NCBI GenBank assembly: GCA_017654855.1
Contig: CM030332.1
Span: 4,092,001-4,156,000 of the forward strand
Reading direction: 5' to 3'
Source: Podospora anserina
Taxonomy: Eukaryota
DNA length: 64,000 bases
Of the stretch, positions 1 to 64,000 are shown piece by piece. The notes under the pieces were generated by a model that did no database searches, was not told where the DNA came from, and was given only the letters and a program-made list of their open reading frames with translations. Each line of letters begins with the position of its first letter. The stretch's first letter is position 1. The position numbers were made by a program, and so were the translations under genes.

Positions 1-337
1 CCCACCAGCCAGAGTGATGGACCGTGCGTCACCTAGCCGCCCGTTGCCAGGCACTGCCAAGACAATGGCCGTCCATCCACGTGACTACCATCACTCCAAC
101 CACCAGGCATACTTCACATTCATCACATACGTCATACCTCTCTCATATTCAAGGCTAAAATAGTTTGTTGAATCAGAAAATCATAAAATTCATTGCTTGA
201 CAACTGCGGTATCTAATCTCAGGCTCCGTTCCATACGAAACATTCACGAGCTAACTATCCATCTAAATCAGCAGCCCGCATCAGCCTTTTGTTGTTGCCA
301 ATGTCCCTTCCCATTAATCCATGCTCCAGTTTTATAT

Positions 338-2292
338 TTATGCTTGGTAAGTAGAAGCAGAGACGTTGCCTCCTCTGCCGGTCCAATTGACGTGGATATC
401 TTGCCCCTCGGGGTACTTGGCCGTGGCAGCCTCGGGCTTGATTCTGAAGGTGTGGGCACCGAAGTAATCACGCTGAGCCTGGAGGAGGTTGGCGGGCAGG
501 TCTTTGGTTCTGTAGCCATCAAACCACGACAGGGCAGTGGAGAAAGAGGGGATGGGGAGACCAAGGAGCGAGGCCTTGGAGACGACGTCTCTCCAGCCGG
601 GCTGAGCCTTGTGGATGGCCTTGTTGAAGAAGTCGTCAAAGAGGAGGTTCTCAAGGTCGGGGTTGTTGCGATAGGCGGCGGTGATGTCCTTGAGGAAGAC
701 GGAGCGGATAATACAGCCACCACGCCACATGAGGGCAATGGAGGGCTTGTTGAGCTTCCAGCCGTACTCCTTGGCCGCCTCCTGCATGAGCATGAAGCCT
801 TGTGCGTAGGAGATGATCTTGGAGGCATAGAGGGCCTGCTCGAGGTCCTCGAGGAACTGCTCCTTGTTACCCTCGAAGGTGGTGGCACGGCCAACAAACT
901 CGAGCTTGGTGGAAGCCTTGACACGCTCCTCCTTGATGCCAGACAGGCAGCGAGCGAGCACAGACTCGGCAATGAGAGTGACGGGCATGCCCAAGTCCAG
1001 GGCGTTGACGGCAGTCCACTTGCCGGTACCCTTCTGGCCGGCCTTGTCGAGGATCTTCTCGACGAGAGGCTTGCCATCCTCATCGTTGAAGTACATGATG
1101 TCCTTGGTGATCTCGATCAGGAAAGAGTCGAGGACACCGTTGTTCCACTTGGTGAAGGTGTCACCAATCTCCTTGCTGGACATGCCGAGACCGCGCTTCA
1201 TGATATCGTACGCCTTTGTTCTGACTGTTAGCCCCCTGATTCATAGCTGACCTGCCTTTGGATTTGGCCTTGGCATTGCAGAACAACATACCTCACAGAT
1301 CAACTGCATGTCACCGTACTCGATACCGTTGTGCACCATCTTGACGTAGTGACCAGCACCCTCGTCACCAACCCACTCACAGCAAGCCTCACCACCGCTC
1401 TTGGCAGCAATGCTCTGGAAGATGTCCTTGATGAAGGGCCAGGCTGACTCATCACCACCGGGCATGATGGAGGGGCCGTAGCGGGCACCCTCCTCACCAC
1501 CGGAGACACCGGCACCGACGAAGCGGAGACCCTTGGAGGCAAGGTACTTTGTTCTCCGGTTGGAGTCGGGGAAATGTGAGTTACCGCCATCGATGATGAT
1601 GTCACCAGCCTCGAGAAGGGGAAGGAGGGTCTCGATCCAGTCATCGACAGCCTTGCCGGCCTGGACGAGAAGCATGATGCGGCGGGGGCTCTTGAGCTTC
1701 TTAACGAACTCCTCGGTAGAGTGAGCGCCGACAATGCTCTTGCCCTTGGCCTCGTTGGCAAGGAAGCGGTCGACCTTGGAAACGGTACGGTTGAAAGCGC
1801 AAACGGTGAAGCCATGGTCGGCCATGTTCAGAATCAAGTTCTGGCCCCTTTTTTCACGCACAGTCAGCACATCTGCCCCCGGGGGCTGCTCTGGGGAACC
1901 GCCGGAGCTGGGTAGTAGACTTACATGACGGCCAGGCCGATGAGGCCGAGATCAGCACTTCCACCATCATCACTGTTAGCATTTCTTTGGGATTGGAGGT
2001 TAAGGAGGGAGCCAGCAGCGTTCACAACGCCGCCGACGTTGATATTCGCCAGGCGGGCGCTGAGGAGGGGGACTCAGTAGGTGTAGATAGGCAAAGCACT
2101 CCGTCACCGGCAAAGCTGTTGTAGTAGAAAACGACAGGCGTGTTGCACCGGCATTGGCTGGAGTGAGGCCATACCTCCTCTCTCTCTCGCACGCCGATGA
2201 CTCGAGCACAGCGCAAATACGCCCCGACTTCCTGCTTTCTGGGTGACGGAGCGGGGAGGTGGGGTAAAGAGAACTTACACAGCGCCAGACAT
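338..2292 (-). CDS. gnd1: 6-phosphogluconate dehydrogenase (decarboxylating), 4 exons
   Basis: Motifs [80 protein letters not shown]. Inferred exons 2292-2279, 1957-1925, 1847-1292, 1213-338 with GT donors and branch sites. Confidence 0.97.
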
Positions 2293-5200
2293 TGTGAAGG
2301 AAATCTGCAACAGGGGGACGGTCAAGGTGCAAAAGGTGAAGTTGTAGAGGTGCTGTCCGGAGCAGAATTGATGGAAGGGAGTAATCCTCAGCCAGGGGGA
2401 TTTGTTATGGAGAAAGTCAGAGAGGGAGGGGAGAAATGGCGGACTGAATGACGAAACTTTTAAGAGGACCCGAGCTTTCGAGGTCGGAGGGGGAGGGTCA
2501 TTGTTCAAGTGCGTGCAGCGGACAGCGGACAGCGGGACAGCGGGCAGCTTGGCCTGACGGGAGACTCCCAAACAGCGGATAATTTGACGCGGGGCTTACT
2601 CAGGCAGTTACCTCGACCATGACCATGACCGCCTCACGACCCAACTGAAATGAAATGCCCGTAACGTGCCACCTCCTCCCGTCACTACCTCTTCTTCTGA
2701 GCCCTTGGACACTGGGAAGCTTCCAGGTTGCCCCCAATGACCGGGATGTGCGCCCTTGCCTGGCCCCAGAAGGAGGGGACAACCCAGGAGGTGCCTTTGT
2801 ATTTTTATCAGATCCTCCCAGTCGTCTGATGAAGCTATCGGTTTCGCCGCCCCGGAGCTTGGAGCTTGGGGGACCGTGGGGACTTGGCTTCTGTTCCACG
2901 ATCCGCCATCGCGTGGGAATCAACTGGGCGGCTGGACCGAGTGACAAATCCCACCGTCGCTCGGGGCATCTCGACTGTGTAGCTTCTCATTGAGAGCAAG
3001 GTCCCGGGTTTTTGTTGGGAATCCTCGAGCCAAAGCAGACCCTACATACATCCTTTTCTTAGCCCGACACGTACTGCTTCGGATTCATCAGCTTGTTGGT
3101 TTCGAAACACCAGTGCCCCCCAAGGTGCCGCTTGGGGGAAGCACGGCACAGACAACCGCAGACATCGACCCGCCGCGCGCATTTGGACGAACTTGAAGGT
3201 TCCGGCGCCGGATCCCACCAATGCCCACATTGACAGCAACCTCCGTCAGTCAGCCATGACCCACGGGAGCTTACCGCCCAGCTGCCGGACATATACGTTC
3301 CTGTCTATCAGCCTGGTTCGACATGCTGCTCTCTGTAATTCAGATGATGGGAAAAACCTGGGATTGGACGGTCATCCACAATGTCAACTGTTCTTCCGCG
3401 GATACATCGGAGCTAATCATCTTCAAGACGAACCAGTTCAAGGAGATGTTACATCCACCGAGAACCACAGACCTTATAACAGCAAGCTTCTCACCGACAC
3501 TAGCCTAACAAATAAAAAGTGACACTGACAAGTCCGGTTCTTGAAGTGTTCGGTTGGCGCCCCCACGGTTTCGAGATCTGAGGCGAGTGGACTCCCCACC
3601 CAACGATGGACTGCTGTCCGCAATGTTCTTACACAACAGCTTTCACCAAATTCCCGCAAAGCACTGGGGGCAACATTACTTCAAGAACCAGGGGACCGCT
3701 TTTTTCGACTTCAGGCTCTTCTTGCCATGAGCCAATGGGAATTATTTCCCTCGAGTGAGAAAAAAAACTGAACTCCGATCACTGTCCGTTCAAAGGTCCG
3801 GTGTTCGCAAGGGTAGAAGCAAAGGAAAAGTACAGCCCTTTCGCGTCTTTTGCTCCTCGCGCGCCGGTTTGTTAAGCCAAGCTGTCGCAAAAAAAACAAG
3901 GAGGGGTAGAAAAGACCCCTCCACTGCCATGACCCCTTGGTTGGGTGGGGTTGTGATCGTGGGCCCCTTGTTGGTTAAACAGACTGTGGATGATGATTAA
4001 GCTCCAACGTCCGACGTCGTCTATGCTGTTTGGCCCAGAAGATCAATGATATCAGAACGGGCCTCACAACTCAAATATTATCCACAGTACAGATGAAGAA
4101 TGGCAATTGCTACGAACTGACACAGAATAGCTCTTAGCCAACCCTTTGAGGCAATGGCCTTCACCTTGCCGCCTTAACTCCACAGTGTGACGGCAGTCTT
4201 CAACTCAGTCAACCCTTGGCGATTGCCATCCAACATATCTCCGGATATTCTAAAGACATGACTGAAATATATGAGTACTAAAGGTTCCCAAAAAATCGAA
4301 TCATGGTGGTGATAAATAGCACCAAGACTCCTTGGATGTTCTGAGACTTTGCAAACCATACGTACCGGAAATGCCTTCCCCCACGGAGATATCAAAACCG
4401 CCGTGATGGAACCCTCTCTCTGTTGATATCTCCACTGTATGCCAATCCCAAGAATATCTACATAGCGCACGGCCATAAAACGAACTGTACTTGTCCGCGG
4501 AAAGAGAACAAGAGCTTATCATTTTGCCTCGCCTACTACTCACTCTGTGAACCAAATGTGACACTTTGAGTTACCAAGCCAACTTCAAAGCCCTACCTCA
4601 AACGGGAGTTGGCAGGTTTAGATATCGTCAATATTTATATTCAATCTCTGAAAAGAGTATATGTAAACTGGTTATCATTCTTGATTTGACTTATAGCAGC
4701 AGCCATCTTCCCCAGGATGTGATAAAATTTAAGCTCTGGTGGACTAGGGAAAGCTATCAACGCTCACCCGCGACCCCAAATCAAATCTCTGACGAAACTG
4801 GACCAGACAGCAGCGTTTACTTAAGATCTGATGACCCTGGGGAAAACAGCAGCGCTCGCTCACGATACTTCAAAAGAGCCCTCGCGAATTTGGGAACAAC
4901 AGCTTCGTTCACCAACGATATCTCAAATTAAAGCTTGGACGAATCTTCTTAAAAGTGGGGATGAACACCTTCCAAATATAGTTGTATCATCACAACGAAA
5001 AGTCTTCATGATCACACCAAGACATCCAAGCCATTGTCATATGTTACTGTACATTATTATTGTATCAAACAAGAGCTCGCCACGAGCCCTCGATGCCAAC
5101 CCATCAAGCCACCTCCATCGTCTACCAATTCAGTGAAACCCCTATGCCCTGAAACAACGCCCATAACCGTTCCAATTACGCCCATGCTGTAAACTATCCT

Positions 5201-5412
5201 CCCGTCCCAGTCTCGTAAACCACCCGGGGCTTCAACCAGAACTTTTGATGCCTCTTGAGAAGAGAAGAGAAAACAAAGTATGTACAATAGTTTAAAAATG
5301 CCGCTGCCCATCCCCTCTCAACTGGGGGCTGCTCGTCATGAAAAGTCTTGTAATTATATTGCACCATGAAAAAGCCATGAGAAGACCACCCCCACCCCCA
5401 TCACCAACCGCC

Positions 5413-6948
5413 TCAATAATCCTCAACCTCACCGATAGAAGACATCTTGAGGTCAATCTCCGACTTGACACTCCTGATCGAAGCCTCAATACGCTTCCGA
5501 ATAATCGCACCGACCGACTTGGCAAGGTTCTCCTCATATTGCTTGAGCTGTTTCTTGAGATTAGCAATCTCCGCCCGCACACTGGCCTTGTCGTCATGGT
5601 CGTCTTCATCTCCATCGTCATCATCATCATCCCCATCCTCTTCTGACTCCTCTTCATCTTCTGACTCTTCCTCCTCCACAACTTCCTCCTCCTCAATCTG
5701 GGCAACAGGAGTACCAGTATTCGCGGTAAGTGGCGTAACAGCATCAGGAGCAACAGCCGGCGTAGGCTGATCAAGACCCTCCATCGGCGTCTCTGGCGCA
5801 TTCATGAAAGCATCCATCAGCGCAGCCTCGTCAAGCTCCTCCTCGACCTTATCGAGTTGCTCATCATCCTCTTCACCCTCAGCATCCTCCTCATAATCTT
5901 CAGACTCCGACTCCTCGACAATTCTACTGTCTAGAACCTCCGTCCTGGTGCTGACAGCCTCCCGATCAGCCGCCAATAACCTTTCCACCTCGGCCTCCTT
6001 GTTCTGGATCTCGAGCTTCGACAATCGCTTGCGGAAACGACGATTTCTGGCATCGTGCATTGGGGGCGTTATACCGTGTGGCCAGCGATGACCGTGCTCA
6101 ACAGCCTTTGGCAGCGGCGCAGTCTTGGCCTCCTCCTCGTTCTTGACTTCAGCAAAGACCAACATCATCTGACAAATATCCGCGGACTTGACCATGGCCT
6201 TTTTATCCCACGTCTTCATACCCTCAGTGATGGTAGGGAGATCGAGGAGAATTGCCGCATAGTACTTCCCGCGAACAATCCACACAGCACGTCGACCTTC
6301 GTCGTCCAGAAACTTAAAGTTGACCTCGGCACCATTGCCGATTTTCTTTTCTGTGATGCACTGTCGTATATAATCGCAGTCTTCGTTGTCCATAAAGCGC
6401 ATGACAAATTGTTCCTCGATAACCGGATCAATCTCGCGATCTTCCGCCTCCGAGTCGTAGCCTTCGCCGAGAGGCCGGTGAGGAATCTTGCCTACTGGCT
6501 TCAATTTGAGCGTTGGTTTAGTCGAGATGGTGCCGCCGGGAGTTGTTGGTTTGAGCGTAATCTTCGTCTTCTTGGCTAGTGGTCCGGATCCATTGGCTAA
6601 TGGTATGTCCTCATCGTCATCACTCTGATGAGCCCTCTTCTTGAGTGTGGGCTTTGGTCTTCTCCCAGCCTTGGTAGTTGTGACTTTTGGGGCGGGCGGA
6701 GCGACGGCGACCTCTGCTGTCGAACTCGCTGCTGGGAAATAGCCAGAGGGAGGATTCGGCTCGGCGGGGGTGGGTGGAAGCGATTTTCGCACCAATTTGA
6801 TCTTTGGCGCGCCTGATGGCGTTTGAGCACCGGGAGACATTGCGCTGGATCCGGCGAGACCAGGTGGAGGACTTGTCGCGCCAAGGGCTGAGCTTGTGGT
6901 TTTCAGGGTGAGTCGCCCGGGAACGGGTGGGGGAGGTGGTTGTTCCAT
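5413..6948 (-). CDS. TAF7: TFIID subunit 7 (TAFII55 N-terminal domain)
   Basis: Single 511-aa ORF with DPVIEEQFVMR, LLDLPTITEGMKTWDKKAMVKSADICQM and WPHGITPPMHDARNRRFRKR, then an acidic tract and C-terminal coiled coil. Confidence 0.93.
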   Translation of the reverse strand: MEQPPPPPVPGRLTLKTTSSALGATSPPPGLAGSSAMSPGAQTPSGAPKIKLVRKSLPPTPAEPNPPSGYFPAASSTAEVAVAPPAPKVTTTKAGRRPKPTLKKRAHQSDDDEDIPLANGSGPLAKKTKITLKPTTPGGTISTKPTLKLKPVGKIPHRPLGEGYDSEAEDREIDPVIEEQFVMRFMDNEDCDYIRQCITEKKIGNGAEVNFKFLDDEGRRAVWIVRGKYYAAILLDLPTITEGMKTWDKKAMVKSADICQMMLVFAEVKNEEEAKTAPLPKAVEHGHRWPHGITPPMHDARNRRFRKRLSKLEIQNKEAEVERLLAADREAVSTRTEVLDSRIVEESESEDYEEDAEGEEDDEQLDKVEEELDEAALMDAFMNAPETPMEGLDQPTPAVAPDAVTPLTANTGTPVAQIEEEEVVEEEESEDEEESEEDGDDDDDDGDEDDHDDKASVRAEIANLKKQLKQYEENLAKSVGAIIRKRIEASIRSVKSEIDLKMSSIGEVEDY

Positions 6949-7659
6949 AATGGCGATTGGGATGGGTTTTTCGTATCGCAGTTAGGACTTGTCTCGCGCG
7001 AGCGATTCGATTCTGGAGGTATGCGGTTTAGAGGAAAAGTCGCGACTCGGGGTAAGATGTTGTAGGATGAGTTCCTGGCTCGGTGTCGCGGCGGGCGGGA
7101 GTTTGAAGGAGTTCTTGAGCTGAGGATTGGAAGCGCAGTCAAAGAAACCGTAATCGCCGTGTCGCCATGAACGTGGGAAAAGGTGATGGAACGGGGAGAA
7201 GAAAATTCAACCTGCCCCGCGTCGAATTGCTGCTGTTTGGCAGGCGGGAGGTGGCCAGCAAGGTGCCTTTGGGAAGCTCCAAAGTGGATGTTGAGATTCT
7301 AGAGCTCGGGCCACTGGCATTCACTTTGCCGCTCGATAAGCCTTATCAGAGGATGGCCCACAATTCCCTGTATTCCCAATGGCTGCACCAGCCACCTACA
7401 GTGACATCAGCCACAACTAACGTTGACTTCGAAGTGGGCCGATGGTCTTGGAAGCAACAGCGTTTTTGGCACGTCACGTCTCTCTTCCTCCACCCAATTT
7501 CACCAAGACACCATCACATCTCTTTTGTGAGCCAGACATACTCGGTTGAAAAACAGTTGCGGGAGAATAGCCGTCGGCTCACAGGTACGTACCATACATA
7601 CGCAACGGTCTTGCTCTCAATTCCGTTGTCGGCGCAACACTTGGAACAAGAAATTCATC

Positions 7660-8772
7660 ATGTCGTACTCGGGTCCTCCAGGTCTCCCAAAGTCGGCGTC
7701 GCACCCTTCGCTGCCCCCGCGCCCTCCGACTACCAAGCTCCCCGGTGGCTTCAAGCCTGCCTTCTCGGCCGCCCCGACACATCCGCCGGCTCCCTCAGTC
7801 CCCGGTTACTCGGCGCCGCCCTCATACCCAGGCTACGGCGCCGCTGCCGCACCCGGCTATGGCGCGCCCCCTTCAGCAGCGCCCTACGTGGGCAACCCAT
7901 CAACTCCCTCCGTAGGAGCTGGATATGGTCAACCAGGAACATACAACTATCAACAACAAAGCTACCCGCAAGCGCCAGTCGCACAAGCAGCCCCGAGCTA
8001 CTATGGCGCTCCCGCTACCACCAGCTATGCCACACCTCCCCAAATTCGGAACCCCTTCGCCGCCCCTGTAGCAGCCTCTGCCGGTCCCGCGGGTGACTAT
8101 GATCCAGAAATGGCGGCTCAGATAGCGCAATGGCAAAGCGCCTACATGCCAAAAGATCCATCAGACCCGGCAAACAAGACTGCTGCCAAGGGCACAAATG
8201 GACAAGCAACAGCCGATACAACCGACCCCAACGTTGGTTGGGACGGGACCGACAAAAAGAAAACGGTATACCGAGAAGGCGGCGGCAAAAAATGGCAAGA
8301 CGACACTCTTCTCGAATGGGACCCTACCCATCTACGTCTTTTTGTCGGTAATCTGGCTGGTGAAACTACAGATGACTCTTTACTGAAAGCGTTTTCCCGG
8401 TGGAAGAGCGTACAAAAAGCCAAGGTTGTCCGTGATAAGCGAACGACGAAGAGCAAGGGTTTTGGCTTTGTGAGTTTTAGCGACGCAGACGACTTCTTCC
8501 AGGCAGCCAAGGAGATGAACGGCAAGTATATCCAGAGTCATCCTGTGGTTGTGCGCAAAGCGAAGACAGAGATCAAGCCGCAGGCTGTCAAGGATGATAG
8601 GAAGGGGAAGCATCAGCATAAGAGGGGTCACGGGGGAAATAAGGCTGGGAATGGGATGGGAGGACAGGAGAAGGGCGCTGGGGCTTACGAGCCGCATCTT
8701 GGTCCTGTGGCTGGGGGTGGGATTGTGAAGCCGGGGCAGAAGACGAAGGGAGGTTTAAAGTTGCTTGGTTGA
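7660..8772 (+). CDS. RRM RNA-binding protein, RBM42-like
   Basis: Pro/Tyr-rich N-terminus, then GGGKKWQDDTLLEWDP-RLFVGNL (RNP2) and KSKGFGFVSF (RNP1). Start placed at the ATG of MSYSGPP. Confidence 0.88.
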   Translation: MSYSGPPGLPKSASHPSLPPRPPTTKLPGGFKPAFSAAPTHPPAPSVPGYSAPPSYPGYGAAAAPGYGAPPSAAPYVGNPSTPSVGAGYGQPGTYNYQQQSYPQAPVAQAAPSYYGAPATTSYATPPQIRNPFAAPVAASAGPAGDYDPEMAAQIAQWQSAYMPKDPSDPANKTAAKGTNGQATADTTDPNVGWDGTDKKKTVYREGGGKKWQDDTLLEWDPTHLRLFVGNLAGETTDDSLLKAFSRWKSVQKAKVVRDKRTTKSKGFGFVSFSDADDFFQAAKEMNGKYIQSHPVVVRKAKTEIKPQAVKDDRKGKHQHKRGHGGNKAGNGMGGQEKGAGAYEPHLGPVAGGGIVKPGQKTKGGLKLLG

Positions 8773-9410
8773 GTGGAAGTATTGGCATTGTTTTCAGCAT
8801 TGTTTGAGCCTATCATTTGGTCGTTCAGAAGTGTGCTTGGATATTGGATGCTACAAGTGTATTGCTATGAGATTGCAATTAGCCGCTGTGTATAGATTCT
8901 CATTTGGTAGATAGATGTGGGCTTCCATGGGTGCCTAGATTGGTTTCGCTATCATAACAAGTAAAAATTCACTAATGTATCATCTTGACCAAGAATTTAT
9001 GTTTTGTATTCTGCCATTTTACGCCTCCTATGCTGCTATGCTATGTATGATGTGTATTGTCTGGTAATGATGATAATGTACGCCTTGCCCGCCTGTCTGT
9101 CTGTCCGTATACAGACAGAAAGACGGATTTGAATGCCCAAAGAAAGTCTTCCAAGATAGCGCCGCCGTCTCCCGAACCCCCCTTCCCCACTACTCCGTAT
9201 GTGTTCGCCTGTACTTTTCCATGCTGTTTTGTTTTCTGTGCTCGACTCCAACTCTTTCCCGCTTCCGTCCCGTTTGGTAGGTATAGATGTTGACGAAGTA
9301 AGTTTAACTTTAAACGTTGTCTGGTTTCCTTCTTGTTGTTCCGGGGGTATCATAGATATACAAATAACTGAAAAGAAATATAAGAAAATCAAATACAGTG
9401 TTACAGCGGT

Positions 9411-11396
9411 TTAATCCTCCCTCCTATCCTGCAAATGCTTATCCGGGGATTTCGACACGGGTCTACTAACGACCTCTGCGCCGTCCGCGGTAAACAACAC
9501 CCCGTCGTCGTGATCGTCAAGACTTTCCCTCCGCAACAAACCCGCGGCTTCACCCCTGCGAGGGAGATCATCATCATCATCCTCCTCCTCGTCGCTGCCG
9601 CTCGAGGGACCATCAGTGGTGTGCTCTTCCAACGGATGCTCCTGCCCTTTATGCACACCTTCCTGCGCTTCCCGTCTCATCTTGGAGATTTTAATGTAAT
9701 TGTACGCTCCTATCGCGACGAGGGTTACAGTCAGGCCGATGATGTTGACAAATGTCATGCGATCGCCAAAAACAATCGCAGCCGCCGAGATGGTGACTGC
9801 CTCTTTGAATATCCCCGCGATGGACAAGGTGACGACGCTGGTGCGTTGAAGGAGGGCGAACTCGGCGGCTGTCATGAAAAAGGCGATCATGCCGGGGAAT
9901 AGGAGGATCAATGGCGCCATGAGGGTGCCGCGTTCTTCTGCTATGGCGGAGAGGCCTTTGATGAGGCCGGAGACGCCCTCGACGGGGAAGGCGATGGTCA
10001 ACAGGGAGACGAACATTACTGGAGCGAGGAAGAAGATGGAGCTGAAGGGGTTGGAGGTGGCGGGGTTGCGGAGGAGGAGGATTTGGGTTAGGGCCCAACG
10101 GAAGCCGCTGAAGAAGGCGGCCGAGATGACGAGGAGGAAGCCGGGGAGGTTGAAGGAGACTTCGCCCGCTACCATCATTACTACGCCGAGGGTCATGGTG
10201 GCGATGATGGCTGTTAGGCGCCAGGTGGGGGATTCGAGGCGGAAGAGGAAGGCGAAGAGGAGGACGAAGGCTAGGGAGGAGGATTTACACATTGCTAAAG
10301 ACACGGTGAGTTGGGTGACTGGGGGAGTTGGAGAGAAAGGCAGGGGGCTTACTGTAGAAGGTGAGGGTGATGAATTGCAACGAGGTGTTCCCTAATCCTA
10401 TGTCGAGACCTGTTGCTAGACCGCAGGGGCCGATGCGGGTGAGGTAGAATAACGGTGACATTAGGGGTTTCTTGGATTCTGGCGAGTCCAGCTCGCCTGG
10501 ATTTGGAACATGGCCGTTGGTGGGCCGGAAGGATGGGAAGAGATATAGGACGAGGGAGGCTAGGGAAAATTGCACGAGCATGTGCATGGCTGTTGTAAAC
10601 ATAGGAAATGGGAAGCCGAGCTTGTCGGGAGAGAACATCCATTTGTTGTACTATAAGATAGGTCAGTATCTCATGGCAGAGAGAGGCCAAGGGTTTTTTT
10701 GGGGGGGGGATGACTTACAAGTGATATCAACAGGGAAAAAAAGTACCATAACCCAATGAGCCCAGCGTTGATCAACAACTCCTTCATCACAAAGCGGTCC
10801 GCCTCTTTTTGTTCGTCTGGCGACACCTTCTCTCGTACTATTCTCTGGTCGAGTAATTGGTTGCGAGTTCTCTTTTTCTTTTTTCTCGTCCGCTCCTTTG
10901 CCGTCAAACCAGTCTCCTCGTCGTCATGAAGGTCCTCGTCTGACAATTCCACGTCCAACTCGTCCATCCGTAGAGGTTCTCCCAGACTGCCCTCCTCTGA
11001 TATTTTTGGCTCGTCGATGCCATGGCCCCGCGCGTGTGGCGACCGGTGACGATTGTTAGCGACATTGGCGGGATTGATCAAGCTGCTTCGTCGGCGACGG
11101 TGCCCTGAGGGTGCTAGAGAATCCATCTCGATGTCGTCACCAGCCAATTTGGATCCCGTTGCGGGATGTGGGTGCGTGGAGGATGTCCAAGGGCCAGGGA
11201 CTGATACAACAGCTGCTAGCGGTGGTGTAGCGGATAGCGGTGTCGCGTGCCCGGGAGGTGTTGGCTTCTGCTGATCGAGATGTCTCGGGACAGAGACGTC
11301 GGTGTCGATGTCGGCGTCAGAGGGCGGTTCAGGGACGGGGAGATGGGACGGAGGATGGGCAGGTTCAATTGATGGGAATAGGGAAGGGAGAGACAT
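9411..11396 (-). CDS. Triose-phosphate/nucleotide-sugar transporter family protein (SLC35C2/Ymd8-like), 3 exons
   Basis: LWYFFSLLISL|YNKWMFS, FPFPMFTT, PCGLATGLDIGLGNTSL, MCKSSSLAFVLLFAFLFRLE, SGFRWALTQILL, TSVVTLSIAGIFKE; multiple TM helices. Start uncertain. Confidence 0.9.
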
Positions 11397-12907
11397 TGTT
11401 CAAACGTCGGAGCCCTCACTGGACTCATCATGGGGTTCAATTCGATCAATTCCAGCGCATTGGTGTTCGCTAAACTCTGGGCCCGGTGGTCCCTAGCATC
11501 ATCAGCCATGGCAGCAAAGATGAGCGGTGGAGCGGTTGGGGCCCCGAGACGTGGCCGGATTGGTCCCAGCGATGGTCCAGCAGCAGCAGGAAACAGGGGG
11601 ACCGCCGGCTTTGGGCGAGGTCGCCAGTGGTTGGCTGCCTTTGCCAAGCCTACTTGGAACGCGCCGGAGCATTTTGCCTGCCCGCTACCTGGCATTTAAC
11701 TGTCTTCCACCGTTAACCCATCCGTGATCGCCTGCTATCTTTGCTTTCCATTTGATGTTTGATGATGTCTCTCTCTGTCTTCCAATAACGTTATCTGGTC
11801 TGTTTCGTCATTCCTGGTTTGTTCATTTTTGTCCGCCAGGAGAATTACAAGAGTGGAACGGACCGAAACCAAAACGTGGTGACCGGAACACATAGCCGAA
11901 GATGTACAACAACCCCAGAGACAGAGAGTAACACCTACTCACAACGACGACTGAACCCTGAACTACCTCTACGGCAAATATCATCACTCCCTCAACCATC
12001 TCGGTTGACTAACAAGATCCTGAGAACAGGCCGTAGGGTGATGGGATGTTGACAAGAGCCAAGCTTCCAGTCCACCTACTGCTTGGATCACGTATGTAAT
12101 GGTTACTAATAGCCTCGTGCAGCTTACCATCACGGCCAGGCGACCCCTTTATCCTGCACCGTTCGTTGCTGTGTTGCCGTGGAGCATTTCACATGTACTA
12201 CTTCGTCTGAACTCTGGAATCTGTACGGCTTTCCATCTCTGGATGGTGGTCACGAGACAAAGCCGGCATGATGCTTAGCCCGGAAATAACCCCACCATCC
12301 ACATGCATTTACAGATGATTGTACAAGAGCCTGTCTTCTCAACCTTGGGCAGCTGATGGTGACGAGAGATGTATCAGAATATCTTCACGGACCCCTTCGC
12401 TTCTGTTCTGCCCATATCATCGAAGCCCCAACCTCCAAAAGCCCACCCATGGAAGCTTCTCTCAGCTTGAGCAATCTGACGGAACTAGGCAGGTGAGAGT
12501 ACTTTACCTATGCGCTTCGGGGTCTTTATTCGGCCTCACAGCAAGCTCAAAACTATCGCCATTGGAGGGAGGCAATGGGTGCTGACTCAGTATGCCACCC
12601 GAAACACCCGCATCTGCTGCAAAACGGCCAACACGATAAAGAGGAATGAGGGTTTCCAGAGCTGTAAGCCTTATTCATGATCATGTAACGAATCTAAAAA
12701 CCTATATATATTTGAGGTGGTGTTGAAGGTCGCAATATTTTGGGTGTCAGAATTAGATCTTGATTTGATCGTGGGGCAGCTTTCCATCCTGATCTAGAAA
12801 CTGATCGACCAAAGCGTTTGTTGGCGTCATTGTTTGTTTCCCCTCCAAGAGCTAGCTACATATCTGATCAAAGGTACCTTAGCTTTGTGGTTTCTTATTC
12901 ATCACGC

Positions 12908-15138
12908 ATGCCGGCTGGCTTCAAGTACTATCAGCCAGACCCCGCCAATACCGACGCTTTGTCAACGATACCGCCGTTCAAAATGGCGGCATCGTGTTCG
13001 ACCCAGGGTGCTGGTAGCCAGATGAGACAACAGGGTGCGGGGTATCTGCCGATTGAGAATTATGGCTTGATTGGAAACATGAGGACATGCGCCCTCGTGG
13101 GCATGGATGGCAGTGTTGATTACATGTGTTGGTTGGTTTGTCTGAATTCGAGATCAAAACATCTGGCTAATTGATATATACAGGCCCGAGTTTGACTCTC
13201 CTTCTGTCTTCTGCCGCCTCTTGGATAAGGATAAGGGGGGTTACTTCAGCATCCATCCAGCTTCCCATCTCAATTGCACCACCAAACAGCAGTACTTGCC
13301 TTCTTCCAACATCCTCCAGACCAGATACATTCACGAAGATGGTGTCGTGGACCTGGTGGACTTCTTCCCTCGACCCAAGAGCTCAAAGGTCATCTTCAAG
13401 GGGCCCAAACAATCGGCCTATCGAGAGATGACCAGCGTTCAAGAAGAGCTCAAGAAATGGCTCGTCCGACGTGTAGAGTGTATCCGCGGCCACCTCGAGC
13501 TCGACGTCGAGCTCTTCCCGGCCTTTGAGTACGCCACCGAACCACACGAGACCACCATCGTCCAAGAAACCAACGTCGCCCACGGTTCAACAAGCAAAAC
13601 CGTCACCTTCCACAGCAAAAACGTCAAGCTCCAACTCGACGTCACCATCGACCGGGGTGAAGACAACGACGACAAGTACCCCAGCGTCAAGTTCAAAAAA
13701 GTCATGAAAGAAGGCATGCTCGGCGAAGGCGTGGTAGCCAGCATCCACATCCACCCAGGCCAGGCCGTCTCCTTCGTTTTGAGGAACGACCTCCCCAACC
13801 ACGTAACAGAGGTCATCTCCCCCGCCGTCCTCGACACCCAGCAACACGACACACAATCTTATTGGTACAACTGGATCTCCCAATCCAAATACAAAGGCCG
13901 CTGGCGCGAAGTCGTCTCCCGCTCCCTCATGATCCTGAAGCTCATGACCTACGAACCCACCGGCGCCATCATCGCCGCCCCCACCTTCTCCATCCCCGAA
14001 GACATCGGCGGCGTCCGCAACTGGGACTACAGGTTCTGCTGGGTCAGGGACGCATCCTTCACAATCTACATCCTCCTCCGCCTCGGCTTCACAGAAGAAG
14101 CAGACGCCTACATGGACTTTATCAACGAGCGCTTCCTCCAATCCCGCGTCTCCGACGGTGGACTTCCCATCATGTTCACCATCCGAGGCGAGACTGACAT
14201 CCCCGAGCGGGAACTTTCCCATCTAGACGGGTACAAAGGCTCCAAACCGGTGCGCGTCGGCAACGGCGCGGCGTTTCATCAACAATTCGACATTTACGGC
14301 GAACTGATGGACGCCATCTACCTCTACAACAAATACGGCAAACCCATCCACTACGACGCCTGGGTGACGGTCCGTCAGCTCTTGGATTACGTCCTGACGA
14401 TCCTCGACCAGCCAGACATGTCCATCTGGGAAGTCCGCAACAACAAGCAAAACTTCACTTACTCCAAAATCATGCTCTGGGTCGCCTTTGACCGGGGTCT
14501 GCGGCTTGCCGAGAAGAGGAATTTCCCTTGTCCTAATAGGTGGAAGTGGCTGGAGGCAAAGGATAAACTCTATGAGGAAATCATGGAACGGGGCTACAAC
14601 AAGGAGATGAAGTGTTTCGTCCAGAGTTATGAGAACAACACAATGCTGGATAGTAGTATACTTATCGCCCCGTTGGTGTTTTTTATTGCGCCGAATGATC
14701 CGAGGTTTTTGAATACTTTGGACAGGATTATGTTGCCGCCGGAGAAGGGGGGGTTGACGAGTACTGGGTTGGTGTATAGGTATGATACGGAATTATCCGA
14801 GGATGGTAAGCTCCCCCTTTGCTGATTTCTTGACAAACAGACCACAAGCTGACACAACTGCTGAAATAGGTGTGGGAGGGAGAGAAGGCGCGTTTAGCAT
14901 GTGCACGTTCTGGCTGGTGGAAGCCATGACGCGAGCGTCGGTGTATGAGCCAAAGTATCTGGTCAGGGCGATCAACCTGTTTGAGAACATGCTCAGCTTC
15001 TCGAACCATCTGATGATGTTCAGTGAAGAAATCAGCAGGAGTGGTGAGCAGTTGGGGAACACACCGCAAGCGTTCTCCCATCTGGCGCTGATCAGTGCGG
15101 CGTTTAATTTGGATAGGGTGTCGGAGTTTAAGCGCTGA
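12908..15138 (+). CDS. Glycoside hydrolase family 15 protein (trehalase/glucoamylase-like, no signal peptide), 3 exons
   Basis: [27 protein letters not shown] (across intron ~13132-13183), [47 protein letters not shown]. Second intron ~14806-14869. Confidence 0.93.
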
Positions 15139-15932
15139 ACGGTGAGGTAGTAGATACTTATGAGGAAATGATGATATGTAAAGTTCTTGGTTTATATGTT
15201 TCCGTCTGCATACCTCGATTGGTAGCCATTCACCCTCCCCACAAAAGCGAAAGTGACACTAGCCTATATTATATGGTGAACCACGCCTCAAAGGTGGACG
15301 AATAGGCCTTTTAACTATCTGTAAAGACCTATCAACTATCTTAGAAAGCTTCACAATTATCCTTCGAGGTATGTCTCACAATATAATATGGGTTGATCTA
15401 CTTTCGCTGTGCCAAATATTTGTGGTGAGGGCGCCATTATACATCAATATTACAACACGCTACTTCTGTCGCTATTTTCAGTCCTATCCCTTCCTCAAAA
15501 TTAAACTGGCCCATTCAATCAGTGTATCTGCTCCAGCTTCTATTCGTGCTACCTCCAGAACCCCTCCTTTGCTCAAAGTGAAATAGCACCCCCGAGTACC
15601 TAGATATCCTCTTGTCTTCCGTAAATCACCCCCCAAAAAAAAAAAAAAAAAAAACGCCACTCGCTATGCCTGTATTTTCCCTGCCTGGCCCAGCAACTCA
15701 AAAATGGTATCTAAACAAACGCGCCGGTACCCATGCTTCTTCTCCTCTTGCTCAATTTGCAGGCCTGAAATCAAACTTCCACCGACCCCAACACGAAAAA
15801 GCTCCCATCAGACGAGCAAAATGTCTCACCATCATTCTCTGCCCCCGCCTCCTCCGCTCCACCCTCTCCCTCAGTACTCACACTCTCCCTTCCCAGCGTT
15901 GGAGGACTAGAGACAGATTCCTCCCCAGTCTC

Positions 15933-16845
15933 CTAAGCCCCCAAGTCATCCATCTCAACCCCATTTTCCACACCACCCATGCCAATCCCAATGTCCAGAT
16001 CCATATCCACGTCCTCATCCGCAAGCGAACTAAGCCCCGAACTGCCCGGACGTGAATCTTCCCCGTCGCCATTTACGAGGTTATGGTTCTCCAACGGTGG
16101 TGGTGTCGGTCTCTCGGCTGCCTTTTTTCGTATCTCCTCCCACTCTCTGATGCTTGTCGGGCCTCCTCCCTCAATAGCTACCTCTCCTTGCTCGATTGGT
16201 CGGCCTAGAAGTGTGCCAAGAAATTTGGTGTCGTCCGCTCCTTTGCTGTGTTTCTTTATGAGGGCTATGCATGAGTTAGCAAGATAGATCTGTAATAAAA
16301 AGGAGGCCAGGGCGGAACAAACCGTCAAGATAATCCTTCGCCTCATCATTTCCATCAAGCGCTATCCTCTGAATCTCCTTGTTGATTGGCCCCATCGCCC
16401 AGGCAATAAATGCCTCCACTCCTCTCATGTCCTCGATTCCGAGGTAGTCTTGCTCCTGTTGGGACTTCTCCGGTAATAAAGCACCGACTTCTTGAAGCGC
16501 CATCCGCACGTCTACTACTGATGGTGTGGCGACTGAAGGGCTGGTTACGCCTGGTGGTGGGACATAGTCGGAGTAGGGGTTAAGAAATGGGCCGTCTGGC
16601 GCGATGAATGTGCCGTTATTGAGCTCAAAGAGGATTTCGTCCTCGTCTGTGAAGCCATCTAGAGCGTGGCTGTTGAGGGTGGCGTGCTTGGCCGTGAGGA
16701 AGCATAGTCGGTCGAGGTAGGCAGCTGCTAGTTGCGTGACAAAATCCAATACTGAAGGCTTCATTGCGTGGTAACCGGTTGCGCGAAGGATCTGAAGGAC
16801 TGCTGGCCTCAGGAGGGCCTGGAAGTAAGCCGGCGTTGGCGCCAT
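15933..16845 (-). CDS. Bromodomain-associated histone-fold protein (TAF3-like), 2 exons
   Basis: LLRPAVLQILRATGYHAMKPSVLD...DVRMALQEVG resembles the Bromo_TP histone fold; intron ~16322-16266 joins DYLD to ALIKKHSK. Confidence 0.75.
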
Positions 16846-18073
16846 TCTGAGAGTGCTTGGGATGAGGTTGATGAAATGGGTGATGATTTTCGAATGGTGG
16901 TTCGAATTGTGAGCGATGGATGAATACAAATCGCACGCAATTCCCGATTTCTGAGTTTGAGTTGACAAAAGTGCCGAGTCGATGAGTTAGGTCAAACAGC
17001 TCGACTCCCACGATGTGGGTTGGCGTGTTCGACTTGGGGGGTCGCAACCAGAACAGCTCCAGTCAACAGCTCTCTGCCATCACCGTCGACCTCCTATCCG
17101 ATGATCTCCCCCGTCTGAGCTTGCGCTGCAATTTGACCCCAGCTGGCGCACTCCCTTCCCAACTTCCGCTCTCCTCGTCTCAGCGCCAGGAACCTTCGGT
17201 GTAGAACGTGATGCCGTAGCTGAATCCTGTGAGTGTATCGATCTTTAAACACGCAATTCTGATATGTAATATGATAACAGAGTCGTGGGAGGTACCAATT
17301 GCGCGCTGATGAAGATTGTTGATGCTGATTTGGAGTCGGTGATGTGAGTGAGTGGGAGTCGTGAACTTTCAGGTGAACCGTGCCAGGCGTGTCTGCAAGG
17401 GAGCTCACTTGCGGTGGTGGGGCGCCAGGGTCCACACCTTCGGTGAGAGTGGGGTGGCTCTAGCGTTCCCGTTATTTGCACCCTCACCCCCTCCATGGAC
17501 ATCATTTTCTACTGCACAGTAAGCTCATGATGAAGAATTGCTGTTCTGCAGCAGGTACTATGAGCATGATATTCTACGAGGAGGGAGGCAACATATGTGT
17601 ATTATTGCTCCGCCGTGTACCTACAAAACCCAACGTGACACAGTCTCAGGCCAAGAGTCTATACCAAAGCAGCCTCGAACTGACTGCTGACTTTTCCCCG
17701 GAAACTTCACTTCTAGTCACTATGTAACGAAGCCAGGTAATTCGGACCCAGCTGAATGGTGGATATAGTCGTGCTAGGTAGGTATCTCGGGAAGTATGCA
17801 GCTGAATTTCTGCGAGCAACGGACAGCTGTAACCACCAGTCAGCTCGCTGTAGACACCAACATACGAGACTCGGCTCTATCATGTGAGGTCTCAGGATAG
17901 CTTGACTGAAGCCCAAACACCCATACCCATAGTACTCATTCCTGAGGTAATATGCTCCCCAAATCGTTGTATACATACAATACATCATATTATACACAAA
18001 GGCGCGGACCCCCCATTCGCCCAACACCTCACCACCCCCCAACCCCAAAGCCAAAGTGACCCTACATCACCCT

Positions 18074-18780
18074 TTACATGGTCTTGAGGTAGTTGCTCTC
18101 CTTGATGTTGGCACGTCTCTCCTTGCGCATGGCCTTGCGCAGTTCCTGTCTCTTGTCGGCCGCCTCCAACACCTCCTTGAGCTCGCCGGTCGGGGCGGCG
18201 GGAAGGTTGATGGTCTGCTTCTGGATTGGGATCTTTGGTGCGAGGGCCTCGAGGTCACCGGATGCCATGAGTTTCGCCTCGAGTTGTCGCTGTCTCTTCG
18301 CCGCTAATCTACGTTGCTTCTTGGATTTGGCTGTGAAAAGGATTGTTGTTAGCATACGAATACTCCCCTGACCGCACACACACAAGAAGAATGAAACATA
18401 CAATAAGCATCTCCAGCATCCGCATCAGCATCATCGCTGCGCTTCTGTCCTACTTCCACGCACTTCCAGAGCCACTCGGGGTACTGATCATCGGGGAGCG
18501 CCACAGGATCGGTTTTGCCCTTGAGGTAGTTGAGGCCGTTGAGAACGGTGCCAGCAGGGCATGACGAGAGACCGGCGGCATTGTCTGCTGTTGGCTCGGT
18601 GTTTAAGGGAGTGAGTTCGGGAGCCTCGGCGGCAGCGGCGGCATTGCGCGCGCGGAGGGTGGTGCTGAAGAAGGCTTGTGGTATCCTCGGTGTCGTCCTC
18701 GTCACTGTTTGGGATGTGATTGCTGTGAACTGCCTGGAGGTCAGGCCAGACGCCTGCCGGAGACACCTTCGGCAGATCAT
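18074..18780 (-). CDS. MRPL37: Mitochondrial ribosomal protein mL54 (L37), 2 exons
   Basis: Arg/Thr-rich presequence; SSCPAGTVLNGLNYLKGKTDPVALPDDQYPEWLW; C-terminal RKERRANIKESNYL. Confidence 0.9.
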
Positions 18781-19272
18781 GATTTTTGAAGAATGTGTCG
18801 GCGAACGGGGGACTGCTGTGGTTGGTGGTGGAATGGGGGAGGGGCACTTCTTGAAGGCCGCGGGTGGTTTGCGGAGGAGCCAAGCTAAAAATTTCTAGGG
18901 AGGCCGAGATGCACAATTGCGCCGTTTGGTAATTGGATGGATGTCATGTCCAGCTCACGACAAGCGCAACATCTACATTTTAAAATCAACTATTGCGCAT
19001 GGGCATAAAACATGTAATTGACACTTAAACATATTCACGGTGATTTTAACAGGTCTCCATTGTCTGTATTTACAATATCGAGTCCCCGGCGCAGCGACTC
19101 AATGGCCAAGGTAAACAGCTGCCATGCTTGCTCTGCCGTCATGGCTGCTTGTTCCTGCCGAGTCCACCCATCCACCACCACAGCTACCCGGCCGTCCACT
19201 TTATAATGCCGTCTATTCACTCCCCAAAGCTCACATTCACTGTCTTCAAAATCCATGTCGGTCCGCAACCCC

Positions 19273-19713
19273 TCATTCCTTGGGAATAATGTTTTGCTGC
19301 TCAAAGAGGTAACCCTTGGCCCGGGAGTCCTTGAGAAGCTCGAGATACCGCTCTGCACCATATCATTAGTATATATTCCAATGACAAACACCAAAAATTC
19401 CGCATAGTTTCTGGCCAGAATCCCCAATCACATAGCGTCGATCCTGTCCTTCTGATGCCCTGCCATCTTCCCCAGACCAAAACTAACCTCTGAGACGACC
19501 GCACTTCTCCAAGTGGTTGACACCCTCCCGGTAGTAACATTTGCTCAGCTCCTCCCGCACTAGCCGACCCATCATGACCTGAACCCATTGCTCCCGGATA
19601 ATGGCATCTTGAGCGGCCTTGAGGCGCTTGGTGTCCTCGAAATCGACGCCATCGAAGGAGGCGGGGACCTTGGGCTTCTTGGCCAGGAAGGCCTCGGACT
19701 CGGGGGTAGGCAT
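19273..19713 (-). CDS. nuo-12.3: NADH:ubiquinone oxidoreductase 12 kDa accessory subunit (NDUFB10 type), 2 exons
   Basis: MPTPES...IREQWVQVMMGRLVREELSKCYYREGVNHLEKCGRLR spliced to ERYLELLKDSRAKGYLFEQQNIIPKE*; CYxxEGVNHxxxC signature. Confidence 0.9.
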
Positions 19714-20227
19714 GATGCTGGAGGAAAGGCCTGCGAATTGGTGATATTCGGGGCCTGACTATCGGTTTGTTGCGGCGGGTGGACAGCAGGGTTCGGTGCA
19801 GCAGTCCAGCGACGGAGATGCTTCACTTCGAGAGCGGGATGCCGAACTCACAACGCCATTGCCAGCTGCCCACCTACCGCAGGTGGTCCGAGCTCCCAAG
19901 CTTGCTGTGCGCTCTGCCATATTCTGCCTGATTTTACAGGCGGCAAATTGGACGCAATACTGCCAAGGCCAATTCCGTGCACAAAACCCATTACAGCCAA
20001 CTAGCGTGCTTCACCGCCCGCGTTGCCCCGCTAAAAAGTGCAAGATAAGAGTTTTTTCTGCTTATCGAGCCTCGCGAGCGCAAGCTTTGCGACTGCCCTC
20101 TTATAAATTTCTTCCCTCCTTCCCCCAACCTCCCACCAAACTTTTTCTATCTGCATCCTCTCACCTTCGCCCATCTCAGGAAAAGCATCTTTCAGCCTTT
20201 TCCACTTCAATCTTCATCACATTTACA

Positions 20228-21731
20228 ATGGGCAAGACCAAGGAAGCCAAGGGCAGCAAGGCCACCAAGGCCGCTGCTAAGCCCGCCGCCTCTCCCGTCG
20301 TCAAGAAGGTCGAGAAGGCCGTCAAGTCCGCCAAGGAGGTCGCTAAGAAGGCCATCGGGTCCAAGGAGAAGGCCACCGACAAGAAGTCCAAGAAGAAGGT
20401 CGAGTCCGAGTCTGAGTCCAGCGAGTCTGAGTCCGACTCCGAGTCTGAGGCCAGCTCCTCCAGCTCCGAGGAGGAGTCCGACTCTGATGAGGAGATGGTC
20501 GATGCTCCCGTCACCAACGGCAAGGCTAAGGCCGCCGCCGCCAAGGAGAGCTCCGACTCTTCCGACTCTGACTCTTCCGACTCCGACTCCGAGTCTGAGG
20601 AGGAGGAGAAGCCCAAGGCTGCCGTGAACGGCAAGGCCGCCAAGGCTGAGAAGAAGGCCGAGTCCGGCTCTGACTCCGTAAGTCACCACTACCTGACCAT
20701 CATGGCTGTCCATGCATCATGCTAACCGATTCTTGACAGTCTGAGGAGGATTCCGACGACTCCGGCTCTGACTCTGACTCTTCTGAGGAGGAGGAGTCTT
20801 CCGAGGAGGCTTCTTCCGAGTCTACCGAGGAGAAGGCTGAGCCCTCCAAGAAGAGAAAGGCTGAGGAGGAGGCTGAGGAGCCCGAGGCCAAGAAGAACAA
20901 GGCTGTTGAGGACAGCGAGGAGAAGAGCGCCACCCTCTGGTGCGGCAACCTCGGCTGGGGCATTGATGACAACATCCTCTACGAGGAGTTCAAGGACTTC
21001 GAGGGTCTCACCGGTGCCCGTGTCGTCTCCGACAAGGAGAGCGGCCGGTCCCGTGGCTTCGGCTACATCGACTTCGACACCCACGAGAATGCCGAGAAGG
21101 CTTTCAACGCCAAGAACGGCGGCGATCTTCAGGGCCGTGAGATGCGTCTTGACTTTGCTGCCAAGCCCGCTGCCGCTCCCCAGGACCGCGCTGCCGCCCG
21201 TGCCAGCAAGCATGGTGATGTCGTCAGCCCCCCCAGCGACACCCTTTTCGTCGGCAACCTCCCCTTCAGCGCCGATGAGGATGGCGTCTCTGCCTTCTTC
21301 AACGAGGTCGCCAAGGTTCAGAGCCTCCGCATCCCCACTGACATGTAAGTTGCTACCTGCCTCACTCCTTTCTCTCTGTGTTCATGCATGCTGACAACAT
21401 CTACAGGGAGAGTGGCCGTCCCAAGGGCTTCGCCTATGTCTCTTTCTACTCCATCGATGATGCCAAGAACGCTTTCGAGCAGCTCAACGGCGCTGACATC
21501 GACGGCAGACCAGTTCGTCTTGACTTCGCCAAGCCCCGTGACAACAACGGTGGCGGCGGTGGTGGTCGCGGTGGTGGCCGTGGCGGTTTCGGCGGCCGTG
21601 GTGGCGGTCGTGGCGGCGGCCGTGGCAGCTTCGGTGGTGGACGTGGTGGTGGTCGTGGTGGTGGCCGCGGCGGCTTCGGTGGCGGTCGCGGTGGTGGCAG
21701 CGGCTTCCAGGGCAAGAAGGTCACCTTCTAG
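20228..21731 (+). CDS. NSR1: Nucleolin-like nucleolar protein Nsr1/Gar2, 3 exons
   Basis: Lys-rich and Ser/acidic N-terminus, two RRMs (TLWCGNL...SRGFGYIDF; TLFVGNL...PKGFAYVSF), RGG tail ending FQGKKVTF. Introns ~20678-20739 and 21345-21406; strong codon bias. Confidence 0.95.
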
Positions 21732-23397
21732 GCGAAGAAGACCGATGGTGATGAAACCAAACGTGGAGGCCATGGGGCCCGTGGCTAGAAGATCGTCTTC
21801 TGAACAGAGGTTGGGGAGGGAATGTGAACATGCTGTCCTGGGAATGGGACACAAGAGAGTCGAGGTGGAAAGCGATGCGCCGCACACAAAGTGGGATCGG
21901 TTCGAGGGCTCTACCTAAGACATACTCGAGGGCTTGTTGGTTGTCGGCTTTTGAGAACTTAAACTCCAATCCTTTGGAGTCGTGGGCTTGAGGTTGCGAC
22001 TGTACCTGAGGGCTTTGATCGTTGAACACTGGCTGGTTTGCTCTTGACAGCTTCTTGCATCGGCTGCCGCGATGCTAGCTGGTTCTGCCAGACCTTGGCA
22101 ATCAGCTTGATCACAGATGGGTTTCCCAGGCACTCTGTCGGCTCGTGGGTTTTTGTGGGCTCTGCTGGCTTCGGCCATTGCTTGCGCGCGCGGTTTCCTA
22201 TGAGGGTTCTGGGGTTCAAGGGTTCATTCTGGGGGCATCACAAAAGTTTTGTTCGGTTATAATATCCACGGCGTTTTGCTTTTTTTTCCTTTTATTTACT
22301 TGGTACGCCAGTAAGTATGTCAACCCTTATGGTTCCGACTTCCAGCGAAGTCATCTCGATACCCAGTCAGCAGGAGCATAATGAGTACATACGTAATCCA
22401 TAGCGCGGGCGATGATTGTGTCTTGCGTGGTTTTCGGCGTTGTTTCTCACTGACCAGCAGCATTCAGCGACATGTTTCTACTAAAAGGTCAGTCTTTTCT
22501 CTTTTCTGCGTCTTCGCCCTCACATGATGATAAAAGGGATTCCTATGCCATTCGGCTGTGAGGTATTGATACAGCTACGGCTGTAACAATTGTTCCTTCT
22601 GACATTATCTCTTCGCCCTTCTTTTGAGCTGTTGCTAGTTGGATTCAATGATGCTAACAGCTTGCAGTGTACAGGAATTAGCCGATCGTAAGAGATATCT
22701 TTTAGACCTAGCTCGTAATAGAAAAGAAACATTGTTTACTTCAGCATCTGTCCGTGTCAGTTTCTTTTCCAGCCATGTGTTGCCCATGTCAATGCTTCCG
22801 TGACCGTTGCTAAAGAATCCATTTGTCCATTGGTCTATCCAATGGACAAGCACAGCCGCCAAGGCCGCTGTTGAGCGCCTTCCTGATGCAAAGTCCACCG
22901 CCGGTTCGCCATCAGCAAAGTTGAAACCACCCAAATGATCAGGTTGATCCCGTGATCGGTTCATCTCAACCGTCGTCAAGCTCTCGGATGTTGTTGACTT
23001 CGGCTCCGATAAGCCACCATCCGTCGCTATCAACGCCATGCAAAGCTTTCCATTGGCCAATCACCAGCCAGCTACCCCACCATGACGCCGGCAGTGGCAG
23101 ATAGGCTTGGGGTAAAGCCGAGACAAAGCGGTCCGACAGGATGGCGTCCCTTTATTCAACCATGGAGCTTGTGGGCGAGACCGGGAGATGATGGAATGAG
23201 GGGAGAGCTTGTTACCGCAGTATAATTTGGCGGATGGGAGCTGCAGGAAAACGTCAGGACTTTTGCTGTTGTGGCAGATTAAAAAGAGACGGTGTTTGTC
23301 TCTTGCGCCGATTCAAACCGGTGGTTGGCATCCTTTATTATTCATCTTTTTGATCGGAACCAACGAAGGAGAGCTAGTTTTGGATTGATAAAAGACA

Positions 23398-25306
23398 ATG
23401 GCGTCACGGCAGCTGAGAAGGTTTTCGCTTTCTTCTTCTGGTATTACTACTCGGGCTGCTTTTTCTGGGGTGAAACCTAGGTTGTTGTTGTTGTCAGCTA
23501 CTGCACCGAGATTGTTGTCTACGAGTTCGACGAGGATGTCGACGATTGCGAGTTTCAAGATCCCCAAGGTGGCTAATGAGCCTAATGTATGTTTGTCACT
23601 GGTGGTCTGGAATGATGGGAGATAGCTAACAGGCATAGCACCACTACGCCAAAGGCTCAGCACAGAGAGATGGTCTCGCAGCAGCAGTGGAAGCCCTCCA
23701 GAAGAAGGGCCCGTTGCAGGTACCTCTTGTGATTGGAGGGAAAGAGGTATGTACTACCCCATCCTCCTTTTCCTCCACTTACCAATATCTAACACCCCCC
23801 TACCAGATCACCACCGAGTCCACCGCAACCCAATACTCCCCCTCCTCCCACACCACCCCAGTAGCGACCTACTCCCTCGCCTCCCCAACCAACATCCGCA
23901 CCGCCATCTCCTCCGCCCTCGCCGCGCAAGAGTCATGGTCCTCCCTCCCCTTCGCCGACAGAGCAGCCATCTTCCTCAAGGCAGCAGATCTCATCTCGAC
24001 TAAATACCGCTACCCCCTCATGGCAGCAACGATGCTAGGCCAAGGGAAAAACGCGTGGCAGGCCGAGATCGACGCCGCGGCGGAGCTGGTGGATTTCTTG
24101 AGGTTTAACGTCCAGTATGCCGAGGAGCTGTACGCCCAGCAACCGGGACATAACAGTCCGGGGGTGTGGAATAGAGTGGAATACCGCCCGCTGGAGGGGT
24201 TCGTCTACGCGGTGAGCCCGTTTAATTTCACGGCCATTGCGGGGAATTTACCGGGTCTGCCGGCGCTGTTGGGGAATGTGGTTGTTTGGAAGCCGAGTGA
24301 CTACGCAATTGCGAGTAACTGGTTGCTTTATAATATTTTGGTGGAGGCTGGGTTGCCTAGGGAGGTGATTCAGCTTGTGCCTGGGGATCCGGAGGAGGTG
24401 ACGAGAGAGGTGCTGTCGCATAGAAAGTTTGCGGCATTGCATTACACGGGCAGCACGGCGGTGTTTAGGAAGCTGTATGGGGAGATTGGAAAGGGGGTTG
24501 CGGAGGGGAGGTATCAGAGTTATCCCAGGATTGTGGGGGAGACGGGGGGAAAGAACTTTCACTTGGTGCACAGCTCGGCGGATTTGGAGAATGCGGTTGT
24601 GCAGACTGTTAGGGGGGCGTTTGAGTACCAGGGGCAGAAGTGTAGTGCTACCAGTCGGTTGTATGTGCCCAAGTCGAGGTGGGAGGAGTTTAGGGGGAGG
24701 TTGGTGGAGGAGACGGAGAGGTTGACGGTTGGGAACCCGTGGGAGCATGAGAGTTTTGTTGGGCCGGTTATTCATGAGGGGAGTTTTAAGAAGTTGGCGA
24801 GGACGATTGATGAGGCGAATGGGGATGAGGAGTTGGAGTTGCTTACGGGGGGGACGTATGATGGGTCGAAGGGGTGGTTTGTTAAACCTACTATTTACTT
24901 GGCCAAGAAGCCGGATCATAAGCTGTTTTCTACGGAGCTGTTTGGGCCCGTGTTGACGGTTTATGTCTATGATGACACGACTGATCCGGTTGGGGCGTTT
25001 GGGAAGGTGTGCGAGGTTGTGGATGGGGCGACGGATTATGGGTTGACGGGGTCGGTATTTGCGGCTGACAGGGCGGCGGTGAGGTTTGCGGAGGAGAAGT
25101 TGAGGAATGCGGCGGGTAACTTTTATATCAACTGCAAGAGCACGGGAGCAGTGGTGGGACAGCAGCCGTTTGGAGGGAGCAGGGCGAGCGGCACCAACGA
25201 CAAGGCAGGGAGTATCGCCATTTTGGGGAGGTTTGTGAGCATGAGGAGTATCAAGGAGGAGTTTAACGCCACGACAAAGGTGGCATATCCGAGCAATGAG
25301 GTGTGA
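23398..25306 (+). CDS. PUT2: Mitochondrial delta-1-pyrroline-5-carboxylate dehydrogenase, 3 exons
   Basis: Presequence; GQGKNAWQAEIDAAAEL, SPFNFTAI, GETGGKNFH, AFEYQGQKCSA, GQQPFGGSRASGTNDKAG. Introns ~23587-23638 and 23747-23806. Confidence 0.96.
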
Positions 25307-26349
25307 GCTGGAGGGGGAGCACGTGCGAGGGTTGACACGGCCATCTGATTGGAAGACTTGGTAGATGGTGACATTTACGACCGGAACGAACATTGACAAG
25401 CTTCTAGTTCTTCGTTAGGGAGTTTGGGTAGGATGGCTTTGACATACAGATAATCAAAAACGGTTACACAATTATATTGACGGTCCACGATGGTGGGTGG
25501 AGCATGCTGTGAAGGTTTGCCGGGCACATGTGTGAGGCATTGGATGGGCTGTTTCCCTTCCTCAGGGTATCACCGGGCAAAGGGTTACAGTTGCCCCCAG
25601 CCGTTGGGAGATAGACGGGCATCATTACTACCGAATGGTAGCCTCTTTTTGATGGTCGTGCGAGTGAGATGCTCTGAACGCCCTCGTGGACCCTGATGGT
25701 TTCCAGGGGATGGATGATCGACAGGCCCTGTACAGAAAATGGGAGCTATGATCTTGCCAAGTCGATGACACCCCATTTGGTTTCTTGTAGAAAATGCTTG
25801 GCTCTGGGGTGAACTACACAGCCGACTTGACACGAGTGGTGGCCGGCCAATCAACTTGGCGGATTCCACCCCGTGCTGCCCAGAAAGGATCGGGACTCGT
25901 GAAGCTGAGCACGCGACTGTGCTGCTCTCTTTCCTCGCCAGCCAGCCAGCGATAGCAACCTTGCGGGCGTGGGCACGGTGTCGCAGATTCGCAGTTGAGC
26001 TCCCTCCCGATATCTGCCTTGCCTGCTTCCCGCTGCTTGCTCACACTCAGGTTGGCGGTCTGGTTGGTTTTATACAGGGTCCTGTTCGTGTGTTAATCCT
26101 TCCCCCGGATCTTCAATATAACAACCAACTTATTTTTCCCATTCTTGATCTTTCTTTCCATCATGGACGATTCCATATTGTAACCTTGTGATTGCCGTCA
26201 AGGCCTCGTTTTCCTTGCTTCTTTCATCACCAGTGCTGAGCACGTTTCGTCCCGGAGCATCGGTCCCCAACTTGTTACGCCTGTGCCTTACCTTTCATCT
26301 TGTTACGCATACATTCATTCGGGTCGCAATCAAGATCAGGTTATTCAAT

Positions 26350-27685
26350 ATGCCTCGAACGACATTACCCCCGACTCCGGCTTCCTCAACCGACATCAAA
26401 GGGAAGGATGGATCAAAGATGGTGTCGCATCAGATGTCGTTTGAGCTGCCTCCTCCAGCTATAGCTGCCAAACCGACAAACCCGGCAGCATCTTCATCCC
26501 AGACGGTATTTCCAATGCAAGCCAGCGAGACGGTCAAGTCAAGAAGGCGGACGGCTGCTGCTGCTGCTGCTATTCAGCCTGCCCCAGCGAAGGATGAGTT
26601 TGTCCTTCCGCCTCCCCCGACGAGGTCTCGCAAGATCATTCAGATGAAGCCCAAGGAGGAGACGGCAGTGTCGACAACATCGACGACAAGGACGGCTGCT
26701 GCTGCTGGCAGTTCCAAGTCCAACAAAGCAGCCGGCAGTGCTACTACCACGACTACCACCACAACAACCACAGCCGGAACCAAGAGAAAACAACCCTCCG
26801 CCACGAGCGCCGCAGGGAGGAAAATCGCAAGAAAAACCGCCCACAGCCTCATCGAACGTAGAAGAAGATCAAAAATGAATGAGGAGTTTGCCGTTCTCAA
26901 AAGCTTGATCCCAGCTTGCACTGGGGAGATGCACAAGCTGGCTATTCTACAGGTAATATGTCCCCCTTTTTTCCCACCCCTTTCCTTCCTATCACTAATG
27001 ACATACCTGTCCCCAGGCCTCAATCGAATACGTCCGCTACCTCGAAGACTGCGTCAGCCAGCTCAAAGCCCAGCGCAGCAACACAACATCTGAATCAGAA
27101 GCAAACGCGCCCACCCCGACCACTAACACCCTCCCCTCCCCGGTTTTCGCACCGTATATCCCGTCAAGTTCCTCCCCCGAAGACGTGGAAATGTCAGGGC
27201 AATCTCCCTCATCATCTACCTCGGCGGCTCCATCACCGGCGTTTACGCCTACTGTGTCGCACCCTCACTCGAGGTTGCCGTCTATTTCTCCTGCTTTGCT
27301 GCCGCTGGATCAATCCCGGAATCGGCACGGGTCTGTTTCTTCTGTTTCTACGGGCACGGATCATTATAGGTCTGGGTCTTTCTCGTTGGGGGGGGGAGGG
27401 GGTAGTAGTGTCTATGGGACTTCGTCGGCGATGACGAGTCCGGCTTTTGGGCCGCAGCAGGGGGTTGGGTATGGGTATGGGGGTGGAGGGCTGGGTTCGC
27501 AGTTGACTAGTCCGGCGCTGGGGCCGAGGGATTTGGATCAGGAGGCTACGGCTGCGTTGTTGATGTTGAATCAGATGGGGGGGAGGGGTGGGGGTGGGGG
27601 AAGTGGGAATGGGAATGGGAATGGGAATGGGAATGGGGAGCAGAGGGGGCGGGGGATGAGTGTGAGGGATTTGTTGAGTACGTAG
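26350..27685 (+). CDS. bHLH transcription factor, 2 exons
   Basis: RKTAHSLIERRRRSKMNEEFAVLKSLIPAC...HKLAILQ spliced (intron 26953-27016) to ASIEYVRYLEDC; C-terminal DQEATAALLML and GMSVRDLLS. Confidence 0.92.
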
Positions 27686-27724
27686 ACTTGATGGGGGAGT
27701 GGTAAGGTGGGATTGATGGTGGTT

Positions 27725-27837
27725 GAGATGGGTTGGGATTGGTGACCCTTTGGGGAGTGATGACCCTGTGTGAGATTTGGGATGGATGACCCGCTGAGAT
27801 GGACTGGGAATGGTGACCCTTCGGGGCTTGATGACCC
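27725..27837 (+). repeat. Two imperfect 42-nt direct repeats downstream of the bHLH stop
   Basis: 27725-27766 and 27796-27837 match at 36 of 42 positions; TGACCC occurs five times in the span. Confidence 0.8.
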
Positions 27838-29618
27838 AATGGAGATGACTGGATGAAAGGACGGTGTTGGCAACCAAAGTTGGACAGTCAAGATGTTTCA
27901 TCAAGAGTAGAAACAAAAGTGAGCCCGGCGTGTGGCCTGATAATGATGTACTTTCCCTATCTCTGGGACGAAAAAAAAACAGGGGCTGGCTAGGATTAGG
28001 AAGGCGTTTACTGTTTTGTATAATTGGCTGGGTGGCTAACTATTTGTGATGTTTTGCCAGTAGATTTCTCTTTTGTTGTTGGTCGTCTGAAGTCGGTATT
28101 TGTTAGGTAGATGCATGGTCTTTTCTGGCGCGCGAACTCGGTATCTGACTCGCAACTCAATCCAAGCTGCTCGCTCTTTCGGTCACAATCGCACCGAGAT
28201 ATTGTGTACATTGAGGATACGCTATAATGACCCGAGGATAAGATAAATGTCAACGATATACAGTTCGCCGCCTAGAGAAAATCGTTCGAGTTGATGTTTT
28301 GGCTGTTTATCATGTTGCGAAAAAAGGGGGATCTTCACAATGGAGGAAACCGTTGCATCAACATAACTCAGGATGGATGGTTGCAGGTTGGAGGTGTTGG
28401 GGGGACTTGAGGGTCAAAGAGGCAGGATGACTGACGATTCCGATGGGAAATCGTCCCACGCGTCTGAGTTCTAACGTCTGTGGCGATTGGTGAAAGTCTG
28501 GGGTTTCATCCGAGATCGTACGAGTGGTTGTTTTGGGAGTGCCGTGCCCAAGCTTACACAAGCAAGACAAGCATTGTCGCTTGCGGGTAGCCCCTTGTTG
28601 GTGGCACGTGACACCCCTGACTCCAAACAAACATCGACAGAGGAGGAAGACGACCATGAACGTTGACGTAGGAGTTGAAGCAAGGCTGGGGTTTTGTTCA
28701 GGTTGCGAATGAGGCGATTGGGGGATATGGAACTGGCGGATATGGGGGGGGAGGAAGGCAAAGGTCGTCTTGGCAGGGGTCTAGGTCGAGGTACTCTGTC
28801 CAGTGGAAGATGTGACTGACTCTCCTTTGGGAGTGATGGCATGGAGATGATCAGTTTGGAGGTTGCAGGAAGAGGTTGATGGATCTGGTATATAACCGTG
28901 GATCTCCCTCGTTGTTTTGTGTTCATCTCTCCTCTCAGCATCAGCAAGCACCAGCTTCTATCAACAACAACTTTCACTTCATTTTTGTTCTTCGTCGGCT
29001 CTGGAAGTCCGACCAACCCATTTACTACAGGAGCCGCACGGCGTGGATCAAACCCAGCAGCGGTATTCTCACCTTTGTACATTCCCTCGCTTTCCCGTTC
29101 ACCGGCCAGGGGAAAGCGTTCAAGCTTCTCTCCAGCATCATCAACAACATCATCGTCGTCGTCAAGACTCCCTCTCTTCGCCCTCAAGGTACTCACTTAC
29201 CCCGCGCACCCTCCCGCCGCTTCCCGGCTCCAACGATTATCTTCATTATCGACCCGGTCCTAAGAAGCCGGCATTCCCTTCTAGACCGTTACCTGCGCGA
29301 GCCGCCCATCACCACCATCACCATCGGTTAGACGACTTTGAAGAAGAAGACGGCAGATCACCCACCGACACATCCTTTCGTCGGCAGCAGTCAGTCTCAC
29401 CACCCCTAGTTCAACCATCATCATCAGCAAAGCCTTCTCGCACCGTCTTCACCTCGTCGGGAAAAGCCCGTCCCCTCCGCCTCGTCCAGCAATCCCGCAA
29501 ACGCAGGCCGACAGTCTTTTACGCCCAGCACTCGCACAGTTTCTTGCAGTCGCTGACTTGTATCACGATCAACCAAGACACCTCCTTTTTGAGTAGTAGC
29601 TCTTCTTCAAACGACAGA

Positions 29619-30728
29619 ATGGCTTCCAACCCCGTCATGCCCAAGGTTGCTCCTCCCTTTCCTTCTTCCTCTGCTGCCCCTTCCCCATTCCCCAACCCAA
29701 CCAATCTCCCCCCTCTGCCCCCCTCTCGTCCCACGTATGATAGGGGTATGGGAGCTGGGGAGAGATTTGGTGCTGGTGGACAACAACAACAACAACAACA
29801 ACAGCCATTATCATCATCAAACAATAACACACAAGAGAAGCTACTTGCTGACTTACGCCGCCAGGTAAATCTTTTTGTTCTCTCTCTTGCTTTTGTTCGA
29901 CGCCCGACGCGAACGATGTGTTGACGTGAGAAATTATTAGCTCGACGACTCCGCCTCGGACGCCTCGTCGGTCGACTCGCGCGGCCGTCGCCGCCGCAGA
30001 AACAACAAGCAGCTCGCCCAGGCTGGCGGCTTGTCCAACCCTGCTGTGCTGCCCCGTCTGGCTGACACCAAGCCTGTGAGGCTTCAGCTTGGGCTTAACC
30101 TTGACGTGGAGGTTGAGCTGAAGGCTAGGCTGCAGGGTGATGTCTCGTTGACACTGCTGTAAGCTCTCCTTGACTTTTCTTTTCTTATTGTTGCTGACGA
30201 TATTGTGATGGAAAAAGTCAATAAATGACCCTGACCTGACAATTTTTCTCACCAAGGGTTGAGGAGAAACCCACGGCACGGCCAAAGGAGAGTGTGGAGT
30301 TGGTGCCGGATTTGTTTGGGGTTGTTTATGGGTATAGTAGTAGTCATGAAGGGAAGGTGAAGGAGGAGAGGAAGGAGATGTTTTACATGCGGATTGGGCA
30401 GATGAGCTTCAGGCAGAACTGGGTTGAACGAGAGGTTAGCAGCTCGCTTACGCTCACGGTTTGCCTGTTGATTCTGGCTTTGGGGATATTGATAGGGTTT
30501 GTGGTTGGGAAGTGGGTTGATTTGGTGCTTTTTGGAGTTGGGGTTTCGTCAGGGGGTTGTGCAGTGGGCTTTGTTGGGATGGATCTTGTTGGTTCATCAG
30601 AAACAGGCTCGACTGGTGTTGTTGTTGGGTCAACAGCTGGAGAGGGGGTTCCTGTTGTGGTGGGATGGGATTATCACCATGGTAGGAACAGCGGTACTGA
30701 GTATCGCGGCTCTTGGTTGTTGGCTTGA
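29619..30728 (+). CDS. Uncharacterised fungal protein with an LxLxLNLDVEVELKARLxGDVxLxLL motif and C-terminal hydrophobic segments, at least 3 exons
   Basis: Introns ~29865-29940 and ~30158-30256 join the frames. Middle exon encodes KPVRLQLGLNLDVEVELKARLQGDVSLTLL, a motif recurrent in ascomycete hypothetical proteins. The 5' end may extend upstream (frame open from 28917). Confidence 0.65.
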
Positions 30729-31051
30729 CTGCGATCGCCTCCTGCTGAGGATGGATGCCTATGTATAATATACGATGGGCTTGGGTTTGTGTTTGGGATA
30801 GATGAGATGATCAGAGAAAATGGACATTGTGTGTTGTTTTCTGGCTTACATTTCTGTCCCCAGGTTTTCCGTGTAAGTGCGAAGTGAGGCTATCCCTGAC
30901 CTTGATGCCAGTACGTAACAACAACTGGCAGCCGTCCCCAACCAAGACGGAAAAAACTTGTTTCCACCCACAACTTGGGCCGGGACAAGCCTTCCATCAT
31001 AATGCCACAACCCACTCCTGCTTTCATCAATCCAATCGGAACCATCCTCCA

Positions 31052-31146
31052 TCGGGTATGGTGTAGCGGTAACATCGTTGACTCTCACTTCTCAGAAGTG
31101 ATTGCCTCTCTCTCAACAGCCCCGGGTTCGACTCCCGGTATCCGAG
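31052..31146 (+). tRNA. tRNA-Glu(CTC) with 24-nt intron (31088-31111)
   Basis: Acceptor stem TCGGGTA/TATCCGA, A box TGGTGTAGCGG, anticodon stem GTTGA/TCAAC with loop CT-CTC-A, T loop GGTTCGACTCC, downstream T run. Confidence 0.95.
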
Positions 31147-31466
31147 TCACAACATTCTTTTTGCATTTTTGCATCAGATTTCAGTTTTGTTCTTTTCTCC
31201 TGCCATACATAAATAACATTGTGAGTGTGTGTGTCTTTGGTGCAGTGAGAAATGCTCCCGGACTTTGAGACGGTTGATGTGCCTTTCAAACTTGTACCTC
31301 TACAAACCACACACTGTCTTCCTGCTCTGATTGTCTATCGATTACTGACACACCCAAAGCTGTATTGCTGGTATGTTTTGAAGTTGGCGCTTTCTCAAAC
31401 CACCGGAGCATGCCCAGTGCTGGTCTGATCGTCCAAACATAATCCCATCTTCAGATTTCAACAAGC

Positions 31467-31585
31467 ACATACGACCATACCCAGCTGAAAATACGGCATC
31501 CCGTCCGCTCTGCCCGAGTCAAACAGCTGAGGGCCGAATCAGTACTCAGGTGGGTGACCACTGGGGAATCCTCGGTGTTGTATGT
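31467..31585 (+). rRNA. Dispersed 5S rRNA gene
   Basis: 119 nt ACATACGACCATAC...CCCGTCCGCTCT...AGTACT...GGGTGACCAC.GGGGAATCC...TGTTGTATGT with paired ends, followed by oligo-T terminators. Confidence 0.97.
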
Positions 31586-32106
31586 TTTTTCCCTGTTTTT
31601 TTTTTCCCCTCTTGAAAAGCTCCACTGACTCCGTACCCAGTCTTGACGGCTATTAGACCACGGGTAAGGGGGGGCCCTTTTTAGTACATACCCTTACAGA
31701 CGACTGTACTCAGCTCAAGATACAACATTGGGGGCTGGGTGTTGATGTTATCTGGCAAATATTATGTTGATTCCTTGACAGGTAAAGAATGCGGAAAGGG
31801 AGACTGAAGATCAGATGAGGTCTTGTACAGAGAGCACGGCAACAGTAAATGAAGAAGTAGATCATATTCATCTGTGTCTCGGATGAAAGTCAACCTGTGA
31901 GCTAGATACACAAGACCGAGCTGTTGCTCACGTCAAGACTTGCGAACAGTCAAAACTAGGTGCCCTGCCCTGCCCTGCCTACAGGTACGCACAAACAAAC
32001 CATCACCCGCAGGTCAGAGTGAGTGACCTTCTCATCGACTCGATGTTTGGCGCGGGTAACTCGAAGAAGAGGAGGAGTAGTAGGTCGTGGTAGAGGAGGT
32101 GGTTGT

Positions 32107-32138
32107 GACGGCGCCATTTCTGGACGGCGCCATTTCTG
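32107..32138. repeat. Perfect 16-bp tandem duplication GACGGCGCCATTTCTG x2
   Basis: Read directly from the sequence. Confidence 0.85.
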
Positions 32139-33062
32139 GGCGGCTGAAATAGCGACCGCCGAGGGGACACACCCTGGACGGTACAGTATGAATTGCGTGG
32201 GGCGTTGCAGTTGGCGCAGTATATTTCGAGGACGGTATTATAGGGGCCGTCGAGGCAATTTTCCTGTGTATAGTAGGTAGGTGGTTAGTTGGGGGTGAAG
32301 CTCAACTTTAATTCATGGATGGGAAGATCGAGTGGGGGAGATTGGTGGCAGGTTAGGACTAGATGGAATGTCCTCGGGGGTTTTACTCACGCAGTACCAA
32401 ACACTTATCGTCATGATGATGAGCGGGTGTTTGTCTCTGGTTCTGTGAGAAGAGACTTGAAATGGGCTGGAATGTTTTCAAGAGTTACTAGCACCAAAGT
32501 AAACAGATGGATGGATGGACGACGTTACGAAAAAAGAGGGGAAAAGATCAACCTGACTTTCCATAGAAATAAAGTCCCTATTTATGTTGCAAGCAGAGGA
32601 AGCCATGGGATGAATGACTGCCTCCTTCAGGTGTGATCGTCACCAATAGCATCGCGAGGCAAGGCGAGGCTGCCCGGTCGTACAACTTCGTCACTTGCCT
32701 ACCATCCAAGATTATTGCTACCGGTCAAGAGTCCCGCGTCTAATGAGAAAGCAGCTAGACAAATGGAGAATGAGGAAGAAGTTAGGAGGTAGTGACACCA
32801 CCCAAAGAGGTAGGTAGATGACGTGAGCCGAACTTTGATAGAGGATGGAAATACACTTCACTACTTGTCTCGTTGGGTAACACAAGTAAGTTGGGAGGCT
32901 ACAATATCATGATAAGAAACAAACAGAGTCTATGGTTGTCACTGGGAGTCATGGTGTGGTTTTGAGCTGACATACACCATGTCTGTTTCTATGATGAAAA
33001 GCCCGTATCCCTCACGGCAACACTCGCCCCTGACTTCCTACTCACCCCCCAAAAGACCCCCC

Positions 33063-36000
33063 TCAAACCTCACCCACAACCTGCCTATGGTCCCTAACCA
33101 CGCTCTCCACGAACCTCACAAACCCCTCCCCAAACCGATCCATATCCTCATCCCGATAAAGCACAGTGCAATGCTGCATAAAAAACCCAAACTCCCCCTC
33201 CCCCCCCTCCACAACCTCAAGCACCAGCTCGCAAGGATGTCCAATATTATACAACCGATGAACCCCCACCTCAAAATCAGCATGCCTATACTCCCACGGC
33301 GCACCACCATGCATCTGGAAGTTAATCGCCACCTGCCCCAGCGGCATATGCCCCTCTGGTCTGTTTTCCTTTCCAACCACACGATCGACAATATCATCAA
33401 ACGACACCTCCGCATGCTCCAACGCCTCAAGCGTGAGGTCCCGAGCGGAGGTTATGACATCTTCAAAGGGTGTCTGAAGGGAGCAGTCGTTGTTGAAGCG
33501 GAGAGGGAGGACGTTAGCTAGGCAACCGATCACAGACTCGACGTCGGGGTGGGGACGGTTGCCTTCTAGCATTAGGATTGTGAAATCTTTGTCGGCGGTG
33601 TGCCGGAACAGGTAGGCTCGCCACGCAGCGAGGAGGAAGTGAAAGGGGGTGGAGGAGAGGTGGGCGCAGATGCGCTTTAGGCGTTTGGAGAATTTGGAGG
33701 GGAGTTGGGTGGTGAAGTGACGGCGGTGGGTTTGCCAGGTTGAGGGGCGAGTTTTTCGCTGGGCGAAGGGGAGGAGGGTGCCGGCGGTTGGGAGGTTGGT
33801 GAGCTCTTGGGTCCAAAAGTCTAGGTTTGCGAGGGCTGGTGGGAACTTGAGGAGGGTGTTGTGCCACTGGGCGAAGTCCGCAAAGGTGATGGGTGGGGAG
33901 GGGACCGTGTCGAGGTCTCGACTGGAGCGGATCGCGTCGTAGAGGTCCATCCAGTCATCTGAGAGGATTGTGAAGCTGGCTCTGTCGAAGCAGATGTGGT
34001 GGGCGATGAAGATGACAAAGTACTCGGTTTCTGATGTTCTAACGAGGGTCATAGTTGCTACTTCGCCTTTGGCTATCTCGAGTTGTTGGTTTCGAAGACG
34101 TGAGATGATGATCTGGAGCTCTGTTTGAGGGGATGTGGTATATGATACGTCCTCAATGATCAGATGGCATTTCGGCTCTGGCGATGGTGACTGAACGAGC
34201 CGGTTGCCGTCTTGGACGAATGCTGTGCTCAGTGCTTGGTGCCGTCGTACAGTCTCGTGGAAGGCTTTTCCTAGTGCAGGTAGATCTGGGTGGCCACTGA
34301 TGCGCAGGACACCACATAGGTTCATCTGAGACTTGTCTTCGGCGCGGACATGGCGAGCATACATTCTCGCTTGGTGAGTTGACACTGGCACCGGACCAGA
34401 CGTTTGGAGTCTCGGGATGTGATCCAGCTTCCTTCTCTGATCATGTTGGCCATTGATAACACTCGCTGATGTCTGCTTCTCACCCGAACATGTCTTCACA
34501 CGCTCCTCGCTCGAAGATACTGCTGCAACAGGCATCGACGCCACGACCTTTTCGACCAGCCCCTGAATGGACTTTGCACCAAGTATATCAAACAGCGAAA
34601 GGTCAACTACGGCAGTTTCCTTGAACCATTTCCGGAACTCGACAGCCACGATCGAGTCGAGGCCATAGAATGATAACGGGTTGGTTGGCAGAATGCTCTC
34701 TGTTGGTGTGCTCAAGCCTGTTGCCACTTTCTGGGTGAACGCTTGCTGTAAGACGGCAGTCTTGTCCTCAACGCTCCCTGCGGATGCGAGGAGGCTTGCC
34801 GTGCTCACTTGACCAGCTGCAGCACCGCTGCCGGCCCCGGTGCCATACGATCTGTTGGCATATAGTGTGCGGAAGACGGACCGCTCCGACCACCAAACAT
34901 CAGGCTCCTTTGTGTTGACGCCGACAATCAGCTGATGCCAGTCGAGGCCATCTGTGGCGGCATCAGGCTTCTTCAGCTGTACTGCTTCCTCATTCAAAAA
35001 CATGAGTTCTTGCTCCGTGAGGATATCGAGCTTGTTTCTGTCGAGGCTCTTCCTGACAAGCTCATTCTCAGCAACCAAGCCCCTCGTGGGCACAGCACCA
35101 AGATTCATAGCCGTTCCGACAAGGCCCTGCTCCCGTCGCCAGCGCATGAAGGCATCCATGTACGCATTGGCGGCAACATAGGCTCCTTGTCCCTTGTTAC
35201 CGCAGATGGCCGACACCGACGACCAGCAGACGAAAAAGTCCAAGTCGATGCCCAACGTTGCTGTGTGCAAATTCCACGCACCGGTGCACTTGGTGTGCAG
35301 CCCGGTCTGGTACTGATCAAACGACAACGACCTGATCATGCCGTCCTGTAGCACAACCGCAATATTGAAAACGCCAGCCAGCGAAGGACCAATCTCCCGA
35401 ACGACGTTCTCAACATCAGCCAAAACACCCACATCCCCCTTGTAAACACTGACCTCAGCCTTCCTCGACCTGAGCCAATTCACCGTCTTCCTCCCATTAC
35501 TACTCTGATCCCCCGACCGGGACATGAACGCAAACCTCCTCGCCCCACGAAGATACATCCACTCCGCCGTCGCCGTCCCCAGCTCCCCCAACCCCCCAAC
35601 CAAAATATACGTCCTATCCCCCTTGAATAACAGCTCTGATCATAACTCGGCGGGGCAACCATCACCTCCTCCTCCTCATCAACAGTAAGAACAACCTTCC
35701 CCGTATGCCTCCCCAGCTGCATCAACCGAAATGCCTTCTCCGCCTGACCATAAGAATACTCAAACAACCCCTCAGGCGGCCTCACCTCCCCAGAAAACAC
35801 CATCTCAAACGTCTCCCCCAACAACCTCGCCGCCAGGGGTTTATCCAACTCATAAACCAAAATCATATCCACCGAAGCAAAACTGACATTCCTCCTGAAC
35901 GGATCCATCCCCAAGTTCGAATTCTGATGTATGTCCCTCTTCCCAATCTCGACAAACCTCCCAAACGGCGCCAAACACCCCCACGTGGCATGAAGCAGTT

Positions 36001-39000
36001 TCCCAGCCAGACTATTAATCACCACATCCACCCCTTTTCCTTCCGTCGCCTCCATCACCCCCCTCACAAAAGAATCATCCCTCGAATTAAACACCTCCCC
36101 CTCCCCCATCCCATACCTTTCCCTCATCAACCCCCTCTTCCCCTCCGAACAAGTAACCAGCACCCTCGCCCCGATATTTTTCGCCATCTGAATCGCCACC
36201 TGCCCAACCCCCCCAGCAGCACTGTGTATCAGAACCGTTTCTCCCCTTTGCAACCGTCCAACCGTGAAAAGCGAATAAAACGCCGTCGTCATCGTAACGG
36301 GCAGACTCGCCCCCAAAGAAAATGACATTGTGTCAGGTATCTTCACGCACATATCACCATCCTGACGAACAAAAGTCTGATGTGCCCCCTGGCCAGGACG
36401 GTAAGCTACCACCCGGTCCCCAGGGGAAAGGTTAGTAACGGAGGCGCCAACGGCGGTGATGACACCCGCGCATTCGTTGCCCATGTTGTAGTCTTGGATT
36501 ATCCCCAACGCTACAGCCAGGTCGTGGAAGTTGAGGGCGGAGGCTTTGACACGAATGAGGACTTGTTTATCACCAAGGGCGGTGTTGTCTTGGGGGAGGG
36601 GGACGAAGTGGAGGGTTTCGAGGAGGCCGATTTTGCCTACTCGGAGGGCGAGGGAGGGGTGGGAATTGTAAGGTGAGGGTTGGGGGAGGCTGCCGAGGCC
36701 GGAGGGGAGTTTACGGTTGAGGGGGAGGTCTTCTTCTATGCGGGGGATGTGGAGGGTTGTGTGGTGGAGGGAGAAGTCCTCTTCTGAGGCGGTTGACAGG
36801 CAGGGGAGGATCTGTTTTGTGATGAGAGCGGGGGAGGTGGAGGGTTGGATGTCGAGGGAGAGGAGGCGAGAGGCTTGGTTTTCGTTGCGGGCCACGCGGA
36901 GGAGGCCGAGGATTTTGGCGTGAGAGGGGTTGGTGGATTGGATTGTTGCGTCGAGGGTGAGCCAGAGGAGGGTGATGTTTTCAAGGGTGAGGAGGTGGCG
37001 GGTGCCGAACCATTCTGAGGGGGGGTCGATGGGGTTTGGGTGGTTGTAAAGGCTGCTTAGGACTACGACGTGCTTGGGGGCGAGATTATGAGCGGTGACT
37101 TCGTTTATGGTGGTGGTGGTAACTGAGGCGATGTAGGGGGATGCCTCGAGTTCTTCCAGGATGGCTCGTGTTGTTTCCGAGGAAACAGTTGGTAGGACCA
37201 CTGTCAAGTCAATCTGAGCTGTGGAGACGTTGGTTGCTGGGCGATAAGCGGTCCATTCGGAAACGGTTGCAACCGGTGTCCATTCCGTAAGAGACTCGCT
37301 GGTGACAACCACAGCATTGCTGGCAAGTGATGTTTGCAGTGCCTCAGGAGAAAGCTCAGCGTCCTTCCCCACGATAACGAGATCATACCGGCCTTCTGGC
37401 CTACCCAACACATCAAACCTTTCCGGCCACTGAGTTTCCTCGCTCAGAATATGCAGAGTCTCATACAGCGGTCGGCCCGTGACTGGCACTGCCAAATGAG
37501 CCAGCAGAGCTTCAGCCTCAGAGTATTTCATAGCCAGCAAAATCCTCGAAGTAGGATGCTGAAAGGTATACAACCTCACCAGCCCCCAACTCCCCCCTCA
37601 ACCTCGGCCCCCTCCAACAAATCAAAACAAGACTGCCACCTCTGCCGGAAAAACAACGCCCTCCCCTGCATCTCCTCCACCCCCTCCACTTTTGTCAACG
37701 ACCTCAACCCCCTCGGCTCGCCATACTCAACCCAAATCCTCCCATGGCAATGCCTCGTCTCCAGACCCTCCTCAAAACTCGAAACCTCAAACTCGAACCA
37801 CTCCTCCGAAAACGTCCTCGCCGACTCCGCCACAGGCCTCAGTTCCAACACCGTCTCCGCCCCCTCGTCATGGTCTTCCCTCAGAGTAAGCGGGGCTTTT
37901 ATCAAGACCTCCTTCAGATGCACCGCGGCAATGCTTTCGTTCCTACGGTCCCCAAGTCTGACTGCCGCTTCAATAGCCATACAGCAATAACCCGCCGCGG
38001 GGAAAACCACCTTCCCATCTACACAATGATCTCTCAACCAAGCGATCTCACGCAACCGGATGTAATTCCTCCACCTTGGGATGTGATGAACCCCCCCCGG
38101 AACGGGAACTCCAAGAAGTGTGTGTCGTGTTTCGCGGTGGAGGTGCTCAGTGGTGAGGCGGTTCAAAGACCAGTAGTTCTTGTGGTTCCACGCGTGAGTT
38201 GGTAGATCCACGAGGCGGTTGCCAGGGCCGTTGATGACTGGTAAATCAACGGGGTATCCGAGAGTAAAAAGCTCTCCTGCTGTGCTAAGAAGGGACTCAT
38301 ATGCCGAGCGGTCACGAGAGAGTGTGCCGAGGTAAGGGGTCTTGTCTAGCTCGAGTAGTTTGAGGACTTCTTTAGCGGGAGCTTTGAGGGCTGGGTGAGG
38401 GCCAATTTCAAGAAGGATATCCACTGTTGGTTTCTCCTCCTCATCCAGAACCGCTCCAGTGAGAGCGTCAGAGAACCGAACTGGTTGGACCATGTTTGCT
38501 GCCCAGTACCCCGGCCCGAGCGACCCGGAGTCGGAGACGACACGGGCAGTGACACTAGAGAACATCCTAGCGGTAGGCTTCTGCGAACAAACAACCAACT
38601 CCCTCCCTTCCAGCGCGGCCTGATACCGCGGAGCCATGGGAGCCATATGGTGCGAGTGAAAAGCTTGCTCGACTTTCAACTTCCGGGCAAACGCCTTCCG
38701 AGCAAGCAACTTCTCCTTCAACTCCGTGACTGTGTCCAAGTCTCCCGAGACCGTCACGCTAGAAGGGCTGTTGATAGCCGCGATAGTGAGCCGGTCTGCA
38801 TACGCCCCCAACTCAACCTTTAGCTCAGCTGCTGACAGTCCCACCGCCATCATCGCCCCTGGGATGCAGTCTGCTGCTTCAAGGCCAGCAGACATGTACA
38901 ACCCACGGTAGTACGCCGTGACAATCGCCCCCTCAAGCGACAAAACACCCGCCGCATACGCAGTTGCTATCTCACCAGACGAATGCCCACACACCGCCGA

Positions 39001-40975
39001 CGGCTTCACTCCCCAATCAGACAACAAGTCAACAACTGCAACCTGAACAGCCGTGCACACCGGCTGCGAGAACCTGCTTTTAGAAAGCCGCGACCCCTCC
39101 TCATCACGAAGGAGCTCATCAACAATCCTCCAGTCAGGTTATCAGGCAACGTCTGTAAAGCCTCATCGCAACGCTCCAGTGTTGCCCGGAACGCTTCAGA
39201 GTGAAGTATCAACTCCCGGCCCATGTCATATGTCTGGGCACCCTGGCCCGTAAAGACATACCCTACTCGAATAGGCTGTTCACTGTCGAGAGGTTGAGTC
39301 CATTTAGCGCTTGATGCCCCGGATGAAAGGGCGTCGGCTAGCTCTTCAACACCAGCCCCCTGTGACAGGACAGCAAAGGTCCTGTTGCTGTGCACTGAGC
39401 GGCGTGTAGAGAAGCTGTGGGCTAGATCACGGATAAGCGTCTGCTGATCACCCCCCTTCTTGCTGCTGAGGTAACTGGCGAGGTTGCTGATCGCTTTCTC
39501 GCCGGCTACCTCCGAGTGTGAGGTGAGCGGAAGCAGGTACGGCCGCGTCTTGGCGTTGTCAACACCATTGACTATGACAGTTGGGGAGTCAAGAGGTTGT
39601 TCAAGAACAACATGGACATTCGCACCGCCATACCCAAAAGAGTTGATGCTTGCCCGGCGCGGCTTTCCATCTGACTCGACCCAGTCCAGGGCAGAAGTGG
39701 GAACCTTGAGTTTCCACTCGTCAAAGAGTATCTCCGGGTTAGGCTTGTGGAAATGCATATTGGGCGGGATCTTGCCATTCTGAATAGCCAACGTCGCCTT
39801 GATAATACCCGCAAGACCAGCCGCGCCTTCCAAATGTCCAATATTGGATTTGACACTGTCCATATAAAGCGGTCTCGTGCGGGTAGACGTGCCAAAGACT
39901 TTACCGATAGCAGCAGCTTCACGAGGATCGCCCGCCTTGGTCCCCGTTCCATGAGCCTAAGGTATGTATATCTGTAAGCTCCCATCCAAACCACACACCA
40001 CCAACAAGTCAAACTCACCTCAAAATACCCCGTATCATCCGGATCAATCCCCGCCCTCCCATACGTCTCCCTAATCAACCCCTCCTGCAACTCCGCCGAC
40101 GGCAGCGTAATCCCATCCGTCTTCCCGTCATGATTAACCCCACTCCCCCTCACAACAGCCCTCACCCAATCCCCATCCCCAACCGCCTCCTCCCTCCTCT
40201 TCAGCACCACCGCACAAACCCTATCACACCTCACATACCCCTCCCCATCCCTATCAAAACTCCTACACCTCCCATCAGAACTAAGAAACCCCATATCAGT
40301 CATAGTCTGATACGTATTCGGCCCAAAATGCAGTGCCGACCCAACAACAACAGCCATATCCGCCTCCCCACTACGAAGGGACTCACACACCCGAGATGAA
40401 ACGCCGTCAGACTGGACGAACACCCCGTGTCAACCGTCATGCTCGGCCCGTACAGATTATACATGTACGAAATCCTATTACTAAGAATGGAATTCCCCCT
40501 CCCAGTGATGGCGTACCTTGGGGTAGTACTCCAAGTCCTTGTTCTGAAGGTTGTGGTAACCATTGGAAGTGGTGTACATCCCACAGTAAACCGACGTGCG
40601 CGAACCCCTGACAGAAGCAAGGGGGATTCCCCGGTCTTCGAGGGCTTCGTAGGTTACTTCCAGGAGGAGACGCTGCTGGGGGTCCATCGCCTCGGCTTCT
40701 TTGCCCGAGACGCCAAAGAACTCGGCGTCAAAGTCGGCGAGGGGCTGGTCGAGAAAGTAGCCGTGCTTGGTGTTGAGCGTGCCTTTGTGGGTGTGGTCTG
40801 GGTGGTAGAAGGCGTCGATGTTGAATCGGTCGGGGGGCATCTTGCGCTGGAGGTCGATCTGGCTGAGGATGTTGTCCCAGAGACGGGCTGGGTTGATGGC
40901 TCCGGGCACCCGGCAGGCCATGCCGATGATGGCTGGGGGGTTGGGGTGTTTGTCTCTGCTGGTGGAGCTTGCCAT
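33063..40975 (-). pseudogene. Disrupted highly reducing polyketide synthase with terminal condensation domain (KS-AT-DH(partial)-psiMT-ER-KR-ACP-C)
   Basis: [90 protein letters not shown] and YVAAN; ACP GLDSI; C domain HHICFD. Frame breaks near 40517, 40386, 39140, 37590 and 35637; intron 40018-39957. Confidence 0.9.
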
Positions 40976-42288
40976 TGTGTCTCGAGTCCTGGCGGTGTTT
41001 GGGATTTGATAGAATGAGGTGATAGCCAGGTTGTTGAAGGGTCTATGAAGACACGACTATAAGCCTCTACAACAAGCAGGTTAGAAACGAGAGCTTTCTG
41101 AAGAGTGAGAACCAATGGCTTTTTAAACTTACCAGGTAGGTAGGTAGGTTAGACCCTCACCCGCCGGTGAGGTGACCCGCGTCTATCGGCCCGCACGTCG
41201 TGTCTAGGTTGTCCTACACATTCATGCCGATCCCCGTCTTTGATCCTGTATATCAACAGCAGAACTTCCGTCTCACACATCAGGTTGTACTACCACTTGC
41301 TCGTCAACCTCGCCATCTGCCCACAACAACTCATCTGATACCCCTCATCCTCCTTCCTACCCAAGACACCTCACCCATGGTCCCCAATAACAACCCCCTG
41401 ACGCCATCACGAAGTCGCCCCCCCTACCGAAAGCCGCATCTCCGGATCTCCCCTTCAAGCACCAAGACGCGCGTTCCCTTCCCCTCCACACTCGGTAGCT
41501 TGACCTCTTCCAGACAAACTACTGCGCGGTAATATACTCATGTGTTGATAAACTTGATAGTCGTCCACCTCTCGGAAAGGCAACAATACCGCTGTCGAGT
41601 GTCTTTGCGTGTGATCGAGACGAAACAATAGTAATCATAACTTGGGAGGGTGGTATAGTAGTGAGACAGTAGTTTCATTTCTTATATGCAGGTCCTCTGT
41701 AAGCCGATGCCCCCGCCCTTTGTAAGCGGCAGAAAAATAGAGAGAAAAGAGAAGGAGCTAGTGGGTTGAGATGGCATGGTCCAAACTAAGGTTCTTGCTG
41801 AGGTTAGAAGAGTAAAACGAAACGGCCCAGGAAGTCGCCAAGTTGATACGACCTCTGGTTTGAGAAAAACAAAACGTAAAAAGGCATGTCGGTCGTCGTT
41901 GAGGTTAGCATTGCCATCGTGTATACAGTCGGCATCTCAGTAAGCGTTGCAACGTGGGTAAGGCATGTGTCATGTGCAGAAAATGTGAATATCAAATTTG
42001 TTTATTTCAAAACTCCTAGCTGTTTCCTTTGCCAGGTAGTCAAATCAAAATGCTATTAAAAGATAATACCAGCAAACACGTGTAAGCAACGTCGCCGTAG
42101 CGTATCAAAGAAAACGCCATGTGATCCAAGACAAATGAAAACCCCGCGTCCCCATACTCATCGTTGTTATCGTAACCGCGCATTCATGTGTGTATAATGC
42201 CGCTTATCAAAGATCATCGACGGCATAAAACTTCATTAGATGTCCTGTCATCCATCATCCATCTGTCACTCGTGACTGTGGAAAAGTC

Positions 42289-43716
42289 CTAGGCAGTCAC
42301 ACTGCTTCCCATCGAGCCCCATCGGAACCTCCTCAGCGTTCCACCGGATGTGGACTTGACCAGCTCGCGCCCACAGCTCGCAGAGGTGTTTGACGCCGAA
42401 CCAGCAGCGCTAAAGGAACCCAGCGCACTCCCCTCTTGCCGACCTACCTCGCGCCCAATGACATAGCCTGCCCCAAACCCTACCACGGAAACCAATACCA
42501 CCACACCAGCGCTCACCACCCAAGTCATGAGCGTCGGGCTGAGGAAGGTTGCTGTCTCCCCTTCGGCGAATCCAGGTGAGCTGGTCTTTTTCTTCTTGAC
42601 AGCCCGTGAGGATTTCGTCTGGTTGGTTGCGCCACGCTTGTGCTTCTCTGCCGAATCCTGTTGCTCCTCCTTTCCTCTGCTCGACGTGGAGCACGGGACA
42701 CTGGGAGCACTGGAGTTGGATGCGGTTCGAAGTGGAGCCTTGGGCGGCCCGCCGGATCCGCCAACGGAGGGCGGAGGTGGGCCTTCGGCCAGGAGCTCCG
42801 ATTCGGGAACGAGCCTCAGCTCCATCGGTTGCGAGCTTGGCAGGATACCAACCCCTGCACCGAGTCCACCCATGCCGGCATTTGAGGGTCCGGCTCCACG
42901 TCTCTCATCGGCCTTTCCTAGACCACGAGCAGCCTGAGCACACGACAGCAGAGTCGTGAGTGAAGCACGAAGCGCGGCGTCGTGATCGGCTTGGTAGGCA
43001 GGTGACATGAAATTCGGGTGGCCGCGATGCGTACGGGTGTGTGAGCGGTGAGGCATGGGAGGCCGTGATTGGGGTGGGTGGTGAGGAGGTACTGAGCTGG
43101 TTGAGTGGCGGTGGGTTAGGTGTGATGGCGGGTGCGAGAAGGCATTTGGCTGTGGCCTGAATGCGGGCGCATCTGACGGGCGACCAAGGGCGGTCGCATT
43201 CTCGTCGTCGTCACTATCAGTATCGATATCTATGGCCCGGCGGACAGTAGTCTGGTAACGCAGCAGATTCGCCGAGGGATGCACTGCCTCGTTTGAGCTC
43301 GTCATAACTCTATCCTCTTCACTCTCCGTCTCGTCATATTCTTCCTGGCTGCTGGTAGCGCCGCCACGACTGGAGGGATGTCCGATAACGAAAGATGCGG
43401 GCATTGGCCGGTGCTGTTGCGACCTCCTCCGCCTGGGCGGGTACGAGTTGGTGCCGACCCTGAGGCCCGTAGTTACGATTTCATCTCCGATAGATGACAA
43501 GGACGAAGACGACGGCTGCGAGGCTACTTCTACCCACGACTCTGCATGTTCAAAAGTTAGTTTATTGGCGAGATGGATATCACTCTCGATGCAGTACTGA
43601 CCATCATATCGGCGACGCGGCGATGTCCCGTCAGATCGCCCCGTGGCCCCCGCGCTCTCCGGAGCATCGCCATACAGCCCTCCCGGCCCGGCGCCTTGAG
43701 AATCGTAGGGCCCCAT
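42289..43716 (-). CDS. Uncharacterised disordered protein with a C-terminal membrane anchor and N-terminal LIR/AIM-like motif
   Basis: 475-codon ORF containing a probable in-frame 60-nt intron (43601-43542; GTCAGT...CTAAC...CAG). Single hydrophobic segment WVVSAGVVVLVSVVGFGAGYVIG near the C-terminus. Confidence 0.85.
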   Translation of the reverse strand: MGPYDSQGAGPGGLYGDAPESAGATGRSDGTSPRRRYDGQYCIESDIHLANKLTFEHAESWVEVASQPSSSSLSSIGDEIVTTGLRVGTNSYPPRRRRSQQHRPMPASFVIGHPSSRGGATSSQEEYDETESEEDRVMTSSNEAVHPSANLLRYQTTVRRAIDIDTDSDDDENATALGRPSDAPAFRPQPNAFSHPPSHLTHRHSTSSVPPHHPPQSRPPMPHRSHTRTHRGHPNFMSPAYQADHDAALRASLTTLLSCAQAARGLGKADERRGAGPSNAGMGGLGAGVGILPSSQPMELRLVPESELLAEGPPPPSVGGSGGPPKAPLRTASNSSAPSVPCSTSSRGKEEQQDSAEKHKRGATNQTKSSRAVKKKKTSSPGFAEGETATFLSPTLMTWVVSAGVVVLVSVVGFGAGYVIGREVGRQEGSALGSFSAAGSASNTSASCGRELVKSTSGGTLRRFRWGSMGSSVTA

Positions 43717-46700
43717 CGTAAACGCAAGCTGTTTATTGGATGGACAACAGGTCTTTCAAATGCTTGGTGATTTGTTGTCAAGTTGTAGCCCCGTGTTTGT
43801 TGGTTTACGGCGCGCTCCGGTTTGGTGATAGCTGTCCCCCTTGGCTGGTCCCCGCCCGGGCAAAGTGGAGCCGTGAACAAGGAGACAACCTGTCTGACAG
43901 GATGGTTCGATGAACAAACGAACAGTGCGGGGAATGGGTTGACGTTGACGTTGACGTGCGACGCCGGGAGCCAGGTATCGTGGATGAGTACTCTGTTGGT
44001 GAAGCGAGGTTGAATTCCTGATAGTCGATAGGTTCGTTGAGGCTTTGTCGTTCTTTGTCCCTCCAGCCTCGATGGGCGAGTGAGCATGCGCCGGGCTGGT
44101 TGAAGCTTGGCAGAACGGACGGGAGCGTGCCAGTGGCCGCCGTGAGGGCGTGGGTTGGGGCTGGCAGGTCGGCGTGACCAGACTAGCTTGTTTGGGGAAA
44201 AGTGGAGAGGTCATCCTGGGCCATCCTGCAAGCTCATTCGCTGCTCACCAGCTCAACCATCCCCACTTGCTTGTCTGCTGGACAGGGTACGCTTCTGTCC
44301 AATGACGCGATGGTTTGCTGATTAGCAGGGGTAACGCGGCAAGAGGTGCGATAACGATAAGATGCCAGAGGTCTGAGACGATTTACTGCGTAGAGATGCA
44401 ACCTGGGATGCTTACCAGCTGCGTGAGGTCGCAATAACAAAAGGTTTAAGATCAGTAGATGGACTGATAGTGGCATACATACATCATTCCAGAATTGCCA
44501 TCAGTTAGAAGTCCGAAGAAATGTGATTCAGGCGCAAGACGTCATCATCTAGGCAACTTCTCGTTACCGGACGGCTCTCGCCCAGTGCCGGGCCGGGTGA
44601 ATGAAAGGCGGAAAAGGCCATGTCACGTCGATGAAGATTCTTGCCTGATAATAAGCGCAAGGATGGCGTCCTCAGGCATCATGAAATGTACAGCATTATG
44701 AACATCCCTCAGTCGCCAGAACAGACACGTGCCTGGGTCAGCACCAAGTCGAAACACCTCTGCCGTGCTTCTCCTTTAGGAAATTGTGTGCTCACCTACT
44801 TTCCTTCTGAGAGATCTGGATGCCACACACTTGGATAATCCTTACGATCGATTTGCTGCCCTATGCGACAGTTGAGCCTCCCTCAAGCAGTCATCACGAT
44901 GAACACAAGATGACTGGAAACAAACTGCGGGGGGAACACCTGCTCGACAGCAGCCCCGCTCCGGCTCCGCAACCATGAACGAGAGGTTTTCTTTCTTTTT
45001 CCTTTCAGCCCAGACGACACACACTTGCACGTATTCGGACACAGAGCAAATAAGTGGTTTGTCTGGGTTCCTCGGATGAAGACATGGTGATGTGATAGAG
45101 GGGGTGATGTCTCGGATAGCTGAGGTTGTCATGGAAGTTGGTCTGACTCCCGACTGTCTCTCTACAGCACAGCACAGCTGCAGAAGCATCTGCAGCCTCC
45201 TGCAGAGACCTGTCCCAATGGTCGGCGATGTTTGGTTTCTAGGTGGTCCTTCAACCACGACTACCACGGCAGCTTGTACAGGCCAAATCCATGATGGATC
45301 GGTGTGGCTTACGTGCTTCGAAAGCTGGATGGCTCACAGGATGGTTTGAAGGCAACCTCAAGATCGGACACCCCACGGCGATATTTGTCACGGACAACAC
45401 TAGCCAATGTGAGAAGGTCAGTCTCTCGGCCCGCCGGTTGACGTGGCAATAATTGCTGACGATATTTGATGTTACAGACACTACGGGACGCTGGACAAGA
45501 ACGCGGGGGACAACCCAACCGGTTGGTCATCTGAATTGGTGTTGCAAAATGCAGCATCCCAATGAGGTGGCAGGCAAACCCGTGCTCGATGGCTTCTCGG
45601 CAGTCGATTCTCGAGAGACTGGGGAAGTCGGGCGGTCATTCATCGGAGCCCGACTTGACCAGCCTAGAAGAGCCTCATGCCTCTAGTTGTGTAACATCGA
45701 GTGTGCATGAGAATTCAGGCGAGAGATTGTCCGACTCTGTGAACAGCTGCAGATGTGTCGCGTGAGAATTGAAAGCACTCGGCAAACTCACCGGTGAATA
45801 TGTTCTGAGTCGAGGTGGAAGGGGTATTCCGAACGGCGGTGTTTCATCCTGATATCTTCTGGCACGCCAGCTCGAGAAGCTTCGATGTCAATCCAAATCG
45901 AGAACCAGCAACACCATAGATTTTTGAGATAATTTGTGGCAACTAAGAGTAAAATGGAGCTATATTGGTGTAAGTGAAGGGTTGTCGTTGATTTAAGCTC
46001 CCTGACGAAAGAGCCCCAGCGTGTGGAAACTATCTCGAAGAGGGAATTGTAAATTCAGAAGACCCGTATTGCCAGCACAGCCTCCGAGCATATGCGCACA
46101 TAGCCAGGGGTAATTTGATATAAAAACGCTCACCTGCACGCCGCTCGGTCTACAGAAACACTTGCCTTCATAAAACACTTCGCAACAACGAAAAAAACGG
46201 TCAGTTTCAAGGTGTAAAGAAGAAGAACTCGTCTCAGTCGCCAACATGCTCTACAGACGACATTATTTCCAGCAGGACGTGAGTAAGCATTGGTCCGTCC
46301 TCGACCGGCGAGAGGCTTGGCAGCCACCTGCCTCTTCGACTGCCCTCCACTCCCCTACTTCCCATAAAGCACCTACCCTCCATCAAGACAAGGGTACAAA
46401 CTGATGTCTCCAGCCCTGCCAGGCAGTTTTCGATACATACATTGCCTTGCTTACCTCAGACAATCCAAGGCTGGCTTTCCACCTAGAGCCCTAATATTTC
46501 ATGTCCTTGTTTACTGTGGAATGAAGATCACTCGTATTTGCTCGCGAAATATTCAGTCAAAAGAACCAACAGTGCTGCAAACTCGGAACGCCGGCTGGGG
46601 ATGCTGGGTCCACCCGTGGAGAAGCCAGGGCGGGTGTGCGCTGCTTGCATGCTGCACCTACACTACCTACATGCATGACAGCCATCAGCAAGAAAGAACG

Positions 46701-47231
46701 AAGAAACGAGGAGCCAGAAAGAGGTGGGCGACAGGAAAGACTCCCAAAATTGAGGCTCAAAAAAGATACAAAGCAACGGAACAGCTGGCGAGCCCCTCTC
46801 TGGATCGATTTGCTTCTGGCCCCCTCCTTCCATGCTCCCCTCCCATGCTCGCCCCCTCCGGGATCCAAGAAAGTCGGGATATGCCACACCCTGCAAGCAT
46901 GAGCGCACTTCTATGCAACAACACCAAATCCTGCCAATAAACGGACTAGTCGATCTGCAATATGCTCCTGGGTCGATCCGCTCATGTGAACCATGTTCAG
47001 CGAGTGGGGTGATGGACAGCATCAAGATACGTATTTGCGGCTCAAAATTGGGCTTCCACGGGTATAAAGATGGCATCTGGAGACCGTGAACGAGAGAGTG
47101 AATTCATCCGGAATCACACAACATCTCAGCTTCCCAAGTCTACCCAAAGTCCACCTCGTTTACCTACGCACACTCAGCCCAATTCATCCACTCAACCATT
47201 TCACATCACCACCACCCCACCACTCTACAAG

Positions 47232-47360
47232 ATGGCTTACAACACCATGACCCAACAATCTTGCTCAGACCTGGTGAACCATCATGAGCAAGAACCCTTC
47301 TATGAAGTGAAGAAAGGCACAACCTCCTCCTCCTCCAACAGCTCCGGAAGTAGCGAGTGA
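47232..47360 (+). CDS. Possible 42-aa microprotein
   Basis: TATAAA at ~47063, C/A-rich leader, CAAG-ATG-G start context; no recognisable homology. Confidence 0.3.
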   Translation: MAYNTMTQQSCSDLVNHHEQEPFYEVKKGTTSSSSNSSGSSE

Positions 47361-47602
47361 ACGGGGTTTCTTGACGAGAGGCTCACCCAGCCAAAATGTA
47401 GGCACCTGCTGCTCTCCTTTTCCATGAAAATTCAGTCTGTAACGAGAACATAACCCTGCTCACCCACATGACCCTTGCTCACCACTCTACTACGACCCAC
47501 AGGTTCCCAACAAAGCCATATCATGCCCCATACGTTACAAGTTACAACCACCTACACATAACTATACACACCCACTACCCCACAATCGACCACAAACACG
47601 AT

Positions 47603-47688
47603 ACAACCACTCTCACAAACAACCACTCTCACACAACCACTCCCACACAACCACTCCCACACAACCACTCCCACACAACCACTCTCAC
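47603..47688. repeat. Minisatellite, 6 copies of 14-bp ACAACCACTCYCAC
   Basis: Copies start at 47603, 47619, 47633, 47647, 47661 and 47675. Confidence 0.92.
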
Positions 47689-47947
47689 ACGTCCCCGCCC
47701 TCCTTCATATCGAACCCAACACCACCACCACCAACACCAGTCGCTACCATGATACCCCATTTTCGATTTTCAACCGGTTTTTCCCCCCCAAACAATCTCA
47801 TTATCCGGTGTAGGCGCCATTTTCTTTTCTCGAATTATCGAAAACCAGTCTCTACCCACCCATCTCACATATTTTGCTTTTGCTTTCCCACGGAATGGCT
47901 TATGTTATGTATACCCCCAAAGTAGGAAGTTCCACAGTCTTCTTATG

Positions 47948-47969
47948 CACACACACACACACACACACA
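47948..47969. repeat. (CA)11 microsatellite
   Basis: Read directly from the sequence. Confidence 0.9.
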
Positions 47970-48458
47970 AGGAAGGGCATGTTTTGTTATCTGGAAGGCG
48001 TTTTGTTGTTCTTTATTTAGCGTTTTGTTTTCCTACTTCAAATCAATCAAGTACATCCACTTAGCAGAAAGGGGGGAAACTGGGTATAACTGGGATCGAG
48101 ATCATGTCCTGACAGGTGGAGGAAGAAATGACTATGTTGTCCAACTGTTGAAATGACTGATACACCAGATTTACAAGATGGTTGATAGTTTTTATCGATT
48201 TTTGATTCAATATGATTGTTTTGACAAAATGCTACCTAAAATTGGATATTCCATCTGTGACCTGGGTTCTCTTGTCGCTTCTAACACTCCCACCAAAGGC
48301 GGCCAAGCAGCCTCACAAGAGTGACCTTACGCTGGGCTTCCCTTTCACATACCAACCATAATCACCTCATCCGCCAAGTCATTGATTCCGTGACTTTCCG
48401 CTCCTACACCTCCATCTCTACAATATTACCCCCGCACGTACTGCTGCTGCCGCCCATT

Positions 48459-49901
48459 CTAAAGAGCACCCAGATCAAGCGGCACACTGCTTCCCCGACC
48501 AGCACGATACCTCTTTGGGCCTCCCACAAAGTCCCTTGGCTTCGGAAAGTTCTCCTCACTAGTAAACTTCCACCTCGAGTCTTGTACTACGTAGCGACCA
48601 CCGCCACCTCCACTTGGACCGTGTGATAGCGACACATTCCGTGTTGGACTTGGGGTCTTGGCTCCTCCACCATTTGGCGCAAGCGTGAAATTGCTCGGAT
48701 CAAGTAGAGACGCTCGACCTGAAGCGCTGGATGGAGTATGGCTTAGAGAGGGGGGAGCTGGCGCCGCTGAAGGAGGAGGGGGTGGTGCCGGCGAGCGAGG
48801 AGCATCGTTCGAGGGAGGGGGTGGTGGTGGAGGAGGGGCTGACGCAGGAGACGATACACTGGATGCCGCACGAATTGCTGCTTGAGCCGCGATACTCTGC
48901 GAGATATTATTTGTGGCCGCGGCTGGAGCAGGCGGCGGTGGCGGTTGTGAGCGGGCTGGAGCCGGCGGTGGTCGTGGAGCTGCAGACGGAGGAGGCGGAG
49001 GAGGGGCGGGAGGAAGCGAAGGGGCCGAAAACGACGGAGGGGGTGGGGCCGAGGACGGAGGAGGGGGTGCTGGTGCGCCTGGAAGTGGAGGGGCTCCCGA
49101 AGGCTTGCGAGAACTCGGAGGTGGCGGGGGTGGCTTTTTGCCAATAATTGGCGGCGGACCTGTTTTTCGGAGATTGGCAGCCGATGGATTGAAAGCAGGG
49201 GCGCTCGATGTGCTGGGTAGTGATGGCCTTCCTGGTATAGCAGGAGCCGCCCCCACTGGAGGTCTCGGAGCGGATATTGTTGGAGGCTTTGGTGCTGACT
49301 TGGAAGATTCTGGATCTGAGAGATAGGAAGACTCTCGACTTGCTGGATGGCTGTTAGTGATACCCAACACTCATGATCAGATGCGCCTTACCACCAGTAT
49401 CAACGCCCCCACCTGTTTTGCGCAGTTTTGGCATGCCTCCAGCAAATAGGCCAGCTAGTTGTGGGGGTCCATCTGTGCTTGGTGCCGGTTGATGTCTATC
49501 ACTCTGATCGCTATTACTTCTCCCACGATTTCCAGGCAAAGGAGGGGCGAGACCGCTGGGAGCTTTAGGTAGGCCAGGAACGGGGGGGGCACCGAGAGAA
49601 GATGGGCCGGGACCTCCGCCTCCAGATACCTTGCCGATGATTGGGGCCGATCGATCGTTCGTGACAGTTTTCTTCAACGCCTTTCCTTTGCCGATGTCTT
49701 GTAGCAAGGCACCCTTCCAAGACGGTTAGTGAATTTGCTTTCCATAACAGCCAGGTCTCTCTGCCAACACACCCTATTCGGCAATCCAGCAGGCGGACGC
49801 GCCGGCAAAGCACCGCCTCCCGGGGGCGGAGGTGGTGGAGGAGGGGGAGGACCTCCAAAGCCGGGCGGCGGCGGCGGAGGTGGTGGAGGAGGAGGAGGCA
49901 T
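48459..49901 (-). CDS. VRP1: Verprolin / WASP-interacting protein, 3 exons
   Basis: Poly-Pro N-terminus, WH2 domain ALLQDIGKGKALKKTVTNDRSAP, GLFAGGMPKLRK, Pro-rich middle, C-terminal DSRWKF...FPKPR...YRAGRGSSVPLDL. Confidence 0.92.
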
Positions 49902-51081
49902 CGTGTGTTCTTCGATTACAAGGAGGCCGGCGAGTTGGGACGAGGCTGCAACAAGACGATCGGCGTCTAAGGCCAAGAATTGGAAGGGCGCGGAGTCGAA
50001 GCAGTAAAATGACGGCTATGCCGGTGCACGGTAGTTAGTCCGGGGAAAACGGTGGTAAAAGATACAGCTCAGAAATAATGCCTTCTCTTGGACGGACAAT
50101 GAAGCGGTTGGAAGTTGAAATGCGACTGCCTTGGACGGTTGGCGTAAGATGATCGGGGGGTGGTACGTACTGCGTCACTCCTGGGCACTGTGGCTCAGCG
50201 CTCCAGCAGATAAGATTACAAGCCCACTGGTTAATAAGTCAAGCCACAGTGTAGCCTTGGCACTGCCCATAGGTACTCTGCCACTACTGTATACACAAAA
50301 GGGTCTGCGTTCCAAAACCTATCAACAGTCTTTTCATGTTTGAGACAGCTTGAGTTATTCTGAGACGGTGTCATACAGCATAGTCCAAATCCAAAACCTC
50401 CCATTCTCTTGTGTACATGCTCTGATCCGAGATCCGAGATTCAAAGACGGGGAGCTATGGGGTGTTGATTGTATGTGTCACATCCGCAACCACAGTAGAC
50501 ATGTTGCTTGGACTGACTTCAATAAAAGTAACTAGATGATGGATTTACCTGTTGATTGCCCTTCTCGGCATAAAAGTGCTTAAACAAAAATTAGCCCAAG
50601 GCAGTGTGGCTGTTTTTACCCAGGTTACCGCTTCCACCCCGTTAGATGCACGCTCCAGCCAGCAAGGTGCATACAGTGGGGGTCTTCGCTCAATCGGGGA
50701 GGGGAAGCTTTGAACACACCCCGGTCACTTCAACGCCAATGCACGGATCTGCACCATCTTCTCTAGCCCAGAGAGCTCTCTTTTGACTGCAACACCAAGA
50801 TTCAACCTCACTTCTCATAAAGTTTTTTTTTCTTTCACTTAATTCCCTCTTGTACATAACACCCCCCCCCCCACCCCCCAAGCTACAATCAGCTACCCCC
50901 ACGCCCATATACGATCGATTGGTCCATTTCCGGGTGTTGTTCTGCCTCATTCGGCATCCAGACCACCCACCGTCAGTCTGGGGAAAAGAGAGTCCGTGTA
51001 GGAGACGACGCGCTAGACGGCTTCAGGACCGAGCAAAAAAAAAAAGAAGACACCTTCACCTTCCCCGCCTATTCCACAGCC

Positions 51082-52416
51082 ATGCTTCGTCGGCCGTACC
51101 AAGCCGGGCTGGGCCTGCAAGTCTGCCAGGCTTGTGAGCTTGTCTCTGGCAGACAATCGATGCGCACAGCCAAGCGTAGCTTCGTGACACTACATCCCAG
51201 CAGACGCTTGGCCAACTTATCACCACCAAAGCCTACCTGGATGAGCGCCACTCGCTCCTTTGGGACCTCGCAGACATGTCTAAAATCAAAACGCCAGCAG
51301 ACACCGCAAAGTACTACCCAGAACCCAAGCCCCTCGCCAAGCACGTCGGCCCAGGCCAGCTCACCGGTGGGGGACCAGGATGTGCCAGATTTGGAAGAGA
51401 TCATGGCTGCCGTTGACCGTACCACCAGGGAATTCACTGCCCATTCGGGGATCCCCTCTGAGCACATGACGCTCACAGCGCTGCGGGCTTGTGCGCAGAC
51501 GGATGTCAGGCAAGCAGCAGACACCCAGACCAGTCACTCTGCCGTTGCTGCGGCCGAAGACAGGCCTGTCTCGAGACTCTTGGGCTTGGAAGGTGATGCC
51601 GCAAAGGCTGGCCAATCTAGCACCTCTACTACAGTTTCTGTGCTACGGCCGGAGGACGTTGTCAACAAGGTATCGGAAGCGGCATATGCGATCGTCGCTC
51701 ATCCCGCGGTTGTTATCACCCCGCAAGTGCTGGAGGAATATGTTCGACTTCAGGCTCGCCTTGGCAGACCGCAGACACTGCCACAAGTCTTGGGTCTCTA
51801 CGGCAGCAAACCCACGCCCAAGGAAGTGTCTGGTTCCATCCGCTACACCGATTCCAACCCGGGGAGAGCGAGCAAGGCCGTGGATCCTGCCGTTGCTGAA
51901 GCTGCTCTCAATGCGGCGATCGAGGCCGATAATCTCGAGGCTGCCATTGGAGTTGTGGAAGCAACATACTCTTCCAAATCCTATCTGCGCGCAAAAGTTA
52001 TTAGGAAAGGGCTCCTTCCTGCAGGTCTAGCTGGTGCCGTGCCCTTAGCGCTCTATCTCCTGGCCTCTGAGTTTGCCCAGTTTCAGTCAGCCTGGGACCA
52101 TGCGAGCGCCACCAAGATTGCCTTTGCTGGCGCCCTTTGCTATGTTGGATTTACCGGCACAATCGGGATGGTTGCGGCCTTTACAGCCAATGATCAGATG
52201 AAGCGGGTTACGTGGGCTATAGGAACACCTTTGGGCCACCGATGGCTCTACGAGGACGAAAGAGCGGCCCTCGACAAGATTGCGTGTGCTTTCGGATTCT
52301 CAGAGGAGCACCGGTACGGTGAGGAGGAGGGGGAGGAGTATCTCTGGCTCCGGGAGTACTTATTGAGCAGGTCTATGATCCTGGATGCGGTGGACCTGAT
52401 GGAGGGTATGAACTAG
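51082..52416 (+). CDS. Hypothetical protein, probably mitochondrial membrane
   Basis: 444-aa single ORF; Arg/Ser-rich, acid-poor N-terminus; two hydrophobic segments in the C-terminal third. Confidence 0.8.
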   Translation: MLRRPYQAGLGLQVCQACELVSGRQSMRTAKRSFVTLHPSRRLANLSPPKPTWMSATRSFGTSQTCLKSKRQQTPQSTTQNPSPSPSTSAQASSPVGDQDVPDLEEIMAAVDRTTREFTAHSGIPSEHMTLTALRACAQTDVRQAADTQTSHSAVAAAEDRPVSRLLGLEGDAAKAGQSSTSTTVSVLRPEDVVNKVSEAAYAIVAHPAVVITPQVLEEYVRLQARLGRPQTLPQVLGLYGSKPTPKEVSGSIRYTDSNPGRASKAVDPAVAEAALNAAIEADNLEAAIGVVEATYSSKSYLRAKVIRKGLLPAGLAGAVPLALYLLASEFAQFQSAWDHASATKIAFAGALCYVGFTGTIGMVAAFTANDQMKRVTWAIGTPLGHRWLYEDERAALDKIACAFGFSEEHRYGEEEGEEYLWLREYLLSRSMILDAVDLMEGMN

Positions 52417-53306
52417 GGGGGAACTAATGGAGATAAGCGGCAGTTGAAGGTGGCGGGAAGATGAAGATGGAATAACGACCAGCACGCATCCGTAAGACCC
52501 AGGGAGCTTGGCACTCAGCACCGGGGCTCACGGAAACTTTGATCGTCGCTTTCGGACCCGGGACGTTCTTGGCCCAACTTCCCTAGGTACCGCTAGGCTA
52601 GTTGATCGGCCGTGGGGCACCTCATCGGCCGCTGTCCGTTGTGGTTGCCAAGAGTGTGGAGCATAATATCAAAATCTAGGATGCTAAACCGTCGAGATGG
52701 GATCCAAGACCTTTCACATCGATTGCTGTGCAAGGCGCAATTCTGCGGCCCTCCCTACCCGTGGCCTCGTACACCCCCAAAACAATGCGTACCCAGCCCA
52801 GGAGAAACCGGTGGAGCAGCCTCCCGTTCCCCAGACGCCAGTTGACGACCGCGCGCTGCGCTGTTTGGTTTTCCCACCCCCCATGCCATGCATGCCTGTC
52901 TCTGCCATGGGTGTTGTGTCGCTCCCAGCTTCGTCCTGATTACGAAGGCCCCCGACGGCATCTGAATCGGGTGTACCTACCGGGCTTGGCCCGCAGCCCC
53001 AGTGTACTTGTTTGTACGTCACTTTATCTCCCCCGTCCACCCCATGCCCTCCCCCCTCCCAGCCCCAGCGCCGGCCACGATTTTGATACGTATTTATGTC
53101 CCAACCTTCCCCCCGGTCCCCAGCTTTAGGTCCATGTTCATGAAAGGGTCAACACGCCACTTGAATAGACAGTCTTGGAACGCTAGCTTTTTCAACGTTG
53201 GACTTTCTCACCGCTCGGCCGTTTCATCAGACTTGTTGCTTCCTATTTTGTTCTTCGTTCTTCTTCAAACGTCTTTACCAGCGCACCGGTACACCAGCGC
53301 CACACC

Positions 53307-54526
53307 ATGGCCGCCTTTGAGCGAGACGAGGCCAAATGTCTATACTATGCAGCATTCGCCTCGCACCTGCACCGGCAGGCCTTTGACTTTATCTACTGGT
53401 TTCTCTTCATCCTTGTTGTCTCCATGCTCTTTTTGTCGTCATGGAAATACAGCGGGTCAGTTCATGTCCTCATTTTTTTGGGGGGGTAGGAAATTGGATG
53501 GGCGCTGACTACTGTCTAGTGATATGGAAAAGGTCTCAGACCTGGAGCCGGGATGTCCAGAATACAAGAAGAAGATGAAACGGTGCTTCTATGTCTGCGC
53601 GCTCTATTCCAGTATCTCGGTTGTTGCCGTTGTGATGGAGGTATATGCCCTGTTGGCCTTGCAATTTTGTGATGGAGAGGACCTCATGTCGCTATATTGG
53701 TCAACATGGACCATGTTGCAAGTTGGGTCACTGATTGCCATCTTTGGTATCCTCCTTGCGGTCTACAACAGCGTTCGCGCTAGGAAGAACCCGTGAGTCT
53801 ATCGTCTCGTCCCCTCAAAATGAAGCCATCACTAACAACCAGACAGCCCTTGGGCGTTGGCATTGGGTACTCCTGTACTTGTCGTTGCCGGCATCGGTCA
53901 CGCGCTTCACAGCTCGGTACGCAGGCGGGCTGAAAGGATGCGGTCTAGGAGCCGCAGCAGGGCTCGCCATCGTGCCGTGTCAAACTGCAGCTCCAGTCGC
54001 ATGGAACTGAATGGTGTGCCAATCAGCAGAGAGTATGTCACTCATATGCACCTCCCCGGGAGGAGACGGAAGAGACGGAAGAGACTATCCATTTTGCTAA
54101 CCAATGATGTTTTCCAGACAAACACTCTTTGGCGAGGAGAGCGAGAAGGAAGACGGCGAAATCCCAGGAAAGCTCGTCGGATACACCCCGGACGGATCCC
54201 CGATTATCAGATTCACGGAAGACCCGGGGGGGATCGGGGCAGATCGGGGCGAGGTCATCTGCAGAGGCGAGGGCGGCCACGTCATTGTCGCTTTCCGGAA
54301 GGGGATGACGACGATCATCAACGGCGCAATCTCGAGTCCGCCGCCGGCTGCCCTGCTACCCGTACCCATGACCAGTCCCCGGCCGAGTTATTCTTCTGCC
54401 GGTCTTACAGTACCGCCCCGATCGCCGGTCGTCAAGATAGAATTGCCAACCACTGGGAGGACGACGCCGACGCCAGAGCCTCGTGCGACACCACCGACGG
54501 TGCTGCCGAGGGATTCCCCTGTATGA
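53307..54526 (+). CDS. Hypothetical membrane protein (about 4 TM helices, Pro-rich tail), about 4 exons
   Basis: Hydrophobic coding segments at 53307-53455, 53520-53792 and 53848-54032 plus tail 54118-54526, separated by GT...CTRAC...AG introns. Boundaries approximate. Confidence 0.7.
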
Positions 54527-55335
54527 CATTGCACAAGTTTTACTTTATTGGCTTGGGATCACAGGGAAAAGTGATTGGCTTTTCTTTCTTTTGGACAATG
54601 CGCCGGTGCGCTGGTTAGGGGGATAAAATTGGAAACGGATTGGGCTTGGAATTTTTTTTAGCGTTGTGGTTGGGTTTGCGGGAGTTTGAGAGAGTCAGTT
54701 TTTTCTTTCCTTCTTGGATGGCCTAGGAAACAAATGGGAATCGGCTACCGGGTACACAAGCGCGCGGAACATTGCATCTTTTTGATTATCATCTTTTTGG
54801 AAAGAGCGAGTTTGGTTGTATGTGTGTTTTACATTTCATCATTTGGGAGATTTGGAAATTCCTCGCATAGTTTTTTGTCTCTGATACATGTGTCTTTTTA
54901 TCTCTGTCTCTCGCTTTGGACTGGGAAGGTGAAACTGGTAGGGTATCCGGTTGGGAGTTGAAAGTTTGAGTCACACATGACTGCGTTATCTACATTTTGT
55001 CTTACTACTGTGGTCTGTGTCTTTTTTGCCATGCTTTTTCAAAGGCACACAGCCACGCTTGAAATCAAACATACCTTTTTTTTTTTCTCTTCCTCGTCGT
55101 CATTTCTTTTGGCTCGGACTGCAATAGCCCGGAGTGGCCGTGAGATATGAACATGGGGGGAAATCTTTACTTCACCGCCCACCAGATCCAGCTGTCCGTC
55201 CCCCCTTGTTTAGTGTTTACGCCCCTTTTTAGCCCCTCGTCACCCTTGTCCCGCTCCGCGGCACGCGGGAATGCAAACACAGGTCAGCCAAGACGACAGC
55301 CAAGGATAACGGGCTGTTATTATCATCAACAACAA

Positions 55336-55359
55336 CACACACACACACACACACACACA
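55336..55359. repeat. (CA)12 microsatellite
   Basis: Read directly from the sequence. Confidence 0.9.
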
Positions 55360-56803
55360 AGGGAAAGAGAGAAGAAGAGACGAATCGGGTATCTGGATTA
55401 CAATTGCTTCCTGCGGTGATACGTTGTATTTGAGTTTTCTATTTCCATAAAACTATTCTGTTCATCCCAGTTTGTTTGCGAGGAGTGTGTACCCCCTCAC
55501 TTTCCCAAATAGGCAGTTTCCCAGCATCTGAATGAGATGCCGCTCGGTTCACGCACGGTAGATCTACCATACTTCCCGGCAGGGGGGTGGGTGAGATTTG
55601 ACGGGTGGATTTCGTGGCTTAAGGGAAAGGGGATACGACCCCACAGACGACATCCCGTCCAGAATTAAAAGGTTTCTTTTTCACCATATATTGGGCATGA
55701 GTTATCGAACATGGGAAAGAGAATTTTGCATGATACACTCCGTATCCGCTGATCAACACACGCCCAAGTAAGGGGAAAAAAAGAAAAAAAACTCCGTGAA
55801 TTGAAACGGTGAGTTTTTTCCCACGTGGGAGATGTCATTCGTTCTTCTTTGACCAGCACCACGGGCACGGGACGGGTACAGTACGCTCGCACCCCCTCTC
55901 AGACGTCACTACCACCACCACCAGCCCTCACCAAAATTCATATCCAATCTCAACAAACCTCACCAACCAACAGCAACGTGCCCTAAACGAATGGCTCTTG
56001 ACAAGAAACCCAAGAACACGGCAAAGGGTGATCAGCTAACACCCCTGCCCCATGTCAACCCTGCATCCATCCAAACCTGACCGCCGGTTTCACCAGGCGA
56101 AACCACCCGACCGGGAATTGTCACGATGATTCCTCCAAATCGGGAGAAAGGAAAAATTTTTTTTGTTTCGGATGATGAAACTACCGACTCTCTCTCGTAC
56201 ACCAAGTCATTTTACATTCCATCCCCCAAAAAACAATCCCAGAGATACGGACTGAAACATACACTCCTCCATCCAACCATCTCCCTCTCCCAAAAATGTG
56301 GCAGTGCTGCTGCTCTCTCACCTCAGAAACATCCTGACTGATCGTCCCCCCCCCCCTTCCCCCCCTCCCAAAACACCCTGCAAGAGTCATCACTATCTCA
56401 CACCCTCCAAAAACCCATATCTTCGGGAAATGGCATTTCCATGATGCGCCTTGTGTAAGGCGGGATTTCGCACATCAGCATCTCAACCCCCCATCCAACC
56501 ATTTTCACGCCTTTAACCCCGTGTTCCCATCATTCCTTATCAGGTCTAATAAACCCCCCGGATCCGACCCTAATATCCGTAATTCCCTTCAACAGAAAAA
56601 ACAAAGTCTCCCGTGAAGTCTGGTCAAGCATTCTGGATACCCGGCAACCCATCACAACTTGGCAAACATTGTCTCTGAGCCGCTCCTTGGCAAATGTCAC
56701 ATTCGGTCTTGGTATTGTAGGAAAAGATACGAAAAAGTTTCACATGACTTTCGTCTCTATATCTTTTCCGCTTCTTTTGATTTCCATCACCATACCCCCC
56801 TCC

Positions 56804-58096
56804 TTATGCCCTTCCGGCTCGTCCAACCTGAAGAATCTCACCCGTCAGCCGATCGTCGCTGCGAAGTACCGGCCAAGAGCTGCCGTCCGCCTTGACCAGT
56901 GTAACTTCAAGCTTGGTGCCCAAGATCTTAAAGGTCGACTTGGCAGCATCTATCGTCCCAAACAGCGGGACCTGCGCCTTGTATCGCTTCGGCACGGGCG
57001 CGTCTGTCGTCAGAAGGTCCAGGTCGATGGTCTTGTCCTGGAATTCCACCTTGGAAGCCTCCTTGTCGATCTTCTTGAGGAAGAACGAGGCAATCACCGA
57101 TGTAGGGGTTTGGTAAAAGTCGGTTCTGTACAAGAATGAAAAATAAAAGGCGGCGATAAGCATATGTGTTTCCGTCTAGACCAACCATCGGCGGTCAAGG
57201 GAGGTGGATCGATATGTTTCTGCTCGATAGGATACCCGCAGACACAGCCCAGTCTTGGCCGCGGCCTTGGCTTGCGTCGCGCGTAGGAAAGCCTATGAAG
57301 CAGAAATCGCGATGGGGAAGGGAGGGGGAAAACAAGGGAGTAGAGTAAACTCACCTGACCGTCTCCAGGACCTCTTCACCACCAGCCGACGACGTCTTGG
57401 CCTTGTCTTTTTCTCCGCTCCCGACGAACAGATGCCTGTCCTTTGTCTTACAGCCCTCAATCTTCATGAACTGGTCAAACTCGAGGACGCGGCGCTTGCA
57501 ACAGCTGTAACCCTTGCTGCCCTCGTGGAAGATGGGCGCTCCCGGGTGGTGCACGCAGCTCTCGCCTTCCCGGCTGGAGCCCTTCTTGTAAGCTACACCG
57601 CATCCCTTCCGCCTGCAAACGCGGCCGTCCGGAATCTCGATTGTGGCGTCGTCATCCTCCGACTCGGCGACGGGGGGTGGTGGAGTGGGTATGTGCTGGG
57701 GGGCGGCGACGGGCGTACGGGGTGGCGGGGGAGGGAGGTTTGTCGTCTCGACGAGACCTTCCGGAGCAGCTTCCCTCTTTTCGATCTTTGGCGGGAGATC
57801 GGTGGTGCTGTGCTTGCCCTCGGTGCATGGCTCAATGGCCATGAATTCCTCGAAGGTGAGAACGCGCGGCTTGCAGCACTTCCATCCTGTTCCCGGAGGC
57901 AAAAGAAGGTCGTGGTCAGCTTGGCGGGGTCTAGAGATATCAATGTGATAGGCAGGCCAGAGGGAAGCTGCAGGATGGTGGTTGACATACCTTTCTGGCC
58001 CTCGTGGAAGACGGGGGGACCGGGGTGGTAGCGGCACACCTCTTCGGGGTCTGTATACTCCTTGCCGCAACCTTGATGGACACACTTTTGAGCCAT
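56804..58096 (-). CDS. CHORD-CHORD-CS Hsp90 co-chaperone (Chp1/CHORDC1-like), 3 exons
   Basis: Two CHORD domains (CVHQGCGK...[27 protein letters not shown]...CVHHPGAPIFHEGSKGYSCC) and a CS domain RTDFYQT...KLEVTLVKADGSSW. Second intron 57354-57126. Confidence 0.94.
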
Positions 58097-58560
58097 GGTG
58101 ACAGGAGCTTTAGGTAGGTACCTGGAAGGCGGGGAGGGGTCGTCCGGAGCTGTCTTTGTGAGATTGGAATCGACTTTGTTGGTGGTGAGGAAGCGAAAAC
58201 TGTCGCTGTTGATGGCTGTTGATGTCAAAACAACAAACAATTAATCGCTGCCAAACAAAGGGGTTCGGGCGGTCAGATTCAGGGTATCCATGGAAGCTCT
58301 CTCGAAGAAAATGGAAGCTCCCCGTTGCCCGCTGTCGCTGATACGGTTGGTGGGGGCGGGGAAGCTGTGGAAACGCGTCGTCGCGACTGCCCAGCGGGCC
58401 GGGGTTTAGAGATCTGGCTTAGCCGTAAACGGTTTAGTCCATTGGCAATTAAACAGCCTTAGACCATGAGCCTGTTTCGATATCTGACTCGCTTTCAACG
58501 TCAACTCATCAAAATAACCTACCAATACACCGGTTTCACCAAGCTTCATACCAAGCAATC

Positions 58561-58931
58561 ATGCGGGCTACCGCTCGTCTACTTCAATCATGCAGAATAA
58601 CCTTCTTCGCACGTAAAACCTGCGGACTATGCACCCAGGCAAGATCAGTTTTATCAGACGTCTGGGATCAACGGCCGTTTGCCTTCAAAGAGGTTGACAT
58701 TGTTGATCCCAAGTCCAAACCATGGTTGGATCTCTATGACTTTGATGTCCCCGTGGTGAGCTTACTCGCATAAAGAACGACGGAAAGCAACTAATTCAAG
58801 AACAGATTCACATCAGCAAGTCTGAGGCGCCCGAAGAAGATCCCAAGCTGTCTTCCCAGGCCATGAAATTGATGCATCGGTTTACAGTAGACCAGGTCAA
58901 AGCAAAGATGGACCTTGTTGAAAAGTCATGA
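58561..58931 (+). CDS. Glutaredoxin-like protein (DUF836 family), 2 exons
   Basis: ITFFARKTCGLC (CxxC), YDFDVPV|IHI, KLMHRFT; intron ~58756-58805. Confidence 0.88.
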
Positions 58932-59118
58932 GCATGCCGGCGGCCTCCAGCATGACCAATGATGTCAGTCATTTGTTTTGCTATCGTATATACGAAGCTC
59001 TGGACCATCTAGTCTAGCAGTCCGAACCGTACGACAGCCCGTGGAAGGATGAGAGTACAGCTGTGCTAATCACGGTTGCACATGTAAACCTCCCATCGCT
59101 AGCCATCTCTTCACAGCC

Positions 59119-60259
59119 TCAATACGAAGCGGCCTTTTCACCTTGAACCTTTCCCTGGGCAACGGCGAGTGCGTCCACCATTGTGGCCTGAAGAGCCGTA
59201 AAATCCGTGGCCACGTTGATCATATGAAATCCCATATCAGCGTACTTCTTTGCCTGCTCTCCACTGGTGCAGAATATACCACACTTCTTGCCAGCTGCCA
59301 CCGTCGCCTTATAGATACGGGCAATAGCATCGTCCAACTCAGCATCCGTCTTGCCGTTGATGATTGGGTGGCCGATATTGTTGCCTAGGTCAAAAGGCCC
59401 GATGAATACAACATCAACTAGTGGCGCAATCTCTTCCACGGAATCCAGAGCCTCCTTGGTTTCGATCTGCACCATGGTCAACAGGCTGTCGTTGGCTTGC
59501 TGAAGATACTCTGTAAGCGTCGGTTCCGGATGGAAGTTTTGCACCGCAATCGGGGAACCGAATCCTCTCGTTCCCAGTGGTGGGAACTTGGCTGCTGATA
59601 CCACGCTCTTGACCTCATCAACAGTCCGGATCAGCGGTACAAGTATCTGAACCTCTGGTTAGCCGGACTCACTCAACACAAGGGGCGTTCTGTCATTCTC
59701 ACTCCGTGTGCACCGCTATCCAATGCCCCTGTGAGCACAACGTCAGCCACTGCCGGATAGTTGGGAGATCATCTGAACACTCACGTTTCACCATCCAAGG
59801 TTGGATATCCGGTAGTCGAACAATAGGGGACACACCCAGGGCGGCAATGGCCGGAACCGCGTCATGCATTGCAGCATCTAGCAGGGTGTCACAGATTAGT
59901 CTTGGGGTCACACCATTGACATAGATCTACAACGGAATAGGCCTCCTACCGTCGATGTTGCCGTGTTCACAGTCCACCATTACCCAATCTGCACCCGACC
60001 TGGCCAGTACACGAGAAACATTGGCACCGGGAATCATCTGCCAGAAGCCCATAGCTGGCCGCTTGCCTTCGGTGAAGACTTGCTTCAGTTTGTTTGACGT
60101 TGTCATCTTGGCGGATGCAGCCATAGCGGACGACGACATGAACCGAAGTGGTTGGCCGATGCGAGGATGATGTATTCCGGACGATACGGACTGACGAGAT
60201 ATACAGAGGCGGAATGTTTGTAGCGCGCCGGTTACTGCTGCTGCTCTTGTCCGAACCAT
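59119..60259 (-). CDS. HpcH/HpaI aldolase family protein, 4 exons
   Basis: DWVMVDCEHG, ALDSGAHG-ILVP, KFPPLGTRGFGS, MVQIET, FIGPFDL. Start could be 60259 or a downstream ATG. Confidence 0.9.
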
Positions 60260-61290
60260 GGTGGATCCTTTATAAACAGTCCGAGAGTCGCTCTTTTCAA
60301 CAGGCCACCACCACCAACGGGGATGTTTCAAAAGAGGCGATATGATTCGAAACCCGGAAATCCACGCAAGGGGTGAGTGAGGTTTGTCTAATGACCCCCA
60401 CCAACATCTACTTTTACAACGTTGGAGATCTGCGGGGGCGGAGTTGAGGCTTTTGCGGGGTAACACATGGAGGAACTGTTAGCTTGGGATCGTGACCCCC
60501 TCTTATAACCGCCATTCACCGAAGGCATTGCCAAGTATTTGGTGATGCCTTCAAGCAATAGATATCGATGCCAAAGGCGATGCCCAGGCCGAAATGTAGT
60601 TCGACAGCATTGTTAATGTTGCTTCTCGCCGAGACTTGCTTGCAAATGTTGCGAACTACCCTTCTGTTCAGCCTGATAGTAGGGGTTGCTGCAGGCGCGC
60701 TATACGTCGTGAAACGCTGTGTGTGACGAAGCGGCTTGTTTTCTTTGCCCTGACAGCGGCAGCTTCGGCGAGGATGGCGATCAGTATGCAAGTTTTTTTT
60801 TCTTTTCTTTTTTAAGTTTTTTTTTTGACTGTTGATCGACATGTGGCTGTGTCTGCGTTGATACATGCACAACATAGGGAAAGCGATCAGTGACAAATTA
60901 TATCTATATGCTTTTCTAGACGGATTCCATGCTCCAGATGGGCAAAACGTGGTGATCGGGAAGAGATAGATGGCTGTTCTGTAGCGTAACAAGCCGCTGC
61001 ATAGAGGCCTCCTGGACATGGCATGAGAGTCGAGTGGCTCCTGATACCAGGTTCTTCTCTCTTAGGGAGATTATCAGGACGAAACTGACAAGTCTCTTGT
61101 TACCGCCATAGATATAGTGATTGTTTTCCACTGTTTGCTTTGAACTGTAAATGCTTCTTTCTGACTGTATGACCCTCTCTAAGTCGGATATGGCCTCCAT
61201 CTTGAATGCTGTTGGTCACAAAATCCAGTCATTACATAATGCCGTACTCTCCCCAACCACTCATCAAAATTGGACCATTCACGATTCAAA

Positions 61291-61382
61291 TCGGGTATGG
61301 TGTAGCGGTAACATCGTTGACTCTCACTTCTCAGAAGTGTCTGTTCTCTCAACAGCCCCGGGTTCGACTCCCGGTATCCGAG
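61291..61382 (+). tRNA. tRNA-Glu(CTC) with 21-nt intron (61327-61347)
   Basis: Exons identical to the 31052 copy; oligo-T terminator downstream. Confidence 0.95.
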
Positions 61383-61950
61383 TCCTTATTTTTGCTCTTT
61401 TTCTTCTATCTGGTCCTGATCTGGGACGGCTTGATAAAACAAATTTTGATGTGGATCTTGATGATCATACATACGATAACATGAAACAATCTATCACAGT
61501 GCATTCCTTCATTGTGGTCCCTTGTATAGAAATAGAGCTTGTAAATGTAGCATTGATACAGAGGCAAGATTATGCTATCAGTTCCCTCTCGGCGGCACAC
61601 AGCTACAGGTTGACATTTACTTGCTTTCTCAGGGGTGAAAAAGGGGACCCCGATAGCCTCATATCCATGCGGTCCCCGATACAACAATACCCCCACCAAG
61701 CCAGCTTCTCCCGCCCCACTCACCTACTCAAGCCACCAGGGCGCGTCAGGCTGGCCAAGCTCTGGAGAGCTTCACGAGTGAGGCTCAAGCTCAAACAGCA
61801 AAGCGCATCCAAAATAATTCTTAACCACCCCTTCCCGCACTCACAATTCGCACCTCCGACACATCGCCAACCACCCCTGAAAGCCCTCCTTTTCACCAAC
61901 CCCACAACACCACCCCTCCTCTCACTCTCAACCTCCCAACCCACAACAAA

Positions 61951-62315
61951 ATGTCAATCAACAGCTACATCTCCAGTCCGCCCCCCTCCCCTCCCCCCCC
62001 CCCATCCTCCCCTTTCGTCCCCCCATACTAACCTTGTCCCCTTCAGAAAAAGTCTGCATCATCACCACCGACGGCAGAACCCTGGTCGGCACCCTCGCCG
62101 CGTACGACAACACAACCAACCTCGTCCTCCAAAACACCATCGAGCGTATCATCCGCACCCCCGATGACGCCGAGCCCTCGGCCCAGGTTCCCCTGGGCCT
62201 CTACCTCATCCGCGGCGAGAACGTCTGCACGATCGGGCTCGTGGACGAGGCGCTAGACGACAGCATCAACTGGGCCGAGGTCAAGGGGGCTGTGATTGGG
62301 ACTACGAAGCATTAA
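61951..62315 (+). CDS. LSM8: U6 snRNA-associated Sm-like protein Lsm8, 2 exons
   Basis: MSINSYIS spliced (intron 61976-62046) to KKVCIITTDGRTLVGTL...DNTTNLVL...LGLYLIRGENVCTIGLVDE. Confidence 0.93.
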
Positions 62316-62576
62316 GCAACTAAGAGGCAAAGACTGGGGAGGTTAAAGATTTGATAAATACAAAGGAGAAGGAAGAATGGCACGTTAAGAGCTGGGTTTT
62401 GACTGTGAAGGAAATGATAATGGCCAGTTAAAAAGAGGTTTGGGAAGCGGCGGTTCTACTACAGCATTGGGAGAGGAAGCTTTGAGAAACAGTTATGGCG
62501 TTTAGGAGTCGCACACATATATGTGCAATGGTTTGCCTCGATGGGTATGCCCTCTCTTTCTCTGTTATTTCACAAA

Positions 62577-62577
<1 letters not shown>

Positions 62578-62607
<30 letters not shown>
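62578..62607. repeat. (CA)15 microsatellite
   Basis: Read directly from the sequence. Confidence 0.9.
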
Positions 62608-62610
<3 letters not shown>

Positions 62611-62742
62611 TTCGTTTTCGCTGACATTAACACGCAAAAGAATTCAAGAGATACCCCATGAGTAAAAGAAAAAAGCTGGTGATCATAGGAAGGAATCTAC
62701 AGAGTTTTATTTTTCCCCGTCTCAGACAAGTTCTACCTACAC

Positions 62743-64000
62743 CTAGGCAAAGATTCTGTCCAGCAAAATACCAGCAAAGGCATCCTGGCCCGGCGACGAC
62801 ACTACCCTGTTGATTCTGTTGCCCCTTCTCAGACTGAGCCAGCCCATCGTGTCACCAGGAACCTCATCGAACGTGACGGCATCCATTGGGTCCTCGGGGT
62901 GTGTCTCTACTGTGCTGTCGACCTCGGCCGGCTTGGCTCTCCCACGGTTATCGATGACGTGCATGCCCCTTGTCCACTGGCCGCAGGTCTCGACTCGGAT
63001 GTCTTCTGGCTTGGGCACAGTCGTCCACTGGGGATGGTCGCGCGTCAGCATGTACCAGATGGTCAGCGGGTCATGAAGGGACAGGCCCTCGTTGTGACCC
63101 TCGCCGAGCATCGAGTCAATCTTGTTAAAAGTGCCATTCAAAAAGGTTTCAGTCCACTTGGCAAGGGGACTGCCTTGCTTCAGCAACGGCTGGATCTTTT
63201 GGTTGAAAGTCTCCTTGTGGAGCTCGTGGGGAGTAGTGATATCCAAGGGGAACAAGCTCAGCTTGAGTTGACGGGGCAACTTCTCAGGATAGGCACCCAG
63301 GACCGACTTGCCGTGTATTGTTGGTGGCATCGTCGATGAGGGGACCTTGGACGTGAGAGCGTAAACTCTGGCAGCGGCAACAGCATCGGCCATGCAGTTG
63401 AACTCGGCCACAGGAGTCACGTTTCCGATGGTGTTGACAGCACCTCCCATCACAACAAGCTCCTTGACGCGGAGGAAGGTCTCAGGGTCCTTGGCGGCTG
63501 CGAGGGCAACGTTGGTGAGTGGCCCAACGGCAACGACTGTGATGGTGTCCTCTGGCTCTTCCCTCAAGATGCGGAGGATCTCCTCGTGGGCAGGACCCTT
63601 GCTAGGGGTGAAGAAACGGGAGAATGATGGTGGCTCATCAGAGTCTGTAGCTCCCTCCACCTTGTCACCGAAAAGGGTGCGCCAGGTATCCGCGGGGCTC
63701 AGGTCAGGGTGCTACAGATACCAGTTTAGCCAAATGATGCCCCTATTCGCGATGTAAACAGATGGAAATCTTACAGCTGTGTGAACACCATGCAGCCCAT
63801 CCTCACCATCTATAACGCGGGTTAGGATTGTCCTCAGGACTCGAACTTTCCTAGACTAAACTTACGGAAATGGTCCGCCACCAGCTCTTCATCTTCCAGG
63901 GGATGAGAAGCACCAACGGCAACAATAGGCTTGTAAGCGTTCAAGGCACCAAAGGTAGGTTTGCCGTTGGCCTCGCGCCATTTCATTTCCTTCTCCAGCA
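62743..64000 (-). CDS. Inosine/uridine-preferring nucleoside hydrolase family protein (5' end outside window)
   Basis: ADHF|HGEDGLHGVH, VAVGPLTNVALA, VMGGA, GNVTPVAEFN, PLDIT, LHDPL. Confidence 0.92.

Follow-up and report, generated by a model that had tools for sequence, protein, structure and literature searches.

Filamentous ascomycetes are described in passages of PMC8226480, PMC7711908, PMC11335778 and PMC4985598 as degrading ER, mitochondria and whole nuclei by autophagy without orthologs of Atg32, Atg36, Atg39 and Atg40. The question raised by this locus is whether a gene in the 64,000-nucleotide stretch of Podospora anserina DNA analysed here (the window) encodes a missing receptor and, if so, for which cargo. 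An earlier note on this DNA had proposed a tail-anchored mitophagy receptor, homologous to or convergent with animal BNIP3/NIX; its premise that filamentous ascomycetes have no Atg32 ortholog agrees with statements in excerpts of PMC8226480 and PMC7711908. ER-phagy in A. niger proceeds without Atg39/Atg40 homologs (for Atg39, none by BLASTp) according to part of PMC4985598, and for A. oryzae a nucleophagy receptor of yet undefined identity is inferred in a passage of PMC11335778. In excerpts of 2026 review text, MoAti1 is the only filamentous-fungal receptor named (PMC13208281, PMC13377003).

The gene lies on the minus strand and encodes a 455-aa protein by joining 43716-43602 to 43541-42289.

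43602..43716, minus strand: coding exon 1, residues 1-38 and the first base of codon 39; the N-terminus is poorly conserved.
43542..43601, minus strand: intron of 60 nt, GT..AG, in frame and stop-free.
42289..43541, minus strand: coding exon 2, to the stop codon.
41984..44295, minus strand: span of RNA-like contigs, with 5' ends at 44059, 44219 and 44295 and 3' ends at 41984-41986; such contig ends are not proof of transcript ends.

The product is identical at 455/455 residues to P. anserina PODANS_1_11880 (Pa_1_11880, B2AYQ5). The earlier note had removed the 60-nt intron (43601-43542) to obtain the N-terminus, and was right in both respects: the intron is GT..AG and in frame, exactly 43542-43601 is skipped in contigs of 3/3 RNA-like sequencing runs (three studies), and the spliced 455-aa product begins as claimed. 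Contigs were compared at the locus for 4/24 listed runs, with RNA status guessed by the tool and none recorded as RNA. The RNA-like contigs hold only the spliced form at the intron, and the unclassified fourth run gave a 16-kb contig that spans the stretch unbroken and keeps the intron. Retention adds 20 aa directly before the W motif described below, and 475-aa database forms exist; many automatic gene calls keep the intron because it is in frame and stop-free. Apart from its own exons, a genome search returned a single weak match (E 0.17), so this is apparently a single-copy gene.

Upstream of the start codon, up to about 580 nt (43717-44295, minus strand) lie under the RNA-like contigs and contain five upstream ATGs, which could allow translational control; the frame opening at 44087 extends beyond the main ATG in a different reading frame. 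Just upstream of the gene, 44345-44618 is covered by two short contigs of low depth that come from RNA-like runs. Elsewhere in the window, a reducing polyketide synthase that ends in a condensation domain occupies 33063-41056 (minus strand) over six overlapping frames. Its domains are KS, AT, the N-part of DH, ER, KR, ACP and C, with AT split between two frames near 39138, and the gene may be broken or intron-rich. A proline-rich ORF at 48459-49370 (minus strand) has no Pfam match and resembles the C-terminal part of verprolin/WIP. A 518-codon frame at 50860-52416 (plus strand), likewise with no Pfam match, begins like a presequence and has two hydrophobic stretches close to its end.

We gathered relatives of the protein by three routes. 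A word-based search returned 1771 proteins at E ≤ 0.001, of which the best 120 were used; a profile of 47 members gave 278 representatives at E ≤ 0.001 among 1.84 billion, of which we analysed the best 150 and left out the 128 weakest; and an extra search from a divergent member added at least 120 more rows. Members are named 'hypothetical' or 'uncharacterized' or bear evidently automatic labels. Those with species names fall, by what we take to be the classes of their genera, into six classes (Sordariomycetes, Leotiomycetes, Eurotiomycetes, Dothideomycetes, Lecanoromycetes and Geoglossomycetes) plus Cirrosporium. Yeasts, basidiomycetes and animals are absent from the named rows of the matches listed, many rows carrying no name, and the branching of a quick tree built from 33 chosen rows agrees broadly with the classes. 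Among the Pfam families shown in scans of 47 members, 96 members and four segments, none exceeded its curated cut-off. We took a weak match to Herpes_pp38 (12/96 members, best E 0.009) as a generic membrane-helix match. PDB sequence searches gave chance matches or nothing, and the ESM Atlas gave ascomycete clusters only, with no usable named match. The locus is thus a real gene belonging to an uncharacterised membrane-protein family common to many filamentous ascomycetes.

The receptor idea has a precedent for this family only as a table row. The S. macrospora ortholog, SMAC_02823, is one of 27 candidates from a 2021 motif screen for an Atg32 counterpart, and one of the six marked as euascomycete-only; it is not marked as seen in the authors' phosphoproteome (PMC8226480 Table S1). 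The candidate pursued by the authors, in the part of that paper available to us, was SMAC_04227 (PMC8226480). In the main texts of open-licence PubMed Central and bioRxiv, a scope that excludes supplements and locus tags of N. crassa, A. nidulans, A. oryzae and M. oryzae, we found no experiment on the family, no note of BNIP3 likeness and no ER or nuclear role; six family locus tags had no mention in those main texts. For M. oryzae, 32 two-hybrid preys of MoAtg8 have been tabulated (PMC10938464 Table S1).

The feature that first suggests a receptor lies just downstream of the splice junction.

43525..43536, minus strand: W41-V-E-V44, candidate Atg8-interacting motif, with D/E-S just before it.

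The W-x-x-V reported in the earlier note at codons 43536-43525 is present, and W41-V44 is the sole [WFY]xx[LIV] in the 455-aa protein. W-x-x-V/I/L stands directly before a serine island in 326/333 rows that have the island (375 rows examined). The seven misses comprise one row with the motif elsewhere, five false island matches in truncated calls and one apparently mis-spliced call. Among the best 150 of the 278 representatives, W occupies the motif column in 119/120 rows with a residue there; 117 match the strict pattern, one is a variant, one is apparently mis-spliced, and 31 calls start downstream. The W fits the extended LIR pattern used for scoring in 330/335 rows, and 328/335 have no second such site. 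We quote motif conservation from the unselected 120-row and 333-row counts because the rows of alignment A2 were chosen for having the W motif and the membrane helix, which makes its 95/95 counts circular for these two features. The motif is conserved far beyond chance expectation. The motif keeps its two hydrophobic positions, its acidic third residue and the D/E-S ahead of it, and Atg8-family pockets select hydrophobic positions in such an acidic or D/E-S context. Conservation does not by itself imply Atg8 as the partner, because another six islands are conserved to about the same degree. Atg8 and Atg11 are both encoded in the genome. A complex prediction of Atg8 1-116 with residues 30-72, run without alignments or folded controls, reached 0.25 and 0.26, the mark being 0.34, and carries no weight either way on binding.

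The rest of the chain is largely disordered, as the earlier note had expected of the body. AlphaFold2 (96-row alignment) gave a mean pLDDT of 53 and a pTM of 0.25, with helices only at 219-243, 285-288 and 374-411. Conservation is concentrated in islands, at residues 38-65, 101-123, 150-178, 219-243, 276-288, 338-357 and 374-401 and in a tail cysteine and a basic-aromatic tail motif. As had been anticipated, the W motif and the membrane helix each form a conserved island in the ortholog alignment; the note had this pair right and missed the further islands, the conserved tail cysteine and a tail sequon. The islands between the W motif and the membrane helix are as follows.

43462..43521, minus strand: residues 46-65, serine run and acidic-hydrophobic island, a candidate phospho-switch or Atg11-binding region as judged from its composition.
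43288..43356, minus strand: residues 101-123, acidic Ser/Glu island with conserved Y107 (331/375 rows; Y/F in 88/95); candidate CK2-type sites, possibly FFAT-like.
43123..43209, minus strand: residues 150-178, linear island with near-invariant F166, P168, N171 and F173 (335/375 rows).
42928..43002, minus strand: residues 219-243, helix and most conserved element (365/375 rows; pLDDT 70-82), a probable partner-binding helix.
42793..42831, minus strand: residues 276-288, small island (242/375 rows).
42586..42645, minus strand: residues 338-357, basic cluster before the membrane helix (K[KR]x[KR] in 87/96), which we take to be NLS-like.

A second N-x-T (N153; 43192-43200, minus strand) falls within a conserved island of this putatively cytosolic part.

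Such an anatomy would also suit an ER or secretory membrane scaffold or tether with no receptor role, for example at a contact site or in kinase/phosphatase docking, and we regard this alternative as possible though somewhat unlikely. The W motif would then bind another partner, or Atg8 for the protein's own turnover only, and the helix with the other islands would carry the main function. Against this stands the W motif itself, in which the two hydrophobic positions, the D/E-S and the acidic residue are kept just as Atg8-family pockets would select them. In its favour, the most widely kept element is helix 219-243, and several islands would be superfluous in a minimal receptor. Atg43 offers a parallel, since its mitophagy function needs only the AIM and an anchor and its conserved part serves another function, according to part of PMC7609059.

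The membrane attachment and the tail beyond it bear most directly on the cargo.

42454..42537, minus strand: membrane helix, residues 374-401 (28 residues), with a small-residue zipper.
42292..42453, minus strand: C-terminal tail of 54 aa, putatively lumenal.
42382..42390, minus strand: N423-T-S, N-glycosylation sequon in the variable tail linker.
42373..42375, minus strand: C428, the sole conserved tail cysteine (exactly one Cys in 313/351 tails), a possible inter-chain disulfide site.
42316..42336, minus strand: residues 441-447, basic-aromatic tail motif (306/351 tails).

The protein has a single hydrophobic segment, with a best 19-residue Kyte-Doolittle mean of 2.3 and a next-best of 0.77. 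The earlier note was correct about a single hydrophobic helix, which lies at 42537-42454, and mistaken in placing it at the C-terminal end, since 54 residues follow. The description 'tail-anchored' is contradicted across the family, where the tail has a median length of 50 and is ≤ 30 in only two of 351 relatives. Within the helix, G/S393, G397 and G401 are each kept in 95/95 rows, continuing to G405 in 89/95, a spacing that qualifies as a glycine zipper and may indicate dimerisation; the first zipper positions are S, not G, in 72/128 representatives. The median charge over the 30 residues preceding the helix is +5 versus about 0 over the ten after it (96 rows), and this bias places the N-terminus in the cytosol. 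The whole tail has a net positive charge.

A sequon, N-x-S/T, occurs in the tail of 118/119 close relatives, which are related and so not independent sequences, against a mean of 27 and a maximum of 42 in 1000 shuffles. Sequons account for 120/138 tail asparagines in these relatives, and in the cytosolic part, with the N153 site left out of this control count, they show no excess (247 vs 244 expected). After a tail N, S/T stands at +2 in 120/138 (87%), at +1 in 29 (21%) and at +3 in 82 (59%), and N-P does not occur. The sequons lie at least 16 residues past the helix and 3-18 residues before the cysteine, and use ten different x/S-T combinations. When linkers were thinned to ≤ 50% alike, the Sordariomycete/Leotiomycete helix type retained the sequon in 30/39 (shuffle mean 9.4; 0/2000 shuffles reach 30). 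For the other helix type the thinned linkers gave 8/88 vs 5.3 shuffled, which is not significant, and unthinned whole tails were raised (22/89 vs 8.3 and 14/107 vs 5.9). There has thus apparently been selection for N-glycosylation in one large clade, which would make the tail lumenal if orthologs share a location. The pattern points to the ER lumen for the tail of Sordariomycete/Leotiomycete-type members, and together with the charge bias it supports a type II topology with a lumenal C-terminus in that type.

A sequon marks passage through the ER, not residence there. The same signal could therefore be acquired by an Atg8 receptor or adaptor that resides further along the secretory route (Golgi, vacuole, endosome or plasma membrane) or on peroxisomes, since ER transit alone is required, and paired basic tail residues form a candidate site of the Kex2 type. 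We identified no sorting signal for these compartments, and the basic cluster by the helix (87/96) fits the nuclear envelope at least as well, so we consider this placement very improbable.

The sequon also changes how the likeness to BNIP3/NIX should be read. BNIP3/NIX are about half as long as the 455-aa protein and end in a tail anchor, which is replaced here by a 50-aa tail with sequon and cysteine; counterparts of the WIPI-binding minimal essential region (MER) and the atypical BH3 segment were not readily apparent in the fungal protein, which does have a conserved helix at 219-243, and there is no profile match. The resemblance lies in S-W-V-E-hydrophobic and in small-x-small-x-G-x-x-x-G-R at the helix end, both of which recall motifs of BNIP3/NIX. 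Convergence explains the likeness, since S-W-V-E-hydrophobic departs little from the general LIR consensus and membrane helices commonly contain glycine zippers. It extends to the order of parts, an N-terminal LIR-like motif, a disordered body, an internal helix and a glycine-zipper membrane helix, as given in a passage of PMC11555697.

The homology that had been suggested gained no support from Pfam, genome or PDB searches. Pfam BNIP3 (PF06553) matched 0/47 members and 0/4 segments and was absent from the 25 families shown of 40 in the scan of 96 members, the other 15 being single-member matches weaker than E 1.2. A genome search with PF06553 did not pick the locus and gave one chance match elsewhere (E 0.835), and PDB sequence searches returned no BNIP3/NIX chain. 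A true, highly diverged homolog is also hard to reconcile with named matches lying wholly within filamentous ascomycetes, with only 278 representatives library-wide, with serine at the first zipper positions and with the length of the tail. The shared order and motifs notwithstanding, we consider such descent highly improbable; very remote kinship could escape these searches, which are sequence and profile searches and less sensitive than profile-profile comparison.

Convergence on a mitophagy receptor of the outer mitochondrial membrane, as with BNIP3/NIX, Atg32 and Atg43, is a separate matter. It would fill the place left by Atg32 and would agree with the choice of SMAC_02823 by a motif screen for Atg32 counterparts, with the BNIP3/NIX-like series of N-terminal motif, disordered body and glycine-zipper helix, and with the net positive tail. 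Atg43 likewise has residues past its membrane helix, inside mitochondria, in part of PMC7609059. The tail sequon argues against the mitophagy role in Sordariomycetes and Leotiomycetes, because it directs attention to the ER lumen and its selection would be senseless in the intermembrane space. The hydrophobic stretch of 28 residues also speaks against this role, as does the WoLF PSORT result for SMAC_02823 (nucl 14, mito 3; PMC8226480 Table S1). B2AYQ5/Pa_1_11880 was not found in the examined part of a P. anserina mitochondrial complexome table (PMC8699231), a weak point because receptors are scarce, and the accession was not found in a second P. anserina supplement (PMC10886707). We judge a mitochondrial receptor quite improbable, and ER or nucleus the more likely cargo.

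What survives of the earlier proposal is a membrane-anchored protein with an Atg8-family motif and a receptor-like layout; BNIP3 homology, the tail anchor and mitophagy do not. We tentatively favour a single-pass type II selective-autophagy receptor of the ER or nuclear envelope in filamentous ascomycetes, acting in ER-phagy, nucleophagy or both. A receptor is favoured because the W motif is kept in so many rows and because a cytosolic N-terminal motif with a C-terminal membrane helix is the layout of non-homologous receptors in an excerpt of PMC7609059. The ER or nuclear envelope is favoured because of the sequon excess in the putatively lumenal tail and the charge bias, and because A. niger ER-phagy and A. 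oryzae nucleophagy leave a receptor vacancy. The reading is weakened because the sequon signal is confined to the Sordariomycete/Leotiomycete helix type. It is also weakened because positive and negative charges nearly cancel in the cytosolic region, unlike in the disordered regions of receptors, which part of PMC12669772 describes as net negative. The many serines could supply negative charge once phosphorylated. For the nuclear envelope in particular, a tail of 54 aa is short for bridging two membranes as the lumenal part of Atg39 does.

On the favoured reading, the helix would insert so that the 373-aa disordered N-terminal part is cytosolic and the 54-aa tail lies in the ER lumen or perinuclear space, where N423 would be glycosylated. 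The glycine zipper, perhaps fixed by C428, would dimerise or cluster the protein. Upon starvation, kinases would phosphorylate S40, the serine run and the acidic island; W41 and V44 would dock in two hydrophobic pockets of Atg8, and the same or a neighbouring island may recruit Atg11. The phagophore would thereby be tethered to the marked membrane, which would be delivered to the vacuole. A more elaborate version seems unlikely: the missing nuclear-envelope/ER receptor as an independent invention, in which an Atg8 motif, an Atg11 phospho-site, an effector-binding helix, a BNIP3-like zipper and a short glycosylated lumenal tail together mark whole nuclei or ER in multinucleate hyphae.

Because the gene is apparently single-copy, spans six classes and offers one mutable motif and one mutable sequon, it makes the question of the missing receptor directly testable. 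P. anserina is a model for both ageing and autophagy, and S. macrospora and A. oryzae are also suitable hosts. The sequon observation shifts attention from mitophagy to ER-phagy and nucleophagy.

Among factors from filamentous fungi, MoAti1 (M. oryzae) and AeiA (A. oryzae) are comparable as Atg8-binding selective-autophagy factors. Both are other proteins: MoAti1 is peripheral, with a SUN domain, in a passage of PMC10938464, and AeiA is without a membrane helix and ends in a peroxisomal signal (PMC12005406). S. cerevisiae Atg32 and S. pombe Atg43 are both mitochondrial, and no homology to either was detected here (Pfam, PDB). Atg32 has a pseudo-receiver domain and an Atg11-binding region; no folded domain comparable to the former appears in the model of the P. 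anserina protein. Like both, our protein has an N-terminal AIM, here a candidate one, and a membrane helix near the C-terminus with residues beyond it, as part of PMC7609059 describes. As in Atg32, a serine-rich segment follows the AIM (compare the Atg11-binding region), and an A11BR was scored for SMAC_02823 (PMC8226480 Table S1).

With CCPG1 and TEX264, mammalian ER-phagy receptors that cross the membrane once, the protein shares a disordered cytosolic region with a LIR-type motif and acidic or serine sites, and no sequence similarity to them was found. They also differ from it in architecture, CCPG1 by its large lumenal domain and TEX264 by having its anchor at the N-terminus. An excerpt of PMC12669772 describes regulation of TEX264 by CK2. 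S. cerevisiae Atg39, a receptor of the nuclear envelope and ER, recruits Atg11 and then Atg8 (passages of PMC13208281 and PMC11335778). Homology to Atg39 is not detectable, no yeast protein occurring among the named matches listed and no Pfam match above cut-off; the cytosolic part is 373 aa and the lumenal part 54 aa, and lumenal amphipathic helices are not evident. As in available descriptions of Atg39, a single membrane pass would separate a cytosolic N-terminal AIM from a lumenal C-terminal part, the latter inferred here. On the favoured reading the P. anserina protein would work like Atg39 or CCPG1 while being a member of neither family.
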